Shown here: piece after piece, positions 1 through 64,000 of the stretch | How the letters are laid out: each line of letters opens with the position of its first letter | Position numbering within the stretch: position 1 is the stretch's first letter | NCBI RefSeq assembly: GCF_006345805.1 | Contig: NC_043001.1 | Location: forward strand, 70,184,001-70,248,000 | DNA from: Octopus sinensis | Lineage: Eukaryota | DNA: 64,000 bases | Reading direction: 5' to 3' | Notes under the pieces: model-generated | What the model was told of the DNA's origin: nothing | The model's input: the letters and a program-made list of their open reading frames with translations, nothing else | Database searches by the model: none | Made by a program: the position numbers and the translations under genes

Positions 1-212
1 TTTGACTATTTATTAAAATTTATGTATTGATTAAGTCTTTCCTTGTTTGTTTTGCAAATAGTGGTTTTGTCTCTAATAATATTTTATAATATTTTACTAT
101 AAAATTGGATTTAATCCTAAATCTGATTTTTTTCCCTGTAAATTTGGATTTATTCCCTAATATTATATTATTTATATATATTATATATATATATATATAT
201 TATATATATATA

Positions 213-267
<55 letters not shown>

Positions 268-575
268 ATACATTGAGTACTCCTCCAATGATTGCTCTTA
301 AATACCACTATGCAGAGAAACAGCTACGTTACTGAAACGAATAAAAGATAAAATATATGATACATAGAAATATCGGCAGTTAGTCGTTTCTTTTCATCGA
401 GTGACCATTGTTCTCACGAATGTTACACTTTCTCTCACTACATACCATTCAAAATTCCAACCTTGAATTATGAATATATATATATATGTGTGTGTGTGTA
501 TGCATGTGTGTGTGTATGTGTGTGTGTGTGTGTAAAAATGTGAGAGAGAAAGATATAGAAAGAGAGAGAGAGAGA

Positions 576-612
<37 letters not shown>

Positions 613-1168
613 AGAAAGAAAGAAGAAAGAAAGAAGAAAGAAAGAAAGAAAGAAAAAAAGGAGGTAAGAAAGGAAAAAATAACGAAAGTGTCTTTCAGAA
701 GTAATGCCTGATACTCGCCTAAGTTTTCAAAGAGTGAAAGTACTATCAGAGAAGAACACATGATGATATCTCTGTACATTTTTTTTCTTGTTTGCATATT
801 TCGTTTTAAGCTACTTTCCAAGAAAGCAGACATATAATAGAATCAATATTTGTTTATAATTACTATTCTTCGACAGATTCGTGGAAACAGCAAGCGTATA
901 TTCAAGAGAAAATAAATATAAGGATACAACTTTCGAAGGAACTATAGAAAAAGTAAAAAATATTACGAAACATTTAACTGCGAAGACTCTCAATGAAATT
1001 GTACATTTACTTGCATTACTCTGACAATCGTTATATCATATATAAGAGGTGAAAATCAAAGGAAAATGTGATTCTCTCTCTCCCTATTTCTCGTTCTCCC
1101 CATCTCTCTCCCCGTTTCCTTCCTTAATCCTCTGTCTCTCTATTTCTCTCCTTCTTTCTCTGTCTCCT

Positions 1169-1219
<51 letters not shown>

Positions 1220-1250
1220 GCATAACACATACATATATATATATATACTC

Positions 1251-1619
1251 TCTTTTTTACTCTTTTTACTTGTTTCAGTCATTTGAATGCGGCCATGCTG
1301 GAGCACCGCCTTTAGTCGAGCAAATCGACCCCGGGACTTATTCTTTGTAAGCCCAGTACTTATTCTATCGGTCTCTTTTTGCCGAACCGCTAAGTGACGG
1401 GGACAAAGAGAGACAGACATACAAACACACACATACATATATATATATTTATATACGACAGGCTTCTTTCAGTTTCCGTCTACCAATCCACTCACAAAGG
1501 CATTGGTCGGCCCGGGGCTATAGCAAAAGACACTTGCCCAAGATGCCACGCAGTGGACTGAACCCGGAACCATGAGGCTGTTTAGCAAGCTACTTACCCA
1601 CACAGCGACTCCTGCGCCT
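1251..1619 (-). mobile_element. tRNA-derived SINE, family A, near full length
   Basis: Minus strand starts AGGCGCAGGAGTCGCTGTGTGG (A-box-like), then GGTTCAGTCC (B-box-like), TTGGGCAAGTGTCTT, a central TA/TG tract and tail GGCGGTGCTCCAGCATGGCCGC...CTGAAACAAGTAAAAAG. About 10 related copies occur in the window. Confidence 0.9.
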
Positions 1620-1721
1620 ATATACATACATATAAATATGCATACTACATACATACACACATATATATACAAATGCATATATATAAATATATACATATAT
1701 ATATAATATATTATATATATA

Positions 1722-1762
<41 letters not shown>

Positions 1763-2611
1763 ACACACACACACACACCACACACATATACTGTGTTTAC
1801 TCTTTTTACTCTTGCGGGTCCGAGGTCGTTGTAAATTCTTGGTAGGGAAGAAGAAGAAGAAGAAGAAGAAGAAGAATGCAGGAGTACCATGTTTGTATAT
1901 TAAATGGTCAAGTGTCCTGAGCGTGACACATTGTGGATGGTAGTAGTGATTGAATTCCTGAAACATCTCTTTTGAATGGCTTGTTTATAAAATTTGCGTA
2001 GGTGTTATTCCAAACAGCAATAGTGATAAAGCTAGGAAGGAGGTGGCGGAGAGGAAGAGGATGAAGAGAAAGATGAAGAAGAAAGAGGAGGGAGAATAAG
2101 AAGGAATGTCGGTAGTATAATAGCAGTAAGGTGTTAAATGGTCAAGTGACTTAAAATTGGCACGTTATGGATTATAGCAGTGCCTGGGACTGTTTTTTAA
2201 TAGATTCTTGGGAATCCCTTGAGTGTATCATTTTTAATATTTGCGTGTGTGGCCCATAAGAAAAAATGTAAAAGACCTAATATCTCATTTGTAAGGTCAT
2301 TGTGTTATTTTTGGTAAGAGGCTTGTGCCTCATTGTAAGGACCTTGTGCCCAATGGAACATAAGTAAGAGTTTTATTACCACAAATTGTGTGTTTTGTAA
2401 AAGAACAATGATTTAGAGAAGCAGCGATGGGCGGACGTCGTCTGCCTTCTCTCATTAATGCCATCATTCATCTCATTAATGTTATTGTCCAGCCCACAGC
2501 TACTACTTCTATGTAATGCCTTGATCGCAAATTGAATAAAATAAAGAAGCTTTTTTTCCTAACCATATGGCTCATGGTTCATCCCACTGCGTGGAATGTA
2601 AATATATATTA

Positions 2612-2642
<31 letters not shown>

Positions 2643-2650
2643 GATATATA

Positions 2651-2846
2651 CTATCAGAGGCACTCGGCGTCGCCCGAGAATGAAAATTTTCCTTACATGT
2701 AGGATGAAAAGACAAAATATATTGTATAGAATTTTTCTTATTCTAGTTGCATTTCTTCTTCAATTGGGATACTTTATACTTTAATTCGGAAATCAATTCT
2801 GAATTCATAATGCAAAATATTAATAGGAATAATAATAATAATAATA

Positions 2847-2890
<44 letters not shown>

Positions 2891-2899
2891 TGATATAAG

Positions 2900-2940
<41 letters not shown>

Positions 2941-2963
2941 TATAATAATAATGATATGAATAT

Positions 2964-3018
<55 letters not shown>

Positions 3019-3117
3019 TAATAATATAATAATAATAATAATAAGAATATAATGATAGAATGATAATATAATATAATAATAATAATAATATAATAATAAT
3101 AACAATAATAATAATAA

Positions 3118-3150
<33 letters not shown>

Positions 3151-4550
3151 TAATAATAAGAAGAAGAAGAAAAGAAGAAGAAGAAGAAGAAGAGAAGAAA
3201 AGAAGAAGAATAAGAAAAAAAGAAGAAGAAGAAGAAGAATCGGAAATACAAAATTTACTACTATGAAAGGAGATAAATTGTACCACGTATGTTGAAGGAA
3301 ATTATGTAAGATGTTCTGGGTAAACAACATTCTTCGTTTTCTGGTTTGGAGCATAGACAAATAAGTCTTGCAAACTACTTACCCTGGAGCAACCAATTTA
3401 AAGCTGACCACAAGAAAAGCTAGCCAGTAGATTTTAAAACTGACCTTGAGCTTTATTAATAGACTTTGCAAAGCAAAGTCACACTGGGAATTACGTTCGT
3501 TTGAACTCAAATGGTACATTTGTTGGTTTGATTGGAATTCTTGGAATGAAAACCTCTTCCCCGGAGGCACGTCCAGTGATGATGGTAGCTTCTGTCACGT
3601 TAGGTGATAATGTCTTCACAATCAACCTTGTCTCATTGCATAATGTAGGAAGATCTAAATTTCTTAGAAGCATTATTATGATTCCTACCTTCAGAAAAAA
3701 TTATGTGGAGGAATTCCAGTTGGTGCAAGAGATTTAAGGAACTCTGTTGGGAAATGGACAGCTTGATTTTCACCAAAGACTCAACTGATTTGTGCTTCTT
3801 AATGACTGTTGGAATCTTATTCATTAATTCATGGTTAATCCTTGCTACTGTCTCATATTTTTGAATAAGAATTGCCCTTTCACACAACCATTTATGTGAA
3901 TTATAATCATGACTTAAATCTGTCAATACATTGTTCCTCAATTCAGCTGGGGAATTCACCATGATAGCAATATGAGCAAAACAGATATTACTATTGGTAC
4001 TTTCCTATTTCCTAATTGGAGGAGCCAGGTTGAAAAGTGTTTTGTACATTGGTCTCCATGTAATAAAGCTCGCACGTTAGTATTGAAGCAGAATTTCAGT
4101 ACTTTATTCCATAGGAGTGAAGACTTAATGCATTTATTTCATCAGATCTTGCTAATATCAGAATGACTGGTAATGTCTGTCTGAAGTCTCCTGATAAAAC
4201 TAATGTCACTCCTCCCATAGATTTATTGTCGCGTCTGATGTCCTGTAAGGAATTACCAAGAACTTCCAGTGCACCTCTATGTGACATGGTACATTCATCC
4301 CAAATGATAAGGTGACATTGGCACAACACTTCTGCTGAACCTGAATCTTTACTTATGTTACAAACTGGACTGTAACTTGCGACCAGGTTTAGTAGTAATT
4401 TAAAAGCAGAATGAGCTGTTCCTCTTCCTGGGAGAATGGTGGCAGCAAAGCCAGACAATAGTACAGCAAACACAATTTTTTGTTGCCTTACCTTGGGGAG
4501 ATGCAATGTGACAAATGTCAAGGAAGAACATTTCCTTGCTTTTTTCTGAC
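2651..4550 (-). mobile_element. Helitron, 5'-truncated and frameshifted, PIF1-type helicase remnant
   Basis: Minus ORFs give LIIWDECTM, GGVTLVLSGDFRQTLPV, WLCERAIL, MLLRNLDLPTLCNETRLIV and EEVFIPRIP (PIF1/Helitron motifs). The 3' end has hairpin CTCGG-GCGACG-CCGAG about 10 nt before ...GATAG (CTAG-like) at 2651. A (TAA)n/(GAA)n tract lies at 2820-3240. Confidence 0.92.
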
Positions 4551-5452
4551 GAATGTGGAACGCAGCAAGCACACACACATACACACACACACACACACGC
4601 ACACAAGGATACATATACATGCAGTATCAAAAATCAGATGAAATGGACGTGTGTGTGAGAGAGAGATGGAGAGAGAGAGAGAGAGGGATCGTGTATAATG
4701 GTGTGATGTCATGTACACGTACATACATAAATAAATAGGCATACATCTTGTATATATGTGTGCGTGTGTAAAACAGAGAGAGAGAGGGGGGAGTGCCACT
4801 TAGACATTACACTCTCACTCTCTCTCTCACATACAAACATACATACATATGTATTTATAGGTGTACTTATACTTGAAATCACACCCCTTCACTCACTCAC
4901 ACAAACACACACATACATAAATGTATATAAACGTACATTAAAAAACACACGTGTGCGTGTGTGACTGCCTACAAATACATAGAGCTGAACACGGCGTGAA
5001 AAGGAAAATAAATAAAAAATAGACAAATAATGAACGAGATGGACATAAATAAAAGCACGTTTAAATAAAGAGGAGCAAGTTAAAGCTATCTCGTACCGTA
5101 TATTTAAATTTGTGAACTTAGTAAATAATTTTTTTCAGTAATTTATCGTTAGCTGTTTAAAAATAGAGAATAAAAACTTGGAATGAAAGCATTAATATTA
5201 GGCAGGGACAGAGTTCAATGTTTTTACATCAATACTGTATGTTGACATTGCGACACCTCTTTAAAGAAGTGAATCATAAATATAAAGCAATATTTTATAT
5301 TTTTAATAACAAAAATCAAGTTGTGAGCCTATGATTTGTCCAAGGTGGAATTATTCATGCGTCACAAGTATGAAAGCAATTGATGAAGCCGTTTTCGCGT
5401 GAAAAGAGAATACACACACTTCTCTAATTTATATAATATTAGAATATTAGAG

Positions 5453-5483
<31 letters not shown>

Positions 5484-5547
5484 ATATATACATATATATA
5501 TATATATAAATATATATATATATGTATATATATATAGATAGATAGAT

Positions 5548-5645
<98 letters not shown>

Positions 5646-5654
5646 TTTTGTGTA

Positions 5655-5850
5655 TTTGTCCCACCCAAATATCGCTTGAGAACCGATGTCGTTGTGTTTA
5701 TGTCCCAGTAACTTAACGGTTCGGCAAAAGCGCCAGATAGAATAAGTACAAGGCTTACAAAGAATATCTTTTGGAGTCGATTTGCTCGCCTGAAGGCGTT
5801 GCTTCAGCATGGCTGCAGTCAAATGATTGACACAGTAAATGAATCAAAGA
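5655..5850 (+). mobile_element. SINE family A, 3' half
   Basis: AACCGATGTCGTTGTGTTTATGTCCCAGTAACTTAACGGTTCGGCAAAAG...CAGCATGGCTGCAGTCAAATGATTGACAC matches the 3' half of 1251-1619. Confidence 0.85.
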
Positions 5851-5943
<93 letters not shown>

Positions 5944-5964
5944 TGTGTGGTGTGTGTGTGTGTG

Positions 5965-6425
5965 TACAAAATACCGTGTATAATTAAAACAATAAGAAGT
6001 CCATCATAGGAATGCCTTGCGCTAGAAAGAACAGTTAAAGACCAAGCCACTAATTAAGGATAAATTCTCGAAGGGAAGGAAAAATAAAAACATTTACAAT
6101 CTAATTAAATTCCCGGACCATGGTTTCTGACTGATTCAGTAGGATAAAATTTTACTGAAATAATTTAGAAACCATGGTCCGGGAATTTAATTAGATGGTA
6201 AATGTTTTTATTTTTCCTTCCATTCGAGAATTTATCCTTAATTGGTGGCTTGGTCTTTAACTGTTCTTTCTAGTGCAAGGCATTCCTATGATGGAAGACT
6301 CTTAATGTGTTTTAATGTACCCGGTATTTTATATGAATAATATATAGTCTATTGACTAAATCTTTTACGCTAGACAATTGGAAGTAAAAATTTCTATATT
6401 TTTTATTACCCTGATATTATTTATA
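5965..6425. repeat. Long fold-back inverted repeat, probably a Penelope terminal-repeat (pLTR) derivative
   Basis: 6001-6128 is the reverse complement of about 6167-6294 with 4 mismatches in 128 bp. Arms extend imperfectly to about 5965 and 6331. Flanked by TA/TG microsatellites. Confidence 0.85.
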
Positions 6426-6714
6426 TATATACATATACGTATGCACACGCGCGCACGCATACACACACACACACACACAAATATATATGCATATATATGT
6501 ATATATTCATGTATATGTGTACCTATATATATTATTTATATTATATATATATATATTATATATATATGGGGGGGGCGTGTGTGTGTCGTTACATAAAGCA
6601 ATCATCTCATCACACAGAACATTTTCATCCATCACATATGTATTTACTCGATCCGTTGACGTCAGGAGACGTTGAAAGGCTATATAATTTTGAACTGTTT
6701 GTAACCCTTTAGTC

Positions 6715-7198
6715 AAGGGTACCTCCTGATCATTGGAGCTTTACAAGAGAAGTGACAATCAGTTGTCGAATCATGGCTATTATATGGCAGTGAAACATGG
6801 ACACTGACAAAGTAATTATCAAATTATCAAATGTACTAAATGGATGCTACACAAGGATGTTACCCATGGCGCTAAATGTAAAATGGAAGCAACATATGAC
6901 AAATAAATGCCTTTATTGAGACCTGCCGAAAGTTAGCGAGAGGATCAGAGAAAGACGTATGTGACTACTTGGTCACTGGTGGCGCCATTCTGAACTGGAA
7001 ACATCCAAATTAGTCATTTGGAACCCACTTTATGGTGATGTAAAAAGTGGAAAACGTCGTCACACTTACATCGACAACTTGATTGCAGACACTGGGCTGG
7101 AATGTATTCAGGACATCAAGGCAGTGATTACGGACCGAGAAGTGTGGCGGGTAGAAATTGCTAGTGCAGCCCGGGTTGGAACCCGGCAATAATAATAA
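6715..7198 (+). mobile_element. RTE-clade LINE 3' fragment
   Basis: Broken translation YGSETWTLTK...LNGCYTRMLPMALNVKWKQHMTNK...LPKVSERIRERR...LLGHWWRH...HTYIDNL, typical of the RTE C-terminus, ending in a short (TAA) tail. Confidence 0.85.
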
Positions 7199-7629
7199 AA
7201 ATAATTTGATATCCAATAAATTACTTTCTGGTATATGGTATTATCTGCAAACTAACAATAAATAGTCACGTGTACGCAGAACAGCAAATTCCAAAAGAAT
7301 GATGCAGACATTTTAGTAAGTTCGGACGTTTTAGAGTGTCTGAATAAATTTATGTGCTGCAAATATTAGTGGGTGGCGGGTGGTGAGCTGCTATAATTGT
7401 TGGGGCGTCTGAAGTAATGCTTTAGCTTCTTATTTCATTTAATATTTTTCTTTTAATTTCTGTTTTGTTTTTTTTCTTTTCTTTCATTTTTTGTTACTGA
7501 ATTGAAATCTCTCAGAGTTCAGTAAACGATGCCTTTCATTATTTCTAGGTGGATATAATAAAGTACCAGTGAAGTGCGAGGATCTATGTTGCTGAAAACT
7601 GCCATTCCGACCTATCAAAGTTTTAAAAC

Positions 7630-8015
7630 AAGTGTGGAAGGTAGTAAGAAGTCTGGTTCCTATCCACATGGTTTCAGGTCCAGTCCCACGACGTGGCATC
7701 TTGGGTAAATGTCTTCTACTAAACCATCGTACGGACTAAAACCTTGTGAGTGCATTCAGAAGACGGAGAATGAAAGAAATCCGTCGTATATATATGTGTG
7801 TGTGTCTGTGCATGTGTCTATATATGTGCGTATCTTTGTGTCTGTGTTTGTACCCCACAAAAGATTGACAATCGGCGTTACTATGTATACATCCCAGTAA
7901 TTCAGCGGCAGGGGAATAAAGAAACAATAGAATAAGTACCAGGCTAAAAAATGTGTATGTACTGGGATCGATAATTTCGACTAAAATCCTTCAAGACTAC
8001 AGTATGGCCGCAGTA
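7630..8015 (+). mobile_element. SINE family A, diverged
   Basis: GTGTGGAAGGTAGTAAGAAG...GGTCCAGTCCCACGACGTGGCATCTTGGGTAAATGTCTTCTACTA, central TG tract, tail GTATGGCCGCAG. Confidence 0.8.
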
Positions 8016-8410
8016 TAAAGAAGGAAGATGACTAGTTTTAGAATATAGAATAGATATCATAATGTCGTAGTGACATATTTTCAAAACCTGAGTGCTGTGA
8101 TACACATTTTAACACTCGATCCCATCGAGGTAAAATACTTTCAATAAAGAATAAGTTTTTGATGGAGATGGAGATGGCCTTAGAGAAAATCATAATTGAT
8201 TTTTCTCTCTGTCCATATGTACAAACACTCACAAACACATGCTAATGTGCATATACACATATATACATGTATTTAATGATATAAACATTCTCACACCTGT
8301 GCATATTTATACACATATATGCTCAGATGCATACATGCGTATATATATGTATATATAAAGATATATATACACTCGTATATGAACATATATATATATATAT
8401 ATATATATAT

Positions 8411-9039
8411 ACATGCAGAATACATTCTTGTACATACGTGTGTATATGTTATGTTTATACGTATGCATATATATGTATGTATGTATGTATGTATATATGT
8501 ATGTATGCATATATGTATTCATGTACGGCCATCTTTATATGTCTATATAACTTTGTGTGTGTGTGTATCTTTGTAATCAACGTTCCTTAAGTAATTTATG
8601 ACAGTGGTGCGTAGCTTCATTTCGGAATTTCAAAAATATGACACTAACGTTGACATTTTTAGTGAGATGTGTTAAAGATTTATAATGTAAAATCCCTTTG
8701 CGACAAGTCTCTCATTCCATGATAAATGAAGGAAAATATGGCATGCATTATATATGTAATATGGGACTGGTTAGATGAATTTCGAAAATACTGTGTTAAT
8801 ATTCTTGTGTTTACTGGAAATATGCTCCTTCTTCAAATTACAATCTTTTCGATGTGTTCTAAAATCAATATATTTCTGCATATGAATATACCTTGAATTT
8901 CAAGGAACGGCTGCAGTTGAGAGTGCTTGTTCGAAGTTTTACTGTTCAGCTCTCCTCATTTAATTATATAATATGCTACTTTCAAACTTACACACACAGA
9001 CACATACACACATACACACACACACACACACAAACATTT

Positions 9040-9071
<32 letters not shown>

Positions 9072-9693
9072 ACATGCAGAATACATTCTTGTACATACGT
9101 GTGTATATGTTATGTTTATACGTATGCATATATGTATGTATGTATGTATGTATATATGTATGTATGCATATATGTATTCATGTACGGCCATCTTTATATG
9201 TCTATATAACTTTGTGTGTGTGTGTATCTTTGTAATCAACGTTCCTTAAGTAATTTATGACAGTGGTGCGTAGCTTCATTTCGGAATTTCAAAAATATGA
9301 CACTAACGTTGACATTTTTAGTGAGATGTGTTAAAGATTTATAATGTAAAATCCCTTTGCGACAAGTCTCTCATTCCATGATAAATGAAGGAAAATATGG
9401 CATGCATTATATATGTAATATGGGACTGGTTAGATGAATTTCGAAAATACTGTGTTAATATTCTTGTGTTTACTGGAAATATGCTCCTTCTTCAAATTAC
9501 AATCTTTTCGATGTGTTCTAAAATCAATATATTTCTGCATATGAATATACCTTGAATTTCAAGGAACGGCTGCAGTTGAGAGTGCTTGTTCGAAGTTTTA
9601 CTGTTCAGCTCTCCTCATTTAATTATATAATATGCTACTTTCAAACTTACACACACAGACACATACACACATACACACACACACACACACAAC

Positions 9694-9730
<37 letters not shown>
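8411..9730 (+). repeat. Tandem duplication, unit about 660 bp
   Basis: 8411-9050 recurs at 9072-9710. The unique core (8582 vs 9241, offset 659) appears identical by eye; only the microsatellite lengths differ. Confidence 0.97.
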
Positions 9731-9742
<12 letters not shown>

Positions 9743-9807
9743 TATACGTATATATATACATATATATATATCATATATATACATATACATACATATATAC
9801 ATATATA

Positions 9808-9842
<35 letters not shown>

Positions 9843-9874
9843 ATGTATGTATGTATGTATGTATATGTATGCAT

Positions 9875-10340
9875 TCCATATATTTGGAGACATTTTCAAT
9901 TGTTGTAGCCCTCCATCCTTTATGTGAACCTCCATAGACGTCCTCTAATAGGAAGATGTTCAGGATTTTTGTCATAGCCTCCGTCGTCTTCTTCATCAGC
10001 TTGGAAAACAAGCAAAACTGATGCGCAACAATATTTTCATTGTTATGAGTGTGAGGGACATTTTTGATGCTATCTCTGTCAAGATGGATTTGCTAACTTT
10101 TATATTATCCTGGTGCTGTTCCTCTGGCTTCTTTCGACGAAATTTCTCTTTATCTTCTTCAAAGTTTCCTAAACATTGCTCAGCATGTGATCGGGGGTTA
10201 CGAATAGGTACAGATGAAGCCCTTGTTCTCGGAAAAGGGGTTCACCACGAATCTCCCTTTGCTTGACCTGATATCCATGCAAGAAATATATGCAGATCAT
10301 ATCAGTTAATCCCAAAGTATTCTGGTACAATTCATAAGTT
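9875..10340 (-). mobile_element. Possible highly decayed LINE RT fragment
   Basis: Non-repetitive, protein-like stretch with weak resemblance to the RT QGD..PYLF region (VKQREIRGEPLFREQGLHLYLFVTPDHML). Multiple stops. Confidence 0.3.
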
Positions 10341-11646
10341 TCTTAGCTCTTCTGCCCAGTTTAACAGAAAATTTATTGCGTAGCTAGCTTCTGATTTGCC
10401 TTCATATATATAAGATGGACAGGAATAATAAGTTGGAAGGGGGAAAATGAAATGGAATTTGTTATATACAGTAACGATATCAACTTATTCGCAAGTCGTG
10501 TGATAAGAATATCAATCTACACATATCGCTTTGAGAGAAATGGTCGACCTACAAACTCAAAGGTAGTATCAAATTTGGAAAGTGTCACCGAAATCCGTTG
10601 ACGTCCCATAATATATGTGAATTACGGCGGTGGTATCCATGTTGAAATATTACATATGTAGATGAATACTGCATTTATGGAGAGTGCCCACTAAAGTATG
10701 TTCTTTTATATTTGTTCTTTTACTAGCAGTTCATTTTCTAATAGCCATCAACGAACTCCAGCAATCAAGTCATTCCAATAATTTCTACATTCGGTAATCT
10801 GAGTCTAAACCAGTCAGGTCTTTTCTTAGGGGCTTGCAAAACTTTAAGCACCATGAAGCTTAATCAATCTCTTTTAAATTGTGTGTGTGTGGGGGGGTAT
10901 GTGTGTGTGTGTGGGTGTGTGTGTGTGTGTTAAATACAGAACCAAGAGAGCTAGTAATAGTTTCATGATACGTTAAATGGACATACCTATAAAACACGCC
11001 ATGTATTACCGAGCGATATTCCACGCTCCGTTTATGCATTATATATATAATTTTAAAAAGTCGCTAGACAGTGAGTAAATTAAACACGTGAAACAAAAAC
11101 GTGAAGCGGACTGATTGACGTTTCCATTTTATGCAATCAACCAAGATAACCGCACAAAATAGTGATATTCGATAGTGAATCACATGTAAAGTTTACATAA
11201 TTCATGATGTTTTAATGGAAACACTTAAACATACTCTCTTCTTTTCTAGTCCCGTGTATATAAAGGTATATGAATATATATTCCTGTACGTATATATACA
11301 TACATATTTATATATGTGTACATATATATGTAGGTATGTGTGTGCGTCCATGCCTGCGCGTTAGTGTTCCACTAGTTGTTATATATATATATATATACAC
11401 ACACACACGCACATACATACATATATACATATATACATGCATATATATATAAATATATAGAAACAACACATACATATACACACACACACACATATATATA
11501 TATACATATATATGCTATTTCTAATGAGTTCAGTATGTGGCAAAGTAATTTATTTTACTAAGCCCTTATATATAATATATATATATATATATGTAAATAT
11601 ATATATGCACACATACATATACTTACATATATATATATATATATTA

Positions 11647-11677
<31 letters not shown>

Positions 11678-12328
11678 GTGGTGATCTAATGAAAGTGCTT
11701 CTCATAACCTCAGAATGACCAGAAAACTGTCTAGGAACATTTAATGCTATAAAATTTTGCAGACAATAGATTTATCCATTTATTTAATTTGGCAACCTTT
11801 TAATATTTTTTTAGTTTCCATTTATTTACTTATCTTTTTATTTATTGCATCCATTTTGTTTCTTCAGAGATATATGCACAAATCACACAACCATTAAAAG
11901 TCAACTTTGACAATCACACAAATTTTACAGTAAGTATTTTGGTATTTTTTCTGTGGCAGGTGGCTGCGATGGTGGGGCGTTTTGATTAGTTGTCTTTTGT
12001 TGTTGTTTCATATAAAGTTTCTAGTGGATTTTGATCGGTTCATCTCTGTCATCACGATGTTAATGCAAAAAGTAAAATGAAAAAATGACAACTTTGTTAA
12101 AAGGAAACACGCACACTATTATAAACCCAAGCACGTAGGCCTGATACATGCATACACACATACATGTATACATTCATTATTTACTAAAATGCGTTTGTGA
12201 TGCGCGTTTTATAATTGATTCCCTGATAATATTGCATGTGTGTGTGTATAATATACGTATATGTGGGTGCCTGTGTATAATTGGTTTCTGGTATTATATA
12301 TCCGTACACACACACACACACACACACA

Positions 12329-12372
<44 letters not shown>

Positions 12373-14009
12373 CTGCTTCCATCTCCTGAGCGCCTATTAA
12401 TAATAATACTGTAATTGTTCCTGTTGTTGTTGTTTTTTTGTTTCCCTTTTGGATTAAAATTATATATATATATATATACATGTATATATATATATATACA
12501 TACATACACCAGTATATATCTGTATATTTATGTTTAGCTCTATAGACAAAGATATAAAAAATCGATTAAAATGTTTTTATAAATACTTTGTGATTCTCTG
12601 AGTGTTTTTTTTTTACAGAAATGATCATACACACGTATACATGTTTGTGGATTTTGTTTCTTGCGTGTGTGCGATTGTGTATGTGACGTGTGTATATGTG
12701 TCTTATATTTAATATATGTATGTTTATCGAAACATACATATATCACTGTCAACTTCTGTATAAATGTTTTCGTCTCCAGCCAGTCTTATAATGCGGTACG
12801 TCTAATATTATGTGTTATGTACTGCATTGTGGCTACAATTTTACGATGTTCAGCTAGTATGCTTTGTGACTATATACATGTATATATATTTTTTCCCGTT
12901 CTTTTCCATGTAACAACCTATCGTTAGCTTAATCTCTCCATCCATATACTTCTCCATTTTCTTTTTATATTTAAGTATTCGTATTCGCATTTTCATTAGC
13001 ATATATATCCACATACGCTCGCGCGCACACACGCATACGCACACACACATATATATGCGTGTATATATATATATATATGTACGTACATATACTTATCTAT
13101 ATATATGTGTGTGTGTGTGCGTGTGTGTGTGTCTGCTTGTGTGCATGCGTGCTCGTGATTGTGTACGTTTGTGTATTTTAACTGACCTAGAAAAGGAAAA
13201 TAAGGAGAAAAAATATTCATATCGTAGATTTGTTTCGTGTGCTTACTTACAGGTATATTACCAATTTACATAAATTTAAAGCAGAAACGTTGGGCCAGTT
13301 AGGTTGTCAAAGGATGTAGTAACTAGAATTGACAAGCGCATTACTGGACGTATTCGACTATATCTTCCGAACCTTAAATGTAACAACAGTTTTAACTGAT
13401 AAATAAACAAAGAACAAAAAGGCATACTTTCTGTAGAACTTCATTCTCATTCCTATTATTGATCATATTAGTTAATAATATTTAAATCTACCGTGTGAAA
13501 CAAATAAATTCAGATTAAACACCATGTTTCATGAATTGAACCGACAGCCTAATGATCTTGAAGAGAATGCACTAAATAATAAGCCACACTTGTCCATATT
13601 TAATGTTTCTATGTCCCTCGTATACGTCTTGAAGGGTCATTGGGTATTAAATTCAAAATAAATTAATGAGCTATTTTTAGTTGTATTTTCATCATATTTT
13701 CTTTGCAATTATCAACGATATAACCTAAACTGTAGTGGTATGATATACGTTGGCAAAAAAGCAAATGTATAATTTTAAATACATAATATACGCTTTCACT
13801 GATTCAATAAACACAGATCTTTAAATATTTATTCTATTGGATTAAAAACGGAGTTATTTTTCCAGTAAGATACATAACACTATAACCTGCAATAAAAACC
13901 CATTAATATGAAAGTCACGATCTAATTTTGTGACAAATAAAGACAGAACAAACGATTCACTGAAGCACAGGGTTTATACATATCGTCCACAGGACATCCG
14001 GTCCTTTTG

Positions 14010-14320
14010 TTTTTAGTTTTTATGTGTTTCTGTCATTAAAATGTGGCCATGCTGGAGGACCGCCTTCAATTTTTAGTCGAATGAATCGACCTCAGTATTT
14101 ACTTTTAAAGCCTGGTAACATATGGTAACGAGCTCTTTTTGCTGGACCAAAAAGTTGCGGTGACGCAAATACACCAACATCGGATGTAGGGCGGTGATGG
14201 GAGACACACACATGCACGCACACACACGTCCAAACACACACACACACACATATACATATACGACGGTCTCCTTTCAGTTTTTGTGTACCATATCCACTCA
14301 GAAGGCTTTGGTGGGCCTCG
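14010..14320 (-). mobile_element. SINE family A, 5'-truncated
   Basis: TGTGGCCATGCTGGAGGACCGCC...TCAGTTTTTGTGTACCATATCCACTCAGAAGGCTTTGG, homologous to 1251-1619. Confidence 0.8.
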
Positions 14321-15952
14321 CATATATTTTTTTCATGAAAGCCAAAGTTGACCTTCCACGATTCAAAACATTTTCTCCCTCCTGCTCAGTATCAGTATAT
14401 TATTGGCCTATATACTTTATGTTACATCAGAAGCAAGGAAATGCTCCTCTCTTATTCACCAGTTAGGTTTTGAACCTGGTTATAAGCCAAGAGATAAACA
14501 GCAAATAATATTCCTCAGATATTTCTACTTCAAAAAGTTCAAAAGAAATTGAAAATTTGGCTTTTTAAATATTCATTCATGTCGTCTTATTCTAAATTAT
14601 ATAAAAGAAGGTAAGAAAGAAAGACAGCAAAGTAAATTGCTTAGCGTTCTTGACTTTCTGAAAAACATAACTGCCAAGTCTGGTTAATATAAGATGTAAC
14701 TCTTTGTAGATATAATCCAATGAGAGTTACACGGTACGTGTACCGTACTCTATAAATGATTTAGCAATTCGTAAATACACGCCAACTGCTTGAAAGTGAT
14801 TATATAAGATCGACTTGACCTCACTCTATACTTGTTTTGATTTCTTCAGCATTATAGATAGTAAGGAATTAACAATATTTTTGCACTCGAATTTAAATAG
14901 ATTCTATACCAAGATTCTTTTGCTGTTCCGTACATTTTATATCATTTCAAAATAAAACAAAATTACTGAAAGGGAAAAAATATATAACATATTGGAGAAA
15001 ATAAGTGTAACAAAATAGAAAAAGCGAAATGTGGAGGAAATTACAAATAAATCGTCAATAATTATAATCAAAGTCACCAAGGTAAAGGATAATGTCGTAG
15101 ATATTTTTAGAGAAACTGTTGTTTACACAAGCTCTTTCCTAACTCTACAAGATATTTTTATCATAACAAGAATCAATTCAGTAATAACCTGATAGACAAT
15201 TTTGTCCAGGTCTAAAATATCTAATGTAGTCTTCTGTTTTTTTAAACGATTGAGTGTAACTTGAGGATGATTCAGCTGCTTTTTGCTCGGAGGAAATACT
15301 TCTAAATCCTCGGGCGCAATGCTTAGCAAGATATCGTCCGTCTTTTAAGTTGCGATTTTAAATTTGCCTGTTATCATTTCGAAGTCGATAAAATAAGTAC
15401 GAGATGAGAACTACAGTTGATGTATTCCCGAAATAGCTAGCCTTGAAACAATTTAACGTCAAGCTAGCAACCATCGAAGGACGGGTGATAAAATATATTC
15501 CAGTTGAGATATTGACGTCCCTTTTCGGTATCTTAGACCATATTATTCATGACGACATAGTGAAATTTAGCTGCTATTTCCTGAAAAGAAAACAATAAAA
15601 AAAAACTCCTGAGGTTTAGAAATGCGAAAGTTAGACTAACTTATGAAAACAATATACGATTTTATTAATATACAGGCTTTAGTCCTTTGTCTCAAATACC
15701 AGATTTCAAATCACACCAAGACTGGTTGCACATCAATCTCTATCGATAGCATTCAAAACGGAATTAATATATTGGAACTGGTTACAATACCTTTAGTACC
15801 AATATAGCATGGCTACTGTGAGATAAGAGAATACTGATAATATATGACTAGACAAATTTATGAGCGAAAATAACACAGCAACATATATAAGAACGTATGT
15901 GTTCACACATCTCTCTATCTGTATATGAATACATACATATTTATACATGTAT

Positions 15953-15994
<42 letters not shown>

Positions 15995-18069
15995 ATATAT
16001 ATATATGCCTAATACATGTATGGGACGAAAAGTATTTGTAAATATATTTAAATAAAAGGCAGTGAAGCTTGGCTAATTCGATCCATAGTGTTGATTTATT
16101 TGACATGAAAGCAAATGTGAAATATTTCATAGGATTTTGAAAGAATTGGAGTATAAAACACATCACAAATTTACCAGCGTTCAGCTATTATACACGCTTG
16201 CGTAAGTTTTTATATGAATATGGATGTTCTTTTTATAATCTAGTCAAATACACACACACTTACACACAAATACAAATTCACATATATACGTATGGTGATT
16301 CCTATATATAATGTGTGTATGCAAATATATATGTGTGTGTTTATTTGTATAAGCAAAAGTATATGTACATATATGTATATGTATATGTGTGTAGGTGTAT
16401 ACGTTCGGTGGTATATATGTCTGTACGTTGCTATATGTAGTTACATATTCATAAAATGTATTCAATCAACCTAACAATTGCAGCTCAACGCTAATTCTTC
16501 TCTGGTTATTCATTCTCTAGACAGTACTATCATATTTTTCCATACTGGTTGCAAACACATACAGACACACACACACATACACACACAAACAGTTATACAC
16601 ACACTTGCACGCACACACACACAATCACACACAAACAGACACAAACACACACAAACACAGACAGATATACAGACACACAAAAACATACACCAAAACACAC
16701 CCACACAAATACACACACACACACATTATAACCTCAGTTTTCTTTTATTCAACAAATTTGCATGAAAGTATTCAGAAATTGTAGATCTTTGTGGCCGTCT
16801 TTTATAATATCTCGTATCTCTCAAAATATACCCATCTATTTAAAAAATATGCATGGCAAATATAGACCAAGATATACAGCACGTCAAGACGTCAACGGCT
16901 TGAATAGCTTAGAGCATCATCTCAATCAGGGATAATTTGGAGCTAAGCAACAATAAAAACAACAATGACGACGGCGGTGGCGATAATGATACTACATAGG
17001 ATATTAAGAAAATGTCCTTAAAATCCTATAAGAATTTAATAGATTTATAATAGAGGAAATACTTTGGCAGTCATATTTATTGTCGATAAAATTATTGACT
17101 CACTGGAGAGAGAAGAGGCAAACCACCACTTGATAAACTGTACATCTTCGTCCATTACATACGAGGCTGGGCATCCAGCAGGATTTTAAGCGATTAATTT
17201 AATCATGAAAATGAATCAGCGTGATACAATGTAGCAACGGGACCCTTTCATGCAACGCTACTGTACATTAAAGAATGATTGCCATCGTGTTAACTCCCCA
17301 GTTTTAGTGACAAAAAAGGGGGTAACTTGAGAATATGGCAAATATATTTTTCAGTATCCTCGAAATGGGAACGACCCGAATATTAGATGATTACAAAGCA
17401 AAATTCATAAATACCCAGCAAGGCATTTGCCCGTGTGTTTATATGTATAAATTTGAAAGACACAATTTATGATTTACTCAGATTTGGCATCAAATAATTA
17501 CAAGAGTTACTGGTACATTTATGGAAACCAACGAAATCCATGCCCCCTTACCTTGCCGCAACTTGTGTGTGTTTGTGTGTGTTTGTGTGTGTGTGTGTGT
17601 GCGTGTGTGTGTGTGTGTGTGTGCGTGTGAATGTGAGCCTGTATGCGTGTATGTACGAGTACATATTCTTGTATTGTTTGCGAGTATGTGTAAGTACGTA
17701 GCTAAAAAAGCAAGTGAGTGGTAAATAGGAGTAGGATAAAAGAGCAATTTTAATGACAAATAATGAATGACAATGCTAACAATATATCTGAGCTTAACTT
17801 GGTCTCAGTACCTGTATTTTTCATTCTTTCTATTTATGAAATTTTTATTTTAATAAATTGGATCTAATGAATTTCGATGAAACAAATTATCAGAAAATGA
17901 TCTCCTTCTTTCCATAAAAGAAAACAGAAAACAAGAACCATTGCGTTCTCTTAGTTATGTGCACTTTAATTTCAGTATTCAGGCACCTAACCTATGAAAC
18001 ACAAACTCACGTATAGATAAACATACATACATACTACACACACACACACATATATATATATGCAAGTTT

Positions 18070-18402
18070 TTCATTCGTTTACTTGTTTCAGTCATGCTGG
18101 AGCACCACCTACAGTCGAAGAAATCGACCCCTGGAGCCAAGTACTTATTCTATTGCTTCTTTTGCCAAACCGCTAAGTTACCGGGACGTAAAACAACATC
18201 GGTTGTCAAGCGATGGCGGGGAGACAAACACAGACACACAAACAGGCTACTTTCTGTTTCCACCTACCAGATCCACTCACAATGAATTGATTGCGCCGAG
18301 GCTATAGTAAAACACACTTCCCAAAGTGCTACGCTGTGGGACTGAACCCGGGACTATGTGGTTGGTAACCAAGCTACTTACCACACAGCCACTTCTACAC
18401 CT
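18070..18402 (-). mobile_element. SINE family A
   Basis: ACTTGTTTCAGTCATGCTGGAGCACCACC...GGGACTGAACCCGGGACTATGTGGTTGGTAACCAAGCTACTTACCACACAGCCAC. Confidence 0.88.
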
Positions 18403-18741
18403 GTATATATTATTTAAAGAATAAAATACATATCTCTAGATGTTACTAATAGCATCATATGTTGCGAAATTTCTCAAAAATATATTCATCAGACACAAAC
18501 GACATATCTATCATAAAGAACTAAAAAGAAGTTGAATAAGAGAAAGAACTCGAAATATCTGAGGTAGCTGCATATAGAAACGCGGAATGCTAAAGGGAAA
18601 CGGAAAACGAAAACATAAAAGCTAAAATGTAAAAATTAAAAACAGAGTGCTTTTTGGTTGAATTCTTTTTATCATGGAACAGTATATTATATATGTGTAT
18701 TTATGTATATGTATATATGTATATGTATATGTGTATATATA

Positions 18742-18817
<76 letters not shown>

Positions 18818-19746
18818 AATGATATGTGCGTGTACATACGGTTATGGCTTTTAGCTTAAACTTTATACAGTTGGATGTAGCTTATTCGATAAGGTGAGTT
18901 TATTATTGCATTGTATCAGCTTCGCAAAGTATATTTATTGCTCACAGAAGATTAACAAACATTTCACACAGCATATATTTTTGTGTGTATATATAATATA
19001 ATTGTCCACCTCCTGTGTTGTGTATCTTGGTTTTTTGAATGTTAAAATGCCTGTCATGTCGACAGATGTATGTTTGTGCCCCTCAGGCCAACTTCAAGTT
19101 TTCTATCCAAAAGGAATTTTCAAACCAATGTTTACATGCTCTGTGTGACATGCTTCGAGAAACAATATTCCGAAAAAGATTAATTTCGGGTTCTATCGAA
19201 AGTTTATAAAATTCTCATGACTTCAACACACACACACGCACACATATGCACACACACACATGTATGTATGTATGTATGTATGTATGTATGTATGTATGTA
19301 TGTATGTATAACACTATGCGCTGTAATAAACATAATTTGCGAAATTTATTCATCTTATCGAATAAGCTACACCCAACCTGTGTTAGGATTACAGTAAACG
19401 ATTACATCTATTCCGTTAATAAAGTAAAACCCGTTTCAAAACGAGAGCGCCGCTCATAATCCACTAACAAATACGAAATAGCTGCAATACTTAATATAGT
19501 TAACCTTCGATGGAAATTGCAGTCTTTTAAATCGCTTTCGGTATATTCTCGTGTGTTTCTGTTGGAGGTTCTGATACTATGGAAATAACTTCATTCTTTC
19601 TTTCAAAAGAATATTACTGATATTTTGCTGCTCAACGTAATTTTTTACATACATATGCGGATGTAATCATACACACACACATTACTAATATACTTATTTA
19701 CATTCGTACAAACATATTTACACAGATACACGCACACACACATACA

Positions 19747-19855
<109 letters not shown>

Positions 19856-21334
19856 CCATATGTATATATACATATGTATACACACTCACAAATGTACGAT
19901 GTATGTGTATGTGTGTGAGTGTGTGTGTGGACACTATATGTTAAATTTTACATAAATATTTAAGCACACTTACTTGCAAATATATATGTACATATATGTA
20001 CAAACATCCACAAATACATAGGCATATAAATATATACGCATGTTCATATACTAATGTTGCATAACCAAAATCTGCAGTCACAGAATTAAACTTTATGAGA
20101 TATATACTTTTTTTGTAGCTGTTCATCTGTCATTCATTTTCTGTCTTTCGTAATATTTATTTTTGGAATGTTCTGAAACTATTTCCGTGTTCTCACGAAA
20201 TTCCTTTTTCAGAACAACATAATAGCATCGAATCCAGTCACTGATGGATGTTAATTCACATTGCACTCACAAAAATGAGAAAAGCTGAGTACTTAACCAA
20301 AGAAAAATAGCACATTTTACTTTTGAATGTACGTAATTAGCTTCTGTTTATTGCATGTAGTTGAAATTATTTCTCTATATAAGTATCGAGGAAGCTTTTC
20401 TTCTGTCCATGTAAATGATGACCGAACTTTATGATGAAGATTGAACAATCCGATTATTATGAATTTTTAGTTTTTGTCGCCGCAGAAGATGACTAACTTC
20501 TCATTTTACGTTTAACTTTATAATGAACATACACATGGCACACGAGTTCATGTACAGTTGGATAAATGTAATTTTAATCATATTTTTAATGAGTTTGATC
20601 CAAGGTAAAGGACTGTGTACATTGTTAGGTAATACTATTTACACTGCGCTTAGATGATGCCAGTCGACTCATGGAGAAAGATATGTGCAAAGAGTACGAA
20701 ACTAAAATTGCCTAAAACGGCTATATACGACCAAGTACCATTGAAAAATAAAACAATATAATAGGTATAATAGGCAGCAATTTTTTGTGTAGAAATTTGA
20801 GTGTGTTTGTGAGTAGCTCAAAACTAGTTAGCTGACTGGCCTTTCTCTGCACGATATCGACATCTGTGTGTATAACACCAGTCACACAGGTGGGCACAAT
20901 ACTCTATTATCAGCTTCACCTGAATTTCAAAAGGATCTATAGATATTGCGGGTGAAAGCAAATTCTGGTCTGCAATCTTTGCAATGTTAAGGATGAACCT
21001 TCATCAGAAAAAACACATCAGTGATAATGAAACTTTGTTGCGACTTATTTATGCTTAAAAAGGGTGAGGAGCGATCATGTATTATTCATATGTGCAATGT
21101 CTGAGTATTTTGTTGTTGAAAGGGACAAGATTGGCATGACCCGATTGGAGTAAGTTTAAGACGTTTTAATTCATATATTTAATGCACATTTATTGAGAGA
21201 TGCATGTGGATGAAGCTTAGGCAGAAACATTTATGGAAGAATGAAAGGTGATATCTGTGTGGAAATGAGTGTTGTGGGTTGTGATGACAATTTAATCATT
21301 AATGTACAGGAGGAATGATATGAAAAAGAAGACT

Positions 21335-21880
21335 GAACGTTAGGGTGCAATTAGATTTGGTTTGTTATTAGTGTGAGTCAAAGAGAAATCTATATACCAG
21401 AAGAGATTGCAATCTGACGGAAAGACACCGATCCGAGACATGGTGTGAGAGTAGGGGTGATTCTTTAATTGTGCAGTTTTGACAGATTTCCTTTGCCAGA
21501 CAATGTCGAACGATCGCTTCATTTTGAATGTTAAAATTAAAAAAATAGAAATTGCTTCTGTCAGTTTTCTCGAAGGTGAAAAATTAAAAATGAATGGCGT
21601 AGAGAAGTGAGATTTCAGTACATCTAGTCTCGAAAAATAAACAAAAACGAAAGATGAAACGTACTGATTATCGTTAAGAACGGAGAGAGATAAGAGTGGT
21701 TGTCTCCATCACGGTTGGCAGTGAGTGGGCTGAGACCAGTGTCACAGGAATTGCAATCGCCGTAGTGCATTAACTTGGAAATTAGTTTAAAATCTTGCAA
21801 CAGAGCTAAATGCACACATGGGCTAGGTGGTAGTGTTAAACAAAAGGAAGTGATGCTACTGTTCAAGAAGTTATTAAGGT
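21335..21880 (-). mobile_element. Possible old CR1/L2-type LINE 3' remnant
   Basis: Minus translation NHPYSHTMSRIGVFPSDCNL resembles the LINE C-terminal 'SVFPSSYNL' region. Heavily decayed. Confidence 0.35.
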
Positions 21881-22549
21881 ATTTTAAAAGAGGAAAATTA
21901 ATTTGATACTAGGACCCTTGAACTGAATCTATATTTCAATTCACTCTATATACAATTAAATATGCTTAATGATATAAATTTCTTTATAGAAGTTATAATG
22001 GCCTTTAAGCACGATAACGTTTAGATGTTTCACAAAAAGCAATTAATAATCACAAGAGATCAGTGAACGGACACCTGAACTTACCGCCCTTCCATTATAC
22101 AAGATTTGAAATATGTCTCATTTTAAATTTTAATGCATTGTCATTTCCTAATGAAGGAACATTAGAAATGATTGGATGCTACCTCATAAAGCATTACATT
22201 CTATAGTTATTTAGAGTTAGTATTAGAAATATCAACGAATAGTTTGTGAGTTTAGGGAATTCATCTTTTTATAGCCGTTTTCTTAATTACATTTACAACA
22301 TTTTTATTAATCTATTTTGTAGGAATCCCCTTAGGCAACGAAATGAGTAATACACAAACGCATACATACATAAGCATTCATGTATATCAATGTGTTTTCA
22401 TATATAGGAAACGGAAATTTTTAACACATATAAGAATTGGTCGTTCAAAAGAAGACGGAGCAAACATGCCAATTCGGGTTCGATTCAACAAAGCTAGTGT
22501 ATAAAATGTGTCTTCTACCTTAGCCTCGGAAGAACGAAATTGTTGTGAG

Positions 22550-22596
22550 TGAAATTCAGTAGCGTCTGCCTACTGAATTTCAGTAGGCAGACGCTA
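22550..22596. repeat. Perfect palindrome, 18-bp arms with 1-nt loop
   Basis: TAGCGTCTGCCTACTGAA-T-TTCAGTAGGCAGACGCTA at 22560-22596. Confidence 0.95.
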
Positions 22597-22629
22597 TACA
22601 GAAGAACGTCGGACACACACACGCACACA

Positions 22630-22668
<39 letters not shown>

Positions 22669-22804
22669 ACGCACATACACACACACATACACGCACACAC
22701 ACACACGTACGCACAGACACGTGCACACACACACACATAACTACGCGAAGCTGTTTGTTGGCTACATAGAGGTACAAATATTTTCATGATTCACTGTTCC
22801 CAAT

Positions 22805-24566
22805 CCCGAACTATACGATCATCATATTGATGGCTGTATCGGTGCGACCTCGCTCTCCCTGGAAAAACTAGTCTCCGTTCTCTCTTTTGTCCAATCTTTC
22901 CATTCTGCCCTTGAATTCTTCTGCACCATTTCCAACACTTCTGTCACCTTTCTCGACATTTCGGTCAACATACACAACTCCGCTCTCACTACCTATATCC
23001 ACTACAAACAAAGCGACTCACATTCATACCTTCACTTCTCCTCCTCAAACCCTACCCACACCAAGCTTTCCATCCCCTACTCCCAATTCCTCCGTCTATG
23101 CAGGCTCTGCAATGACAACCATGACTTTGTATATCAGTCTCAACTCATGGCTCACAATTTCATCCTTTGTGGATATCTCCTCATCACTACCCGTACCGCC
23201 ATTCCCAGAGCAAGTTCCGTGGACCATGAAACTGCTCTTTCTTCTCACACTCACCCGGCCGTTGCCCGTCTCCCATTTTCCCTCACCTACTACCCCTCCA
23301 CCTTGCCCCTCCAACGCACCATTCCGAGCCTTCTGGCGACTCAATTCCGAAACCTCAACTTCGTACATTTTCCACAACCTACCACTTCTCTCCTTCAAAC
23401 GAACCCACAACCTATAAGACATCATGGCACACAATTTTTTCCCTAACCCCACCTCCCAGCCTGGCTCGTTCCTCTGCTCACACCCACGCTGTAGCACTCC
23501 TCCTCACAAGTTCCCATCGTCCCTATCATATCACTGACACCTTTACCTGCACTTCTAGCAAAGTCATTCAGTGTATCGCCTGTTCTTTGTATTCTTCTCT
23601 GAACGTCAGTCAAGCAGGACGCCCCTTGGCTGACTGGTTCGCGTAGCACCTCCGAGACATTAGACTCGGCAATGACGCCCCAGTCTTGCGCCATTTCCGC
23701 TCTACCTGTCATTAATTGCAACACCTGTCTGTGTTCGGATTGTCTTTGAACAGGTGCCATCCGGATCCCCCCTTCGCCGTGAACAAGAAATAATCTTCTC
23801 TCTTCGCTCCTTTGTGTCACATGGACTCCACTGCCCTCCCCTTCATCTGACTCCCCTCCTCTCCTTCCTTCATCTCACACCTTTTTCTCTTCGCTCTTAC
23901 CCACTATCTCCCTTCATCGATACCCACTCCATCCATACCCCACCCCTACATCCTACACCCACATCCCCCATTCCTACGCCCACATACTCACCCCAAACCT
24001 ACATCCCACCTCACATTCTACACCCAAACTTCACATCACCAAATGCCACATTCACATCCCCACACCCCAACAAAGCCACATCAAACCACACACCAACACA
24101 CCACCACACCACATCACACCACTCCGCACACACTAGGACTAACCGTTTCCCAACAACCAGTGCATAAACCACATACCCACACATTACAGACGCACGCACA
24201 CACATACATGCACATTCACACGTCAAAGTCACCAGCCCCTCTCCTTCGGCACACACTCATATATACATATATACACTTATATATACATATATAACCCTTC
24301 GGGTTGGGCTCACCAGTACATCAATATCACCCCTTCTTCCTAGCTCTTCTGTCTAACTACTTTTGTCCAACCAGTTGCCATGGTTGACCGTTAGATCCAA
24401 ACTTTTCATTGTTTATTCTCTCTGTTTATTTCGTCGTGTTCCTTTCTGTTGAAGACCGTAGGATTGAAACGTAAAATATTTTGTCCCCTTCTCAAACATT
24501 AAACTAATACACCTGCTTCTTGTTTACCTATATTCGTCGTTTGTTTTTCTTTTGGAAATTTCAACT
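22805..24566 (+). mobile_element. Penelope-like element, decayed (RT C-terminus + GIY-YIG + 3' repeat)
   Basis: Frameshifted PELYDHHIDGCIGATSL...IHYKQSDSHSYLHFSSSNPTHTKLSIPYSQFLRLCRLCNDNHDF. Homologous along its length to the reverse complement of 43235-44995. Confidence 0.9.
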
Positions 24567-24580
24567 ATATATATATATAT

Positions 24581-25232
24581 ATATTTCTAAGTCTCTCTAA
24601 AGGAGACTAAGTCAGCATTACAGGATATCAATAGTTATCGCCAAGTTAACATTACAGTCCAGGACTATAGGACGAATGCTACCGCTGATTAGCTCCAAGA
24701 GGCCATCGCTTCTAGCAATCTATGTGACATCCAGACCAGCAAGTTGAAGCGGCTGACCCCTCCTGTTCGAAGGTTATAATGGAAACAGGTTCGTGCGTCA
24801 CATAACTAGCTAGAGGCGATGACCTCTTGGAGCTAATCAAGGGCAGCATTCGTCCTATTTTCATGGACTGCCTTGTTAGCTTGGCGATAACTATTAATAT
24901 CCAGTACTGCTGCCATACTCTCCTTTAGAAAGACTTAGAAATATTAATATTTCTATTTTTGAAAACCAGTAGATGTATTCCACTGAATTTAGGTAAATAA
25001 TCCTTCGAACAGACGGTCAGTAGTGACGCCTGCTGAGTTCGGCTGCTCTACATTGATAAGGGGTAAATAGCCCGAAACTAGTCTGTAGATGCTGACCTCC
25101 CCTGTTCGAAAGTTATAATGGACACAGGTTCGTGTGTCACATAGCTAGTTAGAGGCGATGGCTTCTTGGAGCTAACCAACGGCAACATTCGTCCTATTTT
25201 CCTGGACTGCCATGTTAGCTTGGTGGTAACTA
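24581..25232 (+). mobile_element. Non-coding Penelope-type or retrozyme-like unit: inverted arm + partial tandem repeat + hammerhead
   Basis: 24581-24728 is inverted relative to 24797-24944 (about 20 mismatches in 148 bp). 24752-24894 is directly repeated at 25091-25232 (period 339). A hammerhead lies at 25047-25089. Flanked by (TA)n and (CA)n. Confidence 0.8.
25047..25089 (+). ncRNA. Minimal type I hammerhead ribozyme (U3-A8 variant)
   Basis: TCTACA-TTGATAA-GGGGTAAATAGCCC-GAAA-CTAG-TC-TGTAGA: 6-bp stem I, core, stem II GGG/CCC, palindromic minimal stem III, GUC cleavage triplet ending at 25083. Confidence 0.85.
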
Positions 25233-25245
25233 TACACACACACAG

Positions 25246-25335
25246 CGATGTGGCGTCATTCGAAGGCTAAAACAATGCAAACGCATTGTGACCAGCGATG
25301 TGTAGCAATATCTGGTCGGTCACGTGATCACGTGT
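25246..25335 (+). mobile_element. SINE family B, 3' fragment
   Basis: GTGGCGTCATTCGAAGGCTAAAACAATGC...GGTCACGTGATCACGTG matches the tail of 53174-53482. Confidence 0.85.
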
Positions 25336-25917
25336 TATATGTACGCATATAGCTATATGTATGTATTTATATATATATATGTACATATATATATGTTCAT
25401 ATATATATATATGTATGTATGTATTACGAACGTACATATACATACACACACACACAACACAGACATACATCGCGCAAGCACAAACATATATGCTACCACA
25501 CACACACAGTTACGCGAACACATACACAGTTACTCCACACGCTCACACATATACGCAGATTCTGCCACGCGCATACGCACGCGCTACCACACACACACAC
25601 ACGCGCCACTTTATACACTCTACCACATAAACACACACATATGTGCCGACCATTTTCTAACTCTCCAATCCCAGATAGCACAATCTCTTCATTCCTTCTA
25701 CTTCAGAAATGTCACCTCACGTGTACTGTTGGCGATATTTTCCTCCTGTCTTCTTTCTTATTGGACTCTCCTATGTTTCCTCTTTCTGAAGCACGCTACG
25801 CGCGAAACGTAGAACAACTGCTCTCCTATGACTCTGAGCGTCTTATTAACATATTACTTGTACCTCGTCATCATGTTTGTTTCTTCTCTTTTTCTGTCTT
25901 GTAATTGTATGTATGTG

Positions 25918-25987
<70 letters not shown>

Positions 25988-26034
25988 ATATATATATATA
26001 TATGCATATATATATATACACACACATTTAGTTG

Positions 26035-26107
<73 letters not shown>

Positions 26108-26215
26108 TGGCCGGCTCGTTTAACCAGCGAGGTGGCGTCATTCGAAGACTAAAACAATGCGAACGCATTGCGACCAGCGATGTGTAGCAATATCTGGTCA
26201 GTCACGTGATCACGT
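26108..26215 (+). mobile_element. SINE family B, 3' fragment
   Basis: GCTCGTTTAACCAGCGAGGTGGCGTCATTCGAAG...GTCACGTGATCACG. Confidence 0.85.
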
Positions 26216-26498
26216 TTTATATATACGCATATAGGTATAGAGGTGGCCAGATAACCGAAGAGATGATGATGTGGATTTCCACCTCAGCATCCGAAACTCA
26301 GAGTTTTATCTTGGCTATTGAATAATTGTCACATATTATTTTACAGATAAATTTCCTCTATTTACATAATATTGAGGTCTCTTTCTTTCTTTTGTTATCT
26401 TACCCTTTTTATCAGTATATATATATATATATAATTCTATATATATATGTGTGTGTTGAATACATGGATTCATTCACAATGAAACGCACGCCTGTGCG

Positions 26499-26593
<95 letters not shown>

Positions 26594-26689
26594 CGATCGA
26601 TAGATAGATAGATAGATCTCATCGCATTCAATACATGCACTACGTTCCTATATGAAGCTGTTTCATGAGATAGTTAGGAAGAACTTATT

Positions 26690-26890
26690 TTGGTCTCAAA
26701 TTTGGTACACAGCCAACAATTTCTGGGAAGAGTTTTAGTCCATTAGATTGACCTCAATATTGAACGGTTACTGGTTTCGTTGTCCGCAAAAGGATGAAAG
26801 GCAAAGTCGACATCGAGGTCCAATTTGAACTCAGAACGTAAGATCGGACGGGATTATATGGGTCGTGTGCTGACGATTCTGCCATTTCAC
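26690..26890 (-). mobile_element. Old SINE, family C
   Basis: AAAGGATGAAAGGCAAAGTCGAC...ATTTGAACTCAGAACGTAA...ACGATTCTGCC. Related decayed pieces near 14335, 30340-30445 and 52900-53050. Confidence 0.6.
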
Positions 26891-27499
26891 GGCCTTGAAG
26901 CAAATAATAAACAAGGTTTATTATTTGCTACAACATTTTATAAAGTATTCTCTAACTTTTCTTTGTATATCTCCCTAAGTTATGTACAAAGGTCCTTTAG
27001 AAATCATCAGAATGAACACTGGTAAAGCTTATATGTAAAGCAATCACATTATGCATTCTTTTTGATTCCAGGTGCACTTGCAAAATCTTTATTGGTTAAA
27101 ATCTCTATAGCTTAAAATGCAGCCTGAAAGACCTAATGATTAATAGAATATCGTTGTACACAATGTATACGTGTATATATATATGCGTATGTATGTGTGT
27201 ACAATATATATATATATATATATATTAAGAGAGAGATAGAGAGAGAGAGAGAAGAGAGCAAGAGAGACTTGTACATTTACATATACACATACACATATTA
27301 GAGTGTTTATGTGCTTAATAGCGCATCTGCAGCTGTATGGATCGCTCGTAATGTATTCTCTTCAAGCTATATCAGTCTGTTTTTTTTATTACATCATCTA
27401 CGTTATTATTTCTGTTTTACATGTTAGTATATATTTTACTTGTATTGATAAAAGATTCGTTTGTTCTGTATTCCAGAAGTTTATTATTTAATTCGAAGA

Positions 27500-27975
27500 A
27501 ATCTTGTCACTATATGTGATATGTTATATTTCTTTATATAGTAAACCCCAGGTTCATCTCACAATCTTTTTTCATAATATCGATAGCTTCCAGGTCATCA
27601 AGTCCACATCACCTACTATTACGCAAATGAAACTATTATCGGTTATTTCTCAACTATGGATCATGCCAAATTCCATGCCTGTATCTTTGCTGAAGCGTCT
27701 TACAGTCTATATTAAGGAATCTATCTCTTTTTCATTCTTACTAAATAAACTTCAAATCATCTATGTAGAGCACGTGGTTTATTTTCCTCTTTCTGAACTG
27801 ATACCCTGCCTTTGCATTCCTTAATACAAAACTGTTGAAGGGGGATCAAGATACGACAAACATAAAACGGGACAACGAGTCCCCTTGGAACATTCCTCTT
27901 TTGATATTAACATTCCCTATGAGTGTGTCACCTGAGTAGAAATCTACTTTCCATTGTTTCATGCTAAACTATTTA
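27500..27975 (-). mobile_element. R4/Dong-like LINE RT fragment
   Basis: Minus translation SMKQWKVDF...NVNIKRGMFQGDSLS and HVLYIDDLK...FSKDTGMEFG. Begins immediately after a (TAA)n tract. Confidence 0.85.
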
Positions 27976-27979
27976 ATTC

Positions 27980-28069
<90 letters not shown>

Positions 28070-28070
<1 letters not shown>

Positions 28071-28172
28071 GAGTGAGCGAGCAGAGCATGCCATCAAAGT
28101 GACACTTGTGTAAAATATACGAAGCCCAGTATACCCATCATGACTACCCGTCTGATAAGGGTACACCAGCCA
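28070..28172 (-). mobile_element. 5'-truncated copy of the 28203-28760 element
   Basis: About 100 bp near-identical to 28203-28302, with its own (TAA)n tail. Confidence 0.9.
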
Positions 28173-28202
28173 CATTATTCTTCTTCTTATTATTATTATT
28201 AT

Positions 28203-28756
28203 TGAGTGAGAGAGCAGTTCATGCCATCAAAGTGACACTGGGGTAAAATATACGAAGCCCAATATACCCATCATGACTACCCGTCTGATAAAGGCACACC
28301 AGGCACATGCATCACAACCATGTGTGCGCGACATGGTGATCTCATATCAAGATAAACAGCACATGACCTTGCAGGTGGGGCCCAGTTAGAATTTTCTTCA
28401 GGTTGAGTAGCCCATCCCGCTCAAACGGTCCCTGAATAAGGGTTGTTTAAGGATGTTGAAAGAACCACCCATGTTTCCAGAGGTGAATTATTCAAACCCC
28501 AAAGAATCCCTCTCAACACATGGCTATGATGCTCCCCCACTACTTCTGCTCGTGATCAGAGATGCACATATCGTCAGCCACTAAGGGACAAGCTCAACTG
28601 GTTAAGGTCAAACAACTGACAAGCAAATCTGTGGTATTGAGCAGAATATTTGCTGTAGCCCATCTTTCATACAAAGACAAAACAATGTACATGATAAGAT
28701 TTCCAATCAGTTAAGATCAGAAGCCATGAGAGCCATTGCCTGGTACTGCATCAGGG

Positions 28757-28760
<4 letters not shown>
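28203..28760 (-). mobile_element. About 560-bp non-coding element inserted in (TAA)n; SINE-like, orientation inferred
   Basis: No long ORF. Bounded on both sides by (TTA)n. Minus-strand end ...CTCACTCAATAATAAT resembles the Dong-like end ...CTACTCAATAATAAT near 40060. Confidence 0.7.
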
Positions 28761-28833
<73 letters not shown>

Positions 28834-28844
28834 TATTATTATTA

Positions 28845-28896
<52 letters not shown>

Positions 28897-28943
28897 TATT
28901 ATTATTATTATTATTTATTATTATTATTATTATTATTATTTTA

Positions 28944-29020
<77 letters not shown>

Positions 29021-29045
29021 TTTTATTATTATTATTATATTATTA

Positions 29046-29086
<41 letters not shown>

Positions 29087-29099
29087 TATTATTATTATT

Positions 29100-29990
29100 T
29101 TCCGATTGACTTGCATTTTATTTCATCTTCTGACCGTGTCTCCACTAGAGACCTAAGGCAAGTATATATTAGAGGGAGAGAAACTTCATGAGAATGTGAG
29201 CGTTCGATGTCAACACAGTCTTTTGAGTCTCATAGATTGTTGGTTTCCTCGGGATCTGGTCGAAATTTTTTTTCACTATCTTTCTTGTTCATTCCCATAG
29301 CACCTACAAAAACAGGGGTGCCGCCACATCCTAGATATCTCAATCTCATGCTCCTTATATTTCAACAGTTTTTCAAATTCCTTTGCTGATATGTTTCTAT
29401 CAGTAGGCACAGTCATATCAGTTAGCAGGCCTGTTTTTTGTCTCATGTCTTTGATGTCGATGTCTGGCCTGTTTTCATTTATTTGCCTTTCTCTCTATAT
29501 ATATATCCATAATCCCATAGGATGGTAACATTCTCTTCCTCATTCACTGGCTCTGGATGCTGTTCATACTAGTTCTTAGGATGTGGGATAACATTGTGAC
29601 ATCATATACTCCAGTGCAAGTATTGGCAAACTAGACCAAGCTTGGTTCTACATATTGCAGTGGCTTGGACTAAGCAGCCGGTAACAATGTCGTCAATACT
29701 CTCCAGTTTGTCATTTGCAGAGTCTAAAGTGTAGACATTAGCTTAATAGTTCCGGGTCAGGAGACTCTGAACTTGTGCTGTTAGGATAAATCCTTCTGTT
29801 TCGACTTTCAAACCAGCACTCTGCAGCCACTGATGAGTTCTCATATCTGCATCAGCTGCGCCAGCTCGTTTGAAATATTGCCCATGCAATGGTTTTTCTT
29901 GACACAGTCTCGATATTATCTCCAAGTTCTCCTGCTTGTCTTTTGTTTTATAACATTTTGCTAGCTTTTCTGCTAGTTCCTCAAAGGTTA
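29100..29990 (-). mobile_element. R4/Dong-like LINE 3' part (RLE region), decayed
   Basis: EKPLHGQYF...THQWLQSAGLKVETEGFILTAQVQSLLTRNY, NRPDIDI and VFVGAMG, then a 3' UTR running into (TAA)n at 28760-29100. Confidence 0.88.
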
Positions 29991-31588
29991 CGATGGAATT
30001 TTGCAGGACGTCATCCTCGAGCTCTACACATCTTCCAGGACGGAATTTTTGAAATCACCGTTGACACTGGCTTACACTTCCGGCTTGGAATTTCTGGATC
30101 CACAGTTGACACTGGTTTACGCGTATTGTCTCATCCCCATATACTGCATTAATATTCCTCGCACTTTCCGTTTCGCTGTTGCTTTTATTGAACTCATAAA
30201 ATAAAATATGTCAAATATGCTCCTTTGTCACTTCAATTCTACCTTTGAAAACAAATAACTATTAAATCGAACTGCACTCTTCAAAATTTGCTCTAAGACT
30301 AAGTACAAGGTAAAATTACTACCTACTTTTATAGCAAGAAGGATGGTCCGAGAGGATAAAAGGCTGAATTTGAACTCAAATGCAAAACCGGAAGAATTTG
30401 CCGCTAAACATTTCGTCTGCTTCCCCAACAATCCTGCCAGCTAGCTTAAATCAATTGGCTAATAACAAAAAGAACTGGATTAGAAACCAACGCATGTGTT
30501 TATTTTTAGCTTAAAGACCCTCCCGAGATACAAAAATAAAAAACTCTATATTTCTCATGTTTTGCTTTCTTTTGTTATTTTATCTATATATTTATTATAT
30601 TGTAGAGTTGCAGATGCGCGCAAGTTGAAGGGACTAACGATAAAACATATTTGGAATATAAGTAATATCTTTTGCATGTACAACTGCATTTGTCAATGTT
30701 TCTTTTCCTTAGTTCAGGGTCTAAGATACAATATGAGGCTGTTTGGTTACTTTTTCTACCATGCTGAGCTCTCCTATGCAGTCAGTCATTTTTAGTCTTG
30801 TAACAATGAGTTTGTTGATAAGTGTACATACGGTTGAATTCTGAGAATTGACATAACATCTGTTGATGAATGTGTTTCGCCCGGACAATTCCCAAGATTG
30901 CGGATGTATTTTGTTATGTTCAGTGAGGCGTGAATACATTAGGAGGTTCTCATTGAAATGATTACATATTCTGAAGATCGATGATGTTTATGGATGAATT
31001 ACGTCGTCTTATAACATCGGTGTTTCTTTCTATTATTCTTTAGTTATTGATTATATTTCTTGCATGAGCATTAGAGATGTAACTAAAACACTACAACACA
31101 CACACATAGACATATATATATACACTCACATATACATATATATATACTCACATATGCATATATATATATATATATATACATTCACAAGTACATATATACA
31201 TATATGCGCGTGTGTGTGTATGTGCATAGATGTACGTATTGGGCGTTGACTAATCTAAATCCGTTGTAGTAATTCCTACATGTACTTCAAGAAAATATGA
31301 GCTATACATTGCAAATGAATGAAATTTAACTGCCTAATAGCGATTTTACTTTTTAAAATATAAAGGTTTAGGAAATCGTCCATTAAAATTTCAAGTCCAG
31401 ATGACGTGAGTTTTAAACATGATTTTCGTAACGGGAGCTAATTCGAAAATGATATTTTTTCACACTCTAGCGTAAATTAATTGTTAAAAGTACAATATAA
31501 TTCTCACCTCCCACAAATACCAAAGCGATGATAGTACCAAATTTATCCTACTATATTTATATATATTTATGTATATATATATGCATAC

Positions 31589-31673
<85 letters not shown>

Positions 31674-31686
31674 TTACATATGTATA

Positions 31687-31744
<58 letters not shown>

Positions 31745-31769
31745 TTGTGTATATATATATACACACAAA

Positions 31770-32290
31770 ATGGGACAAGAACGCGAACATCCGAACAACT
31801 AGGTGATACATAAAGGAACAACAAAACACATCCAGATAGACGATACCAGAAAAAAAAGGGCGAGTCATTCGAAGATGAAGTCAAGAACCAGATCATCCTC
31901 GCAATTTCGGCTGATTAATCTTCAGATTGCTCCAATCTGGCCAGCCCCAAGGAAAAACTAAGCTAGGAGCATTAGATTTCTTGGAAGAAAGCATCGAATG
32001 TATGCAAAAACAAGGACGGAAAAACAGACAATGTTACACAAATATAAATACAATAAATACAATATAAATTCAATAAAAATAATAACATGTGTGTTTCGAC
32101 CGGGGACGATTTGAATTAAGCTGGCGCGTGTCGAAATGAAGCCTTACGGCAGAGATGCAAAGCTTTCACAAACACAGGGAAGTATATCGATGTTGCACGG
32201 ACGACAGTCAGACCCAGAAAGAGCGAGCAGTAGACAGATCGGTCACGTGGGAAGAGAGGCGTGCTTCTTAGCTTCCTTCCAACATAAGGA
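31770..32290. mobile_element. Probable Penelope-associated non-coding fragment
   Basis: Unique-looking segment between microsatellites, resembling recalled cephalopod PLE terminal repeats. No ORF. Confidence 0.35.
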
Positions 32291-32648
32291 TTTCGTTGGT
32301 TCGGACATTTGTAGAAGGCGCTTGCCTAAGAAGCTGTGCAGTGGGACTGAACCAAGAACCGTATAGGTTGTAAGTAAACCTTTTTGTACAAGCTACGCAT
32401 GACCCTATGCAATGTAAAATTAAGTGTTTTGTTCAAGAGTTCAAAGCACCAGCAATCGAAACCACGATCTTGCGATGATAGGTGGAACACTGATTTGCTA
32501 GGTCGCCTGCTTGTATATACATATGCACACTGGTACACACATACGTATATAAACACATTTATATATACATATAAATATGTGTGTATGTTTATATATATAT
32601 GCAGAGAGAGGGTGGTATACCATCATATATGTATATGTGTATCTATTT

Positions 32649-32709
<61 letters not shown>

Positions 32710-32846
32710 TATATATATAAATATATTTATATACACAGGTATACATACATATATATGTATGTACCTGTATGTATGCACATGCATACATATACATATTTAC
32801 ATGCACATATGCACACCCTATATATGCATATATATATATGTATATA

Positions 32847-32879
<33 letters not shown>

Positions 32880-32924
32880 ATATATGTATGTATGTATATA
32901 TATATATAATATATATATATATAT

Positions 32925-32977
<53 letters not shown>

Positions 32978-33575
32978 ATTCCCATTTCCAAATAGGGTTA
33001 TATGGAGAATGACGAAATAAGAAGAAGCAGAACGGAAAGATAATATGAGAGCGAGTGAGTGGGTAGAGAGGATCTATTTACACCTGCATGTGTTTGGAAT
33101 ACATTATTCAAATGTCAATATGCATGTTTACGTAGAACTGTATTCTGTAAATATTGGCTTATATTCTGTAATCCTCGCTCATGTATGAAAACCGTTGGTA
33201 AAGCTTGTGGATTATAAGATCACTATAGTATTACATCTTTACAATACGTAGATGATCAGCTTGAAATCGAGAAAATAAAGCAAGCAAAAACTTTACTCTG
33301 TTTTAGCAAACAGAGAGCCATTCTACATGTTGCTAGCGTTATTAATAATACTGGATTTTATTTGTTTCGTTATCGTTGTTGTTATTGTACGTATAGCTGC
33401 ACATATATATTTGCCGCCCTACGTTATCTGATACAACTATTATGAAGTATTACGGGACTGTTACCATAGTGAAAGAAACGCCTCGGTAAACACCAACAGC
33501 AGAGACAGGTATACAGATAGAGAAAACTACTAAAAATCACCTAAACTCCCACCAACACATATAAATGCACTGAAC

Positions 33576-33609
<34 letters not shown>

Positions 33610-33757
33610 TAATAATAATAATAATAAAATAATAATAATAATAAAATATTAGGGAGTATAATATATTTATGATTTGGTTTAGGTTTATCATTGTTTGAAT
33701 TGCATAATAATGGTTTTTCTCTAATTTATGTATATATATATATATATATATATAAGG

Positions 33758-34006
33758 GGAGGCGCGTGGCTCAGTGTTTAGGGTGTTAGCATCATGATCG
33801 TAACATTGTGGTGTCGACTCCTGGACCGGACGATGCGTTGTGTTCTTCAGCAAAACACTTCATTTCACGTTGTCCCAGTCTACTCAATTGGCAAAAGTGA
33901 GTAACGCTGCGATGGACTTGGCGTCCCGTCCAGCTGAGGAACACATACACCATTGAAACTGGGAAACCGGGCTCATGAGCCTGGATACGCTTTAAAAGGG
34001 TGCATT
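33758..34006 (+). mobile_element. tRNA-derived SINE, family D
   Basis: GGCGCGTGGCTCAGTGTTTAGG (A box), GTGTCGACTCC (B-box-like), central TTGTGTTCTTCAGCAAAACACTTCATTTCACGTTG domain, ends in a TA tract. Confidence 0.85.
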
Positions 34007-34017
34007 TATTATATATG

Positions 34018-34052
<35 letters not shown>

Positions 34053-34060
34053 CATAATTA

Positions 34061-34670
34061 CAGGCGTGGGTGTATGCTAAGAAGCTTGCTTCCCAACCAC
34101 ATGGCTCCGGGTTCTGTCCCACTGCGTGGCACCGTCGGTAAGTGTCTTCTGCTATAGCTTCAGGCCAATTAAAGCCTTGTGAGTGCATGTGGTGTAGGCG
34201 GAAACTGAAAGATGTCCGGCATATATGTATATTTGGCCAAAAGTCACCTGACAATCAGTAATTCAAGGATTAAGAACAACAAATATTTATATGAGACTTC
34301 TGTGATTTTAACTCACAGCATTCATTCTATTATTAAACATTCAAAATAGGAATGAATAAATAAAATTGAATATTAAGTAGTTATAGAATTTTGATTTACT
34401 GCGGCTGACTTTTGGCCAACCCAGTATATATATATATATATGCACATGTTTGTGTGATTGTACCTGTGCTTATCCCCTCACACCACCAGCATCACTTCAT
34501 ATCCGATGTTGGTGTTGTTACGCCTCTGTAAGTTAGCGGTTTAGCCAAAGACACCGATAGAATAAGAACTAGGCTTACAAAGAATAAGTTCTGGGGTCGA
34601 TTTTCCGACTAAATGCGATGCTCCAGCATGGGCGCAGTCCAATGTCTGAAACAAGTAAAAGAATAAAAGA
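34061..34670 (+). mobile_element. SINE family A, split by a MITE
   Basis: 5' half at 34061-34220 (GGGTTCTGTCCCACTGCGTGGCAC) and 3' half at 34445-34670 (CTCCAGCATGGGCGCAGTCCAATGTCTGAAACAAGTAAAAG). Confidence 0.88.
34230..34426. mobile_element. MITE, probably Tc1/mariner-derived
   Basis: Perfect 14-bp inverted repeats TTGGCCAAAAGTCA (34233-34246) and TGACTTTTGGCCAA (34406-34419). AT-rich interior. Right end ...CCCAG followed by TA. Confidence 0.75.
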
Positions 34671-34847
34671 ATATATATATAAGATAATATGTGTGTGTTT
34701 ATGTGTATAATGCAAGGTAATGCTTTGCAGTGTGTCCTCCGTCCTTTCTTTCTGACTTCAAATTCAAACGATGTTCCAGATAGGAAGTTGTATTGCTGGC
34801 TGGCCTTTCTCCAGAGAAAAAGATATACACAAAATTCTGCCTAGTAA

Positions 34848-36900
34848 TTGCTAGGGGCCCGTGGAAAAACCACCTTGAAGAACCACATAGTGAAGTTTAA
34901 CAAAAAACTGTACATGCAGGTTCAAGGTGCAGCCATCGGTGTCGGTGTAGCTGGCCTCTTCATGACCTGGTGGGACAGAAAACTTAAACAAATGTTAGCA
35001 GAACAGTCCACAACCCTTCTACTCTACAGCAGATATGTAGATGACATTAATATCAAAGTTAGGACCAACTCTAGTGACGGTAATGTAGAAACTGAGAAAC
35101 TGAACATCCCACAAATAGCTAACTCCATCCACCAAAGTAGCAAGGTAATTATAGATTACCCCACTAAGCACCCCAACAATAGACTCCCTATACTTGATAC
35201 TGAACTTTGGTTAGGAACTGTGAACAATAGAATGCAGCTCTTCCACTCCTATTACATGAAACCCATAACTTCAAAATATGTTATTCACAAGAACTCAGCT
35301 TTGTCACACAACATGAAAATTAACATACAGATAGCAGACTTAGTTAGAATAATGAACAATGCGTCCCCACTATGCGAAACCTATGAAACGAAAAAACATA
35401 TACAGAACTTCATGCACTGCATGAAGTTCTCTGGATATGATCAGAAAGATAGGGTTCGAATATACAGAGGGGCTAGAAAAAAATTAGACAACATTATACG
35501 TACTGACACCAGTGGTACCTGCTCTAGATATAGAAACAAAGAATGAAATAGGATACAAAGAACTTGTGCCAAAGCCAACGGGGCGAACAAGTGGTATAAA
35601 ACGTCAAATATCAAGGTGTGATGTTTGTAGAGGCGACAGCCCACGGAGAACTAGCCCGTAGATTTAGAAAAGTTCTGAAGGAGACCAAACTCAACATTAA
35701 GATAGTTGAAAAGCCAGGGAACTCCGTCAGATCACAGCTATGTAGGACTTACCCCTTTGAGAATACCATATGCACCAATGATAACTGCATGGTATGTAGG
35801 ATTAACCCTGGCATTAACTGTAGGACTCGAAATGTAGTTTACAACATATAATGCATAGAACGTGCTTGTAAAGACATGAACATGATGTACATAGGGGAAA
35901 CATCTAGGAGCATTGCGGAACGACATATAATGCATAGAACGTGCTTGTAAAGACATGAACATGATGTACATAGGGGAAACATCTAGGAGCATTGCGGAAC
36001 GACTAAATGAACATCTGAGACAATATGACAACAAAAAACAGTCCTCCATACTCATACTCTATCAACACGCAAAATACCACCATGAAGACAAATTGGGTCA
36101 ACTAGATATCCGCATCTTATAAAAGCACCCAAAAGACCTAACACTCAGACAAATACATGAGTACTTCCTTATAAATGAAACTTCCCCAATACTAAATAGG
36201 AAATATACATAGATACTATACCCCCATACCCACAGTTTACACAGGTAAAGTAGAAAAGTTAATGGGCTGTTATGTAGATAGATGTATATATATATATGTG
36301 TGGGGGGTATATATGTGTATATGCACATGTATGTAAGCATATAATTATAAAAATAAGCAGATCAACATACAGACGGATAGGTGCATAGGTTATATGAACT
36401 GACAAGCACATATACGCAAATGGAAACTGAAACTCATGACCATATATACACATAAACTTTACTTCACACAAGGACACATATAAGGACACGTGTCCACACA
36501 TGGCACATAGTTGCAAAACACAACCACACAGACATGCATACATAAGGAAGGGGACAGGTGCATACGTATGTGAACAGACGCTCTCATACACACATACATA
36601 ACAAATACACAAACACGGACATGCAAGCACATGTATGTGCAGAATACATACATACAGATGCACACACATACATGCAAAGATACATATGTATACACACATA
36701 TATACATATACACACGTGCATATATGCATACATACATGCATAGCGACAAACAAACACACACACACACACATTGAACCACAAACATGCGCACAAACAAACA
36801 AAAAGGAACGCAGTGTAGACAACGGACATAGTCAAGACTTGAAAAGGTTGCAAGACGCAACGAAAATTTTACGAAAATAAAAATAAGGAACAAGGAATTT
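34848..36900 (+). mobile_element. Penelope-like element, 5'-truncated pseudogene (RT + GIY-YIG)
   Basis: ORF 34848-35546 has FNKKLYMQVQGAAIG, YSRYVDDI, LPILDTELW and YYMKP. It continues CMVC...CRTRNVVYNI*C...MYIGETSRSIAERLNEH. Stops and an internal duplication are present. CA-rich 3' UTR to about 36900. Confidence 0.93.
35844..36003 (+). repeat. Perfect 79-bp tandem duplication within the GIY-YIG region
   Basis: ACATATAATGCATAGAACG...GCATTGCGGAACG at 35844 and again at 35923. Confidence 0.97.
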
Positions 36901-37019
36901 TACCGGTGAGTGTGTTAAATTATAAGATACAAAAAGAATATGACTCTCCCCAGACGCAACAGAATATGCTTCAACACACGAACTCGCATATAGAATCTTG
37001 CAAACCAAATCCTAAAATG

Positions 37020-37065
<46 letters not shown>

Positions 37066-37069
37066 ATAA

Positions 37070-37102
<33 letters not shown>

Positions 37103-38366
37103 TGTTATATACATGTATATATATATATATATATGTGTGTGGTGTGTGTTGTATAATATGTATTATGTATGTATGTATGCATGTATGTGTGCATGTATGT
37201 GTATAAATAAATATATAGATGAATTACGTAGACAGAAACGAAGGCAAATCGCTGCCTATATATATATATCTTTATATGTATATATAGACATATATACACA
37301 CACACACACATATATATATATAAGTATATATATATATATATATGTATATTCAAAATACACATGCGTGCGTGTGTGTGTGTGCTTGCGCGCAAGAGAAGGT
37401 GAGAAAGAGAGGCTTTATAGAGATGAGACTGATAAACCTATAAATACTATTACCTATCTTTACATACCTACATATACACGCCCACGGACGTATTCACAAA
37501 CATACACACATACATAAGCTTCTTTGTATGTATACACATGCTTATACACTCCGTGCACACAATATACACACGCGCACGCATATGCAGGTATATATACATG
37601 CATAGATTCATACATGCATACATACGCATATATAATTAGACATATGTTTATAAAACCTGTTAGCTCACTCAATACCTGTTTTTTTGTTTGTTTTTGTTTT
37701 TTTGTTTTTGTCACTTTTCTTTTATCTTTCCAGACATCATTTTTCATCAGACCTCTTCTTTCATCTTCTGAAGGTATTTCAATTCCCCAGCTGAGTTTTC
37801 TTGTATATTATATTGTCAATCCGCTAGTTATTTCAAATCCTATTTTTCCACGCCTTCGGGCTTGTTTAATCAATTCATGGACTTTGTATAAATTACAATT
37901 TTATGTTATTTTTTGTATGCTAAAGTTTTACTCCTTTCCTAAAAGACTAAAACTAGGTTCGTAAAGTTTACGATATTTCGTAATTGAATTTGTTTTCCGA
38001 AAATTTCATCTAAAACAAGTGTTGAAAGCTCGTAAAAGTTATACGCACTTCTGCTAATTTCGCATTGCTTTGCCTTTGAACATATTCCCCAAAATGTTGA
38101 AAAATATAAGCAACGCAATCTTATGTAATGAACGAATTTGTAACATTTATAACATTCGTTTTTCATGAGGGAAGTAAGGTTACAACAACAACAACGACAA
38201 CGATGACTTCAACAACAACTACATTAATACTAATGGGGTAGAAGAAGGGGAAAAGAGAAGAAGAAGAAGAAAAGAAGAAGAAGGAAGGAGGAGGAGGAGG
38301 AAAGGAGGAGAGGAAAGAAGCAGAAGAAGAAGAATAAGAAGAAGAGAAGAAGAAGAAAAGAGGGAA

Positions 38367-38397
<31 letters not shown>

Positions 38398-38440
38398 AAG
38401 AAGAAGAAGAAGAAGAAGAAGAAGAAGAAGAAGAAGAAGA

Positions 38441-40062
38441 ACTCTTATATGGATGATCTAAAACTATGCTACAAATGCTAAACGGCTGAAAAAATATTAC
38501 TACATACCGTACATGGATTTGCCAAAGAAATTGACACGACATTTGACTTAGAAAAATGTGCGAAAGCAACCTTGAAACGAGGAAAACTAGTTAAGAGTAA
38601 CAACATCGTACTAGATAAAACAAATGAAATAAGAGAATTAGGCCAAAGCCAGACATACAAATTCTTAGGAGTCAATCAACTAGATACGATTCAACATAAA
38701 AACAGATGAAAGAGAAAACAAGATAGAAATACTATAAGCAGGAAACAGAGCTCAAGGCGAGAAATAAGATAATAGGTATCAACACATTAGCCGTCCCAGG
38801 TACAAGTTACAGCTACAATATTTTTAAATGGACTTTAAATGAACTAACTAAAATAGTCGGGGAAACAAGAAAAATAATGACTAAATTTAGGATGCAGCAC
38901 TAAAAACCTGACATAGAAAGGTTATATTCACAGCGTATTGAAGGTGGTAGAGGCCTTATACAGCTAGAAAACTGTTATAAAGTAACCACCATAGGATTAC
39001 AAAAATACCTTCTTCTTTATAAACAAGGTAAACTAATACAAATAGCCAAAACAATAACACGAGTAAATCAAAAAACGGTTTTCTGTCTTTAAGGAAGACG
39101 AAAAATATAAAAAAGGAATCATAGTACCTCACAGCTATGAAGTAAAAGAAGAAACAACAAAATCTATAAAACAACTGAAATCCAAACTAATACTCGAACA
39201 ACAGCATATCGTGGTAAACCGATGGCAAGGAAAGCACATTCATGGCAAATGCTGGGTTAAGCTAAACAGAAAAGGTATAGACAAAGCAAAATCCCAACAA
39301 TGGCTGAGAAGTTCAGAACTTAAAGCAGTGGCTGAAGGATTTTTAACTGCAGCAAAGATCAAAGCCTTCCTACCAGAAATTACAAATTAAAAGTAACAAT
39401 AATTATATAAATACAAGTAACTGCAAAATATGTTGTGATGAAGAAGAAACGATAAATTATATTGTCCCGGGTTGCCCAGTCCTGGTTAAGAAAGAATATA
39501 TTCACAGACCTGAGAATATATGCACTGGAAGGTATGCCAACGCAATGAAATGACAGCAGAAAAATAGATGGTATACGCAAAACCCAGAAAAGATCACAGA
39601 AAATGAGGGATATGCCAATACACGCAGATAGAGAAATCAAGGATAATAGACCGGATATAGTTGTCAGAGATCACAAAGAAAAATGCCAACTACTCAACGT
39701 ATCAATATCAACATATTACAACGTTTCTCTAAAAGAAGCGGAGAAACTTTCAAAATGCAAAGATCTGGAAATAGAGGTAACTCCAATGTGGAGCCTAAAA
39801 TCAGAAACAATTCTTATAATAGTAGACGCTCTGGATATGATAGGAAAACATTTAGACAAATACATAACCAAAACACCAGGATTTACAAGTGTATATAAGA
39901 TATAGAAAATGGCACTAGTAAGAACCGCACACATCCTACGTAAAGCACTTTCAATACAGTGAAAATAAGAAAACCACAGCAAACTACAGCACTTAACCTA
40001 GGCACACATAGTTGCGCTCAGTAGTGCAGTAAAAGCACGTGATAAAAATAAGACTACTCAAT
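38441..40062 (+). mobile_element. R4/Dong-like LINE, 5'-truncated (RT YMDD to RLE, with 3' end)
   Basis: YMDDLKL at 38446, FDLEKCAK, YKFLG, EGGRGLIQLE, DREIKDNRPDIVV and EKLSKCKDL. The 3' UTR ends in (AAT)n. Confidence 0.92.
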
Positions 40063-40089
40063 AATAATGATAATAATAATAATAATAAG

Positions 40090-41810
40090 TGACATCTAGA
40101 GCAAAGACAAGGAGCACAAGAAGGATGCTGAATGGTTGCAACAACTGAAATAAACAGTAGTCTGTCCAAAACAGGAAGAACTCTTCATTTCAGTTAAGGA
40201 AGTGAAGGAAGTGAAGGAAATCAGCCAAAAAATGGACAATTGAAAGGCTCCCGAACCAGATGGTGTTCAAGGCTACTTGATCAATACATGCACGAATATC
40301 TGTACAACTCGATTAAGTAACACCAGACAGTTAGACAATGGGAAGGTCTGTGCTGTGCTTAGAAAACATCGAAAAAGGCAATACGGTAGACAATAACAGG
40401 CCGATATCCTCCTTGCCATTTATGTGGAAATTTTGATTGGTATAGTCGCCGTGTCAATGTTCGAACATCTGGAAACGAAATGGATTCCTGCCACATGAGC
40501 GGAAGGGTTGCACGCGTAAGTGCAGAGGTACCAAGGATCAACTCCTGGCAGACAAAACTATACTTATGGATTGCAAGAGGAGGAAAAATAACTTTTCCAT
40601 GTCATGGATCGAATTTAATTGGTATTGCATCAAATGAAGGGACAATCGAAATCAGACGAGGCATCTTCCAAGGAACTGGAAGATCTTTGTACTGAGGAAA
40701 GCAAAGTATGTATAATCTATTCAAGAGCCGCCAATAAAAAGTCAACCACTTATTATTCATGGATGACCTCAAACTGTGAGGTAAAGATGAATCCCAACTC
40801 AGTTCCCTCGTTGATATGGTGTAAACTTTCAGTACTGATATCAGAATAGAGTTCGAACTGAAAAAGTGTGGTGTGTTAGTCTTCAAGAGAGGTAAATCAA
40901 ATGTATGGAAGGGATAGCGATACCGTCGGGAGAGGTTATGAAGCAGATAGAAGAGACGGGTTATAAGTAATTGGGGATACTGGAAATGGATAAATTGATG
41001 GAGAAAGGAATGAAGGAAACATTTTAAGGCGGAGTGCTTGCGCAGACTGAGACTGATCCTTATATCGGAATTAAACGGTCGGAATAGGATTGAAGCTATT
41101 AACACCTGGGGGTTACTCCACCCAAAACGTAACACAGACAGACTGTGTGTGCCAAGAAAAAAAGGAGGGAGTAGTACTGATTGGAACCGAAAACAGCTTT
41201 AGAGCAGATGGAAACAACATAGCATGGTATGTAAAAGTTTCCACTGAACCATATAGAATTGTATAGGATGGAAGATTGCAAATATAAAGCACTGTACAAG
41301 GACTTGAGAATGAATGAAACTGAAAATAGATGGATAAAGAAAAGAATGCATCGACAATTTCATGGGGCTGTTGAAGACAAACAGAGATGAAAGATTGCTA
41401 TGGATGACTAAAAGTGATTTAAAACGGGAAACGGAGTCTCCAGTCTGTGCTGCCCAAGAGCAAGCATTAAGAACGAATTACATCAAATACAGAAGAGAAA
41501 ACATATCAGAAAGTGATAAGAGTAGATTTGTGAACAAAATGGTGAAACCATATTACCAGTCAATGTACGCCACTAGCACAGAAAAATATAATAGACGCCA
41601 TGACAATGTAGCAAAGATTCTCCATTAGACACTTTTCAACAAGTACGGACTTGACAGAGGAAAATAGTGGTACGAACATAAACCCGAAGGTATCATCGAA
41701 AATGATAATGCAAAGATCCTTTGGGATGTTATGATTCAGTGCGACCATGATAGAGAATAGGAAACCAGACATAGTGTTAATTGAGAAATGAAGCAAAACT
41801 ATCTCTATGA
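40090..41810 (+). mobile_element. Second R4/Dong-like LINE, decayed
   Basis: KAPEPDGVQGY, NNRPISS, RGIFQG, HLLFMDDLKL, DLKRETESPVCAAQEQALRTNY, RRHDNVAKILH, KILWD and RKPDIVL. Confidence 0.92.
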
Positions 41811-42484
41811 AGGTATCTGTAATTTTCATTGTTCAAGATATGACTACTTCAATTGGCTACTTCTTCCCTACAATTGAACACATATCTTTCAAAACGTGTA
41901 CCCAGTCTTTGTTCTCTATTTCACCTACTTGACCATACCTTACACAAACTGGCTATTTGCAAAATTTAAATTAATGAAGATAGTTTTTAAATGAAAAAAA
42001 TGTCGCGGGTTTCAAGGAAAGAGGGAAATAAACTTAGTTATGGAACTCTATAAGATAATCTTTGTCTGGTAGAGGTAGTCATTTTAAGAGAGTTATATTG
42101 TACCGTATGTGATGAAGATAGAAGCATAAAAACGCTCAAATTTGTATTAATGTTCTCATACTTTTAAGAAATTATTATAAGAACAGAGTTTTACTCTCAA
42201 ACCCTATCATGTTCACTTTAATACTTATCTTTTGTATCACTTGAAATTTTATGTAGCAAAACAAAACATAGGTATAAAATTAATTGCTTTAATTCAATTG
42301 GTGAGCTTCAACTTTAACAGCTTTATGTATATAATAAACAGATACATATTAAGGGGCGAAAATCTTTTCACACTGTAAAGATTGAAGCACCATCTTAGTA
42401 TTGTAGCCGACATCCTCACCAGTAATATGAAGGTGAAATTTTATTCACACATACATATCAATCTATCCATCTATAAATATATAT

Positions 42485-42603
42485 AAGAAGTTTACTTTCC
42501 AACCACATGCTGCCGAATTCATTCTCACTGCTTGGCACCTTTGGCAATTGTTTTCAAAACCTCGTGAGTGGTTTTGGTGAGTTGAAACTGAAGGAAATCC
42601 GTC

Positions 42604-42642
<39 letters not shown>

Positions 42643-42916
42643 TATGAAAGAATGGAGTTGGACGACGAATTAACAAAATTCCTTTATTTTCGACATATGT
42701 TTCGAAGGCTGCATATTCCTAATTGCGAAGGAATAAGGAGTATATTATGCCGCTTTCTCATCAGGAAAAGCAAGGAACTTATGTCAACATCAAGATGCAC
42801 AAAAAACTTTTAGATGACTGCTCACACGGAGCCCATAGCGATAATGAGTGTCTCTTTAACCGAATGCTTAACCGAATTATCCATAAGATAATTCATTCTA
42901 CTACTATATATATATT

Positions 42917-42949
<33 letters not shown>

Positions 42950-43175
42950 ATACACACATTTCTATGTGTGCTTTTGTGTTTGAGTTTGTGCCCGCATCCC
43001 TTACTTGACAGTACATGCTGTGTTTATGTGCCTCTAACTTGCCGTTTCGACAAAGGAACCCGATAGAATAAGGAGCAGACATACAAGGAGTAAGTCCTGG
43101 AGTCGACTTCTGCGACTAAATGGAGGTGCCCCAGCATGGCCACAGCCAAATGACTGAAACAAATACGAGAATAAA
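42485..43175 (+). mobile_element. SINE family A, split by a hammerhead-bearing insert (about 42645-42905)
   Basis: Decayed 5' half at 42485-42605. 3' half at 42960-43175 (GGAGGTGCCCCAGCATGGCCACAGCCAAATGACTGAAAC). Confidence 0.8.
42681..42775 (-). ncRNA. Type I hammerhead ribozyme, canonical core
   Basis: Minus: TTTTC-CTGATGA-GAAAGCGGCATA-(30 nt)-TATGCAGCCTTC-GAAA-CATATG-TC-GAAAA. Stem I 5 bp, stem II 10 of 12 paired, palindromic stem III. Predicted cut between 42692 and 42691. Confidence 0.88.
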
Positions 43176-43234
43176 AAAAGGAAAGGAAAATATACATACA
43201 TACAAACATACGTACATACATACGTACATATATA

Positions 43235-44995
43235 TAGTTGAAATTTACAGAAAAACAAAAGACGAAGACAGGTGTATGAACGAAAGAAGGCAGGTGTATA
43301 AACAAAATAACAAGTGTATCAGTTTAACGCTCGGGACGGTGAGAAAGTCTTCTACGTTTCGAGACTGCGATCTTCAACAGAAAGGAACACGATGAAATAG
43401 CCAGACAAAGAAAAGAAACTTTTGGAGTTAGCGGTCAATCATGGCTGCTGGCTGAACAAAGGTAGTTAGATAGGAGAGCTAGGAAGAAGGAGACATAACA
43501 AAGTATTGGTGATCCCAAAAACAAAGGTTCGCGTGCGTATGTATTTGATAGTGCGTACGTGTGGTGAGGCGTTGGTGACTTGGACGTATGGATTATGGTG
43601 TGTGTTCTGGGAAGTGGTCAGTGCTAGTGTGTGCGGTGTGAGGTGGTGATGTGGTGTGGTGGTGTGTGGTATGGTGTGGCGGTGTTGGGGTGTGGAGATC
43701 CGAGGGTGGGGAAGTGATGGTGGGTGTGGGGTGAGGATGAGGGGTAGGAGTGGGGTATGTAGGTGTGGGATGTGTAAGAGTGGGGTGTGGATGTAGTAGG
43801 TATCGATGAAGGGAGTGGGCGGGTAAGAATGAAGAGAGGAAATAGGTGTCAGATGAAGAAAGGAGAGGAGGGAAGTCAGATGAAGAGGGGAGGAGAGATG
43901 AGCTCATGTGACACAAAGGAGCAAAGATAGAAGATTGTTTCCTGTTCACGGCAAAGGCTGGAGTCCAGATGGCACCTGTTCAGAAACAATCTGAACACAG
44001 ACAAGTGTTGTAATGAATGACGGCAGAGCGGAAATGGCGCGAGACCGGGGTGTCATTGCCGAGTCTAATGTCTAAGAAATGCTCCGCGAACTGGTCAGCC
44101 AAGCGGCGTCCCGTTTGACTGATGTACAGAGGACAGAAATAACAGGTGATATGGTAATTGACGTTGCTAGAAGTGCAGGTAAACGAGTCAGTGATATGAT
44201 AGGAATGATGATAGGTGCCTGAGACGATGGTGGTGTTGGAGAGGTAAGGGCAAGTGCTGCAGCGTGGGCGGGAGCAGGGGAACGAGCCAGACTGGGAGGT
44301 GGAGTTGCGGAAGAAACTGTGGTCCAGTATGTTACGTAGTTTGTGGGCTCGTTTGAAGGAGAAGAGGGGCAGATATGCGAAGTAGAGTTGTCGGACTGCA
44401 GTCGCTGGAATGTTCGGAGAATGGTGCGTGCGTTGGAGGGGCAATGTAGAGGGGTGGTAGGTGAGGGGAAATGTGAGACTGGGAACGGCGGTGCGGGTGC
44501 GGGGAGAGAGAGCATAGGTACGGTCCACGGAATGTGCTCTGACAAGAGCGATGTGGATAATGGTGAGGGAATATATCCACGAAGGAGTTGAGACTGAGTT
44601 TCAAAGTCATGTTTGTCACTGCAGAGCGTGTGCCCACGGAGGAATTGGGAGTAGAGGGTTGTGAGCTTGGGTAGGACAGGGGGAGGAGAAGTTGTATTAT
44701 GAGTGTGATTGGGTATGTTTGTAGTGGATAGATGTATTGAGAGTGGAGTTGTGTATGTTGAGCGAAATGACAAGAAAGGTGACAGAAATGTTGTAAATGG
44801 TGCAGGATAATTCTACGGCAGGATGGAAGGATTGGACAAAAGAGAGGAATCAGTCTAATTGTTTGTGGGAGAGCGAGGTTGCACCGATACAGTCATCAAT
44901 ATAATGACCGTATAGCTCGGGGGTGGGGCCACTGAATGTTGAAAATATTTGGGCTTCAATGTAGCCAACGAACAGATTCGCATATTTGGGACTCA
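43235..44995 (-). mobile_element. Penelope-like element (RT C-terminus + GIY-YIG + 3' repeat)
   Basis: SPKYANLFVGYIE...PELYGHYIDDCIG and PCSRPRCSTC...FTCTSSNVNYHITCYFCPLYISQTGRRLADQFAEH. Same family as 22805-24566. Confidence 0.93.
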
Positions 44996-45439
44996 AGATA
45001 GATAGATAGATAAACACATATCTATATAAATGTATGTATACATATTTATGTAAATTATTATAAATATACATATGTATGAGGTTATATATATGTGAGTGTG
45101 GAGGAGGGTTATTCAGAGAGAATGAGAAAGATATAAGGACAAAGAGAGTTTAACGCATGTTATTTGTCGAACCAGAGAACCGGGCCAGTTTCTTTGATCA
45201 GAATGACCTCAACTAAAACCAACGGAAGGACAGGAACTGCTGTTACACTGAGAGGATTGAGAGTTTGTCTAAGTACTTCTACCAAGAGATGGCATCGGCA
45301 TTCTGAGATTGTTCCACATAGGTTTGGTGTTCAAGTCTCGCTCACAAAACTTTGGTTGAACTGAAATCTACAGTATATATTCTTTACCCATACTACCACA
45401 CAACGCAATCGAATTGCGAAGCATGTTTACAGTCGCACA

Positions 45440-45870
45440 TATGGTGGTGTAGTTAAGAAGCTCGATTTGCAAATATATAGTTTCTGGTTCAGTCCCACTA
45501 AGTGACATGTCATGCTAAGCAAGTGACTTCTATAATAGCCCAGGGCCGTCCAAAGCCTTGTAAGTAGGTTTGGTAGACGGAAACCGCGTAGAAAACCTTC
45601 GTATACAGGTGTATCTTTGCGTATATGTCGCGTGTATGTGTGTATGCACGTGTATGTGCGGTCGTCTTTGTGCTTGTGTATGTCATCTCTTCAGCATTAA
45701 TACCGGTGATGGGTTGTTTACGTCCATGTAAAGAGTGTTTCGACAAAACCAATCGATCAAGTTAAACTTTAAGCAACGAAATAATTGGGGTCGATTTGCT
45801 TACTGAAGACCTTCGAGGTTGTGTCCCAGCATGGTTGAAGCCTCATTACTGAAACAAGTAAAACGTAAAA
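45440..45870 (+). mobile_element. SINE family A, diverged
   Basis: TGGTGTAGTTAAGAAGCTCG...GGTTCAGTCCCACT...TTTGGTAGACGGAAAC...CCCAGCATGG...CTGAAACAAGTAAAA. Confidence 0.82.
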
Positions 45871-46821
45871 CTGAACAGAAGCATCTTAATTATGCACATC
45901 TTAATTATGCACACAGCATTAGTAACGGCATCTCCACATCAACTTTAATAACTTATATAAATAGGACAAGGCCGTTCACTCAGAATTTCTGTTTAACAAC
46001 TTACGTCGTCAAATCATGTATTTTAGTGAGGTTGAATTATGTGAAGATTGACTTAATCTTATCGGTCTTGTATCGTTTATTGATATGAAAACAGCAGCAG
46101 AGAGGAAATCCGTCTGTCGTGGAAAAAATCGTTTGAAGCTGTAATACATTTGACAGAAGCCTTTTGATTTCTCATTTACTTTCTGTGCATGTGTTTCCAC
46201 ACGTTAACATGAAATCACTCACTATTGATCCCAGACTTTCAAACTTCCAATGACTTGCATAAATCTAGGTTTCTTTCTTCATCTGTTTTTGACAGGGCTT
46301 ACAAAAACATGTCAGTAATGTATTCACATTTATGGATACATATTTACATACAGAGATGTATATATACATACATACATGCATTCATACATACACACACATA
46401 CATGCATAATATATACATACATACATGTATACATACTTCTATATGCATAAATAAATATATATACGCATTTATACAGAGATGCATATGTATTATGTATGTA
46501 TGTATGAAAAAAAATGAAATAGTATATAATTCCTCCTGTGTCATTATACTTAAAAAACAGCATAGCACTATAATGCCTAAACTACACCGTGCATATTTGT
46601 ATATATACGTGTGAGTTCGTGTGTCTGTGAGGGCATGTGTGAGTTATATGTATGTTTGTGTTTGTAAATGTATTTGGATTTGTCAGTTCATGGCTTATAT
46701 GTGTGTATGTCTGTGTATATATGTGTGCCTGTGAGCATATCTATACATTGTCTATATTGGAAATTTTAATAAGCTATAGTGAATATCTACATGTGCATGG
46801 TGTATGCATGTGTGTGTATGC

Positions 46822-46878
<57 letters not shown>

Positions 46879-46909
46879 CGCACACACATACACACACACA
46901 TATATTCTC

Positions 46910-47060
46910 TAATTCTTTTACTTGTTTCTGTCATTTTACTGCGGTAATGTTGGAGCACCGCCTTTAGTCGAACAATTCGAACCCAGGACTTATTATTTGT
47001 AAGCATAGTACTCATTGTATCGGTCTCTTTTGCCGAACCGCTATGTTATGAGGAAATAAA
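46910..47060 (-). mobile_element. SINE family A, 3' fragment
   Basis: TTGGAGCACCGCCTTTAGTCGA...TCGGTCTCTTTTGCCGAACCGCTA. Confidence 0.85.
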
Positions 47061-48150
47061 CATAACATATATGATAGTTTCAGTTGAATTAGGTGCTTAA
47101 GTGGAGGCAGCATGTCAGTCAGGTAATGTTTCCACTTGTTTTATCTCTCTGTTGATAACTGAGCGTGAGAATTTATTAACTGGTCAACAAAATATTTGTT
47201 TTATAATTATATTAGATTTGTAACGTGTTCTTCATCGTATTTGCATTAAATGCATATTGAATGCTTAAAACTGCTTGTTTTCTCGTTTCTTTGTGTCACT
47301 GAGGTGTTTGTCAGGTGAGCTAAGAATAACAGCTAAAGAACTTTTTGGGATAAATCTTTTTAGTTCGTGCTATCGCATTAAATGCATATTGAATGATTCA
47401 AAACACGCGTTATTTTCAAATATTCACAGCACGTTCTATTTTCGGGATGCTGACGACAAAATGTGCAGTCTCGCACAAAATGACAGCTTCCATATCCTGT
47501 TTCCTGACTGGATGAAAATGATCATTGAAACCTCTATAACGTTGTAAAAAAAACATTTTACTGGAAAAAGTGAAATAGCTCCAGCAATTCAGTTTGGAAA
47601 AGTATATTATTGTACCAAATTTTAATATTCTTGATAAATTTTAATTTTTGAAATGCTAGCAGACAAACCAACTAGAAGATCCAGATAGAATAGATTCTAT
47701 AGATCTATTATTGGTTTCAATCAAATTCTATGTCCATGCTGTTAGCGCCATTAGCGTTAATGCTTTTTTTATTTTAGACTCAGTTTACTGTCCTCCTTCC
47801 GGATTCGATCCAGCAGGAGAAATGAATTGTACTGCGCTATCCTTCTTTGCGTTCTTTCTGTGGGATAGTTTTATCTAGAATACTGGAAAAGAATTTGTCT
47901 AATTGTTCTCTGAACCCATCTACATCTACACCCCGTAGATTTGTGAGGCTTTTGACTAGTTATTACAAAAGGAACACACATGGGATTTAAAATTTACCAT
48001 ATGGCGCGCTTAGAACCGATCCTGAGAGGAATCTACGGTTTAAACTGGATTTGGTACTTACATATCTATAAACCTTCTGTATACGACAAACATACACTTT
48101 TCCCTCACATGCCATCGTCTGTTGCTTTATATAAATTGAAGATATATATA

Positions 48151-48204
<54 letters not shown>

Positions 48205-48281
48205 ATATTTCGGAATGGTCATTTTGCCAGTTTAACCAATAAAAAATCTTGCACAACAAATATTTAAACTTATATATATAT

Positions 48282-48326
<45 letters not shown>

Positions 48327-48521
48327 AAATTAGTAATCCTATGCAGCTTTATTCGAGGTGCTATTCATATCAATTGGTGAAGCAAAGTTTGATGATGTAT
48401 AATTCTCTATTTTTCATTACGATATTTCGATCGTATACTTTGTATTCTACATGATATTCAAGGACGCCAACATCGAATTTATCTATCGGGCGTAGCATAT
48501 ATATATATATATACATATACA

Positions 48522-48820
48522 AGAGTTACAGAATGGTGTATGGGAAATCCGGGCTATATATGTTTCACAGCGAGTGGAATCTCAGAAGTGGTAAAATGTA
48601 AGTAAAGTGTATCTCACATGGTACTCTTCAGGCCAAGGATATCTTGATTGGATAAAAGGCTACATTCTGATTGAATCTTTGCATCAACATGTACCTCCTT
48701 GCGACAATGTAGCCTTGGATCTAATCCACCTATCCTTAGCCTGTGGGGTACAGCTCACTTGGATTTTACCACTTCTGAGGTTCCGCTCGCTATGAAACAT
48801 ACTCCATTCCATAACTTCTG
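48522..48820. repeat. Imperfect long fold-back inverted repeat
   Basis: TATGTTTCACAGCGAGTGGAATCTCAGAAGTGGTAAAAT pairs with ATTTTACCACTTCTGAGGTTCCGCTCGCTATGAAACATA. Inner AAGGCTACATT pairs with AATGTAGCCTT. Confidence 0.88.
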
Positions 48821-49073
48821 TATTCCTTTACACATACTCAAAAAGCTGCTAGCCTACCGAGGAATATTAAAGGACCTTTTTTTCAGCTCATCGTTCTTCG
48901 ATAAAAGTAAAAAGCAATGCGCAACCTTCCGTCTCAATAAACTATTATTGTTCTTGAAAGTTACTTTTTTCATATTCACTACAGATTGCTCGAAGCTAAC
49001 TTTCTTCCCACACCTTGATAATTGGATCTTACCTTGATATATATATATATATATATACAACAAGATATCCAGA

Positions 49074-49171
49074 GTGATGTAGTACGACCGTTTCAAGTGG
49101 CTCCATTTATTTGAACAATGCAATCATAGTTCAATTAAGTGGAGCCGCTTGAAAAGGTCGTATTGCATCAC
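49074..49171. repeat. Hairpin, 43-bp arms with 12-nt loop
   Basis: 49074-49116 vs 49129-49171: 37 Watson-Crick pairs, 4 G-U (plus strand), 2 mismatches. Confidence 0.92.
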
Positions 49172-49440
49172 CTCTTGCTTATTTTGATTTTATTCACCGT
49201 ATTTTGAAGTTGTACGGATACTGCAGTAAAGTTTGATGCGTCAACTTAAGTATTTAATTCATCTGAATCAAAACATATACCAAATATATACGTTTTATTT
49301 ACTTTTCTATAATATGTAATTCTTCTAAATGGTATAATCTTTCAATAATATGTAATTTTTCTAAATGATATAACTTAATTTTTCATTATTGAATTGATGA
49401 GGGTGTTTTTTTTCTAATTTATATATATATATATATATAA

Positions 49441-49476
<36 letters not shown>

Positions 49477-49506
49477 TGTATGTGTGTATGTATGTATGTA
49501 TATATA

Positions 49507-49555
<49 letters not shown>

Positions 49556-49558
49556 ATA

Positions 49559-49635
<77 letters not shown>

Positions 49636-49692
49636 CTTCAATAGTTAGAGTAACTTCGAAATTTGGTCTGCTAGTCTACACAACTTTATCTA

Positions 49693-49850
49693 TGTGTGTG
49701 TGTGTGTGTGTGTTTGTGTGAGGTATTTTTATTCAAATAAGATGATTTAGTATTTAAATTGCACACTAAATAATCGGTATTTAGAACTGCTTGCCCTAAA
49801 TACCGGTTATTTGTAAAAACATTCACACACACACACACACACACACACAG
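49693..49850. repeat. Small fold-back element with (TG)n/(CA)n ends
   Basis: AAATAATCGGTATTTAG (49768-49784) pairs with CTAAATACCGGTTATTT (49796-49812). Outer imperfect inverted ends. Confidence 0.7.
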
Positions 49851-50662
49851 GCACACACACACACAAGACAGGCAGCTTTATTTAATCCTATGCATATATG
49901 CCTCAGTATTTAACCGCTTTATTTGTACTTCCTTCAACTTTTCAAATTCTTCTCCCTTTACTTCGTCAAATATAAACATTTTAGTAATTTCTATAGGGAC
50001 AATAAAATCGCTGTCACCAATTGTAGGAAAATTAGTTCCACTTGTTTTCTACATTTCCTTTACTTTTTTGTAAGCTTCGAAAATATATTTTCTAATGAAT
50101 AGGATTAAATTGGAAGCGAAACCGATACCTACGTTCTCTGGCATTATATATAAAGAAGAATGTAGTTGACGACGTCTCTGCGCATTGTGTTTGAAATTCC
50201 ATTTGAAGAAACGTTCTTTCTGTATTTTTTCTTGTATTTAAACTATACACCAGTTTTTTTTTACCTTTTCTATGTGTATGTATGTATATATATATGGATG
50301 GTGATGGTGGTGGTTGCGGCGGCGGCGGCGGCGGCAGCGGTGGTGGTGGTGTTGGTGATGGTGGCACTGCAGATGGTGGTAGTAGTGGTTATGGTGGAGG
50401 CGGTGGTGATGCTGCTGCCGCTGCTGGTGCCGATAGTGGCTGTGCGGGGTTAAACGTCTTGGGAAAAAGAAATTACTATAGACTATTGGCAAATGTTCAT
50501 TACTGAGCTTCAATACATTTCTAATAACAGAATTGGAAATTGGTTCAGAAAATTGTCAGTAAATGGTTCTAAAATGGAAATTAGAAAATACGAAAGGAAA
50601 AGAAATATTTTATATACTCATTTACACAATAGAAGGAAGTCAAGTATGCGTATATATATATA

Positions 50663-50747
<85 letters not shown>

Positions 50748-51099
50748 TTGTGTGTAACTGAAATGTCTGTAGGTGTGGATACGATGTCAAAACAAGTGTC
50801 GTCATATTTGAATTTTACGTAATATTCTACTGGTCAATATTGTCACAAATGAGTCTACTTTAAATATTTGAGATTATATGCAGGGATATTGCTTCCCGCT
50901 TGTGCTCCGGTTTCTCCAACTTCATGCTGGATGTGGGTTCGCGTGTGTGCGTGTGTATGTATGTGTGTGTTTGTGCCTGTGCATGTAGTGGTGCTGGTGG
51001 TGGTGATAATTTCAGATGGGATAGTAGGAGTGCCGTAGTAATATACAAACATTTAATTTTTAGCTAAGCGTTTCGGACAACCAATTTCTGATACATATT

Positions 51100-51352
51100 C
51101 TTTTATTCTTTTATTTGTTTCAGTCACATTACTACGACCATGTTTTGTAAGCCTGGTTCTTATTCTGTCGGACTGCTTTGCCGAATCTCTAAATTACGGG
51201 GACGTAAACACATTAACATCGGTTGTTAATTGGTGTGGAGGGGTGGGACAAACAGATACAAAGACACACACAAATGTATATATATACAACGGCAGTTTCC
51301 GTCTACTAAATCCAGTCAACTAACATGTGTTCGTCCCGAAGCAATAGTAGGA
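51100..51352 (-). mobile_element. SINE family A, internally deleted
   Basis: TTGTTTCAGTCA...ACGGGGACGTAAACAC...CAGTTTCCGTCTACTAAATCC. Confidence 0.8.
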
Positions 51353-51475
51353 GAAATATATATATATATTCTTTATTAGTGAACTAAGGCTAAATTAAGG
51401 CTAATTAATTCAATAATAAAGAAAATAAATGCACCAATGCGGTGTTGAGCACTCATTTCATCGTTGTATATTTAC

Positions 51476-51527
<52 letters not shown>

Positions 51528-51571
51528 AAACAAGTCAAAAATAGAAAATGCTAAAATAATTTTATAGTGAA

Positions 51572-51619
51572 CATTTCAGTACCGGTTTCGGTCATTTTGA
51601 GACCTTTTCAACTGTAACG
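51572..51619 (-). ncRNA. Minimal type I hammerhead ribozyme (U3-A8 variant)
   Basis: Minus: CGTTACAG-TTGAAAA-GGTC-TCAAAAT-GACC-GAAA-CCGG-TA-CTGAAATG. 4-bp stem II, palindromic stem III, GUA triplet. Inside a TA-flanked fragment of about 170 bp. Confidence 0.82.
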
Positions 51620-51692
51620 ATTAAATAATTAAATTTAGAAAAATTAGAAGAAAAGTTTTCATATATATCAACTCGTGTGTTCCTTTTCACAC

Positions 51693-51732
<40 letters not shown>

Positions 51733-51750
51733 TATGTATATATATATATA

Positions 51751-52690
51751 GTTTCAGCTCGGAGCTGCGGCCATGCTGATCCACCGCCGTTTTGCTACAC
51801 AATTATTACTAAGAGCCTCCTCTAACATGTGGCACTTGGTGAAGAATGGATTTTGATATAGCTACCCTTATTTGCACCTCTTGCCGTGTGGTACGTTTAT
51901 CTGGGACTCTCGAAAGGAAGAGGTCCATCTTTGATTTAAAAACCCCTACGTCTACTTTGTGCAAGTTCCGCAGACTCTTTGGGAGAATATTAAAAAGTTG
52001 TAGGCTCTTGAAACCCAGGCTGTTAGAGTAGCTGGTCCTGAAGCATGATGGCATTGCTGGGATCTTTGGCGCTATGCAGTGTCGTCCCGTTCTGGCATTG
52101 GTGTAGCTTTCAATGTCAACATTTGGCACAATTCCTTCCAGGATCTTCCAGATATATATTACTGCATACCTCTCCTGTCATCTCTCCAGGGAGTAGAGTC
52201 TTTGCTGTTTCAACCTTTCCCAGTAGCTGATCTGTTGCAAAGAGACGATCTTCTTTGTGAATCTTCTCTGGATTGCTTCAAGGTCCGCTGTTAATTTCAC
52301 ACTGGTGGGTGACCATATCTGTGAGCAGTAATCTAGGCGGGTGAGGACAAATGTCGCCAGAGGACCATCATGGCTTCCTTATCTCTGGTTCTGAATGTTC
52401 TTAGGATCCAGCCAGCCAGTCGTCTGCACTTTGTCGCCATCCTGGTAATGTGCATTTGGAAAGAGGTATCACCACTCATGTCGATGCCCAGGTCCCTCAC
52501 TGACTTAGACTCTGGGATTGAAATTCCCTGTGGACCGGTGTACCCTTTAAGTTTCATATTCAGTTTTAGATGCTGGTAGCGTAGGGCTTGGAGTTTTTCA
52601 GCGTTAAACTGCATATTATTATCCGCAGCCTATCTGTAAACTGAGTCCGACTTCTGCTGCAGGTGTGTAACATCGCTGGTGTTCCGTATT
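51751..52690 (-). mobile_element. CR1/L2-type LINE 3' fragment with intact tail
   Basis: MQFNAEKLQAL, VRDLGIDMS, GWILRTFRTRD, LFNILPKSLRNL and FKSKMDLFLSRVPD. Tail GGCGGTGGATCAGCATGGCCGCAGCTCCGAGCTGAAAC. Confidence 0.9.
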
Positions 52691-52755
52691 TTTGATAAAA
52701 TACGCATGTGCTCTATGCTAGTTCTATGATCAAATAATACAGTTCTATATATATA

Positions 52756-52871
<116 letters not shown>

Positions 52872-53121
52872 AAGTGGGAAACAGAAAGAGAGAGAGAGAG
52901 AAACAGTGGGAGAAGAATCAACTCCCCTGTAAGCCTGTATGACTAATATTTCATCGACCTCGAATGTAGAAAAGTAAAATATGACCTCTAAGGGACTTGA
53001 CCTCAGGATTCGAAAAGACGTTCTAATGAATTTGCCAATCGATAACTTCGTGTATGTTTGTATATATGTATGTACGTATGTATGTTTGTACGTATGCATA
53101 TAAACAGCTGTATGTACGTAC

Positions 53122-53173
<52 letters not shown>

Positions 53174-53174
<1 letters not shown>

Positions 53175-53476
53175 GAGGCGCAATGGCCCATTGGTTAGGG
53201 CAGCGGACTCGCGGTTGTAGGATCGCGGTTTCGATTCCCAGACCGGGCGTTGTAAGTGTTTATTGAGCGAAAACACCTAAAAAGTTCCACGAGGCTCCGG
53301 CAGGGGGTGATGATCCCTGCTGTACTATTTCACCACTCTTTCTCTCACTCTTTCTTCTGTTGGCCTGCTCGCTTAACCAGCGGGGTGGCGTCATTCGAAG
53401 GCTAAAACAGTGCGAACGCATTGTGACTAGCGATGTATAACAATATCTGATGTCTGGTCGGTCACGTGATCGTGAT

Positions 53477-53482
<6 letters not shown>
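53174..53482 (+). mobile_element. tRNA-derived SINE family B, full length (resembles octopus tRNA-Arg-derived OR SINEs)
   Basis: GGAGGCGCAATGGCCCATTGGTTAGGGCAGCGGACTCGCGG...GGTTTCGATTCCC (A and B boxes), tail GTCACGTGATCGTGATCGTGAT. Confidence 0.9.
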
Positions 53483-53517
<35 letters not shown>

Positions 53518-56500
53518 CAGCATATCCTAAATCAGAATGAGAAGCACACACTAAGTTATAGAGCAGGAGAGTTATTTCATCGACCTCGAATGTTAGTTAT
53601 GATTTGTTCATAAGTATGCCCAGTGTGTTTCTCGTCCATAAAGCGCTTAGCTTTATACACGTCTCGTTAGATCCTAATGCCCAGTGGCATATAACCTCTC
53701 TTCAAATTAGAGTTAGAAAATGACTCGTGGCTAGTTTCTTACAAAGAAGACTTACAGACAAAGAAGAAAGGTCAAGTGCAATAAATATGTGGATCATTAT
53801 ACTGAGTGAAGATTCTATCAGCTGAGTATGCCGTCATCAGAGAAGAAGGAGCAACAGCGATATAAAAATGAGGGAATATGCTCAGTCGAGTATATTAGTA
53901 TGTTCAAGATTGTCAAAAATGGAGGAAAGATAAAACAGGCATGTGCTCTGTGCTAGTTCTATGGTCAAATAATACAGTAATATGTTTTGCTCAATAGCAG
54001 TTTCACATGAGTATCTTCGATGTTAATCCATGATAAGGAATAGCTGAAGTTATCAGTTCCAGTTTTGAATAGAGAATGAAGGAGTGTTGAATAGGAATAT
54101 TATACTACAGTATAGAGGAATGACAGACAGGTAGATGAAATAATATACATATATCCTAGATGATAGTGTGGTTGTATGCTTGTAGAGAGAAGTTAGAAAG
54201 TCCTAACTTTCTTCTACACACAAACAAATCTTATATATGTGTATGAGAGAGAGTGTGTGTGCATACAAACATTATACTTCATAGTGTACATTGTGGAGGA
54301 TTCATATCATAGAATAAAGGGTTGAGATCATGAGAATACGATCGGCATTTTGCGTCGTTGTGCAAGGTAAATCGATTCACGTTGATCAACTCTACTCTGC
54401 TGAAATGAATACCAGCGATGTGCTAGTTCAACTCTCTCCCCCTACAGTTATGGCATAGATGATATACTGGTGGGTCAAATGTGAAAGAGTTGATGGTGTG
54501 CCTGTGTCAGTTCGCGATTACATACGCACCAAAAACAATTAAAGATATTGGGACATGAAGTCATCCTCTGTGCGGGTAGTGGCCGCATTTTTATATATTA
54601 TAAACACACACACAAGCATACACATGTGAGCATGCTTGTATACTTATATATATAAGTAGTGTATCGACATAGAAACTGTCCTTCTTTGTGTGCGTTAATT
54701 AAAGGCTCATCTCTCTTTCCTTTCTAGTAACTAATACCTGAGGGAATTGAGTCACTTCGAGTTGAAGTCAAATATTTCCGCCACGATTTCAAATGGAATG
54801 TCAAGAAAATCGAATGAGAGAATTAAATAACTATTAAGGACTATTTAGTTTTAAAAAACCACACATTCAAGACTATATATTAGTCCTAATCAATTTATAA
54901 TTCCTTTCTTGCTCCTTTCCTTATTTATTTGACTGTTTCCTTCTTCATTTCTGTGCTTGTTATTGATTACATCAAGTTCGTGTTTTGAAAGAAGTAGCCG
55001 AGTGTATAGAAAGCGTCAATAATCGTTACAATAATTTGTGCGCAAAACGTTCATTCTTTTCTCTTCAATAAGATGCAGACCTACAGCGTTATTGTGAGAT
55101 GGCTGGTCAGCAACATGACTGGACCTGTCTTATACGGTCATTGCACACTAGTTTAGTTTTAGTTACTTCTCTTTGGCTCTATTGAGAGCTCGTATTTCAA
55201 AGTTACATTTACGGATGTGTTCACCCGTCAATAGGAATTACACATGGTCGAGTTGATAGTGTCACGAATCAGCAGCAGAGTCATGTGACATTCATATCCA
55301 TCCAGTGTCACTATTTTGTGTTCATAGTTAATAATCTATATTCCCATAGAACCGGTCCTACTGTCCAAAGGAGGGCTGTATAACTTTATTCTCAGAATCT
55401 ATCTTGCAATAGAGTTCAGGAGAGGAACATTAGCTTCCGGAGCCGAATTTACATACAATCTCATATTTTCTTTGTCTTTTGTCTGTGTTGGTGACCATAG
55501 GAAGATAAAGAGAAAGATCAGTATCAATGAATTATAAAAACCCTTGCTAACTGGTTCATTTGAAACATTGATATCCAGCCCGTACAACTCTACAACAAAA
55601 TCGTATGCGTGCTGCTGCTGGTGCTTACAAGAAAATGCACCTAATTAAAGGTACACGAGAATCAGGGGATATTTCTTCAGCTAGAGTACTTGCCGAACCT
55701 CTTCTCCTGGTTGTAGGGCAAACACAATATTATATATATATCTCAACACTCGAAAGAAAAAGAATATGTGAAAAAGAATAGACTGAGAGATCTAATGTTA
55801 ATGTTCTTAATGCCAAATGCTTGAGAACAAATAACAATTGATTTCAGATTTCTGGTGAGACTGCTTTAAGAACACATTTAAATACAAAATATATTAACTG
55901 AGAATAAGACACATTCTTATATTCTTTTTCAAACACTTAAGGCTTATCAGACAATTAAGCTAAGTCATAAATGTATCCTTTCCCTTAGATTTTTTATCCA
56001 TACAGTCTATTTACAGGCACTACGTCTGCCACTGAAAATTCTTGAGGCCAGTCCGTTTCATGAGAAACCAAATTTTTCTTTCGTATTTCAGTTCAGCAAT
56101 TTTATCTGTAATTTCATTATTGGGTTTCCTTGGGTGTATTCTAAAATGTATGGCACTCCTGAAATTTAGCTACTTTAGTTATAAATATATCAGATGAGAG
56201 TGTAATACTGCTAACATAATAGTACTCAAACATAATAGTGTCTCAAATATATCATTTGCTTGTATAAAACAATAAATTTAATAGTTCTTACCTTATTATT
56301 ATATAGCTGACATGAAATTATTTTCCAATGGTAATTCCCAATGGCATCTGAAATTAATAACAAAACAAACTAAATATAAATCGTCTAATCATTTAGTAAA
56401 AGGTGGTACGAATATAACTATCGTTAACAGAAATGCTGGGATATTTTATTGTTTTCATTAACATGAGGTATCGTATAGAGTGACTTCACTTCGTCAACAG

Positions 56501-56741
56501 TATGACAATTTTATATAATTCTAGATACTTGAGATTATTTCCCTTACTCACTTGGTGACTTTTCCAGTTGCCATCACAATAATGCTTACTTTCTCTAAAG
56601 CTGGAGAAATTTTTAATAACTCAAAAGTTATGTGGTGAGGAATTTAATACCCAGCTATTTGCCTTTTTTTATTGGCTATCCGGAGTTATATACTTTACAC
56701 TCATTTTCAGTCACTTTAAGAAAATAGGGAATATTATATAC

Positions 56742-56793
<52 letters not shown>

Positions 56794-58164
56794 CTGTTGC
56801 TGAAGTTAACCGGAAAGAGTTTAATGCAGTACAACACATTGCAATAAAAAGGCTATCTTTCGAAATAAATTGAGATATGAAATTCCCGAGGAAAAATTGT
56901 TGACGAAAATTGTGCTGCAGACAAGTCTGGCAGAACTATTTGTATCCCATTCGGAATGTGATTTAGTGCTACGCTAAAACCTTTGCTCATTTAGGCACAC
57001 ACAAAATCTATTGAAATAGCATTCATAAGAAAAAATGGAAATGTAAATTTCAACAATTAACATATATATATAAATATATACATGGTACATTGAAGTAATT
57101 TTTAGGCAGCACAAAATCCTAAAGCTATCATTAAAGGCCTGTTGTTCAAACTAGAAGAAAGGCAATCCTCAACACTACCCTTCCTCTAATATTCTAATAG
57201 AGTCATTTAAATCTATTGATTGCAGTCATGAATGGAATTCAGTTTAGTCACAAACCATTCACTTAAATACATCATCAATACCTTTCTATTATAAGTTTTA
57301 CAACTTTAAATGAGTTTTTAAAATCTCAGCACCATCTAACCCACTTTCTCTCTCCACCTCCCTCTTCCTCTCTCTCCGTCTCTCTCTCCCTCTCTCTTCC
57401 TCTGCTCTCTCCCCCTCTCTCTTTCTCTCTTTCTCGCAAGCACACCCACACACACAAAGTCATACACGCACGCACACACTCTTCATGGTCAGCATACCTT
57501 TATGTAAACTGCCAACAGTTTTACACCACAGTTATTAACAACCCAGTTGAAGGCAATCTCGAATCCGGATTTCATAAAAGCGAAAAGCTTTATTTTAAAA
57601 GAAAATAACGTTTAGTACGTAAGGTGATTATTCTGAAGGTATTTTCGATCCATCTGGGAAAAAAGTTGTACAATTTATTACGTTTTTCTATTTTTGCTTT
57701 TAGCGGGGAGTGTTTTATTTTTTCTTCTACCAATTCCCTCCTTCAGTTGATTCTTTCCACATTTCAATTATCCTCCCTGTTTACATTTCCATACCAGCAG
57801 TCACTTAAAATATTTGCATTTTTTTTCTTTTTACAAATTCAATTCTATTGAAATTTGCATTTCTTTAGTTACTCATTAACTTAATTCTTTTCTTGATGTT
57901 ATTTCCATCAAATATGGCATGGGAATGATGTTCCACAGACGTTATTTTGTGACAAAATGTGAAGCTACTTTTAGTAAAGGAGAGAGAGATAAGCAGGGTT
58001 AACAAAGATTTCAATCTAATACAGCAAGAAACATGCAGCTTTCAGAAGCTGTGAGATTGAAAACGTGAGATGAGCCCTGAATATAATGCAACGTAATATG
58101 GTGCAAGTGACAATTTCAGATGACTGCTGGACGTCATGTTCACTTTGAAGGAAATTCAGCTCCA

Positions 58165-58338
58165 CAAGATGTCTTCATTGGCGTATAACCTAGATATTCA
58201 AGCCAAGATGATCTTAACGAGTCCCCTAACTGTTGATGGTGAATGATTAGGTCGAACGTTTACGTATGTTAGACTTGCATTAAGTTTATGAAACGGTTCG
58301 TGTAGATCAGTATCTAAATCGAATGTAACATCTAAATA
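58165..58338 (-). mobile_element. Penelope-like RT thumb fragment
   Basis: YLDVTFDLDTDLHEPFHKLNASLTYVNVRPNHSPSTVRGLVK resembles the PLE FLDV...YRKP...YI...SNHP motif. Confidence 0.75.
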
Positions 58339-59051
58339 GAGATAGATAGGTAGATAGATAGGTAGATAGATAGATATATAGATAGATAGGTATATAGATA
58401 GAGAGACAGACAGACATATATACATATGTAAATACACATATTTATGAATGAATGAATGTATGTATGTATGTATGTATGTATGTTTCATGGATTTTAATAA
58501 TATTTTCGTCTTGTAAGTATTGCTCCTGGCAATCCCTTTACAGAAGTGTTTTTCGATGAATATATTTCCAAACATCCTACGCTCTATATCCTAACATATT
58601 TTACAGATTAAAGAATATACAACATATGCCATACCACATTTTAATCTCTCTACCTTATTTGATATACACGAATGAGTTATACGTTTGCATAATTCAGTAT
58701 TAAAAAATACTACGTAGATAGATCCCGCATCGAAAGTTCAGTGCATTTGACACAAGGCTTGCTAACGTGGTACAAAATCATTTCATTTCGTACGTAAAAG
58801 TTTTCCGCGAGAAAGCCAACAGAGTTTTCATAAACAGAATATGGCTTCATTAAGAACAATTCATGGCTCTATATAGCTATATTCTAGACTGGTCAACACC
58901 CTGCAGTCGACTGGAAATTTTACTAATACGAAAATTGGCCACAAATTATGAAGAGAATTATTTACTAAAAAAAAGATAAAAGGTATATTTTCGTGTTTTA
59001 GATATAAAGATATAATGATCATGTATTCTTATATATGAATACACATACACA

Positions 59052-59099
<48 letters not shown>

Positions 59100-59110
59100 A
59101 GCACACAGAC

Positions 59111-59150
<40 letters not shown>

Positions 59151-59764
59151 TCGCGCACACAGACATATGGAAGTATTTATTCGAAATTAAGAATGTGAAA
59201 AGTAAATATAAGAAAGTTATTTTTATAGCGGTATAATGTTTTTCAGCGAATTATTTCTAAAAATAATGTCTGTTTGTCGTCATAAGGACTAATATTTACG
59301 TGTTGAGTGCATAAATAGGAAAAGTATATCAGGCCTAGACAACAATTGATATATTATCGTTAGTTGTATAATTGTCTTTGAAATGAATGCAGTATCAAAC
59401 AAAGAAAAGTATCTCTGCAGCAATCTACCTGATTTAATTTATTCATATTCGTTTTGTCTGCCCCACAGGAGATGTCTAAATAAATCTATTTTGAAATAAA
59501 CTATACATCAAGAAGACTACATAGAATATACTCGGACGTAAAACTGAAAGAAACATAAATTTAGTTACATTATCATATTTGAACATATATTCATTCACGT
59601 ATCCATCACCAGTCTTAATTCTCACATGAATCCCATCAATACTTATGAAAGAATTAAATTAACAGCACAAGTTCACCTTGTGTACATCTTTTATTTTACT
59701 AAAGCGGAAAGATATTAACCACTCTTTTAAGTGGTAATTGAGCGCAACCTCATCTATTTTCTCT

Positions 59765-60090
59765 GTGGCACATTGGGCAAGTGTCTTCTACTATAGCCTG
59801 GGGCTGACCAAAGCTTTGTGATTAGATTTGGTAGACGGAAACTGAAGAAGGCATGTCGTATATATATATATATATATTTACGTGTGAGTGTGTGTTTGTC
59901 TATTTCTTATTTGTGTATGTTTGTCTTCCCACTATCGTTTGACAACCGATGCTAGTGTGTTTACGCCCCCGTTATCTAGCTGTTCGGCAAAAAGAGATGG
60001 AGAGTATTAGCACTACGCTTACAAAGAATACGTCCTGGGATCGATTTGTTCGACTAAAGCAGTGATCCAGCATGGCTGCATTTAAATGCC
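59765..60090 (+). mobile_element. SINE family A, lacking tRNA head
   Basis: TTGGGCAAGTGTCTTCTACTATAGCC...TTTGGTAGACGGAAACTGAA...CCAGCATGGCTGCA. Confidence 0.88.
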
Positions 60091-60099
60091 ATCTCCTCT

Positions 60100-61850
60100 A
60101 TAACTGTAAGGTGTTCGATTTTATCTATGATCCCTATGTCAACAAATGATGGGCTATTCAAAAGTGCTGAAAATTGTCTACCTAGCGCTTATGAATAGAA
60201 GCCGTGTCAGTCAAAAACAAATGTCCATTTGCTGTACACACTGGAGCTATTGAAGAAGATTTGGGGCCATATATTTCCTTATCATAAGAGTACAAACACT
60301 TGGCAGCGTTTCTATCAGCTGCATGTTGCGCCCTTTTCACTCTGTCATTCCATTATTCCTGTTTAATTTTCCTTTGAGCAGTCTGCACTTTCCCTTTCAG
60401 CTTTCTGTAAGTTTTGTTTGAGTTGGGGCTTAAGGACAGAGATAGAAGTGTATATCCTAAGTTTTGTTTTTCTAAAAGTAGATCATGAATCTCTGTTGAT
60501 TTGTCTGAGAACCAGTCACTGGACCTCCGTGATTTAAATACAACTGAAGAACTTGCAGCCTGAAATTCTTTTGTTCTGAAATCTTCCCACAGATTGTTTG
60601 GATCAAGATTGATACTTTCTATAGCATTGTGGAATCTTTGCAAGTTGCTTGGTAATTTGAAGTTGGCAACATCTAACTTTTATCGACGTTTAGGCATTAT
60701 CGAAAAATTCATTGTTCCACGCACTAGACGATGGTCCTCTCATGGCCCAAACTCTAGAAACAAATTTCTTATCCTTCTTTCTGATCAAAATATAATCTAC
60801 GAGATACCAGTCCTTTGATCTTGGGTACATCTAGGTGCATATATATGCTTTTCTGCTTAAAGAGAGTGTTGGTAACAACCAGATTATTCTCAGTACACAA
60901 CGTAAAGAAAACTACTCCAGTTTTATTACATTTTCCAATGCCATATCGGCCAGCAACAGGCTATGAAATGTAGCCATCTACAAGTCTTGCGTTGAAATCT
61001 TCCATTATGACCAGCTGGTCAGAAATTTGTACTTTCCTCAATTATTGTATTAGATCATCATAAAAACGTCCTACAATTTGATCAGTATGAGACATGATGG
61101 TGTATAAATACTGATAATGATAAGAAACCTACCTTTTGTCAGTTTCATACGGCATGACGTGGTTAGTTCAGATATACCACTTGGAAAGTATGCAACGGAG
61201 GATACTAATGAATTCTTGAGAGCAAACCCAACACTAGATTCTCTACGCTGACCCTCATGTAGGCTTCACCAGAAGATACTATATCTAGAAGTAGGTTAAT
61301 TTATTTGACCCTCACCAGTGAGACGAGTTTCAGAGGCGCATATAACTAGGGATTATTTTTTAAGCTCACATGCAATACGTGCAGTACACCTTTCTGACCG
61401 CTTGTTGAAATTATCATCTAGAAGTATGCACATTCCAACAGCCAAAATTCAGAGTATGTATGTTTTTTCTTCATCTTGGACACCTGCCGAGCGAGAACTC
61501 TTCCCCTGGCGTTCCCAAGACATTTTTGCCATTTACTGAATCTGTTTCGAACATTTCAGAGTAAGTAGCAAGTGCACTTTAGGTTTGCCCCAACCAATTC
61601 AATGATTTTACTACGATTTAGTGTACAAAAACCTGTGCAGATGAAATATTTTCAGTGCACTACTCCCATCTATTGGCCAAAGAATGCTTTCACCGGTGTG
61701 ATAGGAGAATTGACTTACTCGGGAATTTCCAAAGCCTCAGGTTTTATTTTGGTGATGTCCTTCTCCTAGGTAGATTAACAACTAAGGTTAAAGAGATTTT
61801 ACCTACCCACGAGGTTGGGTACCTTGTGCCAGACGCCTCACCGACACGCA
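60100..61850 (-). mobile_element. RTE-clade LINE 5' part (APE endonuclease region + 5' UTR), decayed
   Basis: Minus: RSERCTARIACEL, SETRLTGEGQ, RRESSVGFAL, LVIMEDFNARL, LVVTNTLF and SSDWFSD. 5' UTR motif CTACCTAGGAGAAGG near 61760. Confidence 0.85.
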
Positions 61851-62020
61851 AACGCTCCATAGAATCATTAAATATCATTTCGGTGCCAGATGCGGACGAA
61901 TTTATACATATGTACATACATAAAAAAGTAAAGGATACGTAATTTAGAAATCTAAATAAAATAAGATTTAAATTTAAATAATGTATATATATATGTATAT
62001 ATGTATGTATGTATGTATGC

Positions 62021-62052
<32 letters not shown>

Positions 62053-62073
62053 GCATATGTATATATATATGTA

Positions 62074-62154
<81 letters not shown>

Positions 62155-62183
62155 ATATATATATGTATATATAGATACATATA

Positions 62184-62214
<31 letters not shown>

Positions 62215-63071
62215 CCAGAATGATTTGCACCATAATATCAGATACAAACACCCAACACACATGTCTCCAGGAACTCAGAACTACACTCATAAATAGGAAT
62301 TATCCACAACCCCTAATAGACAATACTATCCAACGAGCACCGAAATTAAATATACAAAACCTGAGACAACCAAAACCAAACAACGAAGAAAAATTAAAAA
62401 CCCTACATCTCTACACACAACCCACTTAACAATGAGGCTTTGGCACCATACTCGAAAGCACAGCCCTACTCAAGGGGGACCTAAACATGAACCGAATCTT
62501 CCAAATGTGCACCATCATAAAAAGTAAACGGCAAGCAAAATCATTAAAAAAGATTTTAACCCAGGCTACACTGCACCCAATAACAACCACAAAATCAACA
62601 GTTAGAATATGTGGAAAGTTCAACTGCGGGATCTGTGTCCTCTTAGTAGAATGTTCGGAATACATAATAGAACAAGGCCATCATTTTACCATCAGAACAA
62701 ACTTCACCTGTAATTTACGTGATAACATGCGCAGGGTGCAATAGGCAATGTATTGGCCATACAAAGTACAGACTACGAAAAAGGATGGCAGTGCATAAAT
62801 CGCAAATTAGGAATCCTGAATATAGGAAAATACCTCTCAGAGGCCACATAGACAGATGTGCATCAAATAAATATCCCAAATTCACAACTTTCCCACTTTA
62901 CCAATTCAGTAACAACGTAACTGTCACTCAACGTCATAACAAATAACTCCATTTCATTAGAAAATTCGGACCAAGTCTAAACGCCCTGGACCTGGAACGT
63001 TAAAACCATAAATTGGTTCTCCGAAAAGCAAAATGGAATTCTACAACTCCAGTTCCCACTACCACCACGAG

Positions 63072-63109
<38 letters not shown>

Positions 63110-63177
63110 ACTACTACTACTACTTCTACTGCTATTACTATAGCCAATGAACTACTGCTTACTCCAACCACCACAGT

Positions 63178-63240
<63 letters not shown>

Positions 63241-63705
63241 AACTACTACGACTACTACTACTACGACGACCAACAGTCTTCCAATGCTGCTGTTAACGGT
63301 CACTTCCACTGCTGCTGCTACTACAGCCAATGAACTACTGCTACAACTCTAACCATCACCACCACGATCACTACTGCTACTACGATAAACGGTCACTGCT
63401 ACTACTGCTATTTCGGCCACCGTTCATTTTCACAATTACAGCCAACGAATCTAGTCAACGCACAGGACAGCCATTATGTTCCCCCAACAAAACACCACCA
63501 TGTGGACTCTGTTGAGAGTAGTTAGAAACAATTATGAACATTTTTATTACATTTAACTTTTAAAAATATTTTTGATAGGGTTCGTTTTTTCGAGAAGAAC
63601 CGAAACGTAAAATCTCTAAGAAAACTAAAATTTATTTTATATAGTGGAGTTTTCAAACTTCTTTTTTATAAATATATACCCACTCGTATGCCACCTACAT
63701 ATTTT
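62215..63705 (+). mobile_element. Penelope-like element 3' part (RT tail + GIY-YIG + (CTA)n UTR + terminal repeat)
   Basis: [39 protein letters not shown] and ITCAGCNRQCIGHTKYRLRKRMAVH. Hammerhead motif near the 3' end. TA-flanked. Confidence 0.92.
63568..63613 (+). ncRNA. Minimal hammerhead motif (U3-A8; A9G, so probably impaired)
   Basis: ATTT-TTGATAG-GGTTC-GTTTTTTCGAGAA-GAACC-GAAA-CG-TA-AAAT. Confidence 0.7.
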
Positions 63706-63720
63706 ATATATATATATATA

Positions 63721-64000
63721 CTGGCAGCTAAGCCCGGCTTTACCCGGTGTGTTTGGATGATGTGGCTGTGATCCTTTTCGGTTAGGCATAGACTATTACA
63801 ACCTTATCTTTTCGGGTCCCATGTTTCGATTGGACTCTCCAGCTGTATGAAAATTTCCTGAATCCCCCCACTTGTCAGAAAACAGCTTCAGGAGATGTGA
63901 AGAACGATTTTGTATGTAGTCTGTTTCTGAGAGCTATTCTATTGGACCTCTATCTAATCCTTAAAACATTGATTTAATTATGAACATAGAAAGAAATCAT
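63721..64000 (-). mobile_element. Probable non-autonomous Helitron 3' end, continuing beyond the window
   Basis: Minus strand ends CCGG-GTAAAG-CCGG hairpin, then GCTTAGCTGCCAG|TA (CTAG-like). Same layout as the Helitron end at 2651. Confidence 0.6.

What the first reader, a model, noticed from the sequence alone, without database searches (positions are those of the whole stretch)
24581..25232. Retrozyme-like unit: 339-bp repeat with a self-cleaving hammerhead fused to a 148-bp fold-back
Seen: no ORF; an inverted arm, then about 1.4 tandem copies of a 339-bp unit; a complete hammerhead motif ends 2 nt before the repeat restarts. Established: Penelope-like elements have partial-tandem and inverted pLTRs carrying minimal hammerheads, and metazoan non-LTR retrozymes are tandem repeats of a few hundred nt with one type I hammerhead per monomer that yield circular RNAs. 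Inference: this is a member of a non-autonomous, ribozyme-processed retroelement family, possibly mobilised by PLE RT. It abuts the 3' end of the Penelope at 22805-24566. I do not know whether the family is already catalogued.
Basis: partly seen in the sequence, partly recalled or inferred. Interest (0 to 1): 0.8.

Follow-up and report, generated by a model that had tools for sequence, protein, structure and literature searches.

The report
Hammerhead retrozyme with Penelope insertion signature
This is a decayed copy of a roughly 360-base, protein-free repeat family that keeps a conserved hammerhead-ribozyme fold and whose insertions end the way Penelope retrotransposon insertions do, so it is likely a self-cutting RNA parasite that borrows a Penelope enzyme to spread.

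Summary
The structure is real. Window 24581-25233 is one copy of a dispersed, ORF-less repeat family (700 exact hammerhead-pattern matches in G000, control 0).

The hammerhead (25047-25089) has full type I helices and a U3-A8 core. The neighbouring Neptune-type element is unrelated in sequence and only shares the (TA)n site.

Across 109 family motifs, all ten helix I/II pairs and the 3-8 core pair covary, and the helix III centre is palindromic in 103, which points to selection for dimer cleavage.

Main result: insertions end at two fixed points 40-60 nt apart, and inverted insertions carry one short and one long end in 39 of 41 classifiable loci. That is the Penelope 'tail' signature, also shown by two autonomous PLE families in this genome. 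It is genomic evidence that a PLE enzyme mobilises these retrozymes.

Not shown: cleavage, circular RNA, transcription, and which PLE is the partner. This copy is probably inactive. Verdict: a new member of the non-LTR retrozymes.

The parts
24581..24729 (-). Inverted, 5'-truncated arm (monomer positions about m74-m223; m1 = first base after the GUC). Its 3' end is the 'long' end class and merges into the (TA)n run.
24731..25083 (+). Near-complete monomer (m9-m361), 88% identical to the natural 361-nt monomer of L004
24900..24957 (+). 'Tail' segment between the two fixed 3' end points of the family (m178 and m235); contains two predicted hairpins; predicted region of the two reverse-transcription start sites
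   Evidence: end clustering; folds; role inferred from PMC11167929
25047..25089 (+). Type I hammerhead: helix I 25047-25052/25084-25089, core UUGAUAA 25053-25059, helix II 25060-25063/25070-25073 with a 6-nt loop, GAAA 25074-25077, palindrome ACUAGU 25077-25082, predicted cleavage after 25083
25084..25233 (+). Partial second unit (m1-m172) with a 22-nt deletion near 25091/25092; ends at the 'short' end class and is followed by (CA)n
24566..24583 (.). (TA)n run shared tail-to-tail by the retrozyme arm and the Neptune-type neighbour; likely target site
   Evidence: sequence; microsatellite within 30 nt at 42 of 73 family ends vs 12.6% of control positions
22805..24565 (+). Neighbour, not part of the element: 5'-truncated, decayed Neptune-type PLE (family N1), with its own degenerate hammerhead-like motif at 24446-24473
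   Evidence: 74.5% nt identity over 1161 nt to an intact RT+GIY-YIG copy, L117; no homology to the monomers

Best explanation
This is a decayed copy of a dispersed, ORF-less family of about 361-nt hammerhead-bearing repeats that is likely inserted in trans by the reverse transcriptase-endonuclease of a Penelope-like element. Inferred cycle: RNA read through two or more units lets two hammerheads pair through their palindromic helix III and cut after GUC. The released monomer is probably ligated into a circle, in which a lone hammerhead cannot cut. A PLE enzyme nicks AT-rich or microsatellite DNA and starts reverse transcription inside the RNA at two fixed points flanking the 57-nt tail. It copies past the cleavage junction for 0.3 to more than 3 units and stops at variable places. 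When both target strands are primed, one at each point, the two cDNAs join head to head and give the inverted insertion with one short and one long end, as seen in the window. Shown: the anatomy, covariation, arrays, end pairing and target bias. Inferred: cleavage, circularisation, transcription and twin priming. Unknown: the partner family and the promoter.
For: (a) Ribozyme under selection: in 109 motifs anchored without using pairing, the ten helix I/II pairs are Watson-Crick in 83-106 of 109, most with double-sided swaps; pair 3-8 is U-A in 85 and C-G in 10; the helix III centre is TA 42, AT 30, GC 19, CG 12, non-palindromic 6; 53 of 109 are fully intact. These count sequences, not independent events. 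(b) Self-contained unit: hammerheads recur at 346-365 nt; units of L063 are 99-100% identical; no upstream ORF in 89 loci. (c) PLE signature: short+long end pairing in 23 of 24 classifiable inverted loci (33 inverted in all, 9 with an unclassifiable end; binomial p about 1e-6 against 50%), and in 7 of 8, 5 of 5 and 4 of 4 in sister families B, C and D. Autonomous PLEs here behave alike: 13 of 14 (family H) and 6 of 6 (family N2). PMC11167929 shows in vitro that the tail is the stretch between two internal RT start sites and calls the signature unique to PLEs. (d) Natural monomers folded as circles give z of -2.9 to -6.3, and in the four structures printed helix I and helix II of the hammerhead are formed. 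(e) 12 of 22 full-unit arms read through the cleavage junction, as a circular or multimeric template predicts.
Against: No autonomous PLE with homologous ends was found: blastn of four monomers against N1, H and N2 loci gave only independent insertions or short chance-level hits, and tail alignments to N2 were no better than shuffles (p 0.21-0.99). The PLE survey is incomplete because only the top 150 hits per search are scored. Read-through of the junction fits an uncleaved linear multimer equally well. In the one PLE tested in vitro, ribozyme mutants did not affect insertion (PMC11167929), and 8 of 9 Xenopus retrozyme dimers did not cleave in vitro (10.64898/2026.07.22.740005). I could not confirm from a paper that a U3-A8 core is active. 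The window copy has a single hammerhead, a helix II mismatch and a deletion.
Confidence: 0.8

Rival explanations
1. It is a non-autonomous mini-PLE mobilised from uncleaved linear read-through RNA. The hammerhead only trims the 5' end of transcripts and no circle is involved.
For: [quoted passage not shown] 10 of 22 full-unit arms begin at m1-m16, 3 of them at m1, which fits some templates with a cleaved 5' end. Arrays seen are short (at most about 3.5 units).
Against: The whole monomer folds as a closed, stable circle, with the sequences on both sides of the cleavage site forming one long helix. Four families of diverged sequence keep a 358-365-nt unit. Circles are shown for comparable animal retrozymes (PMC7229834). 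This rival shares the PLE mobilisation of the best explanation and differs only in the RNA intermediate.
Confidence: 0.3
2. The copies are 5'-truncated terminal-repeat debris of an autonomous Penelope-like element, either the neighbour or an unseen one.
For: The window copy abuts a Neptune-type element; the insertion architecture is that of PLEs; 24 of 57 Xenopus retrozyme families match repeat entries, nearly all PLEs (10.64898/2026.07.22.740005); an autonomous family here (N2) also has a UUGAUAA core with an ACAUGU helix III.
Against: Upstream of m1 lies the previous unit's hammerhead, not an ORF. PLE protein hits fall in 9 of 89 loci, none upstream in the same orientation. No homology to N1, H or N2 ends. 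The neighbour has its own 3' end and its own motif.
Confidence: 0.06
3. It is a satellite amplified at the DNA level, or a SINE mobilised by a LINE.
For: Tandem arrays exist; LINE ORFs occur in the genome (seen in L077); 5' truncation and inversion also occur with LINEs (own knowledge).
Against: Copies are dispersed over many contigs as short insertions with two fixed internal 3' ends paired short+long. No poly(A) or common 3' repeat belongs to the element. DNA-level amplification does not explain the covariation.
Confidence: 0.04

Closest known systems
Animal non-LTR retrozymes (Cervera and de la Pena 2020, PMC7229834; closest by size the 350-390-bp mussel family)
   Same: ORF-less tandem repeats of 150-450 bp, one type I hammerhead per unit, GC mostly under 50% (41-45% in families A and B, 51% in C), self-paired predicted circle with the ribozyme free to fold, PLEs in the same genome.
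   Different: U3-A8 core in most copies; all four palindromic helix III centres among sister families; PLE inverted/tail insertion architecture counted here, which the parts of that paper I read (text parts 2-4 of 6; supplement unreadable) do not describe; RNA not demonstrated here.
Vertebrate non-LTR retrozymes as PLE derivatives (Li, Clavereau and Pollet 2026, 10.64898/2026.07.22.740005)
   Same: Non-autonomous PLE partner hypothesis; mostly short arrays and monomers.
   Different: Their evidence is co-occurrence and pLTR homology; the word 'tail' does not occur in their text. Here there is no pLTR homology, but there is a mechanistic insertion signature.
PLE insertions with partial tandem, inverted 5'-truncated copy and tail (Craig et al. 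2021, PMC8557442; Arkhipova et al. 2013, PMC3846280; Frangieh et al. 2024, PMC11167929)
   Same: Partial tandem, head-to-head inverted arm, extension at one end only, AT-rich or microsatellite targets.
   Different: No RT-EN ORF; the tail is 57 nt in A (about 40-43 in C, about 60 in B and D) against the published 30-40 bp.
Schistosoma Cercyon PLE hammerhead with U3-A8 core (Cervera and de la Pena 2014, PMC4209133)
   Same: Same core covariation.
   Different: There it is a minimal motif in an autonomous PLE; here it sits in a motif with 6-bp helix I and 4-bp helix II in an ORF-less repeat.
Non-autonomous Chlamys PLEs such as MRC1 (passage in PMC8557442)
   Same: ORF-less, head-to-tail multicopy insertions with pLTRs.
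   Different: Those generally resemble their autonomous partner at the 3' end; this family resembles none of the three PLE families examined.

Membership tests
non-LTR retrozyme | tandem repeats of 150-450 bp | tested here: met
   346-365-nt hammerhead spacing in 10 loci; over 3 units in L063
non-LTR retrozyme | one type I hammerhead per unit | tested here: met
   109 motifs with covariation; U3-A8 variant core; no Rfam model match
non-LTR retrozyme | no protein-coding capacity | tested here: met
   six-frame translation of the unit; no upstream ORF in 89 loci
non-LTR retrozyme | no LTR, PBS or PPT | not tested
   no LTR-flanked internal region is seen in the locus maps, but PBS and PPT were not searched for
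non-LTR retrozyme | predicted stable circular fold leaving the ribozyme foldable | tested here: met
   9 natural monomers z -2.9 to -6.3 against 25 shuffles each; window 339-mer z -3.1
non-LTR retrozyme | self-cleavage of transcripts | not testable with these tools
   needs an in vitro assay
non-LTR retrozyme | accumulation of monomer-length linear and circular RNA | tested here: inconclusive
   only contigs of runs guessed to be RNA were available; contigs cannot show ends or circles
non-LTR retrozyme | target-site duplication longer than 4 bp when present | not tested
   ends mostly lie in microsatellites; no TSD search was run
'active' retrozyme locus (Li et al. 2026 criterion) | two or more consecutive units with complete hammerheads | tested here: not met
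   the window copy has one hammerhead; other family loci have two or more motifs at unit spacing
autonomous Penelope-like element | RT plus GIY-YIG ORF between pLTRs | tested here: not met
PLE-mobilised insertion | partial tandem plus inverted 5'-truncated copy | tested here: met
   33 of 54 distinct loci parsed as inverted
PLE-mobilised insertion | tail extension at one end only | tested here: met
   39 of 41 classifiable inverted loci short+long, 2 short+short, 0 long+long
PLE-mobilised insertion | AT-rich or microsatellite target | tested here: met
   42 of 73 ends vs 12.6% control; mean AT of the next 20 nt 82%
non-autonomous derivative of a named PLE family | end homology to an autonomous partner | tested here: not met
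   none to N1, H or N2; other PLE families only sampled

The most novel reading that the evidence does not exclude
These retrozymes are an independent lineage of viroid-like ribozyme circles, not PLE deletion derivatives. They evolve by selection on RNA structure (core pair and dimer palindrome swapped between families, unit length held near 360 nt) and recruit PLE enzymes through a structural mimic of the tail with no sequence homology. The strict short+long end pairing records one enzyme dimer priming both target strands at two fixed registers on one RNA, a general rule of PLE integration visible here in both parasites and hosts.
Probability: 0.35. Interest if true: 0.75.

Novelty: new member of a known kind. 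Interest (0 to 1): 0.52.

Why it matters
Which enzyme spreads animal retrozymes is still argued from co-occurrence and end homology (PMC7229834; 10.64898/2026.07.22.740005). Here the insertions themselves carry the PLE-specific two-start-site signature, in four sister families, beside intact young PLEs that show the same rule. That makes the question directly testable with the published in vitro PLE assay: three candidate enzymes, short RNA templates and predicted start positions. The families also give a natural covariation series for the hammerhead core pair and the dimer palindrome, and they show that CUGANGA-based searches and Rfam miss a ribozyme family with hundreds to thousands of copies. 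The window copy itself is an old, probably inactive member.

Tried and rejected
Rfam scans: no hammerhead match in the window at gathering score or in six loci at E<=5, where the hits were microsatellite-driven. An alternative core reading at 25030 (CUGCUGAG) was rejected: it is not conserved and has no helix I.

Expression: no RNA holder listed. Contigs of four runs only guessed to be RNA cover 25, 22, 19 and 9 of 30 bins of the L063 array; this shows neither transcription, ends nor circles, and is used neither for nor against.

Partner search: N1 (the neighbour's family) showed no second fixed end in 25 loci (17 run on into the element, 7 break at varied points, 1 unresolved; a tail under about 25 nt would be missed). 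Family H has a tail of about 150 nt and no homology; one A-versus-H tail alignment gave p 0.04 among 22 comparisons and is treated as chance. N2 shares the core variant, an ACAUGU palindrome, a 37-nt tail and a CUC..GAG hairpin like those in the retrozyme tails, but alignments were no better than shuffles. It is my leading guess only.

A genome-wide tally of 5' starts was unusable because of unit ambiguity and false anchors; only the 22 hand-checked arms are used (24 rows, 2 false anchors dropped). The bacterial promoter scan is irrelevant here.

Literature: eight searches listed no paper describing this family; 'octopus' and 'cephalopod' were my unverified guess of the host group. Dfam and Repbase could not be queried, so the sequence may be catalogued as an unclassified or Penelope repeat. 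The supplement of PMC7229834 was unreadable, the bioRxiv supplements are closed, and the 2017 paper on dimeric PLE hammerheads is not held; any of these may bear on novelty. Passages of PMC3088659 did not settle whether U3-A8 cores cleave. Look-ups of earlier findings by place and by sequence were empty.

Full report
Observation. The window holds an inverted arm (24729 down to about 24581), a near-complete unit (24731-25083) and a partial second unit (25084-25233); the direct copies are 88.8% identical over 143 nt and the arm is 84% complementary. The unit has no meaningful ORF. Rfam finds nothing at gathering score in the whole window.

The family. A search of G000 with the unit gave 2293 first-look candidates, of which 40 were scored and 30 returned as loci. 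Of 40 tandem junctions in 29 of these loci, 35 carry 22 more bases than the window, so the unit is 361 nt and the window copy has a deletion just after the ribozyme. I number the monomer from the base after the GUC (m1), using the natural L004 monomer. Exact patterns match 322 times (strict), 700 times (looser) and 2050 times (cleavage site plus a conserved downstream box), with 0 in each reversed control; these are lower bounds. Fetched loci show sister families B (365 nt, copies mostly 92-100% identical to L063), C (360 nt) and D (unit not measured directly), and a fragment of a fifth, all ORF-less.

The ribozyme. The motif has a 6-bp helix I, the core UUGAUAA, a 4-bp helix II with a 6-nt loop, GAAA, a palindromic helix III and GUC. 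In 109 motifs from families A-D, anchored on core and downstream box rather than on pairing, each of ten helix pairs is Watson-Crick in 83-106 cases, most with double-sided swaps. The 3-8 pair is U-A in 85 and C-G in 10 (family D has the standard core). The helix III centre is palindromic in 103 and takes all four possible forms, and 53 motifs are fully intact (the window copy is not among the 109, because its deletion breaks the anchor). The counts are of related sequences, but swaps between families are hard to explain without selection. PMC4209133 (parts 1-2 of 4 read) gives 6-bp and 4-bp helices with a short palindromic helix III as the canonical animal type I form that works as a dimer, and reports U3-A8 in a Schistosoma PLE. 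Nine natural monomers folded as circles score z -2.9 to -6.3; in the four printed, a long helix I extension spans the cleavage site. The window copy keeps the core and helix I, but has a G-G mismatch in helix II, lacks the strand that extends helix I and has no second hammerhead, so it is probably inactive.

Not pLTR debris. Hammerheads recur at 346-365 nt in ten loci (two longer spacings of 898 and 1368 nt are separate insertions or duplications), L063 holds over three units that are 99-100% identical, and 12 of 22 full-unit arms continue into the previous unit's ribozyme. Three PLE proteins hit 9 of 89 loci, none upstream in the same orientation. The neighbour at 22805-24565 is a decayed member of a Neptune-type family (N1; clade name from the Cys-rich linker described in PMC8557442 and my own reading of the protein) with intact RT plus GIY-YIG copies elsewhere. 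It has its own end and motif, has no homology to the monomers, and meets the retrozyme tail to tail in a (TA)n run. Similar tail-to-tail contacts are seen in L051 and L072, consistent with shared targets: 42 of 73 family ends have a microsatellite within 30 nt, against 12.6% of control positions.

The insertion signature. 3' ends fall at m178 or near m235. Of 54 distinct loci, 33 were parsed as inverted; 24 have two classifiable ends, and 23 of these have one short and one long end, one has two short ends and none two long (p about 1e-6 against 50%). Families B, C and D give 7 of 8, 5 of 5 and 4 of 4 (three further inverted loci had an unclassifiable end). As internal positive controls, two young autonomous PLE families follow the same rule: H (778-aa ORF, tail about 150 nt; 13 of 14) and N2 (781-aa ORF with RT and GIY-YIG, tail about 37 nt; 6 of 6). 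N1 showed no second end in 25 loci. PMC8557442 and PMC3846280 (passages) describe the one-sided tail and inverted copy as PLE features. PMC11167929 (parts 1-2 of 4 read) shows that a purified PLE protein cuts both strands of AT-rich DNA, is predicted to be a dimer, and starts reverse transcription at two internal RNA sites that bound the tail.

Mechanism. I therefore read the element as an RNA parasite of PLEs (about 0.9). I infer dimer cleavage of read-through RNA (about 0.75), a circular monomer as template (about 0.55, against an uncleaved linear multimer), and priming of the two target strands at the two start sites, which would explain the short+long pairing; self-priming, discussed in PMC3846280, is an alternative for the inverted arm. 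Against: no RNA evidence could be obtained; the hammerhead was dispensable for insertion in the one in vitro system; 8 of 9 Xenopus dimers did not cleave (10.64898/2026.07.22.740005, parts 1-3 of 5 read); and no partner was identified. N2 shares the U3-A8 core and a palindrome with some subfamilies (593 pattern matches), but shows no significant end homology.

Comparison and verdict. It works like, and meets the sequence-testable criteria of, an animal non-LTR retrozyme (PMC7229834, parts 2-4 of 6 read); cleavage and circular RNA are untested. It fails membership of autonomous PLEs and of 'derivative of a named PLE'. Eight literature searches found no description of this family, but repeat databases and several supplements were out of reach. 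Two unchecked earlier notes of this scan report PLE-type ends on other non-coding elements in other genomes, so the signature may be widespread. I class it as a new member of a known kind, with interest 0.52, mostly for the testable evidence on how retrozymes are mobilised.

Noticed in passing
L117-L120; window 24446-24473: The young Neptune-type family N1 has CUGUUGA instead of CUGANGA at its hammerhead-like motif in all four intact copies examined and in the window neighbour; possibly a lost or altered ribozyme in an apparently active PLE.
   Followed up: partly
L162, L164, L166, L177, L184; G000:C8:39642785-39644246: N1 also forms short ORF-less tandem arrays of its own terminal region (about 330-570-nt units with locus-specific junctions): true pLTR-derived mini-elements, unlike the retrozyme family.
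   Followed up: partly
L153:4201-6534, L152, L151: Intact young PLE family H (778 aa, unit 2863 nt, copies 95-100% identical in the endonuclease part), with no Pfam hit at E<=0.05, a long helix II hammerhead-like motif and an unusually long tail of about 150 nt; resembles Hydra/Nematis-type elements by my recollection only.
   Followed up: partly
L217, L222-L225, L228-L257: Autonomous Neptune-type family N2 with a U3-A8 hammerhead core and a 37-nt tail; its 3' region carries repeated CCAAT-like and TGACGTC boxes followed by a TATA-like box.
   Followed up: partly
L102:3200-3550 (minus strand of the PLE remnant): A fifth retrozyme-like family with a 4-nt palindromic helix III loop.
   Followed up: no
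L029:1039-1401: A retrozyme arm truncated at m132 joins directly to an N1 endonuclease fragment on the same strand; nested insertion, deletion or template switch.
   Followed up: no
window 25243-25357 and 26125-26239: A separate 115-nt repeat (93% identical copies) right after the element, also present in several other loci; not identified.
   Followed up: no
window 25786-25811, 43353-43380 (-), 45803-45860: Further hammerhead-like remnants of other repeat families in the window.
   Followed up: no
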